Shown here one piece after another: positions 1-64,000 of a DNA stretch of 64,000 nucleotides. The DNA is from Calcarisporiella thermophila CBS 279.70 (lineage: Eukaryota > Fungi > Calcarisporiellomycota), in assembly GCF_041956535.1 (NCBI RefSeq), contig NW_027192203.1, forward strand, positions 617,406-681,405. The letters are read 5' to 3'. Within the stretch, counting starts at the first letter, position 1. Every line of letters starts with the position of its first letter. Position numbers and translations under genes: made by a program. Under the pieces are notes generated by a model that worked only from the letters and a program-made list of their open reading frames with translations, was not told the DNA's origin and searched no databases.

Positions 1-774
1 TAATGAAGCGAAGATCCCCCAGCGTCATCCTGCATACGTGACATGGAGCTTGGCCAAAAAATGGAGACAATCACCAATATATTGCTAAAGCTAAACCAAG
101 CAAATGAAGGGAAGCGGCGTGGGGTGGCATTGTCCATGAGAGGCTGGCGCCCTCCTAAAGTCACCCTATTCCCTAACCTGTTTCTTAGCCATAAGTTAGG
201 GATCCCGGAACCAAGAGGGATGGGGAGTCGAGCCCATTTTTTAAAACTGGCTGGGCTTATTTTTGCAATCCCTCTACTTCGACCTACGCAGAGGAAGGCT
301 TTACACTCGGCAGTTATTAAGACGGTTCCACCTTGCTCGAGGCTTTTCATCTCGATAGGAGCTTCCTTAAACGTGCCTTTGCGCAATGCTCTCAGGAGAG
401 AATTTCAGAATTGTGTTTTTCTTGAGAAAATCACTCGGTGGAACGTGCATGCATGTAGCCAGTTCGCGTGAAGATTTCGCAATGCTTGCGGAAAAGCCCT
501 GCTTGCCTTGCTTGTGCTGATAAATTTCAAAAGAAGCATCCGCTTCAACAGCACCATGAACACTAACATAAGAAGGGGAGGATCCAGGTTCGGTGGATAT
601 CCACGGTTGAGAAATCCTATATTTGCTCAATTTCAGGCTCCGACAATGCTAATTAAGTCTACGTTAATTCAATTTCATCCATCAAACCTATCACGCTGCT
701 GAACCTCTGGTTGATTTCTCCACTGCTCAGCATTCTTCCTGACCGTCAGCAGGATTTCTCGCCAACCATTGACA

Positions 775-1631
775 ATGACCAAACGCTCTATTTGTGTTTT
801 TTGTGCTTCGACGAATGGGTCTCGCCCGGAATACGCGGACGCTGCTAGGGGTAGGAGCCATTTCTAATACATAATTTGGAAATATCGATCCATTCCATTG
901 ATGCATTTTGCTTGATTCAGAGCTTGCCACAGAATTCCTGAAGCATGACATAGGCCTGGTTTACGGTAGCTTATTGAATTCTGCCTCTGCTTCTCTTTCC
1001 CATGAATTTCTCATGGAGCTTGTTTGCTGATTAAGTCTCTTGATGCCACTAGGAGGAGGAACAAAGGGTCTTATGGGAATTATTGCTCAAACGATCCACG
1101 AGGGTGGTGGAGAAGTCCTTGGCGTCAATCCAGCGCCGTTAAAGAATGGTAGCACTTCAACTTATGGCGATGAAATCATTGTTAAGGACATGCATGAGCG
1201 CAAACGCACCATGTGCGACAGGAGTGATGGCTTCATTGCCATTCCAGGGGGATTTGGAACCATGGAAGAATTGCTCGAGATCATCACATGGAGCCAGCTT
1301 TCGATCCATAGCAAGCCGGTCTTGATTCTGAACGTGTGCGGATTCTTTGATCCATTTCTTCAGTGGCTAGATCTTGCAGTGCAGGGTAAGTAACTTTGTG
1401 ATGTTCGTGGTTTAGCCACTCGCCCTCTCCCAACTCTTTTCTGACCCGACTCCCTTTCATTTCCTTTGCGGAATTCGTTTGTCTTTAGAGGGCTTCATTA
1501 TACCCAGCAATCGCAACATCGTCATTGCCTGTAACTCTGTGGAGGAGATCATTCGCCTACTAGACGAATACGAGCCACCCAATACGAGATATGATCTGAA
1601 GTGGGATATGCCCCCTTCCCAGCTTATTTAA
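775..1631 (+). CDS. LOG1: LOG-family (Lonely Guy) nucleotide 5'-monophosphate phosphoribohydrolase, 4 exons
   Basis: Spliced model MTKRSICVFCAS...LVYGGGTKGLMG...MHERK...PGGFGTMEE...KPV...; GT-AG introns at about 851-920, 966-1052 and 1386-1488; TAA at 1629-1631. PGGxGTxEE is the LOG signature. Confidence 0.9.
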
Positions 1632-1961
1632 ACGGAAGATTAGACATAGACTTTAGACTTGGACGGAACCTTAGATGATAAATAAAGTTTTATCCTTTTA
1701 TTCCCCCTTGTGTTGCCAGCAAAAGAGGCGAGAAACAAAAAAGAAGTTATATACGATCAACGGGTACAAGAAACAAAAAGGAAAGCCCGAAAGTATATAT
1801 ATATAAATGTAAATAGAGATAGAGAAATCTGGTTAAAGAAGACAAAAAAAAAAAAGCGGGAAAGAATAGATTAAAGTGTCCCAATTGGAGAAAGATTAAC
1901 TCGAAAACCCAGCAGAGCATTAGGCAGGGGGGAGAGGAGGGGGGGGGGAAGAGCGCCTCCT

Positions 1962-3766
1962 TTAATGATAATTATTTTGTCTCATCTGTCGATACCTCTC
2001 CTCTACGCGTAGAGCAGCTCCATCGTCCGTGCTCTCGTCTCCCGTGAAATACCCGCCCCAATCTCGGCTATACATGCTTGACTCGGCCTGCCCTCGGTTT
2101 ATGCTCGAGTCGGAGAACTCGCCATACACGGCCGACACCGTCTGTTCCTCGTGGGTGCCCAACTCGGATGGCGCTTCGAAGGTGCTTGAGTCCGGCCCTT
2201 GGCCATACACCGCCGAGGACACCGCGTCGTCATAGGGTGTGTAGTTGTCCTCGTAGAGGTAGAGCTCCTCCTCGAGGTTGGGGAGCACAAACGAAGGCTG
2301 ATTCGGGGTGGAGAGATGAGTGGGCGCCTCGGAGCTCGCCTCATCCACAAACCCGGTTAGGTAGAGCTGTGGCGCGGGAGGCAAGGAGGGAAGGCGCGGG
2401 GCCACGGAAGGATCGATGTTCGAGGAGCTGCGGGCGGAGCCGTAGTGTTCCTCTTGGAGATGGCGGGGGGCGAGGGGCGGAGTGGGGGGTATCTCGGGAT
2501 AGGAATATGGCGAGGAGGCCAGGGCAGCCGCCCTTAAGTTGGCCGACTGGGGTATGGGTTGTGATATGAGGGGTGTGATGTAGTTGTTTTGAGCGTGGGC
2601 GAATTCCGCCTTTCCGGCACGCGAGTACAAGAACAGCTTCACCATGCCCCCCACGTGCAGGGCCACGAGCATGGTGACGTAGATCCAGGCACGGCGATAG
2701 TCCACCAGCAGACAGAGCCCGTAGATGGAGAGGGGGGCATATTGGAGCAGAAACACGAGGATGTACGAGGAGAGGCGCATGGACAGCATGCGCACACAAT
2801 CGCTGTTGTAGTGGGCCGGGTTCGCGTGAAGAGTCCTGTTTTTGGAGGCGTTCGACTCTTTGGTGGGGATATGCATGGCCCTGAACACTTGGCTCATATT
2901 CGTTTTGGGCGAGTAGAGCTGGTTGACCACCTTGATGTAGCTGACGGTGATGACCACCAACACGAAATAAACCAGCACCACAGAGGCGGCGTTGGAAAGG
3001 GTCCCACCCGAGAAACGGTTATCAACAAAACACCTAAACAAAAAATAGGCATCAGCATTCGATCCAAGGGAGAAGTGGATTGAAAGGGAGTGAGGGGTGA
3101 GAGAGGGGGGAAATGGAGCCTCCGCACAACTTACCAAAACATATCATCCCCATATCCCTTTGTTACCGCCGAGGTGACGGTCAACAAAATGGGCACTAGC
3201 AGTGCCAGCGGCACAATACCGCAGTCCCCATATCCAAGTACCACTTTGCTCTGATGGCATAATCTCAGATAGATCGTCAGAGCAAAGCATCCCACCAGCG
3301 CTAAGCCAGCATTGATAAAGAAGTAGATGATGGCACCTACGACACCACACTCCGGCTGCGCCATCACATGATCTCGACTCATGGCAGAGAGGAGGTTGGC
3401 GATGGTGAACAGGGCAGGCACCAACTCGAACACAGCCATATAGGCTGGGATGAAGCTGCGCCCATGGCTTCGCTTCCGATTCGTTTTCACCGCCCAATAG
3501 ATGAAGTATCCCGCGACGAGAACATTTGCGAAGCCGGAGATAATTCCAGCGGCAAAGACAGCACGACTGCCAGCGGTATCATGGGCGCTGATGCCGCCGT
3601 TGGTCGTGGCGGGGGGAAAAAAGAAGGTCCTGCCTGTGCTTGGAGGGGCGGAAGAGGAGGAGGAGGAGGGGGGCTGAGGGGAATCAGCAGCGGCCGCAGT
3701 CGTAAAGACGAGTGTGAGGCACCAGTGTAGCGTTAGAGACAATAAGGGTATACTCCGTGCTTGCAT
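1962..3766 (-). CDS. 7-TM G-protein-coupled receptor (Git3/cAMP-receptor-like) with signal peptide and long acidic/Pro-rich C-tail, 2 exons
   Basis: Intron 3034-3134 (GTAAGT...TTTAG) joins ORFs 3131..3766 and 1962..3137 to give YGDDMFWCF (ECL2 WC motif). Cys at the top of TM3 (ECGVVG), seven hydrophobic segments, TM6 SYILVFLLQYAP. Confidence 0.75.
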
Positions 3767-4745
3767 ATGTTTTCGGCGTAAAACACAATGATAAATAGAT
3801 AAATATAACTATCGCTCACTTCGACTCCGGGGGGGGGGATGATTCCTAATGCTTTTCGCCTAATGCGTGAGTGTGTACGTTGCTGGGAAAGCTTCTAGTA
3901 TGAATGTCGCTATGCTTCGAGATAAATAGAGGATGGATGCAAAGAGGAGAACAGACGATTTGGAAAATAAATAGAGCTGACTAGAGAGGATGCTAAGCGT
4001 TGGAGAGAGAAAGAGAGAGAGAAGGGGAAAGTCAGTGGTGATGGATGGGATCGAGGAAGAGATGAAAGTAGGCCTGATAGTGGGGGTTCATTAAAGGGGA
4101 GAGAGAGATGATACGCCTAGCAGGCATCAAGATCATAAGGAGCGGAAAGAAAATAAGGGGCGGGATCGGACCAACGCAATGGAAAAACGCAATAGAAAAA
4201 GCACAAAAAGCACAGGAATACCACCTTGCGTAGCGGAAACAACGGAGTTGATGTGGCAAAACATAATTTCAAAAATTGTGAAAGTTCGCCAATCGATCAC
4301 GATCCTCAAATGAGATTGCTGTGACTTCACAAAGAGCTTGCTCGGCTCGCACAAGAAGATATTAATCCAAGAATACGGTGTTTTATTCATTGATTTCTTT
4401 TGCAAATAATAAATTAATCGGTGAGAGCGGGCGTCAGTGGTCAGAGGGAAGGTAGACAGGGTGGGGCGGGGGAGATCATCAAAAAAGTGCTTGCGAACAT
4501 ATATGAAATAAAAATAGAGGCAGATAGGACAGAATAGAAAAATAGAATAAAAGTGAGATAAAAAGCCTGAAATCAGAAAATGAAATAGATAAAATAAAAT
4601 AGAATAGAATAGAATAAAATAATAGATAGGATTGGATATTGTATAGCACGGTGAGACAGGGAAAAGGGGAAAATGAAGTGAAATATGACATGTGTGATTG
4701 AATGAGTTAACGCTCCCGCCAGCAGCTTAACGGAAATGAAGGGCC

Positions 4746-5918
4746 TTAAAAGATCCATCGGTACTGCGGCTGTTGCGTTTTGAGTTGGTTTTGGTCCGCG
4801 GCCCTTTCGTCGACCGCCAGCTGGGGAAGCAGCTGCGACTTGCGCCCGAACTGCCGGCCGAGTGGCGAGGTAGGGGGGGAGTTGATAAGCTGCTCCATCA
4901 GATCTCGGGGAAGGATACGGGTTGGAGTGGGGGGTGATATCTCATCCTCCACGGGGTCCTCGCGAGGTCGCATGCCAAATGCGTCGTTGAACAGCGACTT
5001 TGCCATCGTGCCAGAGTCATTCTCCGGGGCATTGCGTTGGGGAGAAATGGGAGAGAGGGGGCAGTTTTTGACGCCCGAGTGAGAGGGCGAGGGGGAAGAG
5101 GAGGGGCGAGTGATGGTTGGCATCGAGAAACGGCGACCCGGCTGTTCATCCTGCTGGTCCAGAGGTTGGTTGGGGAGGCGCGGCCAGATGATCACGTTGG
5201 GCGGGATCTCTTCAGGACCTCCCGTATGGAGATAGTGGCAACGCTTACCATACGGGCAGTGGCCTTTTTCGTGGAACGTGCGGCATTGCTTCGTCTTGTA
5301 GTTCCATGGGCGATAGATAGGGCGAAGCTCAGACTGAGAGTGCGCGTATTCACACTTGTTTCCGTACCTGGAGGGAGGAGGAGAAAGAGAAACAAATGCC
5401 CGAAAGGCAAATTAGTTTACTGACTACAAGTGAAGGGTTGATCTTCGTACTCACGGGCAATTTCCCTTCTCCATCATAGTCCGGCACATTTCTGTTCTAT
5501 AGAGCTCTCCCCTTAGCTTTCCCGACTCCTTTTCTCCTTTCGGCTCGCCAAGGCTTTGGTCGGAAGAGCTGCTTCCTCTTCGTTTCTCCTCCACCACTCC
5601 GGCATCAGCACCGGCTCGACTCGCGTCATTTGCAAATGCTAGCCAAGCGGCACTTGGCCGGCGTTGCCACTCGGGGGTTGTGCGTCCACTCTCCCAGCCC
5701 CTACTCAGCGGGGGCAATTGAGAATCCAGAGTGTAGGAGGTTGCTCTAGGGTTAAACATGGAGGGGGTGGGAGAGATGGTGGTAGGAGGATTTATAGCAG
5801 TGGAAGAGGTCGGAGGAAGGGGGCTGCTGTTTCCCTTGTTAATATGGACGTCGACAATAGAGAAAAAGGGGGAGGATCGGCTGTCCAGCGTCCGTTGGTG
5901 AAAAAATGTCTCTCCCAT
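4746..5918 (-). CDS. Tandem CCCH zinc-finger ARE-binding mRNA-decay protein (TTP/Tis11/Cth1-2/Zfs1 family), 2 exons
   Basis: Intron about 5369-5454. The spliced product LYRTEMCRTMMEKGNCPYGNKCEYAH-18aa-CRTFHEKGHCPYGKRCHYLH has two Cx8Cx5Cx3H fingers with the canonical 18-aa linker. Confidence 0.93.
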
Positions 5919-6461
5919 GATAGTCCAGCAAGAAATGGTTTGATTTTCAAGAAAAAAAAATATTAGCCCAAGCGTATAAATATAAAGAAATGAAAAAAAA
6001 AGTCCTAAAATAATAAATCGGAATGAAAGGATCGAGAAGCGAGATATAGACTAACAGTATCGGTTGGAGTTGCAATATTGGCCGCTGCTCATATTTTTTT
6101 TTAAAAAAGTTGGAAGAAAATAAAAAAAAATAAATAAACTACGAATTAAATATGTTTAATGCAAAATGGTGGAATGAATGAAAATCAAAATGAAAGGATT
6201 CTTTAACGAGTGGAGGAAAAAAAAAATGGTGGTCTCTTTGCACAAATACGGCAGCTTACTCTCAATTAAACGATTAATAAATTTTGAGTGGTGGCTCTGC
6301 AGCCATCTACAACTCCTCACCTTTCTATTTGCCTTGGCAGTTAGATATTGGGAATGAGGAAAAGAAACTCAGCCAGAGTTGAACAAGTTCATTACAACAG
6401 AAACACACGTAAGACATCAATTAACAAGAAAAACAAAAAACAATTCTCTAATGTTTTTGAG

Positions 6462-7045
6462 CTAATAAAAGTCGGGGAAGAAAAACATGATTTCATGCCT
6501 TGCAGTTTCCTCCGAATCTGGACGTGAAAAAAAAAAGAAAAGATAGAGTTGTCGTCCCCCTGTGAAAAAAAAATTAAAAGCCTAAGGGCAATGTCATACC
6601 TGAGCCATGGAATGAATTCCGAGTGTCTGTGAGTCCATAAAGAGCTCGCAATGTATCGGGTGAATTTAGCCTTGCCCTATTCATGGAATAAAGATTGGGT
6701 TAGCGCCCTGGCAACCTCATTGGAGAGAGTGAAAATAAAAATAGCCACCGACCTTACAGGATGAGTCGGCCCGATCAATTTTCTCCATTCTGCAATTGCA
6801 TTTTCTCGCTGTAAAATCAGTGCCTTGAATGGGCCGCTTGTCATGTATCCACATAGTCGCTCGTAAAAAAAGCGACCTTTATGAGCGGCGTAAAATTGCT
6901 CGGCATCATTTTGGCGCCAGAGTACATCACGCTCCCGCACAATCTCAAACCCATTCTGATGGATAGCAGTGAGAACGCGGGAGACTCCCTGTGGCCAGGC
7001 GCACAGATCTGGCTTAAGAAGGGCAAGCGTCAATTGGCGATGCAT
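6462..7045 (-). CDS. Nucleoside diphosphate kinase, NME6-like (group II), 3 exons
   Basis: TLALLKPD, FYAAHKGRFFYERL, WRKLIGPT; spliced exons give LRALYGLTDTRNSFHGSDSEETARHEI with the catalytic His; TAG at 6462-6464. Confidence 0.88.
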
Positions 7046-7215
7046 TACTAGAGCCTTGGTCAAAAACTATAAGCTAGCCTTGACCTAATCAGGGCGCAGC
7101 CAAGCCCAGTCACAGGCCCTTAACTTTTTGGCCATTATTTTCATAGCTTATTTCCAAAGTCCTACTCCCGTCGTCCCCCCCTCCCCCTCCACTCCACCCC
7201 ATCCACGGGTAAGCA

Positions 7216-8648
7216 ATGTCAGACAGCAATAGATACGCGCCTGGAGGAAGAGATACGTCACAGTCCGTGAGAATTACCAGCGATGGGCTTAAGAAACTCT
7301 CCGTGGCCAAGATCTTCCGTGATAATAAGCGCACCATTACATCCCTAGATTTCGATGACACTGGCGAAGTGTGCATAACAGCGGCGGAGGATGAAAGTTT
7401 GCAGCTATACGACTGTCTGGAGGGAAGGTGGTTCATTTGAGCTGAACGCAGAATAATGGCTGTGCCTTGAACAGGATTAACTTGTAGTTCTATGCTCCAC
7501 TAGGCATCTCAAAACATTATACTCGAAAAAATACGGAGTTCACTTGGCGCGATTCACGCATCGCAAAAGCAATGTGATATATGCATCCACTAAGGAAGAT
7601 GGTAGTCGCCAAATGAGCTCATTGTGTAAACGCTGTCGTCTAATTTGCTCCTTTATTCCGATGCTTTTAGATACACTGCGGTATCTCTCGCTACATGATA
7701 ATAAATATATTCGTTATTTTCGTGGGCACAAAGACAGGTAGGCCAGCACGAACAGAAGCTAAGCTGATGAAGATTAGTTAGCTGAATCCTGCCTCGGAAT
7801 ATTTTAGAGTGGTCTCATTAGAGATGTCGCCCGTCGGCGATCAGTTTCTCTCAGCCGCCGTCAACGACACAGTACGATTATGGGACCTACGCTCGTCGAC
7901 GTGTCAGGGTTTGATCAATGTGACGGGCCGCCCGTGCATCGGATTCGATCCCGCGGGGCTAATCTTTGCCGTCGCCTTCGACTCGAGCGTGATTCGACTT
8001 TACGACATGAAGGCCTACGACAAGGTAACATATACATCGGATGACATTTCAGTGATGTTTCTTTCGAACACTCCGGGCTCATGGGCCTCTGCTTGTAATA
8101 GGGCCCGTTCATTACCTTCAGTGGTCCCCCTAATGACGCCCACCAGTCTTCGCGTGCTGAGTGGACGTCTCTTCGCTTCAGCAACGATGGCAAAAAAATT
8201 CTCGTCACCACTTCCGGAGACATGCATTTCGTGTTGGACGCATTCCACGGGTCCTTCGAGAAACGCCTGACTGGACACGTTAGCGTGTCGGCTCCGAATC
8301 TTGGAGGAAACGAGGCATGCTTTACCCCGGACGGAAGATATGTGTTGTCGGGGTCACAGGATGGAGGAGTGCATTTGTGGGATTTAGAGAGCAAATCGCA
8401 GGACACAAGGTCAATGCATGTATTCGAGGCACACACCGCTCCCACCGGGATAACCGGATTCAACCCAAAATATATGATGATGGTCACAGGGTGCTCTGAA
8501 CTGGTAACTAGTTTGTTTTTTCTTCTTGCTTGGCGGCTGAGGATGGTGGGGATCCATTTGAATACTGATATTGGTCTGTTCCATCTGTATTTAGGCATTT
8601 TGGGAGCCCAAGCTATCCTCGAAACCGGGTTGGTCGGATTCAAGATAG
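7216..8648 (+). CDS. SWD2: COMPASS/CPF WD40 subunit Swd2 (WDR82), multi-exon
   Basis: [64 protein letters not shown]; last exon 8595-8648 ends in TAG. Confidence 0.93.
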
Positions 8649-9150
8649 GATAGGCTTATTAAAATTTATCTTTTTATCTCCCTCTCTGCACTCTAATGAA
8701 TCCCACATATCTGATGTCAGCACGCTTTTTAACCCCCCCCCCCCATGCTTTCGGCTACCAAAATAAACTTCCTCTCTTCTTTCCCCGCTCCCCTAACTGT
8801 TCACACTTGGACCTTTTGCTGGCTTAAGCATAACAAAAACGAGAGTGCCACTACTTGTTATCATTTTTTGAAAAATTGCGACATTGCCTTTCGCAGTCAC
8901 ATTTCGATTTCCGACCTCCACGATAATGACATTTTCTATCTTTGCTCCTTATTTCAGTTTCACACTTCAACACTTCGAGTGATAAACGATCGGATTCCAT
9001 TGTTTGTTATCTTACCCCCCCACTCTCTTGTTTTTTTTCCATACTATTTATCACTGTGTATATTATCAAGCCAAGCTTCTTATTTCTTTTCTTTACTTAT
9101 TTTTCTCTACCTGTCGACTTCATTCCTAATATCCCACTCTCACCCACTCC

Positions 9151-10746
9151 ATGTCAAACACATACAGTGTACCAAAGCCGCAGGGAGGCGCCTCTTTACT
9201 TATTGCCTGGCGTTGCCAGAGGCGCACCATTCTTGTGGTCGGGGGTAATTCGATAGCCGCCAGCCGCGTCTTCCTAGCCCTCGATGCCGATGCTAATGTC
9301 CGGCTCGTTGCGCCCTCCATGACACTGTGCACGGAACTTCAGGTCCGCATTTCACGCGGAGAGGTAACCCATTACGACCGGGAATTCCGGGAGGAAGATT
9401 TAGCCGATGTGGACCTGGTATTTGTGGCAGAGGGCGAGCAAGAGGTATGCGAGGAGATAGCGCAATGTTGTAGGCGGTCTAGAATTCCAGTCAATGTGGC
9501 CGACAAGAATGAGCTCTGCGACTTTTATCTAACCTCGACACATCGAGACCAGGGGCTGCAGCTCGCCGTCTCCACCAATGGCCGCGCACCCAAACTTGCC
9601 AACCGCATCCGCCGCCACATTGCGTCGTCACTTCCGCCCAATTTGGGCGATGCCGTCGAGCGGGTAGGGGTATTGAGGCAGAAGATTCGGAATGCAGACC
9701 CCCGGCTGGAGGCTAGGGAGCGAAGGATGCGCTGGTTGGCGCAGGTGTGTGAATACTGGCCCTTGGAAAGGCTAGCCTCGCTAACAGAGCAGGAAATAGA
9801 GCAATTGCTGAGTGAGTACGTCAACGACGAGGGCTACAAGAGCGTCGGCTCCGAACCCGAAACCCGAGTGGAGAGCGACCTAAAAGCCCTCCCCACGAGC
9901 CCCGCTGAGCCCGCACCGCTACCCAAACGAGGCAGGATACGGCTCATTGGCACCGGCCCCGGATCGCCAGACCTATTAACGCTCGGCGCCTATCGCGCCA
10001 TCACCGCAGAGGCCGACTTGGTCCTGGCCGACAAGCTCATTCCCGATGCGATTATCAAACTGGTGAAGGCCCCGAAGCTGCATATTGCCCGCAAATTCCC
10101 CGGCAATGCCGATGGGGCCCAGCAGGAGATGAATGCGCTGGCCCTCGAGGCATTGCAGCAAGGCAAGGAGGTCGTGCGCCTGAAGCAGGGAGATCCATAC
10201 CTGTTCGGAAGGGGCGGGGAGGAGATTGTGTTTTTCCGCCAACATGGGTATGAGGCAGAGATCATGCCTGGGCTGTCGTCCGCTCTCGCCGCACCCACTC
10301 TAGCCAACATACCGGTGACGCACCGCGGCACGGCCGATCAGGTCTTGATATGCACGGGGATGGGCCGCAACAAAACCATCCCTGAGGTGCCGGACTTTGT
10401 GGGCTCGCGCACCATTGTATTTCTGATGGCCGTGCACCGTCTTGGCGACTTGGTCAAGCAGCTAAGGGCCAAGGACTATCCGGCCGATCTACCCTGCGCC
10501 GTGGTGGAGAGAGCAAGCTGCCCCGACCAGCGGTGTGTGTGGGGAGACCTGGAGAGCATCGTGGCACTGGTGGAACGGCACGGGTCCAATCCACCCGGCC
10601 TCTTCGTGGTGGGGAAGAGTGTGGCTGCTCTGCAGCGCGGAGGAGCAGGGACAGGCGTCGGGAAGCAGGTGACCCTAGATACCAAGGGTACGCCGTTGGA
10701 GAGTATACTGTCGCTCCACGAGCGCGAAGAAACCCTAGTCTTTTAG
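9151..10746 (+). CDS. MET1: Uroporphyrinogen-III C-methyltransferase with N-terminal Met8/CysG(B)-like domain (siroheme synthesis)
   Basis: Intronless 531 aa. N-terminal half has PVNVAD..LCDF and AVSTNG.AP; C-terminal SUMT motifs LIGTGPGSPDLLT, RLKQGDPYLFGRGGEE, IPVTHRG. Confidence 0.93.
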   Translation: MSNTYSVPKPQGGASLLIAWRCQRRTILVVGGNSIAASRVFLALDADANVRLVAPSMTLCTELQVRISRGEVTHYDREFREEDLADVDLVFVAEGEQEVCEEIAQCCRRSRIPVNVADKNELCDFYLTSTHRDQGLQLAVSTNGRAPKLANRIRRHIASSLPPNLGDAVERVGVLRQKIRNADPRLEARERRMRWLAQVCEYWPLERLASLTEQEIEQLLSEYVNDEGYKSVGSEPETRVESDLKALPTSPAEPAPLPKRGRIRLIGTGPGSPDLLTLGAYRAITAEADLVLADKLIPDAIIKLVKAPKLHIARKFPGNADGAQQEMNALALEALQQGKEVVRLKQGDPYLFGRGGEEIVFFRQHGYEAEIMPGLSSALAAPTLANIPVTHRGTADQVLICTGMGRNKTIPEVPDFVGSRTIVFLMAVHRLGDLVKQLRAKDYPADLPCAVVERASCPDQRCVWGDLESIVALVERHGSNPPGLFVVGKSVAALQRGGAGTGVGKQVTLDTKGTPLESILSLHEREETLVF

Positions 10747-11127
10747 TCTTCTAGTTCTGTAACATCTGTCCTCTCTAATCACCCTATCTGTCACTTTATA
10801 TTTTGTGAATAGTTTTTACACCCACTCGTGTTGAATATAGATCAGTCATGTTGTTTTAATTGAAAGGGAAAATAAAAAACAATGAATAAATAAAAAAAAA
10901 ACTAGATAAACATTGTTCACTGAGAATCAAGGTAACCAGAAAATGGGCACCACGATGGGATTAAATAAGCTTGACGAAGAATAAAGATGAACGGAAAGAG
11001 CAACCTAAAAAAAAAAAGAAAAAAATAAGAAGCATCAAGAGACATGAGTAGCGTTTAAATTAAAGAAAAAGTCTTGGTGAAGGGTAGATAGCGTCCCGAC
11101 AAAAGCGTGAAAAAAAAGGCAATAATG

Positions 11128-12843
11128 TTATAAGATCTTCTCTCGACAACCCCGGATAGCCTCCATCGTCTTCTCCCCCACCAGAATCTCGCTCACCCCA
11201 TGGCCGGCCGGATTCCTTTGCGACGGATGCATGGAGTCCTCGCCCTCTTCTCCGTCGTCGCTCTCGTCCTCCGCACCCCGGATCTCCGAGAGGTGTTGCA
11301 GCCGAGCTGCGCTGGCCTCTCCGGTCAAGAAGTCGCAGAGCCGCGCCTGCTCTCTCGCGGGCAGCAGCAGGATCAGATCCGCCAGCAGCGGGTCTAAATA
11401 CGCGGGCAACACCACTCGACTTTCGGGTTGGAAGTGAAACGTATTGGGGGGCAGGCCAGTCCGCGCATGGGTCTCCAGCCAGTGCCAGTGCTCCACCTGC
11501 AGGGTGTTGAGAAGGCGAAGAGTGTATTCCACCGAATCCTCCGGCAACAGCACGCCTTGCTGCGTCATCTTCAAGATGGCATCCAGGGTGGCCAGAAAAT
11601 GGCTGCGGAGCGGAAAGCAGATCTGGTTGTGGCGCTCGATGCATACCGCACGGCTCTCCTCCACAAAATATTCGGTTTGGGCCATCCATTCTTCGAGCGC
11701 TCTGCAGCGTTCGTCGGGAGCGAGGTCCGGGTGGGAGCAGCGGTCAAAGTGAATTTGGGCCGCGAGGGGCTTGGGAAAATGGGAGGGCGCCGGCGAAAGT
11801 GGACGGTTCAACGGTTTGGAGGGCACGGCGGGCGCGGCAGTGGGGGAATCCCCTTTGCTGGGGAGCCCTTCCGGGCCACTCGCAAAGCTCTGAGACCCAG
11901 CTCGCTCATCCCATCTGGGAGACAGCTCCTGGACGTCCTCCTTGCCCTGGCCTTCGGATGAATCGCTTGGGCTATTGATCTGTGATTGCACGCAATCCTG
12001 CAACTCCTTCTTGCGAACGCTGCGCCTATGCTGCAGTTTCTGCATCTTCGCTCGCCGTTTTGAGTTTGATTTCCGCACCGACCCATCACGGGATGGCGAC
12101 GCTTGGCTTCTCGAGGACATCTCCCTGAAGCGCTTGTGCAGTCCTGGGTAGGCGGCAACCAAGCGCTCCCTCATCCTACTGTTCCCATCCTGCCTGCATT
12201 TGTCCATCAGCCAGCGCCAGATTTCTTCCACCCCCTCCGCAAAGCCAATCTCATAGCACACCGATAGCACGCCCACCCCGGTGCTCAAATCGTCCTGCAA
12301 CTCGGCATCCCAAGTTTTGGTGTAGATGAGCTTGAGAGCCGTATGGAAGTAGATCATGTCCTCCCTGGTCACCGTTTCCGGCACACGGACGACAATATGT
12401 TTTGGCCTGATCGGGTGCGGCCGCGAAGTCCCAATCTCAAGCAACTGGCGTCGGAAGAACTCGGATTGGCACAGGATAAGCGAGTGCAGGCGGAGCTGCG
12501 CAGGCAGTCCGCTAAGCTCTGCCATCCGCCCGCCATCGTCGAACGTCAGCCGCACATCACTGTAGGGGAGCCCGGCCTCCCAGAGCAATTCGCCTACGTT
12601 CGGGTAGACCAGGGCATCTCCGCTGGCCGCAAGGGGATAGTCGGTGTAGGGTGCGCAGGGCTCCTCTTGGTCCTGGTCACACACGGCAGAGAGGCCGTCC
12701 ACGACAAGGGAACTGCGGGGAAGCGGGGAGGAGCAGCTGGGGCAGATGATCCTCCCATCATCGGAGGGGCATGACGAGTCTGTCGATTCGAACGAGGTTC
12801 GTCCAGCGACATCCGGGAGATGCTTCTGCTGCATTGCGTCCAT
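11128..12843 (-). CDS. BTB/POZ-domain protein of unknown function
   Basis: Intronless 571 aa; YSDVRLTF...LRLHSLILCQSEFFRRQL...LKLIYT matches the BTB core pattern. Confidence 0.7.
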   Translation of the reverse strand: MDAMQQKHLPDVAGRTSFESTDSSCPSDDGRIICPSCSSPLPRSSLVVDGLSAVCDQDQEEPCAPYTDYPLAASGDALVYPNVGELLWEAGLPYSDVRLTFDDGGRMAELSGLPAQLRLHSLILCQSEFFRRQLLEIGTSRPHPIRPKHIVVRVPETVTREDMIYFHTALKLIYTKTWDAELQDDLSTGVGVLSVCYEIGFAEGVEEIWRWLMDKCRQDGNSRMRERLVAAYPGLHKRFREMSSRSQASPSRDGSVRKSNSKRRAKMQKLQHRRSVRKKELQDCVQSQINSPSDSSEGQGKEDVQELSPRWDERAGSQSFASGPEGLPSKGDSPTAAPAVPSKPLNRPLSPAPSHFPKPLAAQIHFDRCSHPDLAPDERCRALEEWMAQTEYFVEESRAVCIERHNQICFPLRSHFLATLDAILKMTQQGVLLPEDSVEYTLRLLNTLQVEHWHWLETHARTGLPPNTFHFQPESRVVLPAYLDPLLADLILLLPAREQARLCDFLTGEASAARLQHLSEIRGAEDESDDGEEGEDSMHPSQRNPAGHGVSEILVGEKTMEAIRGCREKIL

Positions 12844-13606
12844 TTATATGGAAACCATTCCAAGGAGGTCGTGGCACAAAATGGAGAGGAGAACGGTTCA
12901 ACAATGAGGAGAGCTGAGAGTGAAAATCAAAGAGCAACACGCGGGAGAGGAGAGGGTACAGGGGGGGATTCGATTGCAGAGTAGCCGGATGTAGGATGAG
13001 AATGCGGTTGAGATTGGGAGGCAAGGCGGGAGGAGAGCGGGAAGAAAAAGGCTACAGAACAGCAAACAACAAGAGCTGAAGGCTCAGGATAACCTTAGCT
13101 TTGTCAATCCCCACCGGCGTGGCTTGATCAAACTCAGCTACATCATGCAATGTAGGAACCGCTAGATCCCAAATCAAGCCCCTCCAAGGGACCAACCAGC
13201 AGGGGGCGGCCGCCGCGCTTTTCTCTTGAGAAGCAAATGTCACGCCCTTCTGGGGACGAGGGATCCGCTCTGCCGTCAAAGGTCTTACAACCCGCAATTC
13301 CGGTTACAGAGCGAATCCTTTCCACGTTATTAAATAGGTTTCGCTCTACCCGACCCGACAGGTCCCAAGGACGGCGCGATGGGATCACTTGACCCACCGA
13401 TCGCCATTGGTAGGCGGTCGCGGCGGGGAGGCGGGACAAGCGCAAGGCGGCCCTGCGAGAGGCACGCCCGGTCTGCAACCCGCGCTACGGCAGGGGGGGA
13501 GCTTACTTGGTTCTGAGTTCTTGGGGGTTCCGATCTTGGTAGTTAGCACTACGAGGATTCAGATCCCGCGGTGACTGCGAAATTTTTAATAAATGACTGA
13601 GGAATA

Positions 13607-13660
13607 TTTTTCGCGTTCGTGTTCGTGTTCCTAGGTTGCAGAACGCGAAGACGCGAAAAA
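13607..13660. promoter_or_regulatory. Cluster of MCB/SCB/E2F-like G1/S elements
   Basis: TTTTTCGCGT (13607-13616), TTCGTG x2, ACGCGAA (13643-13649) and ACGCGAAAAA (13651-13660), 240-290 bp upstream of the Whi5-like ATG. Confidence 0.6.
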
Positions 13661-13898
13661 GAGCAGAGTGCGATAATAAGGGAAGAGGGGAAAATTTGGG
13701 TAGTGCTTTTCGCCTCTTTACTTTTGACTTCGAGTTTTTAATTCTCGCTTTTCCTCGTGCTTGCTATGCTACTCTAGTCCATAGCCTTATCTCTTCCTTG
13801 CACCACACCACCACCCCCTAGCAATACTACTATCATAGAGCCCTTCTGTTGTTGAACCTAGAAGACCACAGCAAGCCACTCCCTCCAATACTGCCACT

Positions 13899-15030
13899 AT
13901 GCTCTCCATACAACACCTCCTCAATGCGGCCCACATTCTGGAGTCCAGAGAATGCACCGAAGGGCCAATAGAGCGCCCGAATGATGGGAAGCATATGCGC
14001 ATAAATGAGGAAACAAAAGAGGCCATTAAGGTATCTAGCAGGGATGAATTTGTTCCACGCACCCACTCGTCCACTAATTCATTGAATCTCGTAGCAACTC
14101 CAATTGCTCAAGTCTCAATTCCGCGGCGAGAATGAGGAGGAAGAGCCTGGCCCACAACAGTCTAACCGAGTAGAACATATGGAGGAGGCAATAGAAATTC
14201 AACCCATGGACTATGTGGGGACGCAAAGGAGTGAGGTAACGAAGGTAGGCGCTCAATTCGATTTCAACCAGATGTTTGTGCCCACTCCCTCCTCTTGTTC
14301 TAAAGTCAAGCCTACTCCCATAGCATCTGGAAGCGCTCAAGACGCGTCTCACCTTTGCGCGGTTCAAAGTGGAGAGGGGCTGGGCTGAGAAGCCCTTGAA
14401 CGAAGTCGACCACTTGACCCATCATTGGGGAGGGGCCAATCGACGTCGAAAGCCTTCCTCTGCCCACCGGGCCCAGCTTCTCCTGCTGAAGGCGGAGCAG
14501 CAGAAAAATCGGGCAACCAAATCCTCACTGTTGAGGCGAAAACTGGAACAGACCAGCGGCCAGCCGTTGAACACTACCCCTTGTGCCGTCGGCGTCAAAC
14601 GGAAGCGAGATGCAAAGGCAAATTTGATCCCACTCTATTACGGAACTCTTCTCTCAATTCACATGTGCTTTCCTGTGCTTTTCTTTCTATTTTTCTTTTC
14701 CATTAGACTGACCCCATCCATAAGCTCTCTAATTCCCGCGCACACCTCTCACCTCTCCCAACTCGCATGCCGGCATTCTCACCCACAAGTCCATCGCCCG
14801 GACTCTCTGAATACCGGGGCCATCGCGAGCCTGGTAACCCCTTCCTCCTAAAATGCCCACAAGGCGAGCAACCGCTCAGAAAACGACGGAATTGGACGGA
14901 AAAATGCGGTAGCACCCCTTCTCCACTACGAACATCCAAGTTCTTGAATAGAATGGACAGAATAGGGGGGTGGTGGGGAGGGGAGAGCTCGACGGAGAGA
15001 AAAATCCCGATGGAAACAATGATATGTTGA
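13899..15030 (+). CDS. Whi5/Nrm1-like G1/S transcriptional repressor (GTB motif), about 4 exons; 3' end uncertain
   Basis: Introns 14031-14094, about 14265-14323, and 14618-14706 (GC donor). Exon 3 reads HLEALKTRLTFARFKVERGWAEKPLNEVD, matching the Whi5/Nrm1 motif LxxRLxxAxxKVxxGWxxxxLxEVE. S/T-P sites in the C-terminus. Confidence 0.78.
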
Positions 15031-15944
15031 GACACTATCGGGGGAATGGAATGGTAAGGAGTGGTGCCCCATTGGTGAGGATACCTGGTGAGGGTTCTCT
15101 TTGGACCCATCTTCGTCTTTTATTGTACATAAGCGTTTGCTTTTCTCTTAGTTGTCCTGTCTAACTTTACATTTTCTAATCTGAGCGTGGCAATAAAAAA
15201 AACTCTTTTGCGAGACAGAGGGTCAGATCATATCGAATAAACGAGTATCAGCTATGGTTCAATACAAGCCATCATTTAGCCGCCCTTCCATAGACACCAC
15301 TCATCTAACTTTAGGGCACAGCTCGGGCCTAACTTGAATAGATTGCAAGTGGATGGCGCGAAATCTAGCGAGAATGGCCTCTTTCCCGATTGCATATGAA
15401 AGACTGGCTTACGGCCTGGGTGAACAGGTTGCTTTCTGAGCCAAAGACACCGAAGGTCCTTATTTGGATGCAAAGGTTGCCTTTAAAGAATTCGACTCTG
15501 CGGAAAAACCAATATTGCGAAAGCGCCCCTTCTTTCAATTTGCATCACTATTTCATTGACTCGGCTAGAAAAATGGGCATCCTCGACAAGCTTACTGATA
15601 CTTTCATCGTTTGATAATGACCCGAATTGAAAGGGAATTGATCCCATGAAGGCCGGATCCTCCAATAGATAAAGGGCTCCTTAATTTGCAAAATTGCCTT
15701 GAACATTAGCCAATCTTCTAATACTAACAAGACAATTTCCAAAAAAAAAATAATGGCCATTATGGGCTATCAATGAGAAATTTTCGTCGAGGGGAGTGAT
15801 CTTCGATTTCACGAGCTCTCGTGCCAAGATGGCATCGGGATTTTGTGACTTGCGTCCGGTTATTCCCCGTCGTGACTCCGTCAGCACTTGCAACTTTCAT
15901 TCTCCAAACGGGATTGTGTGTTTGGTTATCAAAATTCGTCGTCC

Positions 15945-16350
15945 ATGGATCTTGTGGGGTATTCCTATGCCGGCATTGTCTTTGTCGGTGGTGTCATCGG
16001 CTATTTGAAGGCGGGCTCGGCCGCATCACTTGCCAGCGGCGTCATCTTTGGATCGCTTATTGGCTACTCTGCACGATTGACCTCGCAAAACCCGCGCCAG
16101 GCTCACATGGCCTTCGCGCTAAGTGTGCTGCTGCTGGTGATTATGGGTCTCCGCTTCTCGAAATCCGGAAAATTCATGCCGGCGGGATTGGTGGCCATTC
16201 TAAGGTTAGCATTTCACATCATATTTTCATTTCACAGCCATCATCGAGAATACACGCTAATCTCTACGCGCTGACTAATCCTATCTTGTTTGTTTTCCGT
16301 CCCTTAGCTTGGTTATGAGCATTCGATATGGGATGCGGCTGGCTGCTTGA
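15945..16350 (+). CDS. TMEM14-family small membrane protein, 2 exons
   Basis: YAGIVFVGGVIGYLKAGSAASLASG...MGLRFSKSGKFMPAGLV; intron about 16205-16307; TGA ends at 16350. Confidence 0.9.
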
Positions 16351-16701
16351 ACTATTTCTCACTGTATTGGGTTGATTCATTATGAAACCAAAGGAAATAA
16401 TATATATATAAAAATAAAACAATGAACAATACTCTTTTTTTTTGGGGGGGGGGGAGAGGGTGGATATTGGTGTGTATATAGATGTATATACTCGGAAAGC
16501 ATATCATATAGGGACAATTAAATAGTACGGGTCATGAGGAGAAAGTCTGGGAAGGGAATGCAGAATTAAAAAAAAAGGGCAAGATATAGATGGAGAACAT
16601 GTACAAGAAAATATATAGTAAACGATATACATTAATGGGGGGGGGGTGAGTAGCTGATGCTGCTGGGGACTGGTGTTCTTATCCAGCCCGATGCGATTAG
16701 G

Positions 16702-17964
16702 TTATGCGATGACGCAGTCCGCCGACGAGACCTCCCGTCTCCTCTTGCCTCCCTTGCCACGGAGGGCCTCGCCCTTCTCCAGATTCTTCAGCTGCTGGAT
16801 CGCCAAGCGATCGCCATGCTTGGCCGCCTTCTGGTACCATTCCAGCGCGGCCGTCTCATCCTTCTCCACGCCAATGCCCAGGCTCAGGAAATACCCCACG
16901 CTGTATTCGGCCCTCGGCAGGCCCTTCTCGGCGGCTCGCAGTGCCCACGCGTAGGCGTCGACATCCGACTGCGGCAGGCACTCGCAGCCCACGAGGTACC
17001 AACTCGTGAGGGCTAGGCACGCGTCGCGATGGCCCTGCTCGGCGGCGCAGCCGTAGTAGTACACGGACCGCGCGGGGTCCACCGGCACGCCCAGCTCGCC
17101 GCGCTCGTAGCATCCTCCCAGGCGATACGCACTGGGGGCATGACCCAGCTCGTCTGCAGCCCGCAAGTACAGGGAGAGCGCATACTCCTCGTCCTGGAAC
17201 ACAATATCGCCATATCCGGCCTCGTGCATCTTGGCCCACTCGTATAATGCATGCGGGAAGTCCGGGGTGGCGCAGTCGACCGCTCTGCACATCCACTTCA
17301 CCCCATTTCTCACGTCCTCGGCGCGCCCCAGCTCGCTGCGCAGCTCGGCCAGGGCGAGGCGGAACATGGCGCCCGGGTGCGCGGCATTGGCCGCCTTGAG
17401 GTAGAACGTGTAGGCCTTGGCCGGCTCCCGTCGGGTGCCGCGCCCATACTCGTAGCAGCGCGCCGCCTCGTAGGTGGCGGAGGGGTGGCCCTGCTTGGCG
17501 GCCTGCACATACAGCGAGAACGCCTCCTTGGGCATGGGGCGCGAGACGCCGGCTCCGGTCGCGTAGCACTCGGCGAGGAGGAACTTTGCGTCGGCATTTC
17601 GCGCCGCCAGCGACTTCAGCAGCTTGATGCACTCCCCGTACAGCGCCGCGCGCGTCTCCTGCTCCGAGTCTGGCTGCTGCTTCGCGATATCGAGCAGGTA
17701 GACGCAGAAGTCCATCTGCAGGTTGGGGTCGTTGGACCGCTGGGCATTCTGCCGGTAGAGTTCGAGCGACAGGGTGGTCTCCTTGTTGGTGCTTGGCACG
17801 TGGGGGAAATGGTGGAGGGAGGCGGGCGGAGAGGGGGAGCAGGGGGAGGAGGCGGCGGAGGCGGAGGAGATACTGGTTGCGGATGAAGCAATGTCGGTGG
17901 GCGAGAGGGAAGGGGAGATTTCCTCATGGGATGAGGAGGAATTAGAAGAGGTTGTGGCCACCAT
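16702..17964 (-). CDS. Sel1-repeat chitin synthase activator (Chs4/Skt5-like) with C-terminal CaaX box; start uncertain
   Basis: LELYRQNAQRSNDPNLQMDFC followed by multiple SEL1 repeats (AAKQGH, AAEQGH, ALTSWYLVG, AAEKGLPRAEYSVGYF); ends in CVIA. Confidence 0.87.
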   Translation of the reverse strand: MVATTSSNSSSSHEEISPSLSPTDIASSATSISSASAASSPCSPSPPASLHHFPHVPSTNKETTLSLELYRQNAQRSNDPNLQMDFCVYLLDIAKQQPDSEQETRAALYGECIKLLKSLAARNADAKFLLAECYATGAGVSRPMPKEAFSLYVQAAKQGHPSATYEAARCYEYGRGTRREPAKAYTFYLKAANAAHPGAMFRLALAELRSELGRAEDVRNGVKWMCRAVDCATPDFPHALYEWAKMHEAGYGDIVFQDEEYALSLYLRAADELGHAPSAYRLGGCYERGELGVPVDPARSVYYYGCAAEQGHRDACLALTSWYLVGCECLPQSDVDAYAWALRAAEKGLPRAEYSVGYFLSLGIGVEKDETAALEWYQKAAKHGDRLAIQQLKNLEKGEALRGKGGKRRREVSSADCVIA

Positions 17965-19587
17965 GGGGTTGACTAATGCAAGGGGTCCCGTTGTGCTTTG
18001 TCGCGGCTTCTTTGGTTGACACTCTAAAGCTGGTTGCGGTGCGTTTTCTAGGACGACTTCCGCCAGCACGGCGCTTCTTTCTCTAATAAAGGGTCGGGAG
18101 GAGGGGGGGGGGGGCGTCTTCTTATGGAGAAGAGGGTTTCTTGGAACTGGAATTCTAAATGCCCAGAAGAACAAAAGACAAGGCCGATACTATATAGGAA
18201 AAGGAAGAAGACCCGACATGACAGGGTTTTTGCTTATTTTAGGGCTCGTTTATAAATAGCGAAAATTTTTTTTTCGTCTCGTCGGCTCGCATGCGAAATC
18301 GCGGCTCTCATTCGTGGATAAGCTCTGAAGCCACACACCATGGGTGTGTATTGTTCCGAGCTGATTGCAGCTCAGCCTGTTGAAAATGCGCGGTGTTACG
18401 ACAGCTCCAGGCTGTCAATGACGGCACGAGTGGAACCTCAGCGCGCAATGCGTCACTCGCGAGACCGCTTTTCCCCTCCAGTTGCGGAGCCGGAGGAGAG
18501 CTTAGCATTTAAGGCCGAGATAAAGAGAGATGTGCGGCGATAAGGCAGAGGGGCTCTTAGCAAATGTCTAATTAGTCAAAGGCGAGGGGCAGTTCATCCG
18601 CCGGGCTGAGAGTGCCACGGCCCAATCTCGGCAGCATGTGCCTCCAGCGTCTTACATAAAGCGGCACGCCCTCCCCCCTCGCCCGCCATCGCCGCAAAGA
18701 ATCGCGAATCCACGCACCATGGCGGTACAGGCTGTGCCACGTATCCCCTTGTTGACCGGAAACCCAAACCTTGTTGCTCTTGTTTGCGTGAGCACGCATC
18801 TGCTTTTTGCGCCCTCTTTGGCCGTAGCCTTCCCCCCTGCTCTTGGCCCCGCCGCTTCCGGGGAGGAAGCAATTAGTCACGGGTGGATAAATAAGCAGGT
18901 TAAGCCCTCGGGATACACCCACTTGGCAAACCGCTCGGTGGCTTTGGCAATCTCGGCAGAAAGATTTGTATTACAAACAGTGCTATTCCCTTTCTCCCCC
19001 CCCCATCTATCCTCAACCGGATCTGGCTCACAGCCCGAACCCATTTACGGCCGCGACCCTGAAGGTTCAATCTTGGAAGCTCTCGCCGCCCGCCTCGCCC
19101 CAAAAGTGGCAACGCAAACATGCTTGTGTCTGGCTTGAATGAGGGTCCGACCAGGCTCGTCCCTCCATAAGCCGCTCTCCCTGCCCTCTCTCGCTTTCCA
19201 TGGCGGCCGCTAGGATGTAATCCCGAAGGCCGCTCCCACGAGCGTCGAATCCGATTTGGAATATCGAGGCGAAGCCGCGAATACAGGAAATAGGCAGAAA
19301 AAGAAGCTGGCCAAGGCCAAGGCTTTGAGGATATTATTGAGGTTTTGGGGAAGGGAGGGGGAGGCGGAAACAAAAAATAAAGCATTGACGCGCATCCTGA
19401 TGAAACTAAAGGCTAAATACAAGCATAAAATCTTGGCCACCAAATCCAAAAATAACAAGATATTATACACGAAAAAAAAAAACCAAAAGAAAACACACAT
19501 GCTGAACAGATGGAAAAAGAAACGGAGAATTGGCAACCGACCGACAAAACAAAAACAGCACCCAAGAGAAGAGGCGCTCGCCCCTCG

Positions 19588-21133
19588 TCATGAAAAGAAG
19601 TCCCAGGTCTCCTCCTCGTCGTCCTCTTCATAGCCCTCGTCAATCTTGCCCTTGTCATCCTCCATCGATCCGTCTTCCCCGTCGGCCTCGTCGTCATCCT
19701 CCTCTAGCAACGTCAAGAGGCGATCCGTCGCCATCGGAGTCTGGACAGTCACATGCGGTGTAACCGCAAATCCAAAGGCTAAGTCCTGAGCCGTTATGGT
19801 CATTTTGCTGGTGGTGCTAGGGGGTGTGACGGGAGATGTATCAGCCGACGGGGATGGCTGTGAGGGTTGTGGATGGGGCTGAGAGGGCGTCGGGGTGGTG
19901 GCGGGCCCTGTCGGTGCTGCGGAGGAGGGGGAGGGCGAGGAGAAGGAGGAGGAGGACGACGACGACGACGACGATGAAGCGGAGAGGGGAATGGCGGTGG
20001 CCGTTGCGGGATTGACAGCGGTGGATGGGGCGGGTTGTTTCGCGGGAAGCTGGATGCCAATGCCGCGGTTGGCTCGAATCTTGGAGATGCAGTTGCTCAC
20101 TAGCGTCTTCAAATGGCTCTGGGGGAAGCCCAAAAGAAAAATGAAAAGCAGAGGAGTTAGGGAAACTTAAAGAGCACGCATGCTTTTCACCGGGGACATA
20201 TCGACCGATTCTCGAATATTTACCTCTAGAGCATGTCGCATCAGGTGCACCGAGTCTTCGGTCACCCCGCCAAAGAGTCCGTGTTCCAGCGCGATCCCCG
20301 CCATCCGATCTCGGAAGCTCTCAAAGTCCGGCAGCGCTTTGGCGTCCGCACACAGCGGCGCAAACACCCCGCGCACGTACTCCTGTTGATAATCTATAGG
20401 GATCACAGCCAGGGGTAACATAGAGATGGAGTTGAGTGCATGCACGACACAATGGACGGGATAAAACTGGGGAAGAGGACATACTTGACGGTAATTTTTC
20501 CCTCGTGCCCGTATACATCGGCGTCTTCGCCACGGCCGAAAATCGGGTGGGGGCGGGTTTGACCACCCCCTTCACCAACATCGGTGGCCTTCCTCGCTTG
20601 CCCGGCTCGCGCTTCAATGCCTTGAGGCGCTCCCGTTCCGCCTTGCCTAAACTGATGATGGCCTCCTTGAGACGCCGCCGCTTGGGATCTCCATCCGCTT
20701 CGCTGGTGCCGGCACGCTTACGCTTTGACCAACCGACGGACCGCTGCGTCGGTGGAGGAATATCTAGCTGAGCATTGTGGAGATTGGCGAGGATGAACTT
20801 GTTGTGGAGATGGGCTAGATTATCAAGCATAAAAAAACACAACAACGCATGAATGAATGCTCACACGCGAACATGCCCCACCATCACGCAGAAATCGAAC
20901 TCACCATTTTCATGATTCAAGTAGAGATTGGCATAAAAATCAAATTCCTGTCTATTAAGCCTTCCCCGCACAAAATCGGTGAGCGCCTGCCAGTAGTACT
21001 GGCCATTATCGCCCAAGGCTTCGGCAAGTTGATGCTTCAAAGAGAGAACATCCTGTCGAGCAGATGCTTGCGTGGATGAGGGTGCGACAGAGGGACTGTT
21101 GGGAGCACGGGATGTCTCTTGATTGGGAGGCAT
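19588..21133 (-). CDS. ADA1: SAGA subunit Ada1/Hfi1 (TADA1), 4 exons
   Basis: LKHQLAEALG...YWQALTDFVRGRLNRQEFD, HLHNKFILANLHNA, LPDFESFRDRMAGIALEHGL...ALE/SHLKTLVS histone-fold region, acidic tail. Confidence 0.88.
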
Positions 21134-21542
21134 CAGGTAATTTGGTTTTGAAATGGCTGCGCTGGTAATGATGGCGATGATGATCTTTAAACAGGGGCGA
21201 ATTAAGATGGGGGCATATAATCGCGATGCGTGCTAAAAAAGAAACTCACTCCAAATTCAGAGGTTAATGGAGGATAATATTTTTTCTTAAAGAATTCCAT
21301 CTCACTCCCCGTTTGCTCCCACGGCCAATTGCTTCGGCCGGGGTGGAGTGGCTTATGATTTGCTCCTGGCCGAGAATCTGACCAGAACGGCTTGGAGGAG
21401 GTGAGGAGGATATACGGATGTTTATTTAAACAAAAATCGTGGTGGCCAAATGCATCAAACGGGGATGATTCCTCGTATTTTTCCTCTAAAACCTCCCGCA
21501 TTCAAAAATTCCCTCGGTCTCCATCGAGTGTTCCACGCAAGC

Positions 21543-22459
21543 ATGTCTTCCGCGATCACCGCTATTGAATCCGCCAAACGAGCCGCCGCCCATCGTGCTG
21601 TCGACGAGCAACTCTCGCCCTCCTCCCACCGAGTTATCGGGGTCGGCAGCGGCTCGACCATCGTGTATATGGTCGAGCGCCTTAAGCAACGCGCAGCCGA
21701 ATTCAGTCAGCAAATTTTCATTCCCACCGGGTTCCAGTCGCGGCAGCTCATCATTGACGCGGGGCTGCGGCTGGGAGATATCGATCAGTACCCCGAAATT
21801 GATGTAGCCATTGATGGAGCAGACGAAGTTGACAGCGGCTTGAATTGCATCAAGGGAGGGGGCGCGGCCCAGCTGAATGAGATGATAATTGCCCGAGCTG
21901 CGAAAAAATTTGTGATAATTGCTGGTGGGTGATGCTTGACAGTGGGGATTGGTCTTGTTTCCTGCTATATCTCGCGATTTACTCAACCCCTCTTCTCTCT
22001 CTCCGGAATTAGATTCCCGAAAAAAATCAGATAGGCTTGGTGTCAAGGTAGGTAGCTCCTCCGGCTGTGCATCGTGGCCACCTGCCCTCTTCTGCATTCC
22101 TTTCTTATTCATGCATACCTCTTCATTTCTGTATGCTCTAGTGGGTCCAGGGAGTCCCCATTGAAATCATACCCAACGGTCATGTGCGCCTCCTCCACAC
22201 GATCAAGAACGGCCTGAAGACGGCGCAGCCCATCGCCGTAACGCTTCGCATGGGTCTTCCGGCTAAGGCGGGGCCCGCCGTCACCGATCATGGGAATTTT
22301 GTTGCGGATGTGCATTTCGGCCCCATCGAGGATCCCGCCGCCCTCTACCGCGAGCTGAAGTTGCTGACGGGGGTGGTGGAGGTGGGATTGTTCTGTGACA
22401 TGGCCAGCGCGGCCTACTTCGGAGAGGAAGATGGAAGTGTATCGATGCTGAAAAAGTAA
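21543..22459 (+). CDS. RKI1: Ribose-5-phosphate isomerase A, 3 exons
   Basis: IGVGSGST, DVAIDGADEVD, KGGG, KAGPAVTDHGNF, GVVEVGLF. Confidence 0.95.
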
Positions 22460-22873
22460 AGAGGGGGGGGGGGGACTTGTCCTTTCTTCCACTGTGAGCA
22501 CGCCAAAATAGATGGGAGTCGCCGTGTAAGACTTGTGGGTTGTGTTTTATTTGTTATCCGTTGTCAATGAAAGAACACAAAAATAAAATCATACGCGTAT
22601 ATAAATAGAGACGGTAACAGTAGCATCGATAGATAAACTATACATAATATCAGGGTGGACAGCAGGAGACGCAACAGAGGAGACAAAACAGATAATTTAG
22701 CAGTATCAGCAGTTATACACTACAAAGATTGGGGGAAAAAAAAGATAACTCTCAAGGGGGTTTATATACATTATTATTAGGCGGCGGCAGCGGCGCCGAG
22801 GGAAAGGCGTGGGGAGAGATGCGGATAAACCGCCAACATGGCAGGCTAGTTCACAGGAAGAGGGGGAGGGTGG

Positions 22874-24872
22874 TTACGACACGTGCAAATAAACCACCCT
22901 GTCCTTCAACGCCATCCGGACGTCTTCGTCGGAACTCATGGTCACCAAATCCCCGTCCTCGTCGTTCCACTTGATGCGATTCACCTTGTCGTCCACTTTT
23001 TGGACAACACGCTCCAGGAGCGCATCGAACGAGATGTCCTGCGGGACACAGAGCACATACATATTTTTACCATGAACCAGCTTAAATCGATGCAGCTGGT
23101 CTTGGTGATCGCTGGGGTTTGAGGGGGAGAGGGATGGAGTGCTGGCGGAGTCGGCGGTGGAGTCAGTGGGCTCGGTATCTGTGGTGGCTGTGGATGGAGA
23201 GAAGGAGATGCGCGGGGGAGGAGGGAGGGGGAGGGGAGGAAGAGACAGGAGCCGTGGAGGGAGAAGAGGGGGAAGAGGGGGGCGGGGGAAGTGGCTGCGA
23301 GGGGGGCGGAAGAGGCGGAGGCAAGGCGGACGGAGCCGACGCCGAGCGTCCGCGCACGCCATCCACCTTGGCGTGTGGCCTGCTTTCGCTTAGCGTATCC
23401 ACTTCTTTCTCCCCATTCTCGAGCGCCGCGCTCAACTCGCCATCCACCCAGAGTGCAGGATGGGAGGGTGACATGGGCAGCCGTAAGGCGGCAGGAGATT
23501 TGAACACGCCTGCACCTGCATGCAGCGATGGGGAAGAGGAGGACGAGGAGGTGGAGCTGACCCGCGGGGGGATGTGGAACTTGTCGATCATCGCGGCGGG
23601 GTCGATTAGACTCTCGCGCAGCAGCTTGTGCTGAAGCCCATCCTCATCGGTGGGGGTGGATGGCACCGAGATCGTGCTTGAGATCGTGCTCGAGCTCAGC
23701 TCCGAGAGCGCCCTCTTCGCCTCTCTGGAGGCCGGCCACGGCATGGACGACGGCTGCACGAGAGCCTTTTCGCCGACGAGAGGGCCACGCGACACGTCGT
23801 CTAGCCCGATACGCATATGCCGCATGGACGCAATAAGCTCCGGGATCTCCCCCTGCTTTTTCATCAGACGCCTTAAAACGCTGGCCCACTCGCCTTGAAT
23901 ATCAGCAGTCCGGCACGTGAAGGAAAGGCTGCAATGGTTCTCATAAGCATCGTTGAAGAAAATTTCAAGGAGTGGAGTGCCTAGCAAGAAAGCAGACGGG
24001 GATGTTAGCTTCCTGGGGACGTCGAACACAAGCAGTGGAGGGGACTGGGGGACTAGCTTACCTCCTCTCTGGCAACTCTTGTTCACCTCCACAATGCGCC
24101 GCAGATTCACCTTAATTTTCAGCTTCAGCACCTGCGGTCCTCGCCTATTTCCGACCACACCGAGCGCCTGCCGTGCCGGCGCCGCCTCCTTGAAACCAAC
24201 AAGGGCCCGCTCGAACAGGCATACCCTCATCTCGCGAGGGCCCTGGGGGCCGACCGAAATAAGGAACTGGTCGCTCAGAAGCAGAGCGCCGTAGGCGTCG
24301 GGATCCTCGCCCTTCCAATCCTCAACGAGAGCGCGCAATCTTTGGGGATCGAGTAGCTCCTCGCGGCGGCGCTCCTCGTCGACGGGGGAGAGGAAAGAGG
24401 CGGAGAGAAAATTATTATGCTCGAGAATATCAAGCACACGATTAACGGTGGCAATCACCTATCGGGGGGATATCGGGAAGGAAAAGAGATGAAGACGAAC
24501 CTCGAGCTTACTAACGCCACTAGCACCACCACCCACCTTCATGAATCCACTAAAATCATCGTTGAAAACATCGGCTATGCGGAAGAGCTCATGCTCCTCC
24601 AGCCCCAGTCGGTTGCGGCAGAGGAGCAGAAAATGGTACACATTGTGTTTCATCACATTCTCTTCCGAGATTGCCCGTGCGGGGGGAATGGGGGCGGGCA
24701 GAAGAAGATGTATCGACTGCTTGCAGAACCGCTGCAAATCTCGGTAGGGGGTGGGCGAGAGCATCGAGATATGCGAGGCTACATGGGGCAGGCGGAGGAG
24801 GCGCTGGAGCGTGTTGGCAGAGTGATGATGGAGGATGGACAGCTGCTTTGTGGATGGGGGATTCGCCGACAT
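22874..24872 (-). CDS. Cdc24-like CH-PH-PB1 protein lacking the DH (RhoGEF) domain; apparent +1 frameshift near 23222
   Basis: CDC24-type CH domain (KHNVYHFLLLCRNRLG...LFRIADVFNDDFSGFMKVIATVNRVLDILE), then almost directly VEDWKG...YGALLLSD...REMRVCLFER (PH), then a PB1 domain with OPCA motif (IKWNDEDGDLVTMSSDEDV). Introns about 24459-24536 and 23981-24061. Confidence 0.8.
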
Positions 24873-26334
24873 CACCGCAATGCTAGCAGGCTTGTGCGAT
24901 ATGACCTCGAGAAAGGGCGGGTGCCTGGTCCGGGAAATGCGAAGGATTGGCAGTGAGAGCCGGCCGAGGGCCAAAGTCAGTGGGAGAGCAGGGTCGGGAG
25001 AGGAAGGCCCAGGAAAAGATGCGCTGCCGGTGCAAAGGAGGTATCCGGCAATGAAAATAACATAATCCAGGTGCACGGTTACCAAGTTATATCATTTTTA
25101 TTCAAGCTGTTGCAAACTAGGTTTGGCTTTCCACTCCTTCTCTGTCACAAAACCCACGCGGTTCCTTTTAGAGTTCATTAGCGGCGGACTTTCGAATCAG
25201 GTTAGAGCGGCGGCAGTGATAGGGAGCGAGGGGAGGCCGCCGCCGGCTCAGCAGGCTCAGGCCACTTCCTCGTTCGACCCACCCCTCTCCCCTCCCCCTC
25301 GCGCAGACGGGCCTCATATGGCAAAGGCCGCCAGGTCGCCCCGTCGCAAGCCCCATTGCACGCCGCCGCATACTGCACAACGAGGCCGCGATAAGGAAGG
25401 CGAGCCGGGAATCCATGCTCGTTCAATGACGGCGCTTGCTTAGCATAGTCAAGTCACCATAACGAAAGCAGGGGCGAAAACAGGCAATATACGCCGGAAT
25501 AAAAACAACCACGAAAACGGGGTCCTGAGCCCCAATGGCGTCTGCGGAGGCCCATTTCCACTCGCCATAGTGCGGGTATCGACGTTGATTTGCTCGTGCC
25601 CCATCCTCTCCTAAGATAGGGGGGCCCGCGCTTTCCTCGCGCGTCTCCTCCTTATCGTCGCCGCCCTCTTCCCCCCATGGGTGACTTGTCAGGCCTGCCC
25701 GTCCTTGCCGCCGTTCCGTGCGCACAGGCGTGCAACTCGTAAGCTCAAAGGCGAAGCTTGTGAGATGAACTCTAACTGAAAATCAAACCCGACTAAGGTA
25801 AGAGGGAGAGAGAGAGAGCTATATTATTGCATAAATATCCTACATAAAAAAAAACTGTAAAGAAAATATTATAGGGGGGAAGAATGTTCAAAAGAAAGGG
25901 GAAGAAAGAGTGAAGAAACAATTATACACAAACGCAAATCTTCAACAAAAAGGAATCCGTTCCAATCATATTCAAGTATATATAAACTTTTCAAAGATAT
26001 CATGAGCCTAGTCCACTCCTCCAAGTCTCGAATATCGAAAAATAGCAAAAGAAAACACTTGTACATAGAAGGGGAGGAAATGAGAGAGAGAGAGAAAACC
26101 ATCAGAGATGCCCCTCATTCCCATCTCTCTCCTCCTCCCATCATATTCCAATCCGCTAGGCCTAGGTCCCTCTCCACCTCTCCATCTCTCCTCCCCTCCA
26201 GCACCGCGGGATATAAGAGTTAAGGGAGAAATTATATCAGATATAAAAGCAGACGGGAAAAAAAACCCCCAATTAAACGCCAAATCAAATAGGATATCGG
26301 TGTAGAAAAGATAAACAAAATCCTCTAGCTACGA

Positions 26335-28736
26335 CTAATATTGCCGCACCCGCCTCAACACAAACCGTACATCGGTGGCATCTCCGCGTAGGCCGGCCGT
26401 GGATCCTCCGGAGCCAGTGGAGTGCAGTGAGGCGGCATCCCCATTCCTCTTCACCGCCGCAGCGGGGTCCTGTGTCAGCGCCCACAGGTGGTCCGCAGGA
26501 TTCAGCGCTATCTCGCTCGACGCTCCCCCCACCAGCATGGTGAGGCGATAGGCCAATGGTTCGCCCGTGGTCTGCAGGATATGGAATTTTTCTAGCGCCT
26601 GCGCGGTGGCTTCCGCAACGGTAGCCTCTCCGCCGACCGCCATCATCTTGTCAATCCTCTCTCCACTCTGTGTTTTCTTCTTCCTCTCCCCATTCACGGG
26701 CGCCCCCGGCATGTCCTCCGGGAAAAGCGAAACGCGCATGATCATGGTGCCGACCTGGGGCTTGAACTTCTTGTTCAGCAGGAACTTCACTACATTGTCG
26801 TCGCCGTTGAGCTCGGAGCGGCGTTTCGTGCTGACGCCGAGCCTCTTCACCTCGACAACACCATCCTGTTGAGGGATGCGGCGCAGATGCGTGGTGAGCG
26901 ATTTGTCGTTCGAAAGGTGGGTGGTGAGGGATTGAAAAATAGCAAGCGGAAGGTCCGTGGGCGCCAAATTAAACGATTCTAAGCAACCAACGATGTAAAA
27001 AAAAAAAAAATACAAGTTTCATGAGGATACTAGCCTTGCTAGGTTGAACCTCCTCCCCCCTTTGAAAGGGCTGTTATTCGCTTACCTCCGTTAGGCCCTT
27101 GCGCAGAAAGATAGTACTCCACCGTGCTTGACTCGACCTGCTCCACGTGGAACCGCGACAGAGCTTGTTTTACCAGCTCTTCCGCCGTGGTCTGAGGATT
27201 GACAAGCACCGTCTTAAAGAGGGCGCCTAGTTGCACGTTCCCGGCAAAGATCCTCAGCACACTCAAGCTCGTGGTGACATCCCCGCTTCCAGACATGGCT
27301 GAGGAGGGTAGCGAGTCGACCGAGGCCTTGTAAGAGTCGAGCGATCCACTTGAGGAATGCGACCGATAAGAGTGGCCGTCCTCGTGTTGCCCAGACCCGT
27401 TATTGCGACGGCGAATGGAGGCCATAGAGAAAAATGGGGGCGGATGCTGCAGCATCTTTTTCCGAAAACCTCGCGAGAACAGGCGCAGAAACATTCCCTC
27501 CTTCTTCTCTTTTGCAGGGAGTTCCTTGCGGATAGAGCCGCTCTCGGATTTGCGAGGAGTGGGCGGTAGTGGGCGATTCGCGATTTCATCGGGAAGTTGA
27601 AAGGGTGCGGGTGCGTCTGCGCTTTGAGGGAGCACATCGGACTCCTCTGACTCTGCACCGTTAGTGGAGGGAGCGACACCATTAATCTCTGCAGAGGCTG
27701 CAGCAAGCTCGTCCACCTGGGGAAGAGGATCGGTGATGAACTCGGCGATAAGCGGCTCGGGGATGTTCAGCTCGGACACCAGTATATACGGCTTTGCCAA
27801 ATCTATTCTCGTGGCCCGTTTTTGCTCCACCTCCTCCCCGTCGTCAGGCTCATCCATCATCTTACCGGAGTGGACGGAATGAGATTCCGAGCTGGATTTT
27901 GGCACGGTCTCTTCAGTCATTGTATCCTCCGGCTCATCCTCGTCATCCTCGTCCGACTCTTCGCTCTCGCAGGCAACAATGGGTCGCCTAAATGAGACTC
28001 CTTTGGTTTTTGACTTTTGAGGGAGCTCTTCTTGGGCAATCGCACGTAGCTCCTCTACTAATCGCTCAAGAAACTTTGAAAAAATACGCGTATATAGTTT
28101 AGCATGGGCGGATTATACAAGGCCATAGATGGGGGAACAAAATCACGTACTTCAACATTTTTATGTTTGTTTAGCCGGGCCAATCTTTCATGAGGTGTCT
28201 AGGAAAAATAGACACGGTTAATGTCGAAGGGTTAATTTATGCTGAGAGGGCTCAAAAATTACTTCAACATTCTCGGCGGGGATGTATCCGACCTCTGACG
28301 TCCGTAGGACCTTCACCAACCACCAGTACGTGTTCGTATCATCCAATAGTGACAAGAGGTCGTTTCGTTCCACGCTCGCTTGCCCATCCACAGTGGCTAT
28401 AAAATCATGTAATGCATACACATGGTCAAAGTCAATATCCTCATCGGGGATTGATGGGGAGGAGAGATAGTCCTCGTCGTCCACGAAATCATCAGAACTC
28501 GTGTCATCATCATCAAGCTCCTCATCCATGTAATCTCCGTCTACCAGCTCCATTTCCTCAATGCCTTCAAAGATGACCTACTCATCAGGAAAACGGAATG
28601 TCTGGGTCATTACGAAATAAGCATTGAAAGCCAGCACGGGAGCTAATACCTCTTCGTCCTGCTCAATGTATTCATCCTCAACCTCAGGAATGGTAGTAGC
28701 TGTGGGACGTGGTCTTGCGATGTGGATATCGGCCAT
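26335..28736 (-). CDS. Tea4/Bud14-like SH3 polarity protein with PP1-docking motif and two Ras-association-like domains, multi-exon
   Basis: SPSIPDEDIDFDHVYALHDFIATVDGQA...LLDDTNTYWWLV...GYIPAENVE/TPHERLARLNKHKN; KGVSF near 27990-28005; LRIFAGNV...FKTVLV...ALSRFHV (RA); second MRVSL...ALEKFHI repeat. Confidence 0.82.
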
Positions 28737-31357
28737 GGAGGCTTGTTGATTGACGCTCCTTCTCGTCTTCTTCACCTTTCACTGCCTCAACAAAATTAGG
28801 GCAACCGATTAGTGGGATAAAAAGGGGAGTAAGGGGAAATGGGAGGCGAATGGGGGGGTATTGATTGGTCGTGATGTAGTAGCAATGGGGTGGTCACAAG
28901 GAGAACGATGTAGCAATAACGGCAAGAAGCTAATGTCAAAGTAGATCATCCACCCAATTTTGGTATGTCCTATTCGCGGTTGTCTGTCGACGGATATACA
29001 GGAGAAGAAGGAGCAAAAATTCTCTGCGGAATGAGGAAGGGAGAACCGTTTTAAGGAAACCCCCTCTACGCAGCGCGTTTAATTGAAACCTAAGTGTGGC
29101 TTGCGCGAACAGAATTGTCATTTTTCTCATTTATTTACTTGGGTAGCGAGGACCCAAAAATATCTGGCTCCAATTTTTCCTCTCCATGGTCGAGGTGAAA
29201 AAAAAGGGAGGGGCCCGCGGCAAACAATAAAATGCAAAGAAGGGAGCAAAGGGAAGCTTTCGACGGTCTGTCTTCATCGCCCCCATATTTGTTTTATTAT
29301 GCCTGTGTAAAAACGGGCATGATCCCCGTAGAGCGTAAGGCCAGATAGATTAGCCATCCTACAGTCTATATGTGATCCAGAGATGTAAACATTTCAATGT
29401 CTGCGTTTTTATCGGCGTTGATGCATTTATTCGACCAATTTGGAGTATTCTAGCCTACATGCAGTAATCGCAAATGAATCTATGCATATTTTGAAGTGGT
29501 TCACTTTGATCTTTTTAAAAAAGAGAGGGTGGATTGGATACCTAGGTTAGGTTACCACTTCCTAAAAAGTATATACGCAAAAATGGGTTCCTTATCTGTT
29601 TAACCTAGGGTAAGTTCTAATTAATAAAAAGATATTCCAGCTTCCAAGTGTAGTAATTTGACATACCGACCCTGGGGCCCATCCAAACTAACACTGAGCT
29701 TTCGTGGTGGTGATAGAAGTGTAAAGTAGTCTCAGAGTTACTGGGATCCAGTGCAGGCCCACACTTACTCAGAAAAGTCGGGGTAGGTTTATTCGAAGTG
29801 AAGGATGACTCTATAACTGATAAACGTTCTCAATAGGGGCCTAAAAGCCACCAGCTAATAAAGCCCTCTAGCCATTCACCATACCTAACGGGATAATCTT
29901 CTAGCTTGGCATAAATTCTATTCAATCCAAAAAGAGTTTAAAAGGAACATAGCTTTCATGCAGGGAAGGATTATCGAGGTGGATAGCGCTTAGGGCTTTT
30001 GAAGTCCAAAAAAAAAAAATGCAACTTATCGGATCAAAGCTATGGGCGCAATAGTCAGTTCACCTCCAAATCGACTCAGAAGTAAGATAGATTCTCTCGC
30101 AGCATCTCTTTGTGCGCTTCCTCTTGGCAGTAATCATATCAAGAATATTCCGGGAGGAAACTCAAATCCAAGTAGAAATGCCACACTGGGATTATCGATG
30201 CGTTGAAAGGTTGTTCCCCATCCCTGATAGAGTAGGATTTTCCTGAAGACAATGTCGTGATTTTCAGCCTTAAACAAGTTATAGCTTTAGTACTTGGGGT
30301 CAGGAACCCACACAAAATCCTTCGGGATCAATCAAGGCAATATCCACCGTGCAAAGTGGCGCTTGACCAAGCGCCGTTAAAGTAGCTCAAGAGTAGAAAC
30401 TAGTATTTAAAACGACTGCACTTGGGCAATGAAGCAGCTCAGCGGAAGTAAGCTTAAATAATTGCCGCCTCTTTTACAGTTGCATCCAGACTTTGAACCT
30501 GAGAACCGAAAATCACCTTGGTTTGATACGGTAGGTAAATAATCCAGTGGCAGTGAAAGGAAGTTAATAGAATCGTAAGTTAGTCGTCTTTGCCAACGAA
30601 ATATAGACTACACTTCTTGCACCATGGCATCATCCAACGTGTTTCCGATATATTCTCCTCCTCCTTAACATTACATCCATATATATTGGGCTATGCATAG
30701 AAAAAACTTTAATCCCCTTTTATTTAATTTGCGTTACTGTTTAACTATTTTATGTAGATTTGCTGGAAGGTTAACTAAATCAATTATCATATTATACACA
30801 ACATCCAGTATTAAAAATATTATGCAACTGACTGCTTTTTCATTCGGTCATTACATAAAATATCTAAGGTTAATGTCAACTCAAAACATATGAGTTGAGG
30901 TGTGAGTGGGGCTTATATTTTAAAAGAAATTCTTGCTGAAGTATAGGTATACTATATCCATGGAGGCGAAGTTTTTCCCTGTGGCTATGAATAATAGCTT
31001 TCGTCACCTACCGCATTTGATTTTGATCGATCTTGATTTCCTTATTTTGCGATATGCGCCTTGCTTCTTTTAAAAATGTTTCTCAATTTTTACATTCTCC
31101 GATTCTGGTCACATTTGATAGTAGGCGAGAGGCACTTTACAGATACTAAATCAGAAAAAAAAGAGGAGAGTCAAATCATCCGTTCTATATCTCCTCATTC
31201 CCTTCTTTTGGCTGAATTGAACTGTTTTATCGTCTTTCATTACTTCTCTAACTTATTGCTGTTCTTGTAGTTTCATTTTCAATTTTTATTTTCTTATCAA
31301 AGTGGCGACTTGTACCTACATTCATTCCAAATTCATCTATTCAATCCCATTTCCAAA

Positions 31358-33619
31358 ATGCTCCAGTTAGTGCACCACGAACAACAACAGCGAAAGCCTA
31401 AAGATAGCGCCCACATCAAGCAGAAATTTGGGCGGAAATTCGCCTTCCCTCATGTGTATGTCAAACATGTAGAACATGTTAACCCCGAGGAAGAAGAAGA
31501 TTGGCAACTGAAGACTCCCCCCAAAACCCCCGAGCTACCCCCTGGTGGGGAGGAGGAACTGCCCAGCAAAGAATTCATCGTCGCAGTAAAGGTTCAGGAT
31601 AAAGAGAGAGAGGTAATTGATAATAAAAAGGAGGAATTGAAACTGGAGTTTGTTCCCGCACTGGTCGCTTTTTTGGACCGAGACAAAACCGTCATTTCTT
31701 CTCTATCCAAAGAGTTCGAGAAGTTGGCCAATGAAGAGATCCACAACCAGCACCGTTGGCGCCTACAGACAGCGGCACGTCAGCTTGCCACGCTACTCAG
31801 TCCAACCGAAGAGTTTGATGCTGGAAGAATCAGGAATATTGTGTTCAACATAGGGCGAGAACACGCGGCTCACCGAATCATTGAAATTACAGGCCACTTT
31901 TTGGACTCCATAAAGAGAGAGGAGAGAATTGAGGGTGAAATGGAGTTTGAGCTCGCCAAAGAGGCCTACTGGGATAGACCAAGCGATATGATGAGTTTAT
32001 TGAGAGTGCATCGAGCGGCATGCATCATCGAACATGGAGTAGGCGAAGTATGGACAAAGGGGTGGGTTGTTGGCGTGGGGGCCAGTGAACTCTGTCAAGA
32101 GGACCGCACACAGGCTGCTCAAAACTTACAAAGGCTCCGTGTCACTCTCAACCGTCTCTCTCCACTGATCCAAAGGCTTTCTGCTGAAAGTGCTCATAAG
32201 CTTCTTCTTCACACAATGGAAGCCGAACCCGTGACCTCCATTGGAGGGACCCCTCTCTACGTAGATTCTGTGCACATACAAACTCAAGTGTATAAGGCAT
32301 TGAGCGATTTCGTTAAAAACGAGGAGAGGGCGATGACTCTGGACTTTGCACACGCAGTTGCTCAGATGGGGGCAGTGCGCAAGCTTATCCATGAAAATGA
32401 GCTGTGCTACGCTTGGGAGAAAGCGGGACATGCGGTGAAAAAGTTTATTCTGAATCCGGATCCGATCTTGAGGGCAAAGGCTGTTTCTCGCTTGAAGCAA
32501 GTAATTGAGGCTCTTCCTTTAGTGAAGAATATAGCTCTTGCAGAGGAGAAAATATCTTCTCTTGTTCCGTCCAATCGAGGGAAGATGCGGGAGGGCGGTA
32601 TACGCGCAGTACAAAGCGAAATCAATTCCGTAGTTGAAGCGCTGGTGACCTCGATCCAAAAGACAGGAAAATTACAGTACAACTATTGTCCGCTTACACT
32701 TCTGACCGCGAGCAGCGAAGCTGGCATCATTGCTGACTCATGGACCCAACTTTGCGATTCCATTGAGAATTTATTTGCCTATGCGGTGCAAGCCAGAGAT
32801 AACCGAGGAGTGAGGCAAACTCTAGGGGACGCCAAGGCGCAAGTAATGGACCTTCTCCACTCTGTAAGCCTTGCATTCACAAGCCCTAGCTTGAAAGGCC
32901 AGCCGTGCAGCATCTCCTATGCAGCGGTGGGCGCATTGTACCAGCTTTTGAACGAGGCCGATCACTTTATCCCAGGGGGCGAGAACTATCGCGCTGCAGC
33001 TGAAGGCATACGTAGCGCAAAACTTATGCTTGAATCCCCTACGGAGGGCTGGGCAGGCCGTGATCGAAGTAGAATCTTTAATGTCGAGAGGGTCGAGAAA
33101 AGTCTTATCGAGGCAACAGATGACTTGCGTATTGCTGTATCGAAGAGAGACCGCGGTGTGGCCATCCAATGTGCCGCAGAAGCTGCTCTAGCGTGCAGGG
33201 ATATCACTCATTCGACCTTGCTCACCCTTTCCCACCACCCTTCCCTTGGCTCCGATCACGACACACTGAATGCAGTGCACGGATGCCCTCAAAAAACTAA
33301 GGTGGAGAATATACGTCTACTTGAAGAGGTTCAATCTGCTTTGGACGCGGTGTTCACCTGGCTCCAGGAGGAGCCCTCGCACCCCATTCGTGCCAAATCG
33401 GTCGAACATTCTGCCACCTGGACGTCGAGGGCATGCCAGCGTTGGTCGCGACAATTTAAATCCATTGGCGCAGAAAAGACGTGGGGTTTAAAGCAAGTAG
33501 GGGTTGTAAGAGTGGATAGAATGCAGGAAAACTACAACGAGAGGGGTTGGAGTTTTATTGTAGGGTGCAAGGAGAAGCGAGAAAGTGAAGTGCGGACACT
33601 TACTGCTACCGCTTTTTGA
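31358..33619 (+). CDS. Intronless 753-aa helical-bundle protein resembling the central talin rod
   Basis: Long amphipathic helices with LP/PG-type bundle junctions (EALPLVKNIALA; YQLLNEADHFIPGGENYRAAAEGIRSAKLMLESP), collinear with my recollection of talin R4-R7. No FERM or I/LWEQ domain. Confidence 0.6.
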   Translation: MLQLVHHEQQQRKPKDSAHIKQKFGRKFAFPHVYVKHVEHVNPEEEEDWQLKTPPKTPELPPGGEEELPSKEFIVAVKVQDKEREVIDNKKEELKLEFVPALVAFLDRDKTVISSLSKEFEKLANEEIHNQHRWRLQTAARQLATLLSPTEEFDAGRIRNIVFNIGREHAAHRIIEITGHFLDSIKREERIEGEMEFELAKEAYWDRPSDMMSLLRVHRAACIIEHGVGEVWTKGWVVGVGASELCQEDRTQAAQNLQRLRVTLNRLSPLIQRLSAESAHKLLLHTMEAEPVTSIGGTPLYVDSVHIQTQVYKALSDFVKNEERAMTLDFAHAVAQMGAVRKLIHENELCYAWEKAGHAVKKFILNPDPILRAKAVSRLKQVIEALPLVKNIALAEEKISSLVPSNRGKMREGGIRAVQSEINSVVEALVTSIQKTGKLQYNYCPLTLLTASSEAGIIADSWTQLCDSIENLFAYAVQARDNRGVRQTLGDAKAQVMDLLHSVSLAFTSPSLKGQPCSISYAAVGALYQLLNEADHFIPGGENYRAAAEGIRSAKLMLESPTEGWAGRDRSRIFNVERVEKSLIEATDDLRIAVSKRDRGVAIQCAAEAALACRDITHSTLLTLSHHPSLGSDHDTLNAVHGCPQKTKVENIRLLEEVQSALDAVFTWLQEEPSHPIRAKSVEHSATWTSRACQRWSRQFKSIGAEKTWGLKQVGVVRVDRMQENYNERGWSFIVGCKEKRESEVRTLTATAF

Positions 33620-34153
33620 GGTCTGTCTTATACAAATCCACACGGATGATTTTCTTCAAAGAAAAATGTGAAATGTAACATATTCAAGAGGCAATCGAAT
33701 TCACTGTAATCCTTTTTTTTTCTACACTCCCGTTTTTACACCTTTGTACTGATATTTGTTTAAATATAAAAATTGATTTTTCTAAAGAGTTGTAGTAGGA
33801 ATTAATATAGAATAGAAATAGAATAGACATGAGCGGATCAACTTCCCTCTTCTCCTAGTTCTCCACAAGCTAAACCAAGAAAAATTATTCCTATTCACAA
33901 CGGAAAAAGAAAGAGAAATAGAGTAGAGCAGAAAAGGCAGGTAAGAAGCTGGGGCGGATCGATAGATGAGGGCAGTATAAAAGAATGCATTAGAAACACA
34001 AAAAAAATATGCAAATCACAAGAAGAGGCCTTTTTATATCTTTCCATCAAGGGATAAAAATAAAATCTGTATACCGCGATAGTATATATATATATATAGC
34101 TAGTACAATAGTATTTAAAGAGATGAAGAGAAAAATGGTTGAAGTTGGAACTC

Positions 34154-35639
34154 CTAGTGTTGCTTGTTTGCTTCCACCTCCATACCGCCCTCGAGCACGG
34201 CAACGCGCATATGCGACAACAGGTTTCGAGCCGCGTTGGAGTGGTCGTAGGTGCCTCCGTTGAAAGCGGTGGTCATGTCCTTTCCGATCCCGCTGAGAAT
34301 AAGAGAACGACCTCCGGGATGCTCGTCAATAAAGGCGGCCACGTCGTGGACAACTCCTTCAACCGCGATCAGGGCCCGGTTTTCCTTCTCACATAAACGC
34401 TTCACTAAACGGGGAGAGAGCAGTCAGAGCCACCGGAGGAGGAATGGAATGGAAAGACGGGCTTACACTCTTCAAACGTGATGGTGGGGAGAGTATTGAT
34501 CGGGATGCCCCATGAGAGTTTGGCTCGCTTAATATCCAGCTTTTTCTGCATCATGTTGATGAGGCCGCGCTGCACCTCATTCTCGGGGAATTTTTTGAGA
34601 TTATAAGCGAGGCCAAGGTAGGACATGGCTTTAATAAACCATTTGGTTGGATCGTATTGGTAGAAGCGGATGGCATTGCGGTAGTCATTCGGGAACTCGT
34701 GGTGAACTATGAATATGAAAACAAAAAAGAAAACAGGTGCATTAGTGGGGAACAAAACAGCGCACGGTAAAGCAAATGCGAAAAGAGGATGGTGGCAATC
34801 AACAAATAAAACACAAAGGTATATAGTTAAAGAGAGCACTCACAGTTGTGGTATCCTTCGCCCATGGTCATGATGGCCGTGATGAAATGGTCACGGGGAG
34901 TCCGGCGGTCATCGTACGAGGCCTCGCCCAAGTAATGGGCCAAACTATTGACACAGAAAGTGGCATGATGGACGAAACATAACCGGGCGGTCCCAGCGTA
35001 GAAGTATCCACCCTTCCAGTCCCCCCACCCTAAGCCCGCCACCAGCGTCGGGAAGAGATAGCCCATGCCAATGGCAAAAAGGGGGTAGTACTTGTGTTGA
35101 ATTCGTATGATGGGATTGGCGTCGAGGTCGGTGACGTCTGCGTAACCGATTTTGATGCCTTTGCCGCGATTCACCAGCATCCAGCCAATATGAGACCACA
35201 GCAGGCCACGGTGGGCACTATAGGGATCCTTGTCCGTGTCGGTATAGCGGTGGTGGGCGCGATGTCCGCGCGACCACCACCGGATCGAGCCCTGCACCGC
35301 TCCTGCCCCGGCCAGGGCAAGGTACCACTCCAGGATCGGGTGGGCGTTATAGGCCCGATGGGCCCAGAGCCGGTGGTATCCGCCCGTGATGCCAAGGGCC
35401 GTGATGAAATAGTAGACTACGGCCCATATCAATGTCTTCCTCTGGAGCTCCACCGTCAGCAAACCATAGATGGACGCTAAAGGGGTTCCTATAAGGATCA
35501 CCACGTGCACCCAGTTGACATACTTATACCAGTTGCTAAATGTGATAGGCCCATCAAAGAGAGGCTCCAGTTTCTCCTTCTTCCCGCTGCTGGAGGGAAC
35601 AGAGGTCGTGGTGGTAGTGGAAGTTATCGTTGTCGACAT
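34154..35639 (-). CDS. OLE1: Delta-9 fatty acid (stearoyl-CoA) desaturase fused to cytochrome b5, 3 exons
   Basis: His boxes HRLWAH, HRAHH and HNFHH (spliced across intron about 34707-34843); C-terminal HPGG cytochrome b5 motif. Confidence 0.96.
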
Positions 35640-36387
35640 TTCGTTTTCGTTTTAACCAATTCTCGCCAATCTGTTTTTTTTTTCCTGAATTCCAATGAGG
35701 AAAATAAAACGCGCAGATAGTATATGTATAAAAATGAAGTGGTCGATTTCCTAGTTTATAGCACACAATAGATATATTTATTGATGTATTAGTGTAGTGA
35801 AGGGGAACAGATGTAGCGGAGGAGAGGAGAGAAGAGAAGAGGAGGAGAGGGGGGGAAAATAAAGCAAAAATGATACGTGCCCGTGAGAAGCTACCGCGGA
35901 AGAGGAGAAGGGGCGTGTTTAGAAAATGGAAAAAAGAAGCAAGAACGAGGATAGCTTCGTAGATTTGTACTCTTTTGCCCCAAAACAAGTGGTAGATCCG
36001 AATTATTATCGCCCATCATCGCTGCCTAGCTGGCCCAGTAAATTGCCCACCCTTGGCCCTAGGGGACTGTAATCAGGAGCCGACCCTGCAGTCGGCCCTA
36101 CCCCCAATTTGTCCTTTGGTATTCACGGTCATAAAATGTTGGGGGATGGCGAGATAGGCACTTTGACATTACAATAAAATATTATACTGCTCGGACGATT
36201 GTGACGCCTCCCAACAAATCATCCGCCGCGGCCCTGCCCTCTTCTCGATAAATCTTGGAATTTTAGAACTCCCCAACATTCAAATTTAGAGTTAAACGCG
36301 GATGAGAACATCCATTTCCATTTTGGACCATTTGGATCATGCATTAAAATCATGCCATCTTTATTTTGCGACCTACAGCCTCTCTCT

Positions 36388-38503
36388 CTACCAGCTGTCA
36401 AAGTTACCAAATGTGTAGCCAGTCACCTGTTTGGCCTTCTTATTACCCATCTCCGGGCCCTCGACGCTCTCCCCATTAGCCGTTAATGCCGTGGAAGCCG
36501 CGCGCTTCTCTTGCCTGCCGGCCAAATATTTGCCGACGCCATTACTTTTTGTTGTGCCGACGGGGGACGCAGAGGAGGTCACTCGGGCCGTCCCTAGCCA
36601 AGTAACAGTGTCGTCGCTTTGCACCTCTTTCTTAGTAGCTTGCTGCTGGTACTTTTGCTTGCGCTCCAGTCGCTTCTTCCATTCCTCAAACGGGTCCACA
36701 AACACTACTACGTCGAGCATTTTGATGTCTTGCTTGGGCCGATCGCCGTCATCAGTGTCCACCTCTTCAATCTGATCCAGCACCTCCATCCCCCCAACAA
36801 CGCGCCCAAAAATGGTGTGCTTCATATCCAGATGCTGACACGGCCGAAATGTAATGAAGCTACAGGGAGAAATGAGCCGTTTAGGGGGGTGGGAGAGAGC
36901 AAAAAAAAAAACCTACAATTGGGAGGAGTTTGTGTTTTGGCCCCTGTTTGCCATGCTAAGTATGCCGCGCTCATTGTGCTTGAGGCTAGAGCGGCATTCA
37001 TCCTCAAAATCCTTCTTCCAGTAAGATTCGCCGCCTTTTCCTGTGCCAGTTGGATCGCCGCCTTGAATCTTCGTGAAAAGGAAAATGGTACGTTAATATC
37101 TCCAAATGGAGACAATGGAATCTCCACTGAATTAACTTACCATAAAATGCTTGATTTTTCGATGAAATGCGATGTTCTTGTAATAGCCAGATTTGGCCAA
37201 CATAATGAAATTATAACACGTCTTGGGGGTCTATTTGTAGAGCAACCATTTAAGGTCAAGGATTCATAAATGCATCAGATAAAAAAAGAACCTAACGTTT
37301 ACCTGATCACAGTAAAGCTCCAAGTTCAAATTTCCAAAATTGGTCACGATTCTTGCATACCCCTTGGCTTTGATCTGCTTGAACATGAACTCCTCCTCAT
37401 CTATCAAAGCTCGCTCATTTATAAGCACTGGATCCATTGATGTAGAGGTAAAAGATGCGGCGGCGCGTCCAGTACTATAATGCGCAGCGTTATAGGCTGG
37501 TTTTGAGGGGTTGGATCCGACCAGGGCCGGTTTGTTATAATCGGAGAGCTTTTTGCCCTCGGATTCGCTATCTGCGCTCTCCTTTGCCTATGGAGACGGA
37601 AAATACTCTAATTAGGCATCCATATAATAGAGTCATCGAATAGGTTCAACACAAATGATATACCTTTTCGCTCAGCTCGGCTAGAACTCTACCCGTTGTG
37701 CCTCTTGTATTGATATTATACAATGGATCAGCTCTTGCCTTCTCCTCCTCTTCGCTCAAAACTCTTAAATTATGCTTAAGATGGTAGAATTGCTGCAGAT
37801 TTCGCAGTCTTAAGTCGTTGGGGTCCTGTAGGATGATGAGATCTTTGCGTGTGAAGGGTTCGTCATTCAATAGATCGCGCCAGTGCTTGGGTTTGATATT
37901 AAGTTTGTCTATTGCATCCTGGGCATAAACATTGCCGGTCGTGCGAACGGCAGTGATTGCTGTGTGATCCGTGAAGACTCGGAAAGTGATGGGACAATGG
38001 TATTCTCCTAAGAATTCATCCTGATTAATATGTGGCAACTACACAGCAAAATTAGGGGGTTACCATTAGCATTCTTGGAGAAATGCAGTTTTGTTAGTGA
38101 CTTGGCGCTTAATTTTTGGCCGGTGACAGGATTGATTCCATACTTTTTTAGAAAAGGGGCCAAATATCTAGAATCGATCTTCGAGTTAATATAAGGATTA
38201 TTTGCTCCAGAACGTACTCAAGTAGATCACATACTTCAAATCAAATATAATCCCTTCTGGGGTGCACACTGGATCCTCGAACGGCTGGAGTGATAGCGCA
38301 CAGAAATTAAATGGTAATCTCTTGAAATCCTGCAGCTTTCTCTTTTTCGATATACCACCCATCGATGCTCCCTCTGGATCTGCAGTCCCGTCCCATTCTG
38401 AATGGGTTATATAGAGTTTATCCTAGCCATAGTTAAACGATGAATATTGGTCTGAATTCATTCTCAAAGTATCAGCGAGCATACTCACCGTTCCTTTTCC
38501 CAT
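36388..38503 (-). CDS. PPIL2: U-box cyclophilin PPIL2/Cyp60, multi-exon
   Basis: [69 protein letters not shown]-terminal FGNFDSW. Confidence 0.92.
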
Positions 38504-38734
38504 TTTAGTAGATCTCACTCCTTCCGATCCTCTTCATCTCTCGATCAAGTAGGAACCCTATGGAAGAGTGAAATGTGGCACAGCGGTGACGTTGCCAAGA
38601 CTTTAAAGATTTTAATCCGAATTTGTAAAACGAGAGCTCCCCTTTTTCACTTCTAAAACCACCCCAATTCGATTAATTAATTCTTCACCTCGATCTCCGT
38701 CAGCTCCTTGCTTAATCTGGTCTTGCCTTCAAGT

Positions 38735-39598
38735 ATGAACGGGGATACATCTTATATACTACCTGCATCCACTCGTACGAATAAACGTAATTTATCTGGA
38801 ACTAAAGATTTTGAAGCCCATTCAGGCAGACTAACATCGCACACGGGATCAGATCGAACACGTTCTTCCTCAGCATCGCCTGCACCACTGCCCAATAAAA
38901 AGACACATGGCAGATTCCTCCCGGTACTTTCTCCGCATCAATACCTCTTTTTGCTTTATCCCATCATCATCTTATATGGTTCGTTCTACTACCTCCCCTC
39001 TGCCGAGAGCGAAAGCTATTTCTCACAAAAAACCAATATCTTTAATCGCATTTTCGCCAAGAATGGCTGGGGATGGACCACCATTGCATTTGCGATCTAT
39101 GTGATCGGGCAACGACAGTCCGGGTGGCATAAGGCAATTGTTCGGTGGATAATGGCCACCGTGTACTGGTATGCATTGACGCAATGGTGTTTTGGGCCTA
39201 GCGTATTCGACCGAGTGTACGTATATACCGGGGGGAAGTGCTCTGTGGATGGACACTTTACTGGGCGATTATGCAAAATGGGTGGAGGTGAGTGGCACGG
39301 AGGGCACGACGTGAGCGGCCATGGGATGCTTCTAGTGCACTCTTCTCTATTCCTGATCGAGGAGATGTCCGAGACTTTCTACCGGCTTTTCGATCAGGTG
39401 AAGACATGGCACGTTGCAAGCGCGGCGGCCCTAATAGCGCTGTGGGCGGTGATGCTCTTCTACACCGCGGTGTACTTCCACGATCTTCCGGAAATGCTGA
39501 GCGGCTTATTCGCGGGGTCTGCCTACTGGGCCGTTGCCTATGGTTGGCTGTTCCGACACTCGGTCTTTCCAGGATTGCCTCATGCACATTATTATTAG
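38735..39598 (+). CDS. SCS3: FIT-family acyl-CoA diphosphatase (Scs3/FIT2)
   Basis: FNRIFAKNGWGWTT, TQWCFGPSVFDR, GGEWHGGHDVSGH, FLIEE, TAVYFH. Confidence 0.92.
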   Translation: MNGDTSYILPASTRTNKRNLSGTKDFEAHSGRLTSHTGSDRTRSSSASPAPLPNKKTHGRFLPVLSPHQYLFLLYPIIILYGSFYYLPSAESESYFSQKTNIFNRIFAKNGWGWTTIAFAIYVIGQRQSGWHKAIVRWIMATVYWYALTQWCFGPSVFDRVYVYTGGKCSVDGHFTGRLCKMGGGEWHGGHDVSGHGMLLVHSSLFLIEEMSETFYRLFDQVKTWHVASAAALIALWAVMLFYTAVYFHDLPEMLSGLFAGSAYWAVAYGWLFRHSVFPGLPHAHYY

Positions 39599-40310
39599 AT
39601 GTGAATATTTCATTTCCATTTAGAATTTGTTGTTTATATATGCACCCTTGTTATATCTAATAAACCACGCTAATCATCCATGCGCCTTGCCGAGCGTCCA
39701 TCCGCAGCCCGTGGCTTTCACGCTGGAATCTCACGGACAATCAAGCGGGCCAACTAGGCCAAGCGGCCTGCTTCCACTCGTTGACGGAGAACGGAAAGAT
39801 TCCAGCCCGAATTTCTAATTAATTTTTCCACGGGATGATAAGCAATCCCTGGGCAACGGTTTGTCCCACGTTGCAATATTGGTTCGACGCGCGGGCTTTC
39901 CAAATCTCCCAAATCTGCACCGTGGATATGACTTGCAAACATCTAAGCCTAATCCAAATCGAATCTTCCCTCTTCGGCTTCCGGCTCTTCTCAGGGGGAG
40001 TCACCGGCTCCTCGGAGGGTGCATCCCACCGCCTGCAGCCCTGCTCCACGGGACTGCTAACCTCTAATTGGAGATGCCCCTGTCGCCGACTCGCGTGCCC
40101 TTTGAGGAGTTATTTTTATGCGGCAGCTGGATTCCTATAAAATAAGCTCGCTCTAATCAACGGGGACCACAGTGTGCGACGCTATACCCTATCCAAGTTG
40201 TTAGTCCGCAGGTTCCCCTGCCCTCACGCCCCTTTGAATCTTCTTCTCGCCCTGCACTCATCCCACACTTCTCATTGCCATTCATTATCTCGCCACTTTG
40301 CACATCTCTT

Positions 40311-43300
40311 ATGTCTCTTGACAAACAGAAGATCGAGGGTAGGAATGCAGTTTTAATATAATGTCTTGCTTTGAGAAAAGGGGATCACTGATAATTATTA
40401 ACCTTCATTTGCTTCCACCCCTCTGCTTTTTTATTTGTTTTTGGCTTAGTCTCCCTTCCTTCATCAGAACGCCCAACCGATGCTATAATTCGTATCTCCA
40501 GTGACGATGTCATCAAACCCAATGACGCTCTTGAGTATAAAACGCCCGGCGACGAGCCGGAAGAATTCGATTGGAATGATGACGATGAAGAATTCGCTGC
40601 GAATCCACCTAAACGCGCTCCCCGAAGCAGCCGCTACAACATCGTCTGGGCTGTTTTGAAGGCTTTGCTCATTCTTGCCTTTATCAGTGCAGCGGTTGGA
40701 CTTAATGTGCACTTTCCTCGAGAATTAAATCAGTTGAAATTCTGGTTTACATGGCTCGCATTTATGATGGTTATTACCGTTGTGACATGTTGGGGCGTCG
40801 GGATTGTGCCATGGGTAGTCCATAAGCTTACACTCAGGCTTTCACCCAAAAAAACAGAGCGCGTCATGTCACAATTAGAGGTAAAATGCAATGAAGTTGA
40901 AGCCGGTCCTGAGCCTGTAACTGAAAACTTTGACCCGATGAATTTTGCCAAACCCTAGTATTTCATAGCCGTCATTTTCTACGTGAAATTGTTCATTGTC
41001 ACGGCCTGGGCCTGGCTCAGCTATTGGGTGTGTGCATTGCTTTTGTTTCAGACCATCGATGCGTACAATTTCATATTATTCAAAATCATGCAATGCGCGT
41101 TTTTCGGCTCGCTCTTACTTCTGATTGAGAAGCTACTCCTGCAAATCATCGTGACGAAATTCCACCGGAAGGCCTACAAGACGAGAATCAAGGATAACGA
41201 GTATGCGCTATGGGGTAAGCAATCCTATAGGCACCAGGCGCCTCTCTTCTCTATTAACTATTTTTGCCTTGCTGTTCCTCTAGTTCTCGATCGATTTAAG
41301 AAGGTCATCCAGAAATACGAGAACTCTAAATTGCTTGGAAAACTTCGCAAGAAAATGCTGCGCACCGAGACGGGAATCGAGGAGCCATCTGCCGGCAATG
41401 ACTCGCGTGTTCACCTCAATAATTTCGAGGGCGACATGTCACCACAACCGCCCACGAGAACTTACACGGACAGCACCGTTGATAGTGGGAAAAAGCGCAG
41501 CTCACACATCTTCAATCGCATCAAGAGCATTCCCCTTGGGGGCAAGCCTTCTGACCTCCTGACGCTTAACAGTGGAAATATCAAGTACCACAAGCATGAT
41601 GAGGATGAGACGACCTACCAGGCCAAAAAGCTTGCGAGGAAGCTGTTCGAAGCACTCATCAATGATGACGCAGAAGACAAGGATGGTCATCGGACAAAGC
41701 CACAAAACCTAGAGGAGACAGGTGAACGCACCTACCTGTTGCCGGACGATTTCTTTGCTTATTTTGACACGGAGGAGGAGGCTCAAAATGCCTTCAAGAT
41801 TTTCGACCGGTAGGCATTTTCTATCTTGAAACTTCTCCCATTCTCCTTCCCCCTCCCCCCATACTGATCTATTGTGTTTGCCTTCTTCTCCTGTATCTAG
41901 GGACGGCAATGGTGATATTAGCAAGAAGGAAATCCGTAGCGCTGTGATCAACATCTATCGCGAGCGCAAGGCCATTGCCACGGCGCTTCGTGACCTCTCG
42001 CAGTGCACTGGGAAATTAGATAATATTCTTCTCACCATTGGGTTCATGGTGTGGTTCCTCATCGCCCTCAGCAGCTTCAACGTTTCTCTCAGCGGACTGC
42101 TGCCGTTCTGGTCCGCATTGCTGGCAATGAGTTTTGTGTTCGGGCAGGCGGCAAAAGATATGTTTGAAAGTGTTATTTTTGTATTTATGGTGCATCCCTT
42201 CGACGCTGGAGATAGGATTTATTTGAACGGAACCCATATGATTGTCACCGAGATGGGACTACTCACAACCACCTTCACGTAAGTGCTTGTTGAATTTTGT
42301 ATTTGGATGTGTTCTGGCATTAACTCTATATGCTCCCCTATGGCGGCTGGACAATAGACGGTGGGATGGGTGAGTAAAAGATGTTTTCACAAGAGGCTCT
42401 CGATTGGTATTCATTAACTTGGAATACGATTTTTTATTTGCGCCTCTGTATATTTAGAGTTGTTATCTATCATCCCAATAACCAGCTCGCAAACATGAAC
42501 ATTGAGAACGTGCGACGGTCGGGTAATATGTCGGAGGCAATGAGTAAGTAGTCACCCTCAAACTGCTGGGTATACGTGCCGAAATTCCTTATCCCTTGCG
42601 ATACCCCCTGCATAGCTATTGCCATCGATTTCTACACACCCAGTCTTAAAATCAAGGAGGCACAGGAGCGGATGAACGAGTGGGTGGCGAAAGAGGCGGC
42701 ACGCGACTTTACTCTCGGGTCATTCAGCCTGCTTTTCAATAACATGTAAGTGGCTTGAACCTCTCTTAGTTGATTGAGAAATGAGCGCTGAATTTGGTAT
42801 ATCAAAAGGATCGATACCAATAAGTTAGAGCTGCTGGTCTGCTTTGAACACAAATCGAACTGGCAAAACATGGGAGAACGGTTTACGCGGAGAACAAAGG
42901 TAAGTGGCAAGTTTTGTTCTACCCAACGAAGGCCGAAAGGGTAACTTTGTACTTTTTCGAAGCTGCTTTTTGCATTTAAACAAATCCTCGAAGAACTCAA
43001 CATTAAATATTATAACGTACCTCAACCTGTTATTCCTTGTTCTCCTCCACCCTATTCCCTACAATCCACACCGAACTCAGGCAATGCCTCCCATACTACC
43101 AACCCTTTTGCTAGCCCACCCATTCTCGGACCCGCACCCGCTTCAACCTCGCACCAGAACCGTTCTGGAAATCAGCAGCCCGGGCCAAGAGAAGATCAAA
43201 CAAATGCGGAACAACTTCATCTCTATCAGCAGATGATGGTGCAACAACATATGGCACAAGTACAGCAGCAGCGACAAAATGATGATGTATCGTGGCTCTT

Positions 43301-43346
43301 GGGGGCAGCCGCAGGAAGCTCACATTTAGAAAATGAACAACGATAG
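40311..43346 (+). CDS. MscS-like mechanosensitive channel with EF-hand (Msy1/Msy2 type), multi-exon including a 12-nt microexon
   Basis: EKLLLQIIVTKFHRKAYKTRI, AFKIFDRDGNGDISKKE (EF-hand), IFVFMVHPFDAGDR, LLTTTFTRWDG, IENVRRSGNMSE; TAG at 43344-43346. Confidence 0.9.
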
Positions 43347-43469
43347 GTTAAGAGGTAGCACACTACATCATGGCATTGGTATTTCGTATTCATATTTGCG
43401 GGCAGATAGGGCTATTATACCAGCTGAATTGGATGAAAATTTATTTCATTATTTCACCTTGTTACCATA

Positions 43470-43488
43470 CATATATATATATATATAT
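43470..43488. repeat. (AT)n microsatellite
   Basis: catatatatatatatatat directly visible. Confidence 0.8.
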
Positions 43489-44087
43489 GAATATATTACC
43501 CTGTTATAATCTCTTTCTTCAACCATCCCCTCTGAAATAACACATTAAATAAGGAGAAAAAATAATGAATGGAAACTCCGCATTCACACAAACAAAAAAG
43601 AGGACATTTATAGATAGGTATTCATTTCAATGATACTAAAATAATTCTCCTAATTCTTCGGCCAAATGTACAAGTCGATCCACTTTCTAAGCTCTAAAGC
43701 ATTCAACCTTGACCTTAATTATTTCCACCTTGGTGGCAATTAGCCCCAGAGTAAGGAGATGTGTTTTTTAACTCAGCCCAGTCATCTGGAATAGCTTACA
43801 GATGATGGAGCCCTGTTTGGTTTGCCACCCACTATTCCACTTTGCCTTTTATTATTAAGTCTTATTGTTTCTTACATACAACTTGTAAGGTGCGTATGTT
43901 TTATTTAATTTTACCCACGCTATCTTCTTTTTTCGTAAAGACCTGCCTGCTATTAAACACATCGCTGTCTCCTTACCCCCAAACTTGTCAACGATGGAGG
44001 TGTTTTATCGATCCTTATCAATTAAGCATTTTATTGATTGATACTTTCACAAAGATATATTCATTCATGTTATACGACACAGCTTCA

Positions 44088-44456
44088 TTAAATATTCACT
44101 TCCTCCATCCCTGGCCAAGGACATTGTCCATTCACTTTATTAAAGCATGAATAATAGCTACCCTCGTTTTTCCAACAAGGTGCGCAATTCTTAGTGCATG
44201 CCGGAACACTTTGCATGTTGCCTGGTCTACAGCTCGTTTTGCCTTCACTTGAATTTCTATCCCACATACCACTCCAAGGGCACCTCCCTTCGAGTGTATA
44301 ATCATAACAATCGTATTTGTTTCCATTTTTAAGCCAACACGGCGGACAGTTCGATACACCAGTACAAAGAGTACCCGTATTGCCCCGATCACAACTGTTC
44401 GGAAGCTGACCACTGACTACCGAGAGCGCAATGAAAACTAGGGGTAAAAAATGCAT
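44088..44456 (-). CDS. Small secreted cysteine-rich protein, two tandem 6-Cys repeats
   Basis: 122 aa, hydrophobic signal peptide MHFLPLVFIALSVVSG, 12 Cys; repeat consensus C-x8/10-C-x3/5-CxPCW-x8-C-x7/8-CPWxGM. Confidence 0.85.
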   Translation of the reverse strand: MHFLPLVFIALSVVSGQLPNSCDRGNTGTLCTGVSNCPPCWLKNGNKYDCYDYTLEGRCPWSGMWDRNSSEGKTSCRPGNMQSVPACTKNCAPCWKNEGSYYSCFNKVNGQCPWPGMEEVNI

Positions 44457-45050
44457 TTTGTTAAGTGCTAAATCCCTTCAACTAATCCAAAACTGATGAA
44501 AATTCAACAAAAAGAGATATGAATAAAGTTTAATATAAAAAGTATTAAATTGAAGAATAAATCATTCCGCTTCAAAAAAGCAATCTGTGCCCTTTTATTT
44601 GTGAAGTGTGTCGATCGTGTTGGATGGGTTTTTGGAACTAAACTTGAAATACAGGCTTATGGTTGATCTTTTATTGTGGCCAAGACCCGGTTGCTTGTTT
44701 TGCTTCAGTAAGGATACTTTCCTTGCACATCGCTATAGTTAGATATGCTAAGCATTTTTTAGCCGAAAAGCTATGCGCGAAATATGTAGCTTGCACAATA
44801 TATTCATATAGGTATTGCATATTTTATGCTCTGCAACCGTTACAGTAAGATGCTGGGCCAGTTTTCCAAGACGAACCACCGCAGTTGTTTGTTTTCCCAC
44901 GGTAGCGACCACAACATATTGCAAGACGGATGCATCCTTTATTGATTTGGCCTTGTTTATTTAATTTCCTTCTATACAATGATTCCCAACAATTAAACCA
45001 TGAAATAAATTAAAATTCAGACACCATCTCCAGTAATAAGGTTCACACCA

Positions 45051-46124
45051 TTAAAGGGTCGCAGTATAATGAATGGGATAATCTAAAGAGAAGTTTCCGG
45101 ATTAGCTTTCAGATTCGGTATCAATGCCAAAGACAAGCAAATATTGAATAAACTTACGATCGGAATAGTCGTCATAGGTTTTTCCCTTAATTTCGTATGG
45201 CTTCATCTTTACCTTCAACACAGTTTGTTTGCTTCCAGACTTAACTCCTCCCTTGGCGATCAGCACATGGTCAAGGATAGCACTGGCTCCATTGGGGTCT
45301 CTTTCGTTTGCGATTGTGTTCGTCTTCACATCATAACTCAGCGGCCACCCATCAAAAGTATCGGCGCCCTTTGCCCCAAGAATGCTCAACATATCGTTGT
45401 ACTCGCTCGAGGATTTATCCACATTCATATCCCCGATGACAAATACAGGTTCATTGGCAGGCAACGTGTCGACGAATTGGCGAATCTCGCGGAATTGAGT
45501 GGCGCGTACACTCTTCTCACTTCCACTGCAGCCACCGTCGTCCGCCTGCGTGTGGGTTCCGATCACGTGGAGCGGCTGGTTGGTCCCCATATCAAGTCTC
45601 ACGTAAGCAAATCCTTTGTTAGCCGTGTTATCAGTACCGCAGCCTTTGGCGAACACATGCTGCCTCTTCTCAACAATCCGATGCTTCGATGCGATGAACA
45701 CGCCCCCGCTAGCTGGACACAGACTGCACCAGCTTCCAGTCGTCGCATTCCAGTCCTTCTTCGACCGACCCGTCACAGGAGTCTGATATGGGTATCCATA
45801 CTTGGCCAAGTTCCCTTGCAGGGGATCCGTCACAGACTGCTCGAATGCCTCCTGGAAAACTAGCACATCGTGATCCTTGATAAAGTCGGCGGGAGCTCCG
45901 ATTGCTTCTGCGCGTAAGTTCTGTCCCCAGTTCGGATATATGTTTTTGTAGAAAAGAAAGGTGTTGAAGGAGAGAATACTTAGTGATTTGGAGGTGTCTA
46001 GGCTCTTGTTGGAGGCTTTCAGTTTCTGGAGGCCGCGCTTTCGAGCGGTGAGGCCATCGTGGGGAAAGGCTGCGAGCGCGAAACCAGTGAGAGTCAGGAG
46101 AGCAGAAAAGAGTGAAAGTTTCAT
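45051..46124 (-). CDS. Secreted bacterial-type neutral sphingomyelinase C (EEP superfamily; Bacillus SMase / Staphylococcus beta-toxin family), 2 exons
   Basis: Signal peptide; YPNWGQ..RA..I, DVLVFQEAF, YPYQTPVTGRS, FAKGCGTD..ANKGFAY, HVIGTHTQA, GDMNV, LDHV. Intron 45083-45157 restores DYSDHYPI; TAA at 45051-45053. Confidence 0.93.
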
Positions 46125-46220
46125 TGCTTGAACGGGTCTGGCCAAAAAGCAGGGGACGGAAGGAAAAAAGAGAGGAGGGAGTGAAGGAGAGTATGGGGGA
46201 GCATAATAACAAGTTGGCTT

Positions 46221-46227
46221 ATTTATA
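46221..46227 (-). promoter_or_regulatory. TATA box of the sphingomyelinase gene
   Basis: TATAAAT on the minus strand about 100 bp upstream of the ATG at 46124, followed by a pyrimidine-rich leader. Confidence 0.5.
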
Positions 46228-46709
46228 GCCACCCCGCAATATAAAGATTAGATTAGAGTTTAGCTCTGTGATATAGAATATGGTTAGGGATCCTGAGGAA
46301 GAGGAGATTTACAGATCGCGCTAACCATGACGATGCTTTCCACAGTATCTGCATGCATGAGGCGGTGGCCTCATCCTGATTTTTGGTCCTTCTTCCCCAC
46401 CTTATGCTTCATAACATGTTGGCAACAAGAGATGATACAAGCACCGTTCGAACAGTGCCTTTACTTATTCTTAGAAGATTATAACCTCCTTCTAATTAAG
46501 ATTGTCTTGCCATTGCGAAAACCTTGTCCTCTCACATGACAAAAAGGGAACAGTTTATTAGATGCTAACTTGTTATATCCCAAATTAAACGGAGTCGGTC
46601 TTTGACCCGCGGCGCAGCATCATAATTCCATGAGAAGATTTGTGACTGAACGCGTAATATGTAGGACATAGAGGCCAGCGCACTTTTATTACTTTCACGA
46701 GGCAGCATA

Positions 46710-47537
46710 ATGAGTACTTCTACCGAGACCAAAGTGAACGGACATGACCCTGTTCAGAATGCTCGTGCGCTAATCTCTGAAAAAGATCAGCTAGAGGCAA
46801 ATATACGAGAATTGGAGACCGAATTGCGAGGGGTAGGTTACCGATGTATCAGGAACAAACAACGATATCGAGCTAAATTCCTATAGTGAAAATAGCACGG
46901 TGTTGGAATGACCCAATCACTGGTCGATCTCTCTGGCTTCCCTCGGACTGATATTGATGTGGTAGCTGTACGGAATCTCCGGCACCAGATCATACGTAAT
47001 TATAACTAATTTAATATTACATAAATGTCACATCGTTCAACTCAACAGCTCCTTGTTTGCCTCCCCTCCCCAGGCCTACGTAACGATCATAAAGAACTCA
47101 TGAATCGCATTGAAAATGCCCTCTATGAGGTACATGCGCAGAACCGCGAGCAACAACACAGTGCAAGCTTCAGCTCACATCCTGCAGAGGACGTGCATCC
47201 ATTTGCATTGGTGGATAGTGTCGCCCCCGATTCGCCTGCTAGCCAAGCTGGTTTAATGAGAGGCGACAAAATAGTTCGGTTTGGAGAACTACATGAGGGT
47301 AATCATCGGGGATTGCAGGCATTGCCAGGCGTGGTGACTCGGAATGAAGGCGTGAGTATACTGGAATGATTCTGACTGCCTTGACCCATTCTCACCCTTT
47401 ATATTTATTTGCTAATTCTACAGAAAGCAATCATGGTTACGTTGGAGCGAGCATCAGAGCGCATCACAATAGAGTTGGTACCAAGGCAAGGATGGGGAGG
47501 CCGAGGCTTATTAGGTTGCCATATCATTCCTTTATAG
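46710..47537 (+). CDS. NAS2: 26S proteasome base chaperone Nas2/PSMD9 (PDZ), 4 exons
   Basis: HGVGMTQSLVDLSGFPRTDIDV, LRNDHKELM, PFALVDSVAPDSPASQAGL, WGGRGLLGCHI. Confidence 0.92.
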
Positions 47538-47687
47538 GGGGACGTGGAAAACTACAACAGTGGTATTCTATCTTGTTTTACTTTCAATTATTGTGCTATA
47601 CTCCTCAATAAAAATTATATATCAAACATGGCGGAAAAAAGGAAAAATAAAAGAAATACACACACGAAGCACTCATCAAGAGAGAGA

Positions 47688-48968
47688 TTAATGTCCATGG
47701 TCCACCGAGAGCAGTAGCGGTAGCAACATCCCCCCTACCATGGCTATCAAATTGCTGCGAGGTAGGTTACCTCCAGAGGTCACTCCGGACATAACATGCA
47801 CTGACACATACAAGAAAGTCCCTCCGGAGAAGAGAAGCAAAATGCCCGTCCACCATTGCATTTCGGATATCGCGTCGCTTATTTGTAGAAGAATGAATGT
47901 GATCATGGCAGCCACCGGGGCGGCAAGCGAAAAGGCGGTCAAGTGCCTTCTAATCTGCCTACGTGTGAAACCTTCTGCCAGCAGCACAGTGCAAAGGCCG
48001 AATGCAGCAGGGGCCTTGTGCAACATAATGGCGAGAAAGACAATGATGGATAGGGCTGGCTGCTGTGCCGATGCGCCAAGGGCAATTCCATCTGCAGCAG
48101 CGTGGACTACTAGGCCTATGGTGGCCGAGGGTTTTTTCGTTGACGCTGTCGCGGTGCCTGAGCGTCTAGAATGGGATGATAGGTCTGTCCCGCCATTTTC
48201 GGAGGAAGCTGAGTTAGGGCGAAGCGGAAGCTCCATGAAATCCGCAACCGCTACATGCGAATGAGAATGCGTATCTATCTGGTCAATCAGAAACATGACA
48301 ATAAAGCCTGAAATGAGTGCTAGGCCGATATAGCGATGGCCTACTGTCTCTCCCCCCGTGGTGGCGAAATGGTGATCAAAGTCGGGATCTTGGTCGAAAT
48401 CTTTGGGATGTTCACCTCCTTCCTGCTTGTTAGTATGCTCGACATCGCGCACCAATTTTTCATTCGGCCCGCTTTCTTCTTTTGATAATGTCTCTCCATC
48501 TTCTTTGGAATCCTTTCTTACTCGTGTCAATCGTATTGTGCCGGATCCTGCATCTCGATTTTTCATTGATGAAATACTCTCTGACTCCTCTCCCTTTTCT
48601 ACATCATTATTATTTTGTTGATCTTGCTCTTGCTGTTGCTGCTGGTGCTGCTGTGATTCTGGCCACCGTACAGATTCAACTCCTCTGGCATCTGCCCAGT
48701 TTGCTTCCCGTCTCACATGCCCGGGATGGGAATTATGGAGTGCAATGTCGTGGGTTTGGTGCTGGTGGGGTATAGAGTAAACAGTCTCCATTCCTTCGGG
48801 GATAATGACAATGAGTGCTGTGCCCACAAGCAATCCAGCACCAAGTGCAGACGTAAGTTTGAGGCGGTCCTCGGAGAGCTTGAATGCTAGCGGTATATTG
48901 CCGGCCAGAAAAGATGAGATGAGCATGACCATTGAAAGTATGGTGACCCATATCCACGACTCTATCAT
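47688..48968 (-). CDS. ATX2: ZIP-family metal transporter (ZIP9/Atx2)
   Basis: GAGLLVGTALIVIIPEG, GLVVHAAADGIALGA, IMLHKAPAAFGL, LLFSGGTFLYV. Confidence 0.92.
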   Translation of the reverse strand: MIESWIWVTILSMVMLISSFLAGNIPLAFKLSEDRLKLTSALGAGLLVGTALIVIIPEGMETVYSIPHQHQTHDIALHNSHPGHVRREANWADARGVESVRWPESQQHQQQQQEQDQQNNNDVEKGEESESISSMKNRDAGSGTIRLTRVRKDSKEDGETLSKEESGPNEKLVRDVEHTNKQEGGEHPKDFDQDPDFDHHFATTGGETVGHRYIGLALISGFIVMFLIDQIDTHSHSHVAVADFMELPLRPNSASSENGGTDLSSHSRRSGTATASTKKPSATIGLVVHAAADGIALGASAQQPALSIIVFLAIMLHKAPAAFGLCTVLLAEGFTRRQIRRHLTAFSLAAPVAAMITFILLQISDAISEMQWWTGILLLFSGGTFLYVSVHVMSGVTSGGNLPRSNLIAMVGGMLLPLLLSVDHGH

Positions 48969-49248
48969 AGCGAAGAAAGTGATTATAGCTTCGTGTGTGT
49001 GCGTTTGGTGTAGTCCGATGGGAAAAAAAGGAGGAAGGGAATTAGCTACTAAAATTCATCGCCCCTAGGATCCTGAGTCTTAGTGCGGAGTGCAACTTGA
49101 TAGCTTTATTGTGCTAGTCGAGGGCAGCGGATTTCAGATCGGATTGAATTTCGACATCATCTTAAATCTAGTTTAGTTCTTGGGTGTCTTTTCCTGACCA
49201 AGTTCACCTATACTCTCTTCTATTTAATCCATTCTACCTATATACAAG

Positions 49249-50704
49249 ATGCAGATGGCCACATTCAACGCCAATGATGGCTACCTCGAGGCCATTGTTC
49301 GCGGTTATCGTTCGGGGATTCTCACGCATCAGCAGTATCTTAATCTGTCCCAGTGCGAGACTCTGGAGGGTAAATACCAGGCATCGCGCCTCAGCGGTTT
49401 CCAATTTGAATGCTCCCAATTGGAAGCTGCCGTTTTTTTTCGTGGATGGCTGATCTACCATTTTGGATGTTACTCTAGATCTGAAACTGCAGCTGTCTGC
49501 AACCGATTACGGCAACTTCCTGCAGAATGAGCCCTCGCCCATTTCTACTTCGACGATCGCAGAGAAACTCACCGAGAAACTCGTGAGGGAGTTTGAATAT
49601 ATTAGAACGCACGCGGTACACCCTCTTGCCAAGTTTCTGGACTACATGACGTAAATATATGGCTCACTCATTCTAGTCTACCCTCCAACCAAATGCCAAT
49701 TTATAACATTGAAATTAAATTCCACCGGATTTGTTACAGGTACGCGTACATGATCGACAATGTTATCCTCCTTATTACAGGCACATTACACGAGCGTGAC
49801 ACGCATGAACTTTTGGAGCGATGTCACCCGCTGGGTGTGTTTGAATCCATGCCGGCTTTGTGCGTAGCAACCAACGTGGCCGAATTATATAATACGGTGT
49901 TAGTGGAGACTCCTCTTGGTATGATATAATGCTCTCGATCAGGTGACCTCAGATAGTTTAATATACTGATACACACTCTAGCGCCCTACTTTAGAGATTG
50001 CTTATCAGCGCAAGATCTGGACGAATTGAATATCGAAATCATTAGAAACACTCTTTATAAAGCCTATCTCGAGGACTTCTACCAATACTGCCAGAAACTT
50101 GGAGGACCCACTGCCGAGATCATGGGTGACATTCTACAGGTAGAACTATTGTTTTATGAGGAGTGAGATGCCTACCCTAAGGATAAAACTAACCATGTCT
50201 ATAACCCACTTTCGCATTTGACCAGTTTGAGGCCGATCGCCGAACCATCAACATCACTATCAACTCGTTTGGAACAGAGCTCTCAAAGGACGACCGCCAA
50301 AAATTGTTCCCCTCCACCGGCCGCCTCTATCCCGATGGCCATGCGAAGCTGGCACGCGCCGATGACATCGAGCACGTGAAGAACGCGTGTGAATATTACC
50401 TGGTAAGTTTGGGGATGCTGGCTTCGCTCAGTGGCCGAGCGGCTGAATGATGTATTTGCATTGGCTTTAGGATTACCGTCAATTTTTCGACAGCTCCATG
50501 TCTCATAACAAGACCCTGGAGGACCGTTTCTTTGAGCACGAGGTCTACTTGAACAAACTTGCCTTTGAGCAGCAATTCAACTATGCGATTTTCTACGCTT
50601 ATCTTAAGCTAAAAGAGCAAGAGATTCGCAATATCATTTGGATTGCCGAGTGTGTAAGTCAGGGCCAAAAAGATAAAATCAATAACTATATTCCGATATT
50701 TTAA
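49249..50704 (+). CDS. VMA6: V-ATPase V0 subunit d, multi-exon
   Basis: [79 protein letters not shown]. Confidence 0.96.
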
Positions 50705-51018
50705 GCTGCTCTCCCTTCATTTGGATTGAATTTCCTCTGCAATGTTTGTTTGTTCTTTTCCCTTTATTTTTCTTTACTGTCTTTCTCTTCGACTGTTTTT
50801 TTTCTTTTCAAAAACATAAAGTTCACCACTTCCTACTATATCAATTGTGTTTATAAATATGAATTATCCCAATTAGGTATCCTCGGTTAAGTTATGCGGT
50901 TGAACCAAAATGCTACTGGTTTTCACATGGGTAGACACTCCGATATTTCAGTTCTCACTCCTTTTTTGCTTTTCCATTCCCTTTACAATTATCTCACCAA
51001 GCTCCAGACGCATCTACA

Positions 51019-52617
51019 ATGGCTGCTCTCCAGTATACGAAAATCGAGGACTTGGCAAAGGTAAACTTGGCATTTTTCCTCCCTTCTGCAGCGTTCGCTA
51101 ATGACTTGGGCCGAAATGTGTAGATACATGAAAGGGTTACCAAATCATTCAAGTCAGGCAAGACTCGCTCATTCGCGTCGCGCAAAAAACAACTCCTGAA
51201 CCTCTACAAGCTCATTGACGAAAACCAGGATCTAATCTGTGATGCCCTGAACAAGGATTTACACAAGCCGCGTCCAGAAGCCTTGATAACTGAAATTAAT
51301 CCTACCAAATCTGAAATTGCCCTCGCACACTCTTCTTTCGAAAAATGGGCCCTTCCCGAGAAAGTTTCCCCGGGAGTCGCACTAATGAGAGACACAGCTA
51401 TGATCAGAAGCGAGCCCAAGGGAGTGGTGCTAATTATTGGGCCTTGGAACTACCCAGTCTATTTGCTGCTTTGCCCTCTAGCGGGTGCCATCGCTGCCGG
51501 CAACACGGTGATACTAAAGCAATCCGAAGTGACTCCTCATACATCCGCAACCATCACAGTATTGATTCAGCGCTATCTTGACCCTGACGTCGTGCAATGT
51601 GTGAACGGCGGCCCAGAGGAGACGCAAGAGCTGCTTAAACTCCGGTTCGATCATATCTTTTTTACGGGAAGCGGCGTTATTGGCCGCCATATTATGAAGG
51701 CAGCCGCAGAGCATCTCTGCCCCGTCACCCTTGAGCTTGGGGGGAAGAGCCCGTGCATTGTTTCGAAGGACGCGGATCTCAAAATCGCTGCCAAGCGCAT
51801 TGCCTGGGGCAAGCTGCTCAATGCTGGGCAAACCTGCATTGCGCCCGATTACATCCTCTGCGAACAAGCTACGCTTGGACCTTTAGTGGATGCACTTAAA
51901 GAAAGCTTCGAGGGGTTCTTCAACGGCAAAGAAAGCAAGCAAAGTCCTGACTACGGCCGCGTCGTCAACGAACGCCACTGGGATAGGCTTAACAGTTGGT
52001 TGAAGGAGTCGCGCGGCAAGATTGTGATTGGCGGGCAAACTGACCGCTCTGACTGCTTCATCGCTCCTACGGTGGTGGTTGATGTGAGCCCGAATGACAA
52101 ACTTATGCAGGAGGAGATTTTTGGCCCGCTTTTGCCCATCATCACCGTGCCCAACATGGATGCTGCTATTGACTATGTAAACCAGCGGGATCAGCCTCTT
52201 GTGTGCTACGTGTTTGGAGACCACAAATTCATCAACAGAGTGGCAGACGAGACGCGCTCTGGAGGGTTTGTTGGGAATGATTGTTTGATTCACATAGCCA
52301 TCTCCTCGCTTCCATTTGGAGGAGTTGGTCCTTCGGGGACTGGCGCGTACCATGGAAAAGCTTCCTTTGACACCTTCTCACACAGACGCTCGGTTCTTGT
52401 GCGAAATCTGAACAAGGTGGAAGAAGCCCTCAGCAAAGGCCGATATCCTCCCTACGTGCCCAACTCGTTCATGTATCGCTTGACGAATGCTCTCTTGTTT
52501 TATCGACTTTCCCAGCCGAGCCGCGTTAGGAAATTCTTAGTGCCATTTGCAGTGGTACTGCTTGCGGCGGTTTTAGCTGTTAAGGGGCAAGCCCTTAGAG
52601 AGTTTTTGAAGTTTTGA
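51019..52617 (+). CDS. HFD1: Fatty aldehyde dehydrogenase (ALDH3 family, Hfd1-like) with C-terminal membrane anchor, 2 exons
   Basis: IGPWNYP, FTGS, LELGGKSP, NAGQTCIAPDY, EEIFGP, PFGGVGPSG, RYPPY, hydrophobic tail; intron 51061-51123. Confidence 0.9.
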
Positions 52618-53435
52618 CGAGGTGACGGTTGATCCGGATGGGTTTCTGGAGAATCCGTCGGCATACTCTCGCTTAAAGTTTTTTTGTTATATTTAAGAAT
52701 CTGTTAATTTCACTTCTCGAATTTTATTCAATACACTTTTTGAAGTTAGTTTACTAGCCAGTTCATGTGTGAATAGGACCCCAAAGAGGAAAATTCTCAA
52801 GTTAGTATTCGTATCAGAGTAATTTTTGTTCAGCTTATTTTATGCTACTCGACATGAGGCAGCATAATTTGTGTCGCGGGTAAAAAAAGTATGCAGGAGA
52901 AGAATGGTGGTTAAAAATCGGGTTAATTAATCCTCCCCAATTTTCGTTCTTAAGTTTCTCGTTTTGTATTTTGATGCTAGCGGGATTGAGTGAGAGGATT
53001 TTATCATCTTTGCTCCTGGCCTTCGATTGCACTTGCATTTCCTCTACTCTCCATTCGTGTGGTCTACATTGATTGGTCGTCCTCCCTGGTTGAGATCTCC
53101 TTCATCTCTTGATTTTCAAAAGCGCGTGTTTGTATTTGGCCTTTTGCTTTATTCGCAAGCCCATCGTCGACAAAGGACATTACTACTTTTGTCCCGCAAA
53201 TCCTAAAAACGCGAAATTTCTTGTTGATACTTCACATACGTGTTGAGAGGTTTGTATTTCCTTTTTCTACATTAGGCCATGTTTTGTTTTCGTTTCCTAA
53301 TCCGATCAGACGAATGTTTGCCACGAATCTATACCATTGTTGTGATTTTTCTCACCTGCCATTTATATTTTGAAAATTTAGTTACTATAGCATCATATTG
53401 AAGTATCTTGCGTAGCTTGCAAACGTATATATCCT

Positions 53436-56003
53436 ATGCCACTGCCAGCAGTTGAGCGAGCTTCCCCACAACAGCAAAAGAAGTCAATCAGACCAACAGC
53501 CGCAGCACAACCATCCCCAAAAGGCAATGGCCATTCACTCACTAGCAAAAGTTCAGTATCACCAGAACTCGATTCGCGTCTGCAAGCATTAGACGCGGCC
53601 CTTTTTCCTTCCGATGAAGAGATTCAGCAAGCTGTCGACAGCCCCGAATTACTGTTGGGTGTAGTTGAACGGGGTGCTCAAGTCGTCGATCGATGGGTTG
53701 AAGTTGGATCGCAGCTTTTAGCAGAAGATGAGCACTATGACCGCGCCAAGTCGTTGGCTTTTCAAAGTTTGGATGCTGCCGGTCACAGGCTTGGATCCCT
53801 TGCTTCCTGTTTAGAGCGGCTTAAAGAACTAGAAAAACAACTGCCGCGTCCACCTCGAGATGCAGAAACCACCAGAGTGCTGCGCATGACTATGAAGGCC
53901 ATCAGCGACTGGAATGAACTTATTGAGTTGCTTGAGGATATCAAGCGCCGTCAAATCATGGACACAATGGATAGCGTGCAGAGTGAACTTGACGATTTGC
54001 GCACCATACTGTTCCAATTCCAGGAGCAACGTCAGGCTGCCATTGCAGAAGGACGGCCCCATATACTCCCACCATCGCAATCGCTGGATATACTGCCGTC
54101 GCATTGGGGCCAGGGAAGCGAAGGAGAGGGAGATGCAGGCGACTCCTGGCTCAAGTTGATTGATGGCAAGATGAAACCGCTCTACGAGGCCCTTGAGCGT
54201 CTTCATACCAGACTGACCACCGACGCGAACCAGCAAGTTCTGGATCCAGATGGAGTTTTGCGAAAACGCTACGTGGCTATCCAGTCGCAATGGGAGACAG
54301 CCACGGACGAATTCAAGGAAATTCAGGATGAATTGCAGGATGAACTCAAAGACGGTCGGTGGGTTTCGTTTTTCTTGCAGGTCGCCGGGCAAGTTGACAC
54401 CATGATGAATACGCTCGAGGAAGCCCTTGGACAGAGTCGGAAAGTCATCGAGCTATTGCAACATGAAAAAACCGGTGGACATTCACCTGGCAAACTCACC
54501 TTGCCCCTAACGCCTTCCTCCAAAATTCGCTCTCGACCTGTGTCACTTCCCCCCGGCTTATTAGATTCCATCGATCCGGATTCTATACAAACATTTATCA
54601 AAGGATTTGATGCAAAGCGAAAATACTACATATCCCCTGTGGAGCGCATGATTCCTATGCTTGGCAACAGCCTCGCCTCTAAAGGTCCTGCCATAGCAGA
54701 CAGCGAATTAAGTCGGCGGCATACGTTGATGAAGCAGCGGTGGCAACAGTTAAAGCAAGAACTGGAGCAGGCCCATGCGCAGCTCGTGGATCTTACGCAA
54801 CCAAAGCGCGATGAGCCATCCAACGTTTCATCCCCTAAAACACCCACAGTACGAAATAATAGCAACCCTAGCAAAATACGCCTAGGGACTGCAACTAGCT
54901 CACGACCCCGCGCATCCTCCCCTTCCCCCTCGGAGCCCGCTGCTGGTACTTCGGCAAGGCGCTATCTATCTCCTCCATCCAACCGTCGCACAAGCTTCCT
55001 GGGTCAAAACACCCAGTCGAAGGGCAACTCTCCCCATTCCTCCTCGGAATTGCGTCCTTCGTCGCGCGCATCCACCGTAAGCACCACCAGTATTACATCT
55101 TCGCCTTCCGCGTTACGGTCATCCCGGCGCTTATCCAGCGCTTCGACCCCAGGTGGCCTAATGCAGACCCGCCCTGCTTGGAACTCGTCTACCAAAGTTG
55201 AGCCGCTAACCCAGGCGAGCTCAATCAATCGACCGATATCACCCCACCCCCCTAGATCTCGCACGCCTGTGCCAGCCACCACTTCACGTTCCGGTAGGTC
55301 ATCCGCTATGTCGCGGTCACGTGCCCCATCTGTACCGCCGTCCCTAAATACACGCGCGCGTCCTGTATCACAGCTTGGATATCATGAAGCTTCACAGCAG
55401 GTGTTAAGCCCAAAGCCTCGACCAGAGCAGCCTGATGCTCCTTCGATGATACCACGCCCTTCTTCCTCCTTGCCTTTCGCTCAGCAGTCTCTACTTAGAC
55501 CCTCTACTCCAACACGCCCGCAATCGCCTGCCCGCAGTCAAATTCCTCGCCCAACGACGCCATCGACTCCGAAGACGGTGGGTGCAAATCGGCCCGTGAC
55601 GCCTTCAAGGGCTAAATCTCCAGCAGTTGGTGTCGGGCGCTCCCAAATCCCTCGGCCAACCACACCCTCGACCCCTGGTAGTGTGCACCAATACCAGCAG
55701 CCTCCTCCGGTCTATCGGCCCCAACGCGACGACCCGCTCGATTCTGAAGTAGCGCGAATTCTCGCCCATATTCCTCTGCCCGTACCCTGTAATCGTATAG
55801 ACCCCGGTCGCTATCAATTTGGCGATGCCGGACGGAGCTATCTCTGTAGGCTGGTGACCTCCCATCCTAGAGGCAAACCTCCCCAGCAGAAAGTTTTAGT
55901 GCGAGTGGGTGGAGGCTGGCAGGATTTGGAGATATTTTTACTGGAGCATGCCCAATCATTGCTGAGTGATGCTATTGCTCGAAATTTCACCATTGGGTTC
56001 TAA
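53436..56003 (+). CDS. Kar9-like helical region plus Ser/Pro-rich SxIP region plus C-terminal GAR/Gas2 microtubule-binding domain
   Basis: RWVSFFLQVAGQVDTMM and FDAKRKYY (Kar9-like); DPLDSEVARI...GRYQFGD...KVLVRVGGGWQDLEIFL (GAR). Confidence 0.8.
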   Translation: MPLPAVERASPQQQKKSIRPTAAAQPSPKGNGHSLTSKSSVSPELDSRLQALDAALFPSDEEIQQAVDSPELLLGVVERGAQVVDRWVEVGSQLLAEDEHYDRAKSLAFQSLDAAGHRLGSLASCLERLKELEKQLPRPPRDAETTRVLRMTMKAISDWNELIELLEDIKRRQIMDTMDSVQSELDDLRTILFQFQEQRQAAIAEGRPHILPPSQSLDILPSHWGQGSEGEGDAGDSWLKLIDGKMKPLYEALERLHTRLTTDANQQVLDPDGVLRKRYVAIQSQWETATDEFKEIQDELQDELKDGRWVSFFLQVAGQVDTMMNTLEEALGQSRKVIELLQHEKTGGHSPGKLTLPLTPSSKIRSRPVSLPPGLLDSIDPDSIQTFIKGFDAKRKYYISPVERMIPMLGNSLASKGPAIADSELSRRHTLMKQRWQQLKQELEQAHAQLVDLTQPKRDEPSNVSSPKTPTVRNNSNPSKIRLGTATSSRPRASSPSPSEPAAGTSARRYLSPPSNRRTSFLGQNTQSKGNSPHSSSELRPSSRASTVSTTSITSSPSALRSSRRLSSASTPGGLMQTRPAWNSSTKVEPLTQASSINRPISPHPPRSRTPVPATTSRSGRSSAMSRSRAPSVPPSLNTRARPVSQLGYHEASQQVLSPKPRPEQPDAPSMIPRPSSSLPFAQQSLLRPSTPTRPQSPARSQIPRPTTPSTPKTVGANRPVTPSRAKSPAVGVGRSQIPRPTTPSTPGSVHQYQQPPPVYRPQRDDPLDSEVARILAHIPLPVPCNRIDPGRYQFGDAGRSYLCRLVTSHPRGKPPQQKVLVRVGGGWQDLEIFLLEHAQSLLSDAIARNFTIGF

Positions 56004-57152
56004 TGTAGCCGAGTTGATATTGGATCGTTTATTTTTTATTTTGTCAATCCATTACATACATTATATAAATCCTTAATGATATTTTTTATTATATATTTTT
56101 CCCTGATTAATCGCTCTTGTGGTGTTGTACTTTGGGGCTCTTTTTTATATTTTTCTTTTCTTTTGTACGTTGCTCTTCTCTATTTTCTCTTCCTTTTTTT
56201 TTTCTGTTCTTTGCATGTTCTTGTTTTCATTTATTTTTCTACAAAATTTTTCTCTACCGTTTTTCGTCTATTATCTTTTTTTTTTTTTTACTTCAACTAT
56301 TATTATCACTATTATTTTTATGTTTCTTTTTTTTTAATATTTTGATTGTGGAACGGATTAGAATTTTCTAATACTAAGCGAAATTGCCCAGTGAGTCGCG
56401 GTATATAGTATGTTGATTATCAAGACTTAAGGGTGGGCTTCAAGGCCTAAAATTAGTCAGGTGAGTGGATGGGCGCTCATCGACTCTTCTCTCTAAATTT
56501 CATACAAAATACAAAAATAGATTAATATATGTTGTTAGTATCACTATACAAAGTACTGAATGTAACATGACCAAACCTCGATAAAGTATCTCTCTTCGCC
56601 GTACCCCAAATATGACAGGAACACGCGGTGGCTTGAGCATACGCAATATTTCTCAGCGGTGACTTTTGGGCCAAAGAGATCGGACGGATTGCCCGAAGTG
56701 TTTCTTCCGTGCAGGATCGCCATTTATACAATTAATGACAATTGTATTATTTAATAAGACTATCTGCAGCTAAAGCCCTGACCTACTTATTGATTTTATA
56801 CTTTCTTCGCTTTTGGTTTCTACGCATTCGAACCCGATTTCCAAAAAAATTTGCCGCTGCGCCCCATCTTCTCGCTTCCTTGTGATTCAAAGGACGGCTC
56901 ACGTTCTTTTGGGGTCCAACTACAAGCATCACATACCTCTCTTTGCGCACCTTCCTTAGTAGATCAGGCAAAAGAGAAGCCGAAAACACCACTTTTTCTC
57001 TTTTTTTTTTGTTCTTTTTTCTTGCTTGAGTATATTTATTTCTTTCTTCTATCTCTGTTTTCTTTTTTTTTTCACTTTCCTGAGTTTCGCGTTCATTTCA
57101 CTTCTCTCCTCTTCAACTACCCCTTCTCTCTTTACGTACATATTATTGCGGA

Positions 57153-59716
57153 ATGAGTTCATCATCCCATTCAGTCGAGGATGCAGCAGTGGTGCCTGAT
57201 ATTTCCTCTGGCGCTCAGTCTATCGGCGAAGATAATCAATGGTTGATACAGCGCTCGGGCGATAAGGATGGATGGCCTCAGCTGCAAGTCATCGACGAAA
57301 ACCAGAAATTCTCGTAAGTCTAATAAAAGCTCGAGGAAATGCATAATTTTCTATTCAGCAGATGGGTTAATCTGTGCCCTTATTTCTCCATGGGGGTGAA
57401 AAGTGATCAACTCCAAGACTACATGCAGAAAAAATGGGAGCTGGATGACGTAGGATTTAATTACAATGTCGTAGCCGTGTTTGGGTCTCAGAGCACCGGG
57501 AAAAGTACATTATTGAATAAGCTGTTTGGTACCCGATTCGATGTCATGTCTGAACAGCGGCGGGCACAAACAACAAAAGGTGAAGTGTGATGCTACATGG
57601 GAAAAGCATTGGATTTGCCCTTAATTTTGACACATCCTATTTTATCTAGGCATCTGGGTCGGCCAGGGCAAAGGCATGCGAGTGCTCATCATGGATGTTG
57701 AAGGTACGGATGGCCGCGAGCGCGGTGAAAACCAAGATTTTGAGCGAAAAAGCGCTCTCTTTTCGATGGCAATTGCCGAAGTCCTCATTGTCAATCTCTG
57801 GGAGCATCAAGTTGGCCTGTATAATGGTGCCAACATGGGATTACTTAAAACGGTGTTTGAAGTTAATCTGCAGCTCTTCCACGCACAGAAGGGCAAGGAG
57901 AAGACCCTCCTGCTCTTCGTGATTCGGGATCATATTGGGACGACGCCACTAGGAAACTTGGCAAATACGCTCACTACGGATCTGGAGAACATTTGGGCGG
58001 GGCTCTCGAAGCCTGCTGGTCTCGAGGACTGCAAGATCCAAGACTATTTCGACTTGATGTTCACGACACTTCCTCATAAGATTCTTCAGCCCGAGGAGTT
58101 CGACAAGCAGGTGGAGCAGCTGCGGTATCGATTCGTCAATCCGAACGATAAGAGTTTTGTCTTCCAGCGCGCATACCACAAACGCGTTCCTGCAGACGGA
58201 TTCCACGTTTATGCACAGAATATCTGGGAGAAGATCATTTCGAACAAGGACCTCGATCTGCCCACGCAGCAAGAACTCCTTGCACAGTATCGATGCGATG
58301 AGATCTTGAATGCTGCTTTCGATGCTTTCCAGGAGAAGATCAAAGGATTCAAGCACCCGGTCGAGTCCGGACAGGTGGTGGAGGATCTTGGCAACCAAAT
58401 GAAAGAGATTCGGGAGGCCGCGCTGGCCCAGTTCGACAAGGATGCCTCTCGCTATCACGCCGAAGTTTACAAGCGCAAACGCCGCGAGATACTCAACAAG
58501 ATGAATGCCTCTCTGCACGTCTTCTTCTTGGCCCAACTCAAGAACGTGCAGCGCAAGGTAACGGAGCAATTCGTCGCTGAGCTGCGCGACAAGCTAAAGG
58601 CGGATACGGTCGATTTCCTGACCATCGTGAGCGAAGCTCGCAAAACTGCCGAGTCCTATTTCCTGAAGCAGGCGGAGGCAATGAAGTTGTCGGAGACGGA
58701 CTGGACCTTCGAGACGGAGCACTCGCAGCTTATGGCGGACTTGGAGGAGGTGGCGAGCAAGGCCCGTGTGGAGGAGATGCGAAAGCTCACGAAGCAGTTG
58801 GAGCAGACGATCGAGCGCAGCATCATCGACCCGCTCTCCGTGTTTATGAATGAGGCGGCCCCCGATATGTGGCACAAGGTTATTGGGCTTTACCGCGACG
58901 TGGTCGGCAAGGCCAAGTCCACCCTTGTGAAAAAGACCAAAAGCTTCAACTCTTCCGACGACGAGATCGAGGAATCCGCTGCAGCACTCGAGCAGCGTTC
59001 GTGGCAACTATTGCGCAAGAAGATCGACGAAGAGGTCGCTGACAACATGATGATGGTGAAGTTACGCAACCGCTTCGAGGAAAAATTCCGATATGACGAC
59101 AAGGGTTTGCCCCGGGTGTGGAAGCCGGAAGACGACATCGATGGCTTCTTCCAGAAGGCACGCGATAATGCCCTTGAGCTTATCCCACGCTATGCAAAGA
59201 TCGATTTGCCGGAGGAGGAGGAGGGAGGGGGAGGGCGAATTCAGGATTGCCTCCAACGAAGAGTTCGACTTTGAAGAGAGCTTGGTCGTCCTCACCGATG
59301 CTAAGCAGCGAGAGCTTGCGCAGCGCTTCCGCACTCAGTCGGACGCCTTCTATCTCGAGGCGAAGCGTAGTGTCGTCACGACTACTGCCAAGATTCCTTA
59401 CTGGCTGATGGTGCTTCTTGTGGTGCTTGGCTGGAACGAGTTCGTGACTATCATTACGTCTCCGATCTATCTCGTGCTCTTCTGCATGTTCAGCTTGTCT
59501 GCCTATGTGGTCTATATGCTGCAGCTAACAGGGCCGCTGGAAAGAGTGGTCCGGATGGTTGCGGGAGAAATCATGCAATTCGCGCAGCAACGGATGCAAG
59601 AGTCTCTTGCCGCCACACGGCAGCCGGTCCATGCCCAGCCTGTAGGAGCCCACGGCGAGTCGTCGGGGTCCTTCTACGAGATGAACGAGATGCGGTCGGG
59701 GAAAAAAGAGGATTGA
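57153..59716 (+). CDS. SEY1: ER-fusion GTPase Sey1/RHD3; apparent +1 frameshift near 59223
   Basis: [38 protein letters not shown]; the C-terminal TM hairpin ([17 protein letters not shown]) lies in the shifted frame. Confidence 0.95.
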
Positions 59717-60026
59717 GACTTTAATACTTTCTAACACCATGACATATATTTTATATGTGCTTTTTCTTTTTATTAGTCTCTTTGGTATTTTTGGGCCATT
59801 TTGTTTTCATATTCTTTCCTTTTCTTTTCCTCTCCTCTTCATTCCTCCTCGCCTCCACTTTCCATTATCTTTTCCCTTTTTTTTTCTGACTTATATTGTG
59901 GGGAATATTAGAATGGCTGTTTTGTTTGCTTTTAATATTTTTTTGTGGCCTTTTATTCTTTTTTATTCATTTTGTGTGTTAGAGAAGTGAGAATAAACAA
60001 AACCAATATTCAACCTAGAGGCCTTG

Positions 60027-63000
60027 TCATCTGAGGCGTCTGAAGAAGGAGGTGACCTTTGGCCCCATTTCTCTAAACCGCGCGCATACCTCCAGATGAT
60101 GGCCGATCCAGTGGGGTAATTTGCGCTGTAGGCGGGCTTGTTGGAAGCGCCGATCAAGCAACACGATGGCTGCAAAGTCGTTTTTATGTCGGATGGCTCT
60201 GCCTATATCCGACCCGAAGAGGTCGTCAGGGTGTGCTGATGAAAGAATATTTCAAGCAAAAAGGAATAGATACCTATCGACTGGTTTAGTGCTCTCATAC
60301 ACAGATTCTCGTAATATTCACTCCCGCCTCCACCGCCGCCCTCTGCGGAGCCGCTGCGCATTGCATCGGCAAACCGCATTTTCTCTTGCAACTCCGGCGA
60401 CTTGAGGTTCGAAAACGGAAGCCCCACCATGATGACGCCGCGCCCTAGCCGGTCCGAAAAATTGATGCCCTCACTCATTTTCCCCCCCACGACGCAGAGC
60501 AACATTGCCCCGGTTTGGCCCGTGCCGGCGCCTGTCTGCTCTATGGCCAGGGAATAATCGCGGAGAAGGGTATCTGAGCTGTCACGCTGCTCCGTGAAGA
60601 GCTTTTTGCGCTTTTCGAGTCGCGCTCTCACGCCGGTTTCGGACCAGCGGGCAAGGACCAGAGAGAGATAGCTGTAGGAGGGGAAGAACACCACCACCCC
60701 GTCCGGGATCCACGCACATAAATTCACCAGGATCAACCCCAACTCGTCCATCAGTTTCGCGTTCCCTCTCCGCTCGAAGGAGAAATCCAACTCGTATCCT
60801 GTCGGTCCCTCCTCCGCCCGCACCACAAGAAGCTGCTCTCGGGGAACAATATGCCCGCATGTGAATCTTGCCACTCGCTCTTGTGGCAGGAAGGGGAACA
60901 GAAAGTTGATAAAATCGCTCATTGGCTCCATGGTGCCCCCCGCAAGAATCACACTCCTGGCCTCCTCGATAATCGGGCGGAATTCATTCGCCGGATTTAG
61001 GAGCAGGTACTTGTAGGAGTCGGAGCTCACCTGGACGCGTCCATCCTGGTTAGCGTGTGTGAGGGCCATTAAAAACGACTGCACGCGATTAAGTGCAGGA
61101 ATCGAGGTGAACTCCAAATCTATGCCAAAGCGCATTCAAATTACTGCTCGATGGCACGCTCTGAAGCATAAGCTAGTCTCTTCTTGATTACCTTGGATTT
61201 CTCCGTTATTCTCTTTCTTGATTTTCTCCATAAACCCGCTCAACTTAGAGGCAAGAGAAAATAGAAATATTCAGTATTTAGCCAGAATGAACACAAATCC
61301 ATCATGCAAAAGGACTCACCTTCCACGCAACCTTGCTCTCTCTTAAATACCGCTCGATTTTATACAAATTCATGTGGTCGATCCCAAGCTCGTGCACAAA
61401 CCCATTCGCTTCCCTCATTGCCCCCTCCTCTTTCTGCTTATTTTCTCTATCTTCGCCCTTAACCCGATGGTTCTCAAGCGCCCTTAACAATATTAGTATC
61501 TGTCGTATATATACCACGTTGCTCCCCTTTAATCTGCGCTGATATCTCTCCAAATAACACTCCAGCTGCTTTCGCGCCAACGTGATATCTCTTCTGTCGA
61601 GCTGCACTGAGTGAACTGAGCATATGGTGTCGATGAGATTGTGCGCTTCGTCGATGATAACAATGTGGTTGGAGAGCGAGATACCGAGGGATTCACGGGC
61701 GGATTTTTGGAGTAGGAGATTATAGGGAAGAGTGACAATCTATAGACAGTGAGTTGAAAACCTTATTGGAGCGATAGACTCGGGGAGGCGTAAAATTACC
61801 TGGCACTGGCGAATGCTCTTCCTCGTGCCATAGTATGGGCATGTATCAAGTCTACGACCGAGGTCAACCAGCTCCTCAATATCCCGCACACGAGCCTAGC
61901 TTTAAGTTATACAATGTGATTCCATCCACAAAAGGATAAATAAAATACACAAAGGCAGTTCTATTCACCAATACATGATCCCGATAGTCAAGCATTTTAC
62001 TTTTATCCTGAGTATGAAGATAGGGGCATCTATGCTCCGCTGCTGTTCCTATTCACAAATAAAACCCCCCATAATATTCAAGTTAAAACGCGTTTGCATC
62101 AATGTAGAACAGCAAGTCCATTACCCTTCTTCTGCATTTCAAGACACCGATCGTTCATGAGTGCTACACTCGCTAGCTTCCGCACCTTTTCATTGATGCA
62201 AAGCGCCTTGCGTGATCCTAGGGATACTGTTCGTACGCCGTCCTCGTTAACGTATCCCGTCTTATAAAGCTCGTGGATAAATTGGGTAAGCTGTGAATGG
62301 GTACGAGAGGTATAGTAGATCTAGATACAAAGAGAGTATAAGAATCTGCAAATAATACGAGGCAATAGCTCCAACGCCCCCACCTTCAATACGTCAGGTT
62401 CCTCATCCTGCTCCTCCTCTTTTATCCCTTCAAGACTATCGAGGCTCTTTCCCTCTTGGAATCTAATTTACAAGCAGGTTCGCAATCATCGATTTCAAAC
62501 TATGGAGGGCGCCAGTTTTACCTCTTCAAAAGTTCGCGCACTTGGGGGGAGTATACATCGTCGTTCAACGCAGTGCCCTGATCAGCCTTGATCGATTTTT
62601 CTTCGTCACTGTGATACTCTTCCACTACAAGCTCGTCATCATTCTCGACCTCGCAGTCCGATATGCCTTTCTAATCATGTCATAGAGTCCAGTCAATACG
62701 GCGAGAATAATATATTACTAATATAACTACCTGCTTTTTCTGTCGGTGGGCAATCTTGCTCCTCCTTTCCCTCTCCTCACGTTCTCGCACGCGTTTCAAT
62801 CTCTCCGCCATTTCCTTCTGTCGGTTGAGTATAAGTTCTTTGTACTCCTGCTTTCGTTTTTCAATGTCAAAGGCAAGCTCCCACTCGAGAACATCTACAC
62901 AGTATCACAATACAATAGGTACTTCAGTGCACGCAAGCCACATGGGCAAGGAGAATATACTACCGCTCGATTGTTTAGCGTCGTGTTCAATATTGCTTAA

Positions 63001-63316
63001 ATACGCCTGCTCTTCGCGCATTTCGTTGTCTTTCAACCACCTTAGCGCACCGCATATTAGGCTCAAGGATTTCCCCTGAAGAAAAGCCGTTGGGAATGTG
63101 GTTTAGGAATGCAGCTCTGCTTGATTTTTCATTGAATTGACCTACCGTTCCTGTGGGACTCTCGAAAATCCCCACCTGTCTTCTCTCCATGGCCGCATAG
63201 AGCTGCCGCATGAATTCGAGCTGGATAGTATAGGGCGTAAAGGGGAACTGAAATGCTTCATGGTCTTCGGGTACTGAGAGCGTAAAGGTGGTGGGCTCGA
63301 ACTCGGGCAATGTCAT
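60027..63316 (-). CDS. CHL1: Fe-S DNA helicase Chl1/DDX11, multi-exon
   Basis: [68 protein letters not shown]; TGA ends at 60027. Confidence 0.94.
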
Positions 63317-63504
63317 CCTTTTTTCGACACGTCTAATTCAGAAATACAAAGCAGTAAAAAAAAAAATACGCGAAAATTATATTAAAGATGTGTGACCGTC
63401 GGAAATCTAAGCCACTTAAACAGAAGAGTATTTTTGTCGAGTATGGTTTTTATTGATCGTTCATAAAAAAAACATCAGGCCGATCTTGACCGATAGGATA
63501 TAAA

Positions 63505-64000
63505 ATGGTAGAAGAAGAACAGCGACAGGAAGAAAACGAATTCAACACTGGACCGCTTTCCGTTCTCCAGCAATCAGTCAAAAATCACACTCAGGTTTTG
63601 ATCAACTGCCGAAACAACCGGAAGTTGCTTGCAAGAGTGAAGGCGTTTGATCGGCACTGCAATATGGTACTGGAAAATGTCAAGGAGGTAAGCATTGAAA
63701 TTTTTTGGGAACGCTTGACAATTCTCTTTGTGGCATTGTCGGGATTTTCTGCTCCGATCAGAATTGGAAATCCATAATCTAACGGAATCTGCTCCATCCA
63801 TCATTCATATGCTTTAGATGTGGACGGAAATCCCACGCAACGCGCAAGGAAAGAAAGGAAAGCCAGTAAACAAGGACAGGTTCATCAGCAAGATGTTTTT
63901 GCGAGGCGATAGTGTAATTCTAGGTAAGTTGGCCCCCCTTATTTTGAATGGATATCTTGTAAGGAGAGCGTGACTGATGGTATGCATGGTGTTTATTTCT
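63505..64000 (+). CDS. SMD2: Sm D2 snRNP core protein (3' end runs off the window)
   Basis: GPLSVL...[32 protein letters not shown]...[16 protein letters not shown]. Confidence 0.95.

What the first reader, a model, noticed from the sequence alone, without database searches (positions are those of the whole stretch)
31358..33619. Head-less, tail-less mini-talin: isolated talin rod bundles in a fungus
The segment at about 32490-33240 aligns collinearly, by eye, with human talin-1 as I recall it. LKQVIEALPLVKNIALA ~ LNRCVSCLPGQRDVDNA; VQSEINSVVEAL ~ AQSRLNEAAAGL; DLLHSVSLAFTSP ~ KLLLAAKALSTDP; ALYQLLNEADHFIPGGENYRAAAEGIRSAKLMLESP ~ SINQLITMCTQQAPGQKECDNALRELETVRELLENP; KSLIEATDDL ~ KVLGEAMTGI. 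QAAQNLQ upstream resembles R4. Talin is an integrin-adhesome mechanosensor absent from Dikarya. A stand-alone R4-R7-like fragment without FERM or actin-binding tail would be a repurposed relic of the adhesome.
Basis: partly seen in the sequence, partly recalled or inferred. Interest (0 to 1): 0.78.

Follow-up and report, generated by a model that had tools for sequence, protein, structure and literature searches.

The report
Possible talin rod relic in fungus
This fungal gene is intact and has no detectable relatives; about 190 of its 753 residues weakly resemble one helical bundle of the cell-adhesion protein talin, so it is possibly a leftover piece of talin that would now act as a cytoplasmic scaffold, but the resemblance is too weak to prove that.

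Summary
The ORF is real: 753 aa, single exon, singleton cluster, no homologue among 1.84 billion representatives. Pfam, PDB sequence search and an unguided fold search give no significant talin hit. Against a profile of 20 real talin rods, residues 373-563 align collinearly with end-R5, R6 and start-R7: 20% identity, score 81.7 versus 45.8±5.4 for shuffles, P about 1e-4. An ESM Atlas structure search independently ranked a talin cluster first for residues 240-398, below its bar, but not for 395-625. Against: the flanks carry no signal, forced-alignment landmarks are at chance level, reversed talins often score as high, and even a talin-guided AlphaFold model reaches only pLDDT 55. No FERM or I/LWEQ sequence lies nearby. 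Verdict: talin ancestry about 55%, supported for roughly one bundle, not R4-R7. Headless talin pieces (TLNRD1) and a fungal talin-type bundle (Sla2 Rend) are already known. The scan holds no earlier look-alike.

The parts
31358..33619 (+). Single-exon gene, 753 aa, orphan (P0001)
   Evidence: ORF and translation; codon-position bias; held in NCBI/UniRef as a cluster of 1; only self-hit in three protein searches
31358..31642 (+). Residues 1-95: Pro/Glu-rich, likely disordered N-terminal arm with KTPPKTP (fits the recalled class I SH3-ligand pattern) and TPPK (recalled CDK consensus)
   Evidence: Composition and regex scan; patterns recalled, short and common; function inferred
31643..32077 (+). 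Residues 96-240: amphipathic helical region, unassigned
   Evidence: Hydrophobic moments; no talin signal above block shuffles (23 of 100 reach it); not modelled
32078..32521 (+). Residues 241-388: predicted helical bundle A (would sit at R4/R5 if the register holds)
   Evidence: Helices in both models; Atlas top structural row is a talin cluster for 240-398, TM 0.28/0.35, under bar; no sequence signal for 241-372 (91)
32474..33046 (+). Residues 373-563: the only stretch with talin-like sequence signal (end R5, R6, first helix of R7)
   Evidence: Profile score 81.7, 0 of 300 shuffles, Gumbel P about 1e-4 (48); 176 pairs, 36 identical to talin L072, 28 of 34 hydrophobic columns hydrophobic; boundaries from PDB chains
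32522..32977 (+). Residues 389-540: predicted five-helix bundle B, R6-like
   Evidence: Talin-guided model folds it as a talin-type bundle, Z 11.6 to R6 (2l10), rmsd 3.5 over 141; circular because the alignment was talin
32978..33472 (+). Residues 541-705: predicted helical bundle C; five helices; could be R7 helices 1-3 plus two more, or an R5-like continuous bundle
   Evidence: Helices; segments 571-690 fit best at an R5 offset; not above block shuffles
33473..33616 (+). Residues 706-753: short C-terminal extension; no I/LWEQ domain

Best explanation
The gene is intact and encodes a 753-residue protein predicted to be soluble, with two or three helical bundles behind a proline-rich arm; its middle bundle is possibly a degenerate descendant of talin rod domain R6, and the protein would likely act as a cytoplasmic adaptor rather than a force sensor. 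Shown: the intact ORF, its orphan status, no talin head or tail in the window, and a weak collinear match of residues 373-563 to talin. Inferred: (1) a middle stretch of an ancestral talin gene outlived the head and tail, as happened independently for TLNRD1; (2) freed from the need to unfold under load, it diverged to about 20% identity; (3) with no membrane-binding head and no actin-binding tail it cannot be stretched between membrane and actin, so it would use the folded bundle surfaces to bind helical motifs of partners by helix addition, as folded talin bundles do, while the N-terminal proline motif might recruit an SH3 protein. I put talin ancestry at about 0.55 and the adaptor role, given ancestry, at about 0.8.
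For: Profile alignment 373-563 scores 81.7 against 45.8±5.4; 0 of 300 residue shuffles, 0 of 200 block shuffles at each of four block sizes and 0 of 300 reversed-block shuffles reach it; the reversed protein scores 46.5. Among 131 ORFs of >=200 aa from the window and fetched loci, P0001 has the largest excess over its own shuffles (34.5); seven of the next eight carry the search motif by construction, one comes from talin locus L001, and the best other is 17.9. The offset stays at 792-796 across residues 361-570, and 5 of 17 single talins give this register as their best pairwise alignment. An R4-R8 profile ranks this ORF first of 1560 window pieces, though at E 1.7. Independent of my talin set, the ESM Atlas structure search put a Talin_IBS2B/TLN1-like_RS/VBS cluster first for residues 240-398. 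Precedent: TLNRD1, a single-exon stand-alone R7R8 at 22% identity (bioRxiv 10.1101/2020.05.19.103606, passages). Folded-state LD-motif binding by helix addition: PMC8697387, passages. No transmembrane stretch (max Kyte-Doolittle 19-mer 0.97).
Against: Reversed talin windows reach the raw score in 13 of 20 and the z in 1 of 20. In a composition-corrected forward score P0001 has only -2.6 to 4.9 bits, and 8 to 30 of 40 reversed talin windows reach it. Whole-talin HMM P 0.021 versus 0.062 reversed; hhalign probability 5% and 2%. Flanks show no signal; forced-alignment landmarks are at chance; 12 of 17 talins prefer other registers. The Atlas hit is under its bar, falls where sequence gives no signal, and is absent for 395-625 (0 of 10 rows). 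The talin-guided model is poor (pLDDT 54.6, pTM 0.35). No binding partner, expression or localisation was tested.
Confidence: 0.45

Rival explanations
1. A lineage-specific, fast-evolving helical-bundle protein unrelated to talin; the match is what alanine/leucine-rich amphipathic helices with proline-glycine turns give against a 1500-column repeat profile. It would still act as a scaffold of unknown partners.
For: No Pfam, PDB or database homologue; helical decoys score as high; chance-level landmarks; no signal in the flanks; a single chance nine-residue motif already gives an excess of 24-32 versus 34.5 here; unguided model matches only generic helices.
Against: The signal depends on direction and on helix order in this protein; it is the top outlier among 131 ORFs; an independent structure search also pointed to talin.
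Confidence: 0.4
2. It descends from another member of the talin-like bundle superfamily that fungi keep or once had (Sla2/End4 Rend, vinculin/alpha-catenin), or from a different talin register (R2-R5), not from R5-R7.
For: Sla2 Rend is the top VIA match of the guided model (Z 12.3, tied with TLNRD1 and R6); a second register at offsets about 480-555 recurs for segments in 91-150, 241-300 and 571-690 and in several pairwise alignments.
Against: The whole-region score in that register is reached by 11 of 100 block shuffles; the model was steered by talin rows; Sla2 and vinculin sequences were not compared directly.
Confidence: 0.08
3. It is still a force-responsive talin-like linker, anchored by a new N-terminal arm and C-terminal extension, exposing cryptic helices under load.
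For: R6 is a rod bundle of a mechanosensitive protein; Rend shows that a fungal talin-type bundle unfolds at 15 pN in a force circuit (PMC11476202, passages).
Against: No FERM or I/LWEQ anchor; no match to the strictest recalled vinculin-binding-site pattern; the vinculin/alpha-catenin group is scored 0 in Zoopagomycota, Mucoromycota and Dikarya (PMC10406608 supplement row), which matters only if the host belongs there.
Confidence: 0.05
4. The ORF is one exon of a longer talin gene, or a decaying remnant without function.
For: Expression untested; GC3 of 0.51 is lower than in most neighbouring genes.
Against: 753 codons without a stop and with codon-position bias; only 534 bp of 32% GC before the convergent desaturase gene and no talin-like sequence in the 2.3 kb upstream.
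Confidence: 0.02

Closest known systems
Talin (rod domains R5-R7; Pfam PF21896, PF21865, PF08913; PDB 2l7n, 2l10)
   Same: Collinear weak match of 373-563 to end-R5/R6/start-R7; string of amphipathic helices of similar length.
   Different: 753 aa versus about 2500; no FERM head, no I/LWEQ tail; no Pfam talin hit; about 20% identity over only 176 pairs; at most two helices where R8 would be.
TLNRD1/MESDC1 (PDB 6xz4)
   Same: Stand-alone, head-less and tail-less, single-exon gene at about 22% identity to part of the talin rod (bioRxiv 10.1101/2020.05.19.103606, passages).
   Different: TLNRD1 is R7R8, found in choanoflagellates and animals, conserved, dimeric and actin-bundling; P0001 centres on R6, lacks an intact R8, is an orphan, and its ancestry is unproven. 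No orthology implied.
Sla2/End4/HIP1R Rend domain (PDB 9hdd)
   Same: A talin-type five-helix rod bundle in a fungal protein, conserved in structure but not sequence (PMC11476202, passages); top VIA match of the guided model.
   Different: Rend sits between ANTH and THATCH anchors and resembles R12; P0001 has neither anchor.
Talins of zoosporic fungi (chytrids, Orpinomyces C1A)
   Same: Fungal talins without integrins exist (PMC5042518 and bioRxiv 10.1101/2020.06.12.142943, passages) and would be the natural source.
   Different: The Orpinomyces protein keeps recognisable talin-middle, VBS and I/LWEQ domains; none is detectable here. No named fungal talin was in my comparison set.

Membership tests
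Talin | N-terminal FERM head (F0-F3) | tested here: not met
   No Pfam FERM hit; FERM profile from 8 talins best E 1.3 on an unrelated piece of the window
Talin | C-terminal I/LWEQ (THATCH) actin-binding domain and dimerisation helix | tested here: not met
   ORF stops 534 bp before the next gene
Talin | Thirteen rod bundles, about 2500 aa | tested here: not met
   753 aa; two to three predicted bundles
Talin rod-derived protein | Significant sequence homology to rod bundles | tested here: inconclusive
   P about 1e-4 against own shuffles, but matched by helical decoys; no Pfam hit; hhalign 2-5%
Talin rod-derived protein | Talin five-helix bundle topology | tested here: inconclusive
   Unguided model unusable (pLDDT 37); guided model gives Z 11-12 but is circular and low-confidence; Atlas row under bar, absent in 25
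Talin rod-derived protein | Cryptic vinculin-binding helices | tested here: inconclusive
   No PF08913 hit; strict recalled pattern absent, one loose hit at residue 217 outside the matched stretch
TLNRD1 | R7R8 nine-helix unit with four-helix bundle inserted in a five-helix bundle | tested here: not met
   Signal centres on R6; only five helices follow it
TLNRD1 | Actin bundling, antiparallel dimer, LD-motif binding | not testable with these tools
   Needs biochemistry
Sla2/HIP1R | ANTH plus THATCH domains | tested here: not met
   No Pfam hit of any kind for the whole protein; none of these families among the segment hits

The most novel reading that the evidence does not exclude
A fungus from a lineage that lost talin and vinculin kept a three-bundle middle piece of the talin rod (about R5-R7) as its own single-exon gene: a second, independent TLNRD1-like birth, and a molecular fossil of the adhesome repurposed as a cortical actin or polarity adaptor in walled hyphal cells.
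Probability: 0.3. Interest if true: 0.7.

Novelty: new variant of a known kind. Interest (0 to 1): 0.4.

Why it matters
Talin is reported in most chytrids and not in Dikarya, so it was lost somewhere in between. A surviving, divergent rod fragment would show that the loss went through fragmentation and reuse, and would give a natural test of what folded talin bundles do without force, integrin or vinculin. If the resemblance is chance, this is an ordinary orphan helical protein and a useful caution: by-eye collinear landmarks between amphipathic bundles were largely reproduced by shuffled sequences.

Tried and rejected
No homologue found: word-indexed search, near lengths (1 of 7994 candidates, itself); longer proteins with region 370-630 (0 of 2219 at E<=10); 1.84 billion representatives (self only); JGI metagenomes (72 pattern matches, 0 confirmed). 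Shorter proteins were not searched. No sequencing run was listed for the locus, which says nothing on expression. No genome is held, so the search for full-length talin, vinculin and integrin in this organism and dN/dS could not be done. ESM Atlas feature search gave no usable hit twice. The unguided AlphaFold model (pLDDT 37) gave no Foldseek match at E<=0.001; talin R1 appeared at rank 44, E 2.9, and talin was not listed among the 50 VIA rows. The guided model's talin hits are not counted as independent evidence because the alignment was talin and no control fold was available. The first whole-length HMM (fragments included, effective number 2.15) was uninformative. Sliding HMMER windows peaked at P 6e-4 among 15 windows. 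The 0 of 100 result for 373-563 is not counted, since that segment was chosen as the best one. One decoy ORF (53391-56003) was read on the wrong strand; those two values are not used. Talin scans of viral contigs found nothing. Literature searches for talin with Mucoromycota/Zoopagomycota/chytrid, talin with Mucorales and truncated talin-like proteins in early-diverging fungi listed no paper on a fungal talin fragment; only listings were seen, and bioRxiv supplements, which may tabulate talin by fungal species, are closed. No complex prediction was run: no partner was indicated.

Full report
The gene. Window 31358-33619 (+) is one open frame of 753 codons. Its bases show a coding pattern (GC 0.59, 0.40, 0.51 at the three codon positions) and the other five frames hold 15-40 stops each. 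The same protein is held in NCBI and UniRef as a cluster of one. It has no transmembrane stretch. Residues 1-95 are Pro/Glu-rich, and both structure predictions show only helices from about 242 to 703. Neighbours are an SH3-RA gene upstream on the other strand and a desaturase-cytochrome b5 gene downstream, convergent. With Whi5-like, Sey1 and sirohaem synthase genes this points to a fungus. That it is a non-Dikarya, zygomycete-like fungus is my impression from recalled gene similarities and was not tested; no genome is held.

Blind searches. Nothing but the protein itself was found among 7994 word-sharing candidates, 1.84 billion representatives, 2219 longer candidates at E<=10 or JGI metagenomes. 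Pfam gave 0 families for the whole protein and no talin family for 10 segments. PDB sequences gave no talin. A single-sequence AlphaFold model of 240-671 had pLDDT 37 and matched generic helices. The one blind pointer to talin came from the ESM Atlas: for residues 240-680 the top structural row was a cluster carrying Talin_IBS2B, TLN1-like_RS and VBS, aligned over 240-398 at TM 0.28/0.35, under the tool's bar. For 395-625 none of 10 rows was talin.

A direct test with real talins. A short motif scan of metagenomes returned 122 loci. Three long ORFs were scanned with Pfam and all three were talin. A divergent one retrieved 8 more talins. Twenty rod regions were aligned: 12 from loci, chosen as long and non-redundant, and the 8 proteins. 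PDB chains fixed the domain limits. A local profile alignment placed residues 373-563 on the last helix of R5, all of R6 and the first helix of R7, with score 81.7. Residue shuffles gave 45.8±5.4 (0 of 300 reach it), block shuffles 49-52 (0 of 200 at each of four sizes), and the reversed protein 46.5; Gumbel P was 1e-4 for residue shuffles and 3e-4 to 2e-3 for block shuffles. The alignment has 176 pairs, 36 identical to talin L072, and 28 of 34 conserved hydrophobic columns are hydrophobic, in an optimised alignment. P0001 had the largest excess over its own shuffles among 131 ORFs, and 5 of 17 single talins gave the same register.

Results against. Reversed talin rods, the hardest helical decoys, reach the raw score in 13 of 20 windows and the z of 6.9 in 1 of 20. 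With composition correction P0001 has -2.6 to 4.9 bits over four settings; it beats all of its own residue shuffles in three settings, but 8, 17, 22 and 30 of 40 reversed talin windows reach it. hhalign gives probabilities of 5% and 2%. A forced alignment of 240-705 looks convincing by eye, yet shuffles match as many conserved columns. The flanks 91-240, 241-372 and 564-705 do not exceed block shuffles (23, 99 and 28 of 100 reach them), so R4 and the rest of R7 are unsupported. The region where the Atlas saw talin is the one without sequence signal. A chance nine-residue motif alone yields an excess of 24-32. With 18 talin rows supplied, AlphaFold reached only pLDDT 54.6 and pTM 0.35; bundle 389-540 then matched Sla2 Rend, TLNRD1 and talin R6, R1 and R5 at Z 11-12 and talin led Foldseek at E 0.09. 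That shows compatibility, not ancestry.

Head and tail. Eight full talins gave no tblastn hit in the window at E<=1. FERM and I/LWEQ profiles found nothing among 1560 six-frame pieces. Only 534 bp of 32% GC separate the stop from the next gene, and the 2.3 kb upstream is 39% GC with no talin-like piece. The gene is therefore not an exon of a nearby full talin, as far as these searches reach.

How it likely works. Weighing a P near 1e-4 for a hypothesis chosen from all proteins a reader recalls, heavier tails for helical proteins, and one weak independent structural pointer, I put talin ancestry near 0.55. This number is a judgement, not a computed value. If ancestral, the protein cannot work as talin does: it lacks both anchors, and the vinculin/alpha-catenin group is scored absent from Zoopagomycota, Mucoromycota and Dikarya (PMC10406608, one supplement row and its header; the file was cut when stored and 'talin' did not occur in it). 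Folded talin bundles bind LD-type helices by helix addition (PMC8697387, passages), so an adaptor role is the likeliest reuse. That the second actin-binding site spans R4-R8 is recalled; without intact R4 or R8 I do not expect actin bundling. If not ancestral, it is an orphan helical scaffold. Every functional step is inferred.

Relation to what is known. It is not a talin: head, tail and length fail. It would be a second case of the TLNRD1 kind, a single-exon stand-alone rod piece (bioRxiv 10.1101/2020.05.19.103606, passages), but from a different bundle. Single-exon genes are common in this window, so gene structure is no evidence of retroposition. Talin is kept in most chytrids and not found in Dikarya (bioRxiv 10.1101/2020.06.12.142943, passages; PMC5042518, passages). 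Apparently truncated talins were noted in amoebozoan data (bioRxiv 10.1101/2020.04.29.069435, passages). Sla2/End4 carries a talin-type bundle even in yeast (PMC11476202, passages). PMC12686525 (passages) gave background only. Three literature searches listed no report of a fungal talin fragment. Earlier scan notes hold no look-alike; one mentions a fungal-lineage talin with a degenerate rod and another a helical module that only loosely resembled talin; both are unchecked leads.

Verdict. A real orphan gene with a borderline, direction- and order-specific resemblance to talin R6. Worth an orthologue-based profile test; not established. Interest 0.4; new variant of a known kind if the ancestry holds.

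Noticed in passing
window 45102-46247 (-): Sphingomyelinase C-like gene with a signal-peptide-like start; best PDB matches are bacterial beta-hemolysin and sphingomyelinase C (E 1e-64 to 1e-58, 7 sequences at E<=1e-5). Candidate horizontal transfer from bacteria; no tree made.
   Followed up: partly
window about 26335-28600 (-): SH3 plus Ras-association gene, recalled as Bud14/Tea4-like, transcribed divergently from the orphan, which has a class I SH3-ligand-like motif at residues 52-58. No evidence of a link.
   Followed up: no
window 53391-56003 (+): 870-aa ORF with helical N-terminal part and C-terminal GAS2 domain (E 1e-10); spectraplakin/Kar9-like layout is a recalled resemblance.
   Followed up: no
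window 11128-12843 (-): 571-aa single-exon ORF with no Pfam hit at E<=0.01; part of it looks BTB-like by eye.
   Followed up: no
window 1962-3808 (-): Two ORF pieces of a multi-pass membrane protein, by eye a GPCR-like receptor; no Pfam hit for either piece.
   Followed up: no
L121:270-7859: An uninterrupted full-length talin, 52% identical to talin L072, fills a contig filed under a Planctomycetaceae MAG; most likely eukaryotic contamination of that bin.
   Followed up: partly
L050, P0002-P0006: Unnamed divergent full-architecture talins, about 27-33% identical to L072 over the rod, probably from microbial eukaryotes; lineage not determined.
   Followed up: no
window 34154-35651 (-): Fatty-acid desaturase with C-terminal cytochrome b5 (fungal Ole1 layout), convergent with the orphan; with Whi5-like, Sey1 and Met1 genes it supports a fungal host.
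   Followed up: partly

Follow-up and report, generated by a model that had tools for sequence, protein, structure and literature searches.

Bacterial-type sphingomyelinase C (SMase C) is regarded as a bacterial enzyme and a virulence factor, and Isc1, nSMase1 and nSMase2 are membrane-anchored intracellular enzymes. No description of a bacterial-type SMase C in fungi was found in the literature searched, a body that leaves most subscription papers outside its scope; databases already label many members of the family considered here "sphingomyelin phosphodiesterase". A 2026 survey (PMC13161914) files two Actinomortierella members under SMPD2/3, and in the portions of that paper available only opisthokont sequences are named as tree inputs and the word "horizontal" is absent. 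Because no bacterial sequences are among these stated inputs, its counts and history for SMPD2/3 likely mix two origins.

The gene described here lies in a window of 64,000 nucleotides (the whole stretch of DNA that was analysed) from Calcarisporiella thermophila. It belongs to a resident SMase C gene family, with predicted secretion of the products, that is spread over three fungal phyla and has the oil-producing Mortierellaceae and the animal-associated Basidiobolus among its carriers. The preferred reading, with a probability of roughly 0.55, is that the gene encodes an intact secreted SMase C, gained from bacteria long ago, which digests sphingomyelin-type lipids as food rather than lysing hosts.

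Gene structure and genomic setting

The sphingomyelinase gene occupies positions 46124-45051 on the minus strand, with its ATG at 46124 and a TAA stop at 45053-45051. The frame is open from 46124 to 45159 (322 codons), and this stretch forms exon 1 together with the single base 45158. The features, in window coordinates, are as follows:

46222..46227, minus strand: candidate TATA box (TATAAA), 103 nt upstream of the ATG
46071..46124, minus strand: residues 1-18, with Lys, a hydrophobic core and Ala-x-Ala, a signal peptide as predicted from visual inspection and hydropathy
46035..46070, minus strand: residues 19-30, predicted to be a short propeptide with a Kex2-type Lys-Arg site at its end
45158..46124, minus strand: exon 1, 322 codons plus base 1 of the His323 codon; alone it scores 259.5 bits against the TIGR03395 cut-off of 248.2
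45849..45851, minus strand: Glu92, which aligns with E53, the central metal ligand in B. cereus SMase
45552..45554, minus strand: His191, equivalent of catalytic H151, from the alignment
45423..45431, minus strand: Asp232 and Asn234, equivalents of D195 and N197, from the alignment
45174..45197, minus strand: C-terminal beta-hairpin, short and with no aromatic tip, its strands predicted at 310-312 and 315-317
45083..45157, minus strand: predicted spliceosomal intron, 75 nt, phase 1, within the His323 codon
45051..45082, minus strand: coding part of exon 2, 32 nt, comprising the remainder of the His323 codon (H296 equivalent), 9 codons and the stop

The predicted intron has a GTAAGT donor, a TAG acceptor preceded by a pyrimidine run, a GC content of 35% and a branch-like CTAAT (45105-45101) 23 nt before its end. 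When 90 GT..AG pairs near the 3' end were tried, only the 45157/45083 pair brought SDH[YF]P into frame, and the public gene model P0002 (332 amino acids, 100% identity), itself a prediction, has the same splice junction. Removal of the intron, predicted from these strong splice signals, would rebuild the His323 codon. The sequence-only reading had placed a 75-nt GT-AG intron inside the catalytic His codon, split as C|AT, and had held that unspliced transcripts lack this residue; the sequence bears out both statements. With the intron retained, the frame runs to an internal stop (an in-frame TAA lies at 45104-45102) and yields a 340-residue product without the final His. The neighbouring Nas2-like gene contains three apparent introns of comparable size, about 63-78 nt.

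The N-terminus of the protein is a short hydrophobic stretch, and by hydropathy no further hydrophobic 19-mer is present. The product would be directed into the secretory path, with cleavage of its short propeptide. A hydrophobic N-terminus is likewise found in all 16 fungal copies checked.

The protein is identical to C. thermophila VTP21DRAFT_2202 (332 amino acids), which is encoded on a public contig of 833,637 nt and has a C-terminal end that agrees with the spliced reading. The neighbouring genes are eukaryotic (FIT/Scs3, MscS-like, Nas2-like, ZIP, V-ATPase d, aldehyde dehydrogenase and Sey1), and a Pfam family was matched in each of the eight flanking ORFs scanned. The GC3 of 0.59 is within the range of 10 in-frame window ORFs (0.39-0.85, one wrong-strand row excluded), and the codon score of 0.029 is within that of 13 window ORFs (-0.040 to 0.156). 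Bacterial contamination, against which the sequence-only reading had also argued, is rejected because of the eukaryotic neighbours and the host-like composition and codon use; the intron signals and a paralog on another large contig likewise rule it out.

Directly downstream of the sphingomyelinase gene, on the same minus strand, is a Cys-rich ORF of about 122 amino acids (44088-44456) with a signal-peptide-like start and two units of the Cys-Pro-Cys-Trp...Cys-Pro-Trp type. It has no Pfam match, and its best Atlas score is 0.76, a lead at most; its product is a candidate secreted effector or lectin-like peptide. A long intronless ORF on the plus strand (31271-33619, 782 codons from stop to stop) is helical-looking.

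Family assignment, fungal relatives and origin

The protein exceeds the equivalog cut-off of TIGR03395 (sphingomyelinase C) with 272.8 against 248.2 bits (E 3.3e-81). All seven PDB matches at E < 0.001 are bacterial sphingomyelinases C, and human nSMase2 reaches only E 0.033. A profile built from 20 aligned sequences, 18 of them named as fungal, matches the seven bacterial PDB sequences with E values of 1e-108 to 1e-118, compared to 6e-9 for human nSMase2 and 2e-8 for nSMase1. These values uphold the proposal that the enzyme is of the bacterial SMase C type and not of the Isc1/nSMase type, and all of the motifs on which the sequence-only reading relied are found in the translation.

The catalytic and metal residues N54, E92, H191, D232, N234, D285, D322 and H323 are all kept, with the presence of H323 resting on the predicted splice. 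In B. cereus SMase, N16, E53, H151, D195, N197, D295 and H296 correspond to N54, E92, H191, D232, N234, D322 and H323, a numbering verified on a Bacillus luti locus. The AlphaFold2 model has a pLDDT of 88, with residues 1-41 mostly of low confidence, and shows a DNase-I-type fold that matches 7cne at a Foldseek E of 5e-41. Solved SMase C structures align to it with TM scores of 0.90-0.94 by target and, for the top entries, rmsd values of 1.2-1.9 Å, compared to TM scores of 0.54-0.57 for the human nSMases. The gene product is a bacterial-type SMase C, and would hydrolyse sphingomyelin in a Mg2+-dependent manner. By analogy with the enzymes of B. cereus, S. aureus, L. ivanovii and S. griseocarneus, the DNase-I-fold site would bind Mg2+ via Glu92, and His191 and His323 would split sphingomyelin into ceramide and phosphocholine.

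A search with the fungal profile returned 1167 proteins, and among the 120 matches listed at least 31 are named as fungal. They come from Calcarisporiella (two proteins), from about ten genera of Mortierellaceae and from Basidiobolus ranarum. The Calcarisporiella paralog, VTP21DRAFT_4044, is on another large contig, and several copies occur in Actinomortierella and other Mortierellaceae. An Olpidium bornovanus copy lies on a 2,273-nt contig and scores 216 bits, under the TIGR03395 cut-off. A region search for further fungal lineages with the Basidiobolus C-terminus gave 53 candidates and added only B. meristosporus. No Mucorales, Glomeromycotina, chytrid, Dikarya, animal or plant names are among the matches listed (the best 120 of 1167). 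The VTP21DRAFT_4044, Mortierellaceae, B. ranarum, B. meristosporus and Olpidium copies resemble the protein studied here in their match to TIGR03395, their hydrophobic N-termini and, mostly, their short hairpin. A Gln at position 300 is present in all six fungal lineages compared and in one of 63 presumed-bacterial rows. Outside the fungi, a relative is encoded in about 528 stretches of bacterial and archaeal species genomes, and many non-pathogenic soil actinobacteria are among the carriers.

Several relatives have peculiarities of their own. The public model of VTP21DRAFT_4044 (P0003) apparently starts about 85 residues too early, with signal-peptide-like sequence from Met86. A Dissophora globulifera protein on a 2.5-kb contig (P0191) is likely inactive or repurposed because three central catalytic residues are changed. 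A sphingomyelinase from 1.1-kb contigs that look very AT-rich (P0169, with P0364-P0367 in its cluster) has the fungal Gln at position 300. In the ingroup tree it has a long branch and falls with the fungi; it may represent a further eukaryotic lineage.

Introns are distributed differently among the relatives. Six of 80 metagenome loci are Mortierellaceae-like, and the five that include the 5' half are interrupted at three common positions by gaps of about 90-160 nt, mostly with donor- and acceptor-like ends. In these loci (L057, L060, L067, L077 and L080) the three positions are shared even between divergent paralogs, so these introns likely predate the duplications. None of the three is present in the C. 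thermophila gene, and the last catalytic motif is uninterrupted in all five Mortierellaceae-like loci that reach it; separate intron gains are therefore likely. A hint in the opposite direction comes from two versions of one Actinomortierella ambigua protein (P0143 and P0362): one diverges just before the Asp-His pair, as it would if an intron in the Asp codon, a single codon upstream of the C. thermophila intron, had been left unspliced, so that the two introns may be a near pair.

The sequence-only reading had attached significance to the position of the intron in the His codon, and this is not sustained. Any retained intron with an internal stop would have a comparable effect, and the site is intron-free in the five related loci; intron retention as a switch is not supported. 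The chance of a random intron falling in one of about eight core residues among 332 codons is, by rough estimate, a few per hundred, which is common genome-wide. The placement inside the His codon is likely incidental.

The origin of the gene was addressed with trees that contained no native eukaryotic nSMase (Isc1, SMPD2 or SMPD3). In a rooted 62-row tree, for which 31 of 93 rows were set aside because they were near-copies, incomplete or too long, all 14 fungal rows fall together (83/40) as the sister of 42 presumed-bacterial SMase C rows. The branch joining the bacteria in this tree is weak (81/56), which makes the placement of the root tentative. In a 49-row tree, from which the distant outgroup and 15 more rows were removed and to which two were added, the fungi plus one AT-rich row are split from 36 presumed-bacterial rows with 85/85 and in 259 of 300 bootstrap trees; the fungi without that row form one side in only 32 of 300. 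A FastTree analysis of all 93 rows requires two changes of the fungal label.

Within the fungal group, Basidiobolus is placed with the Mortierellaceae (98/94) and Calcarisporiella with Olpidium (97/66), an arrangement at odds with the species order. The expected grouping of Calcarisporiella with the Mortierellaceae clade is not rejected by the AU test (p 0.372). Neither Firmicutes (p 0.127) nor the actinobacterial group (p 0.423) is rejected as the partner of Calcarisporiella, and no specific bacterial donor is established.

A bacterial origin of the fungal gene is very probable, and the chances that it entered fungi in a single old event are about even. A transfer from bacteria long ago is likely because relatives occur in several early fungal lineages. 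The proposal of an old horizontal transfer in the sequence-only reading thus holds as to age and the exclusion of contamination; in the trees the gene is nested in neither the Bacillus/Staphylococcus nor the Streptomyces groups, next to which the fungi form a weak group (83/40). Alternatively, the family might be an old eukaryotic lineage or one passed from fungi to bacteria, with no transfer into fungi, or the copy might have drifted to another substrate. The rooted tree, where the 42 presumed-bacterial SMase C rows that were sampled together form the sister of the fungal group and do not enclose it, speaks for this, as do the placement of members in eukaryotic SMPD2/3 by the 2026 survey, in the portions available (PMC13161914), and a top Atlas feature match to an ascomycete EEP cluster (0.96), a lead only. 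However, identity to the closest bacterial rows (42-49%) is as high as that to other fungal lineages (43-47%), compared to 16-19% for human nSMases; the outgroup loci checked are intronless with closely packed ORFs; and the matches listed comprise no animal, plant or Dikarya name while about 528 bacterial and archaeal genome stretches encode a relative. This alternative is considered very improbable.

With transfer from bacteria as the preferred reading, the intron was likely gained after the gene's entry into fungi. In the parts available of a survey of bacterial genes in early-diverging fungi (PMC11291939), intron gain after transfer is common, as proposed here. The table in that survey, so far as it is available, contains two EEP xenologs, both cytosolic and from gut fungi, and no sphingomyelinase, though B. 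meristosporus was in the set. Transfer from bacterium to fungus followed by intron gain is a well-known type of event, and the present case is a specialist finding without a new mechanism.

Membrane-binding features and possible roles

In B. cereus SMase and related toxins, an aromatic hairpin tip and an edge metal site drive liposome binding, haemolysis and, for the B. cereus enzyme, erythrocyte binding, according to the parts available of PMC9710629, which cites Ago 2006 and Oda 2012. In the Bacillus, Staphylococcus, Carnobacterium and Baia rows that are named, and in the main Streptomyces rows, the hairpin segment is 17 residues long and contains 3-6 aromatics. Of 20 fungal rows, 16 have a segment of only 13 residues, the C. 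thermophila protein included. The short form is not confined to fungi: 21 of the 64 remaining rows show it, and they include a second actinobacterial type. The best PDB sequence match of the C. thermophila protein is 3i5v, an engineered hairpin-shortened beta-toxin.

The edge metal site retains one of its four residues in the C. thermophila protein. At its position, both Calcarisporiella copies and the Olpidium copy, alone among fungal copies, have a Cys-x-x-Cys loop, in which a disulphide is likely from the sequence. The same source (PMC9710629), as far as available, describes the edge metal site as variable among staphylococci too, and reports sphingomyelin hydrolysis by a metagenomic enzyme even though its apex residues are non-aromatic. 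The short non-aromatic hairpin and the eroded edge site would likely give weak binding to intact membranes.

These features bear on the role of the enzyme. In the available parts of PMC10079182, C. thermophila is a saprobe, sister to other Mucoromycotina, and is without CotH. The sequence-only reading had suggested beta-toxin-type action on host membranes, and this finds little favour with two membrane-binding features of the toxins missing or eroded in a fungus described as a saprobe. It had also assumed that fungi generally make no sphingomyelin, which conflicts with the sphingomyelin synthase homologs reported across non-Dikarya fungi and the sphingomyelin found in Umbelopsis (PMC13161914 and PMC10629195, in the parts available). 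Since non-Dikarya fungi have such synthases, animal prey is not the sole possible source of substrate, which could equally come from dead animal matter, from other early-diverging fungi or from the surface of the fungus itself.

Because the membrane-gripping parts of the toxins are absent, a role in lipid feeding is likelier than attack on hosts. This nutritional role is suggested by the lifestyle of the fungus and by the features that the protein lacks: lipid from dead animals, microfauna and other early-diverging fungi would provide phosphorus, nitrogen and carbon. Two observations count against it, namely that the Cys-x-x-Cys loop at the edge-site position of the protein and its paralog could give another kind of membrane grip, and that Basidiobolus, also a carrier, inhabits and infects animals.

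It is possible, if unlikely, that the protein is a secreted cytolysin or antagonist directed at living cells with sphingomyelin-rich membranes, whether those of animals, of protists or of early-diverging fungi that compete with it. Such a role would agree with the family and active site shared with haemolytic Staphylococcus, Bacillus and Listeria enzymes, the predicted secretion, the retention of the gene in animal-associated Basidiobolus, and the multiple copies in Actinomortierella and other Mortierellaceae. It sits less well with the distribution of the family in many non-pathogenic soil actinobacteria, with a saprobic host without CotH invasins (PMC10079182, in the parts available), and with the missing aromatic tip and the single remaining edge residue of four, both of which matter for erythrocyte binding in the available text of PMC9710629.

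Remodelling of the fungus's own cell-surface sphingolipids, with ceramide made in growth, sporulation or heat stress, is quite unlikely. The carrier lineages are non-Dikarya, and non-Dikarya fungi keep and express sphingomyelin synthase homologs, with sphingomyelin present in Umbelopsis (PMC13161914 and PMC10629195, as far as available). However, the protein has no membrane anchor, the available parts of PMC13161914 place acid sphingomyelinases and Isc1/SMPD-type enzymes in these fungi already, and no Mucorales copy is among the best 120 matches listed, though Mucorales have the synthase.

The odds are somewhat against a more elaborate scenario. It would have one bacterial SMase C enter before the split of Olpidium from the non-flagellated land fungi and give rise to a so far unrecognised subfamily in fungi, made up of secreted enzymes with a short hairpin, which Olpidium, Basidiobolus, Mortierellaceae and Calcarisporiella would have retained while other fungi lost it. 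With these enzymes early land fungi could have fed on animals and fungal competitors that contain sphingomyelin, or attacked them, and in the Calcarisporiella/Olpidium branch the edge metal site would have been replaced by the disulphide loop.

Comparison with characterized sphingomyelinases

The human enzymes nSMase1/SMPD2 (8j2f) and nSMase2/SMPD3 (5uvg) and yeast Isc1 have the EEP/DNase-I fold and the catalytic core in common with the fungal protein. The resemblance of the human enzymes is distant, with 16-19% identity and TM scores of 0.54-0.57. Unlike Isc1, SMPD2 and SMPD3, the fungal protein has no hydrophobic segment beyond the N-terminus and no anchor.

The B. cereus SMase (2ddr), S. 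aureus beta-toxin/Hlb (3i41) and L. ivanovii SmcL (1zwx) have the same fold and all of the central catalytic and metal residues, with 39-41% identity to the fungal protein in structural alignment. The fungal hairpin is four residues shorter than in these toxins and is without an aromatic tip, and one of the four edge residues is kept. The Bacillus, Staphylococcus and Listeria enzymes never grouped with the fungal protein in the trees built, though a forced grouping is not rejected (p-AU 0.127). A special tie to B. cereus and S. aureus, as first proposed, is therefore not supported: the best bacterial matches are from Streptomyces, and the trees nest the gene in neither group. The fungal proteins offer natural short-hairpin enzymes with which to study SMase C without the membrane anchor of the toxins.

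The top Foldseek match is Streptomyces griseocarneus SMase C (PDB 7cne), with a TM score of 0.93 by target, an rmsd of 1.5 Å and 43% identity, and Streptomyces proteins are the best bacterial sequence matches, at 47% identity. The actinobacterial SMase C is also a secreted single-domain enzyme from a soil saprotroph, with secretion of the fungal protein being predicted. The main Streptomyces type has a long aromatic hairpin, whereas that of the second actinobacterial type is short, as in the fungal protein. The fungal gene differs from that of S. griseocarneus in its intron, its Cys-x-x-Cys loop and an extra C-terminal strand, and the Asp preceding the last His, present in the fungal protein, is absent from 7cne.
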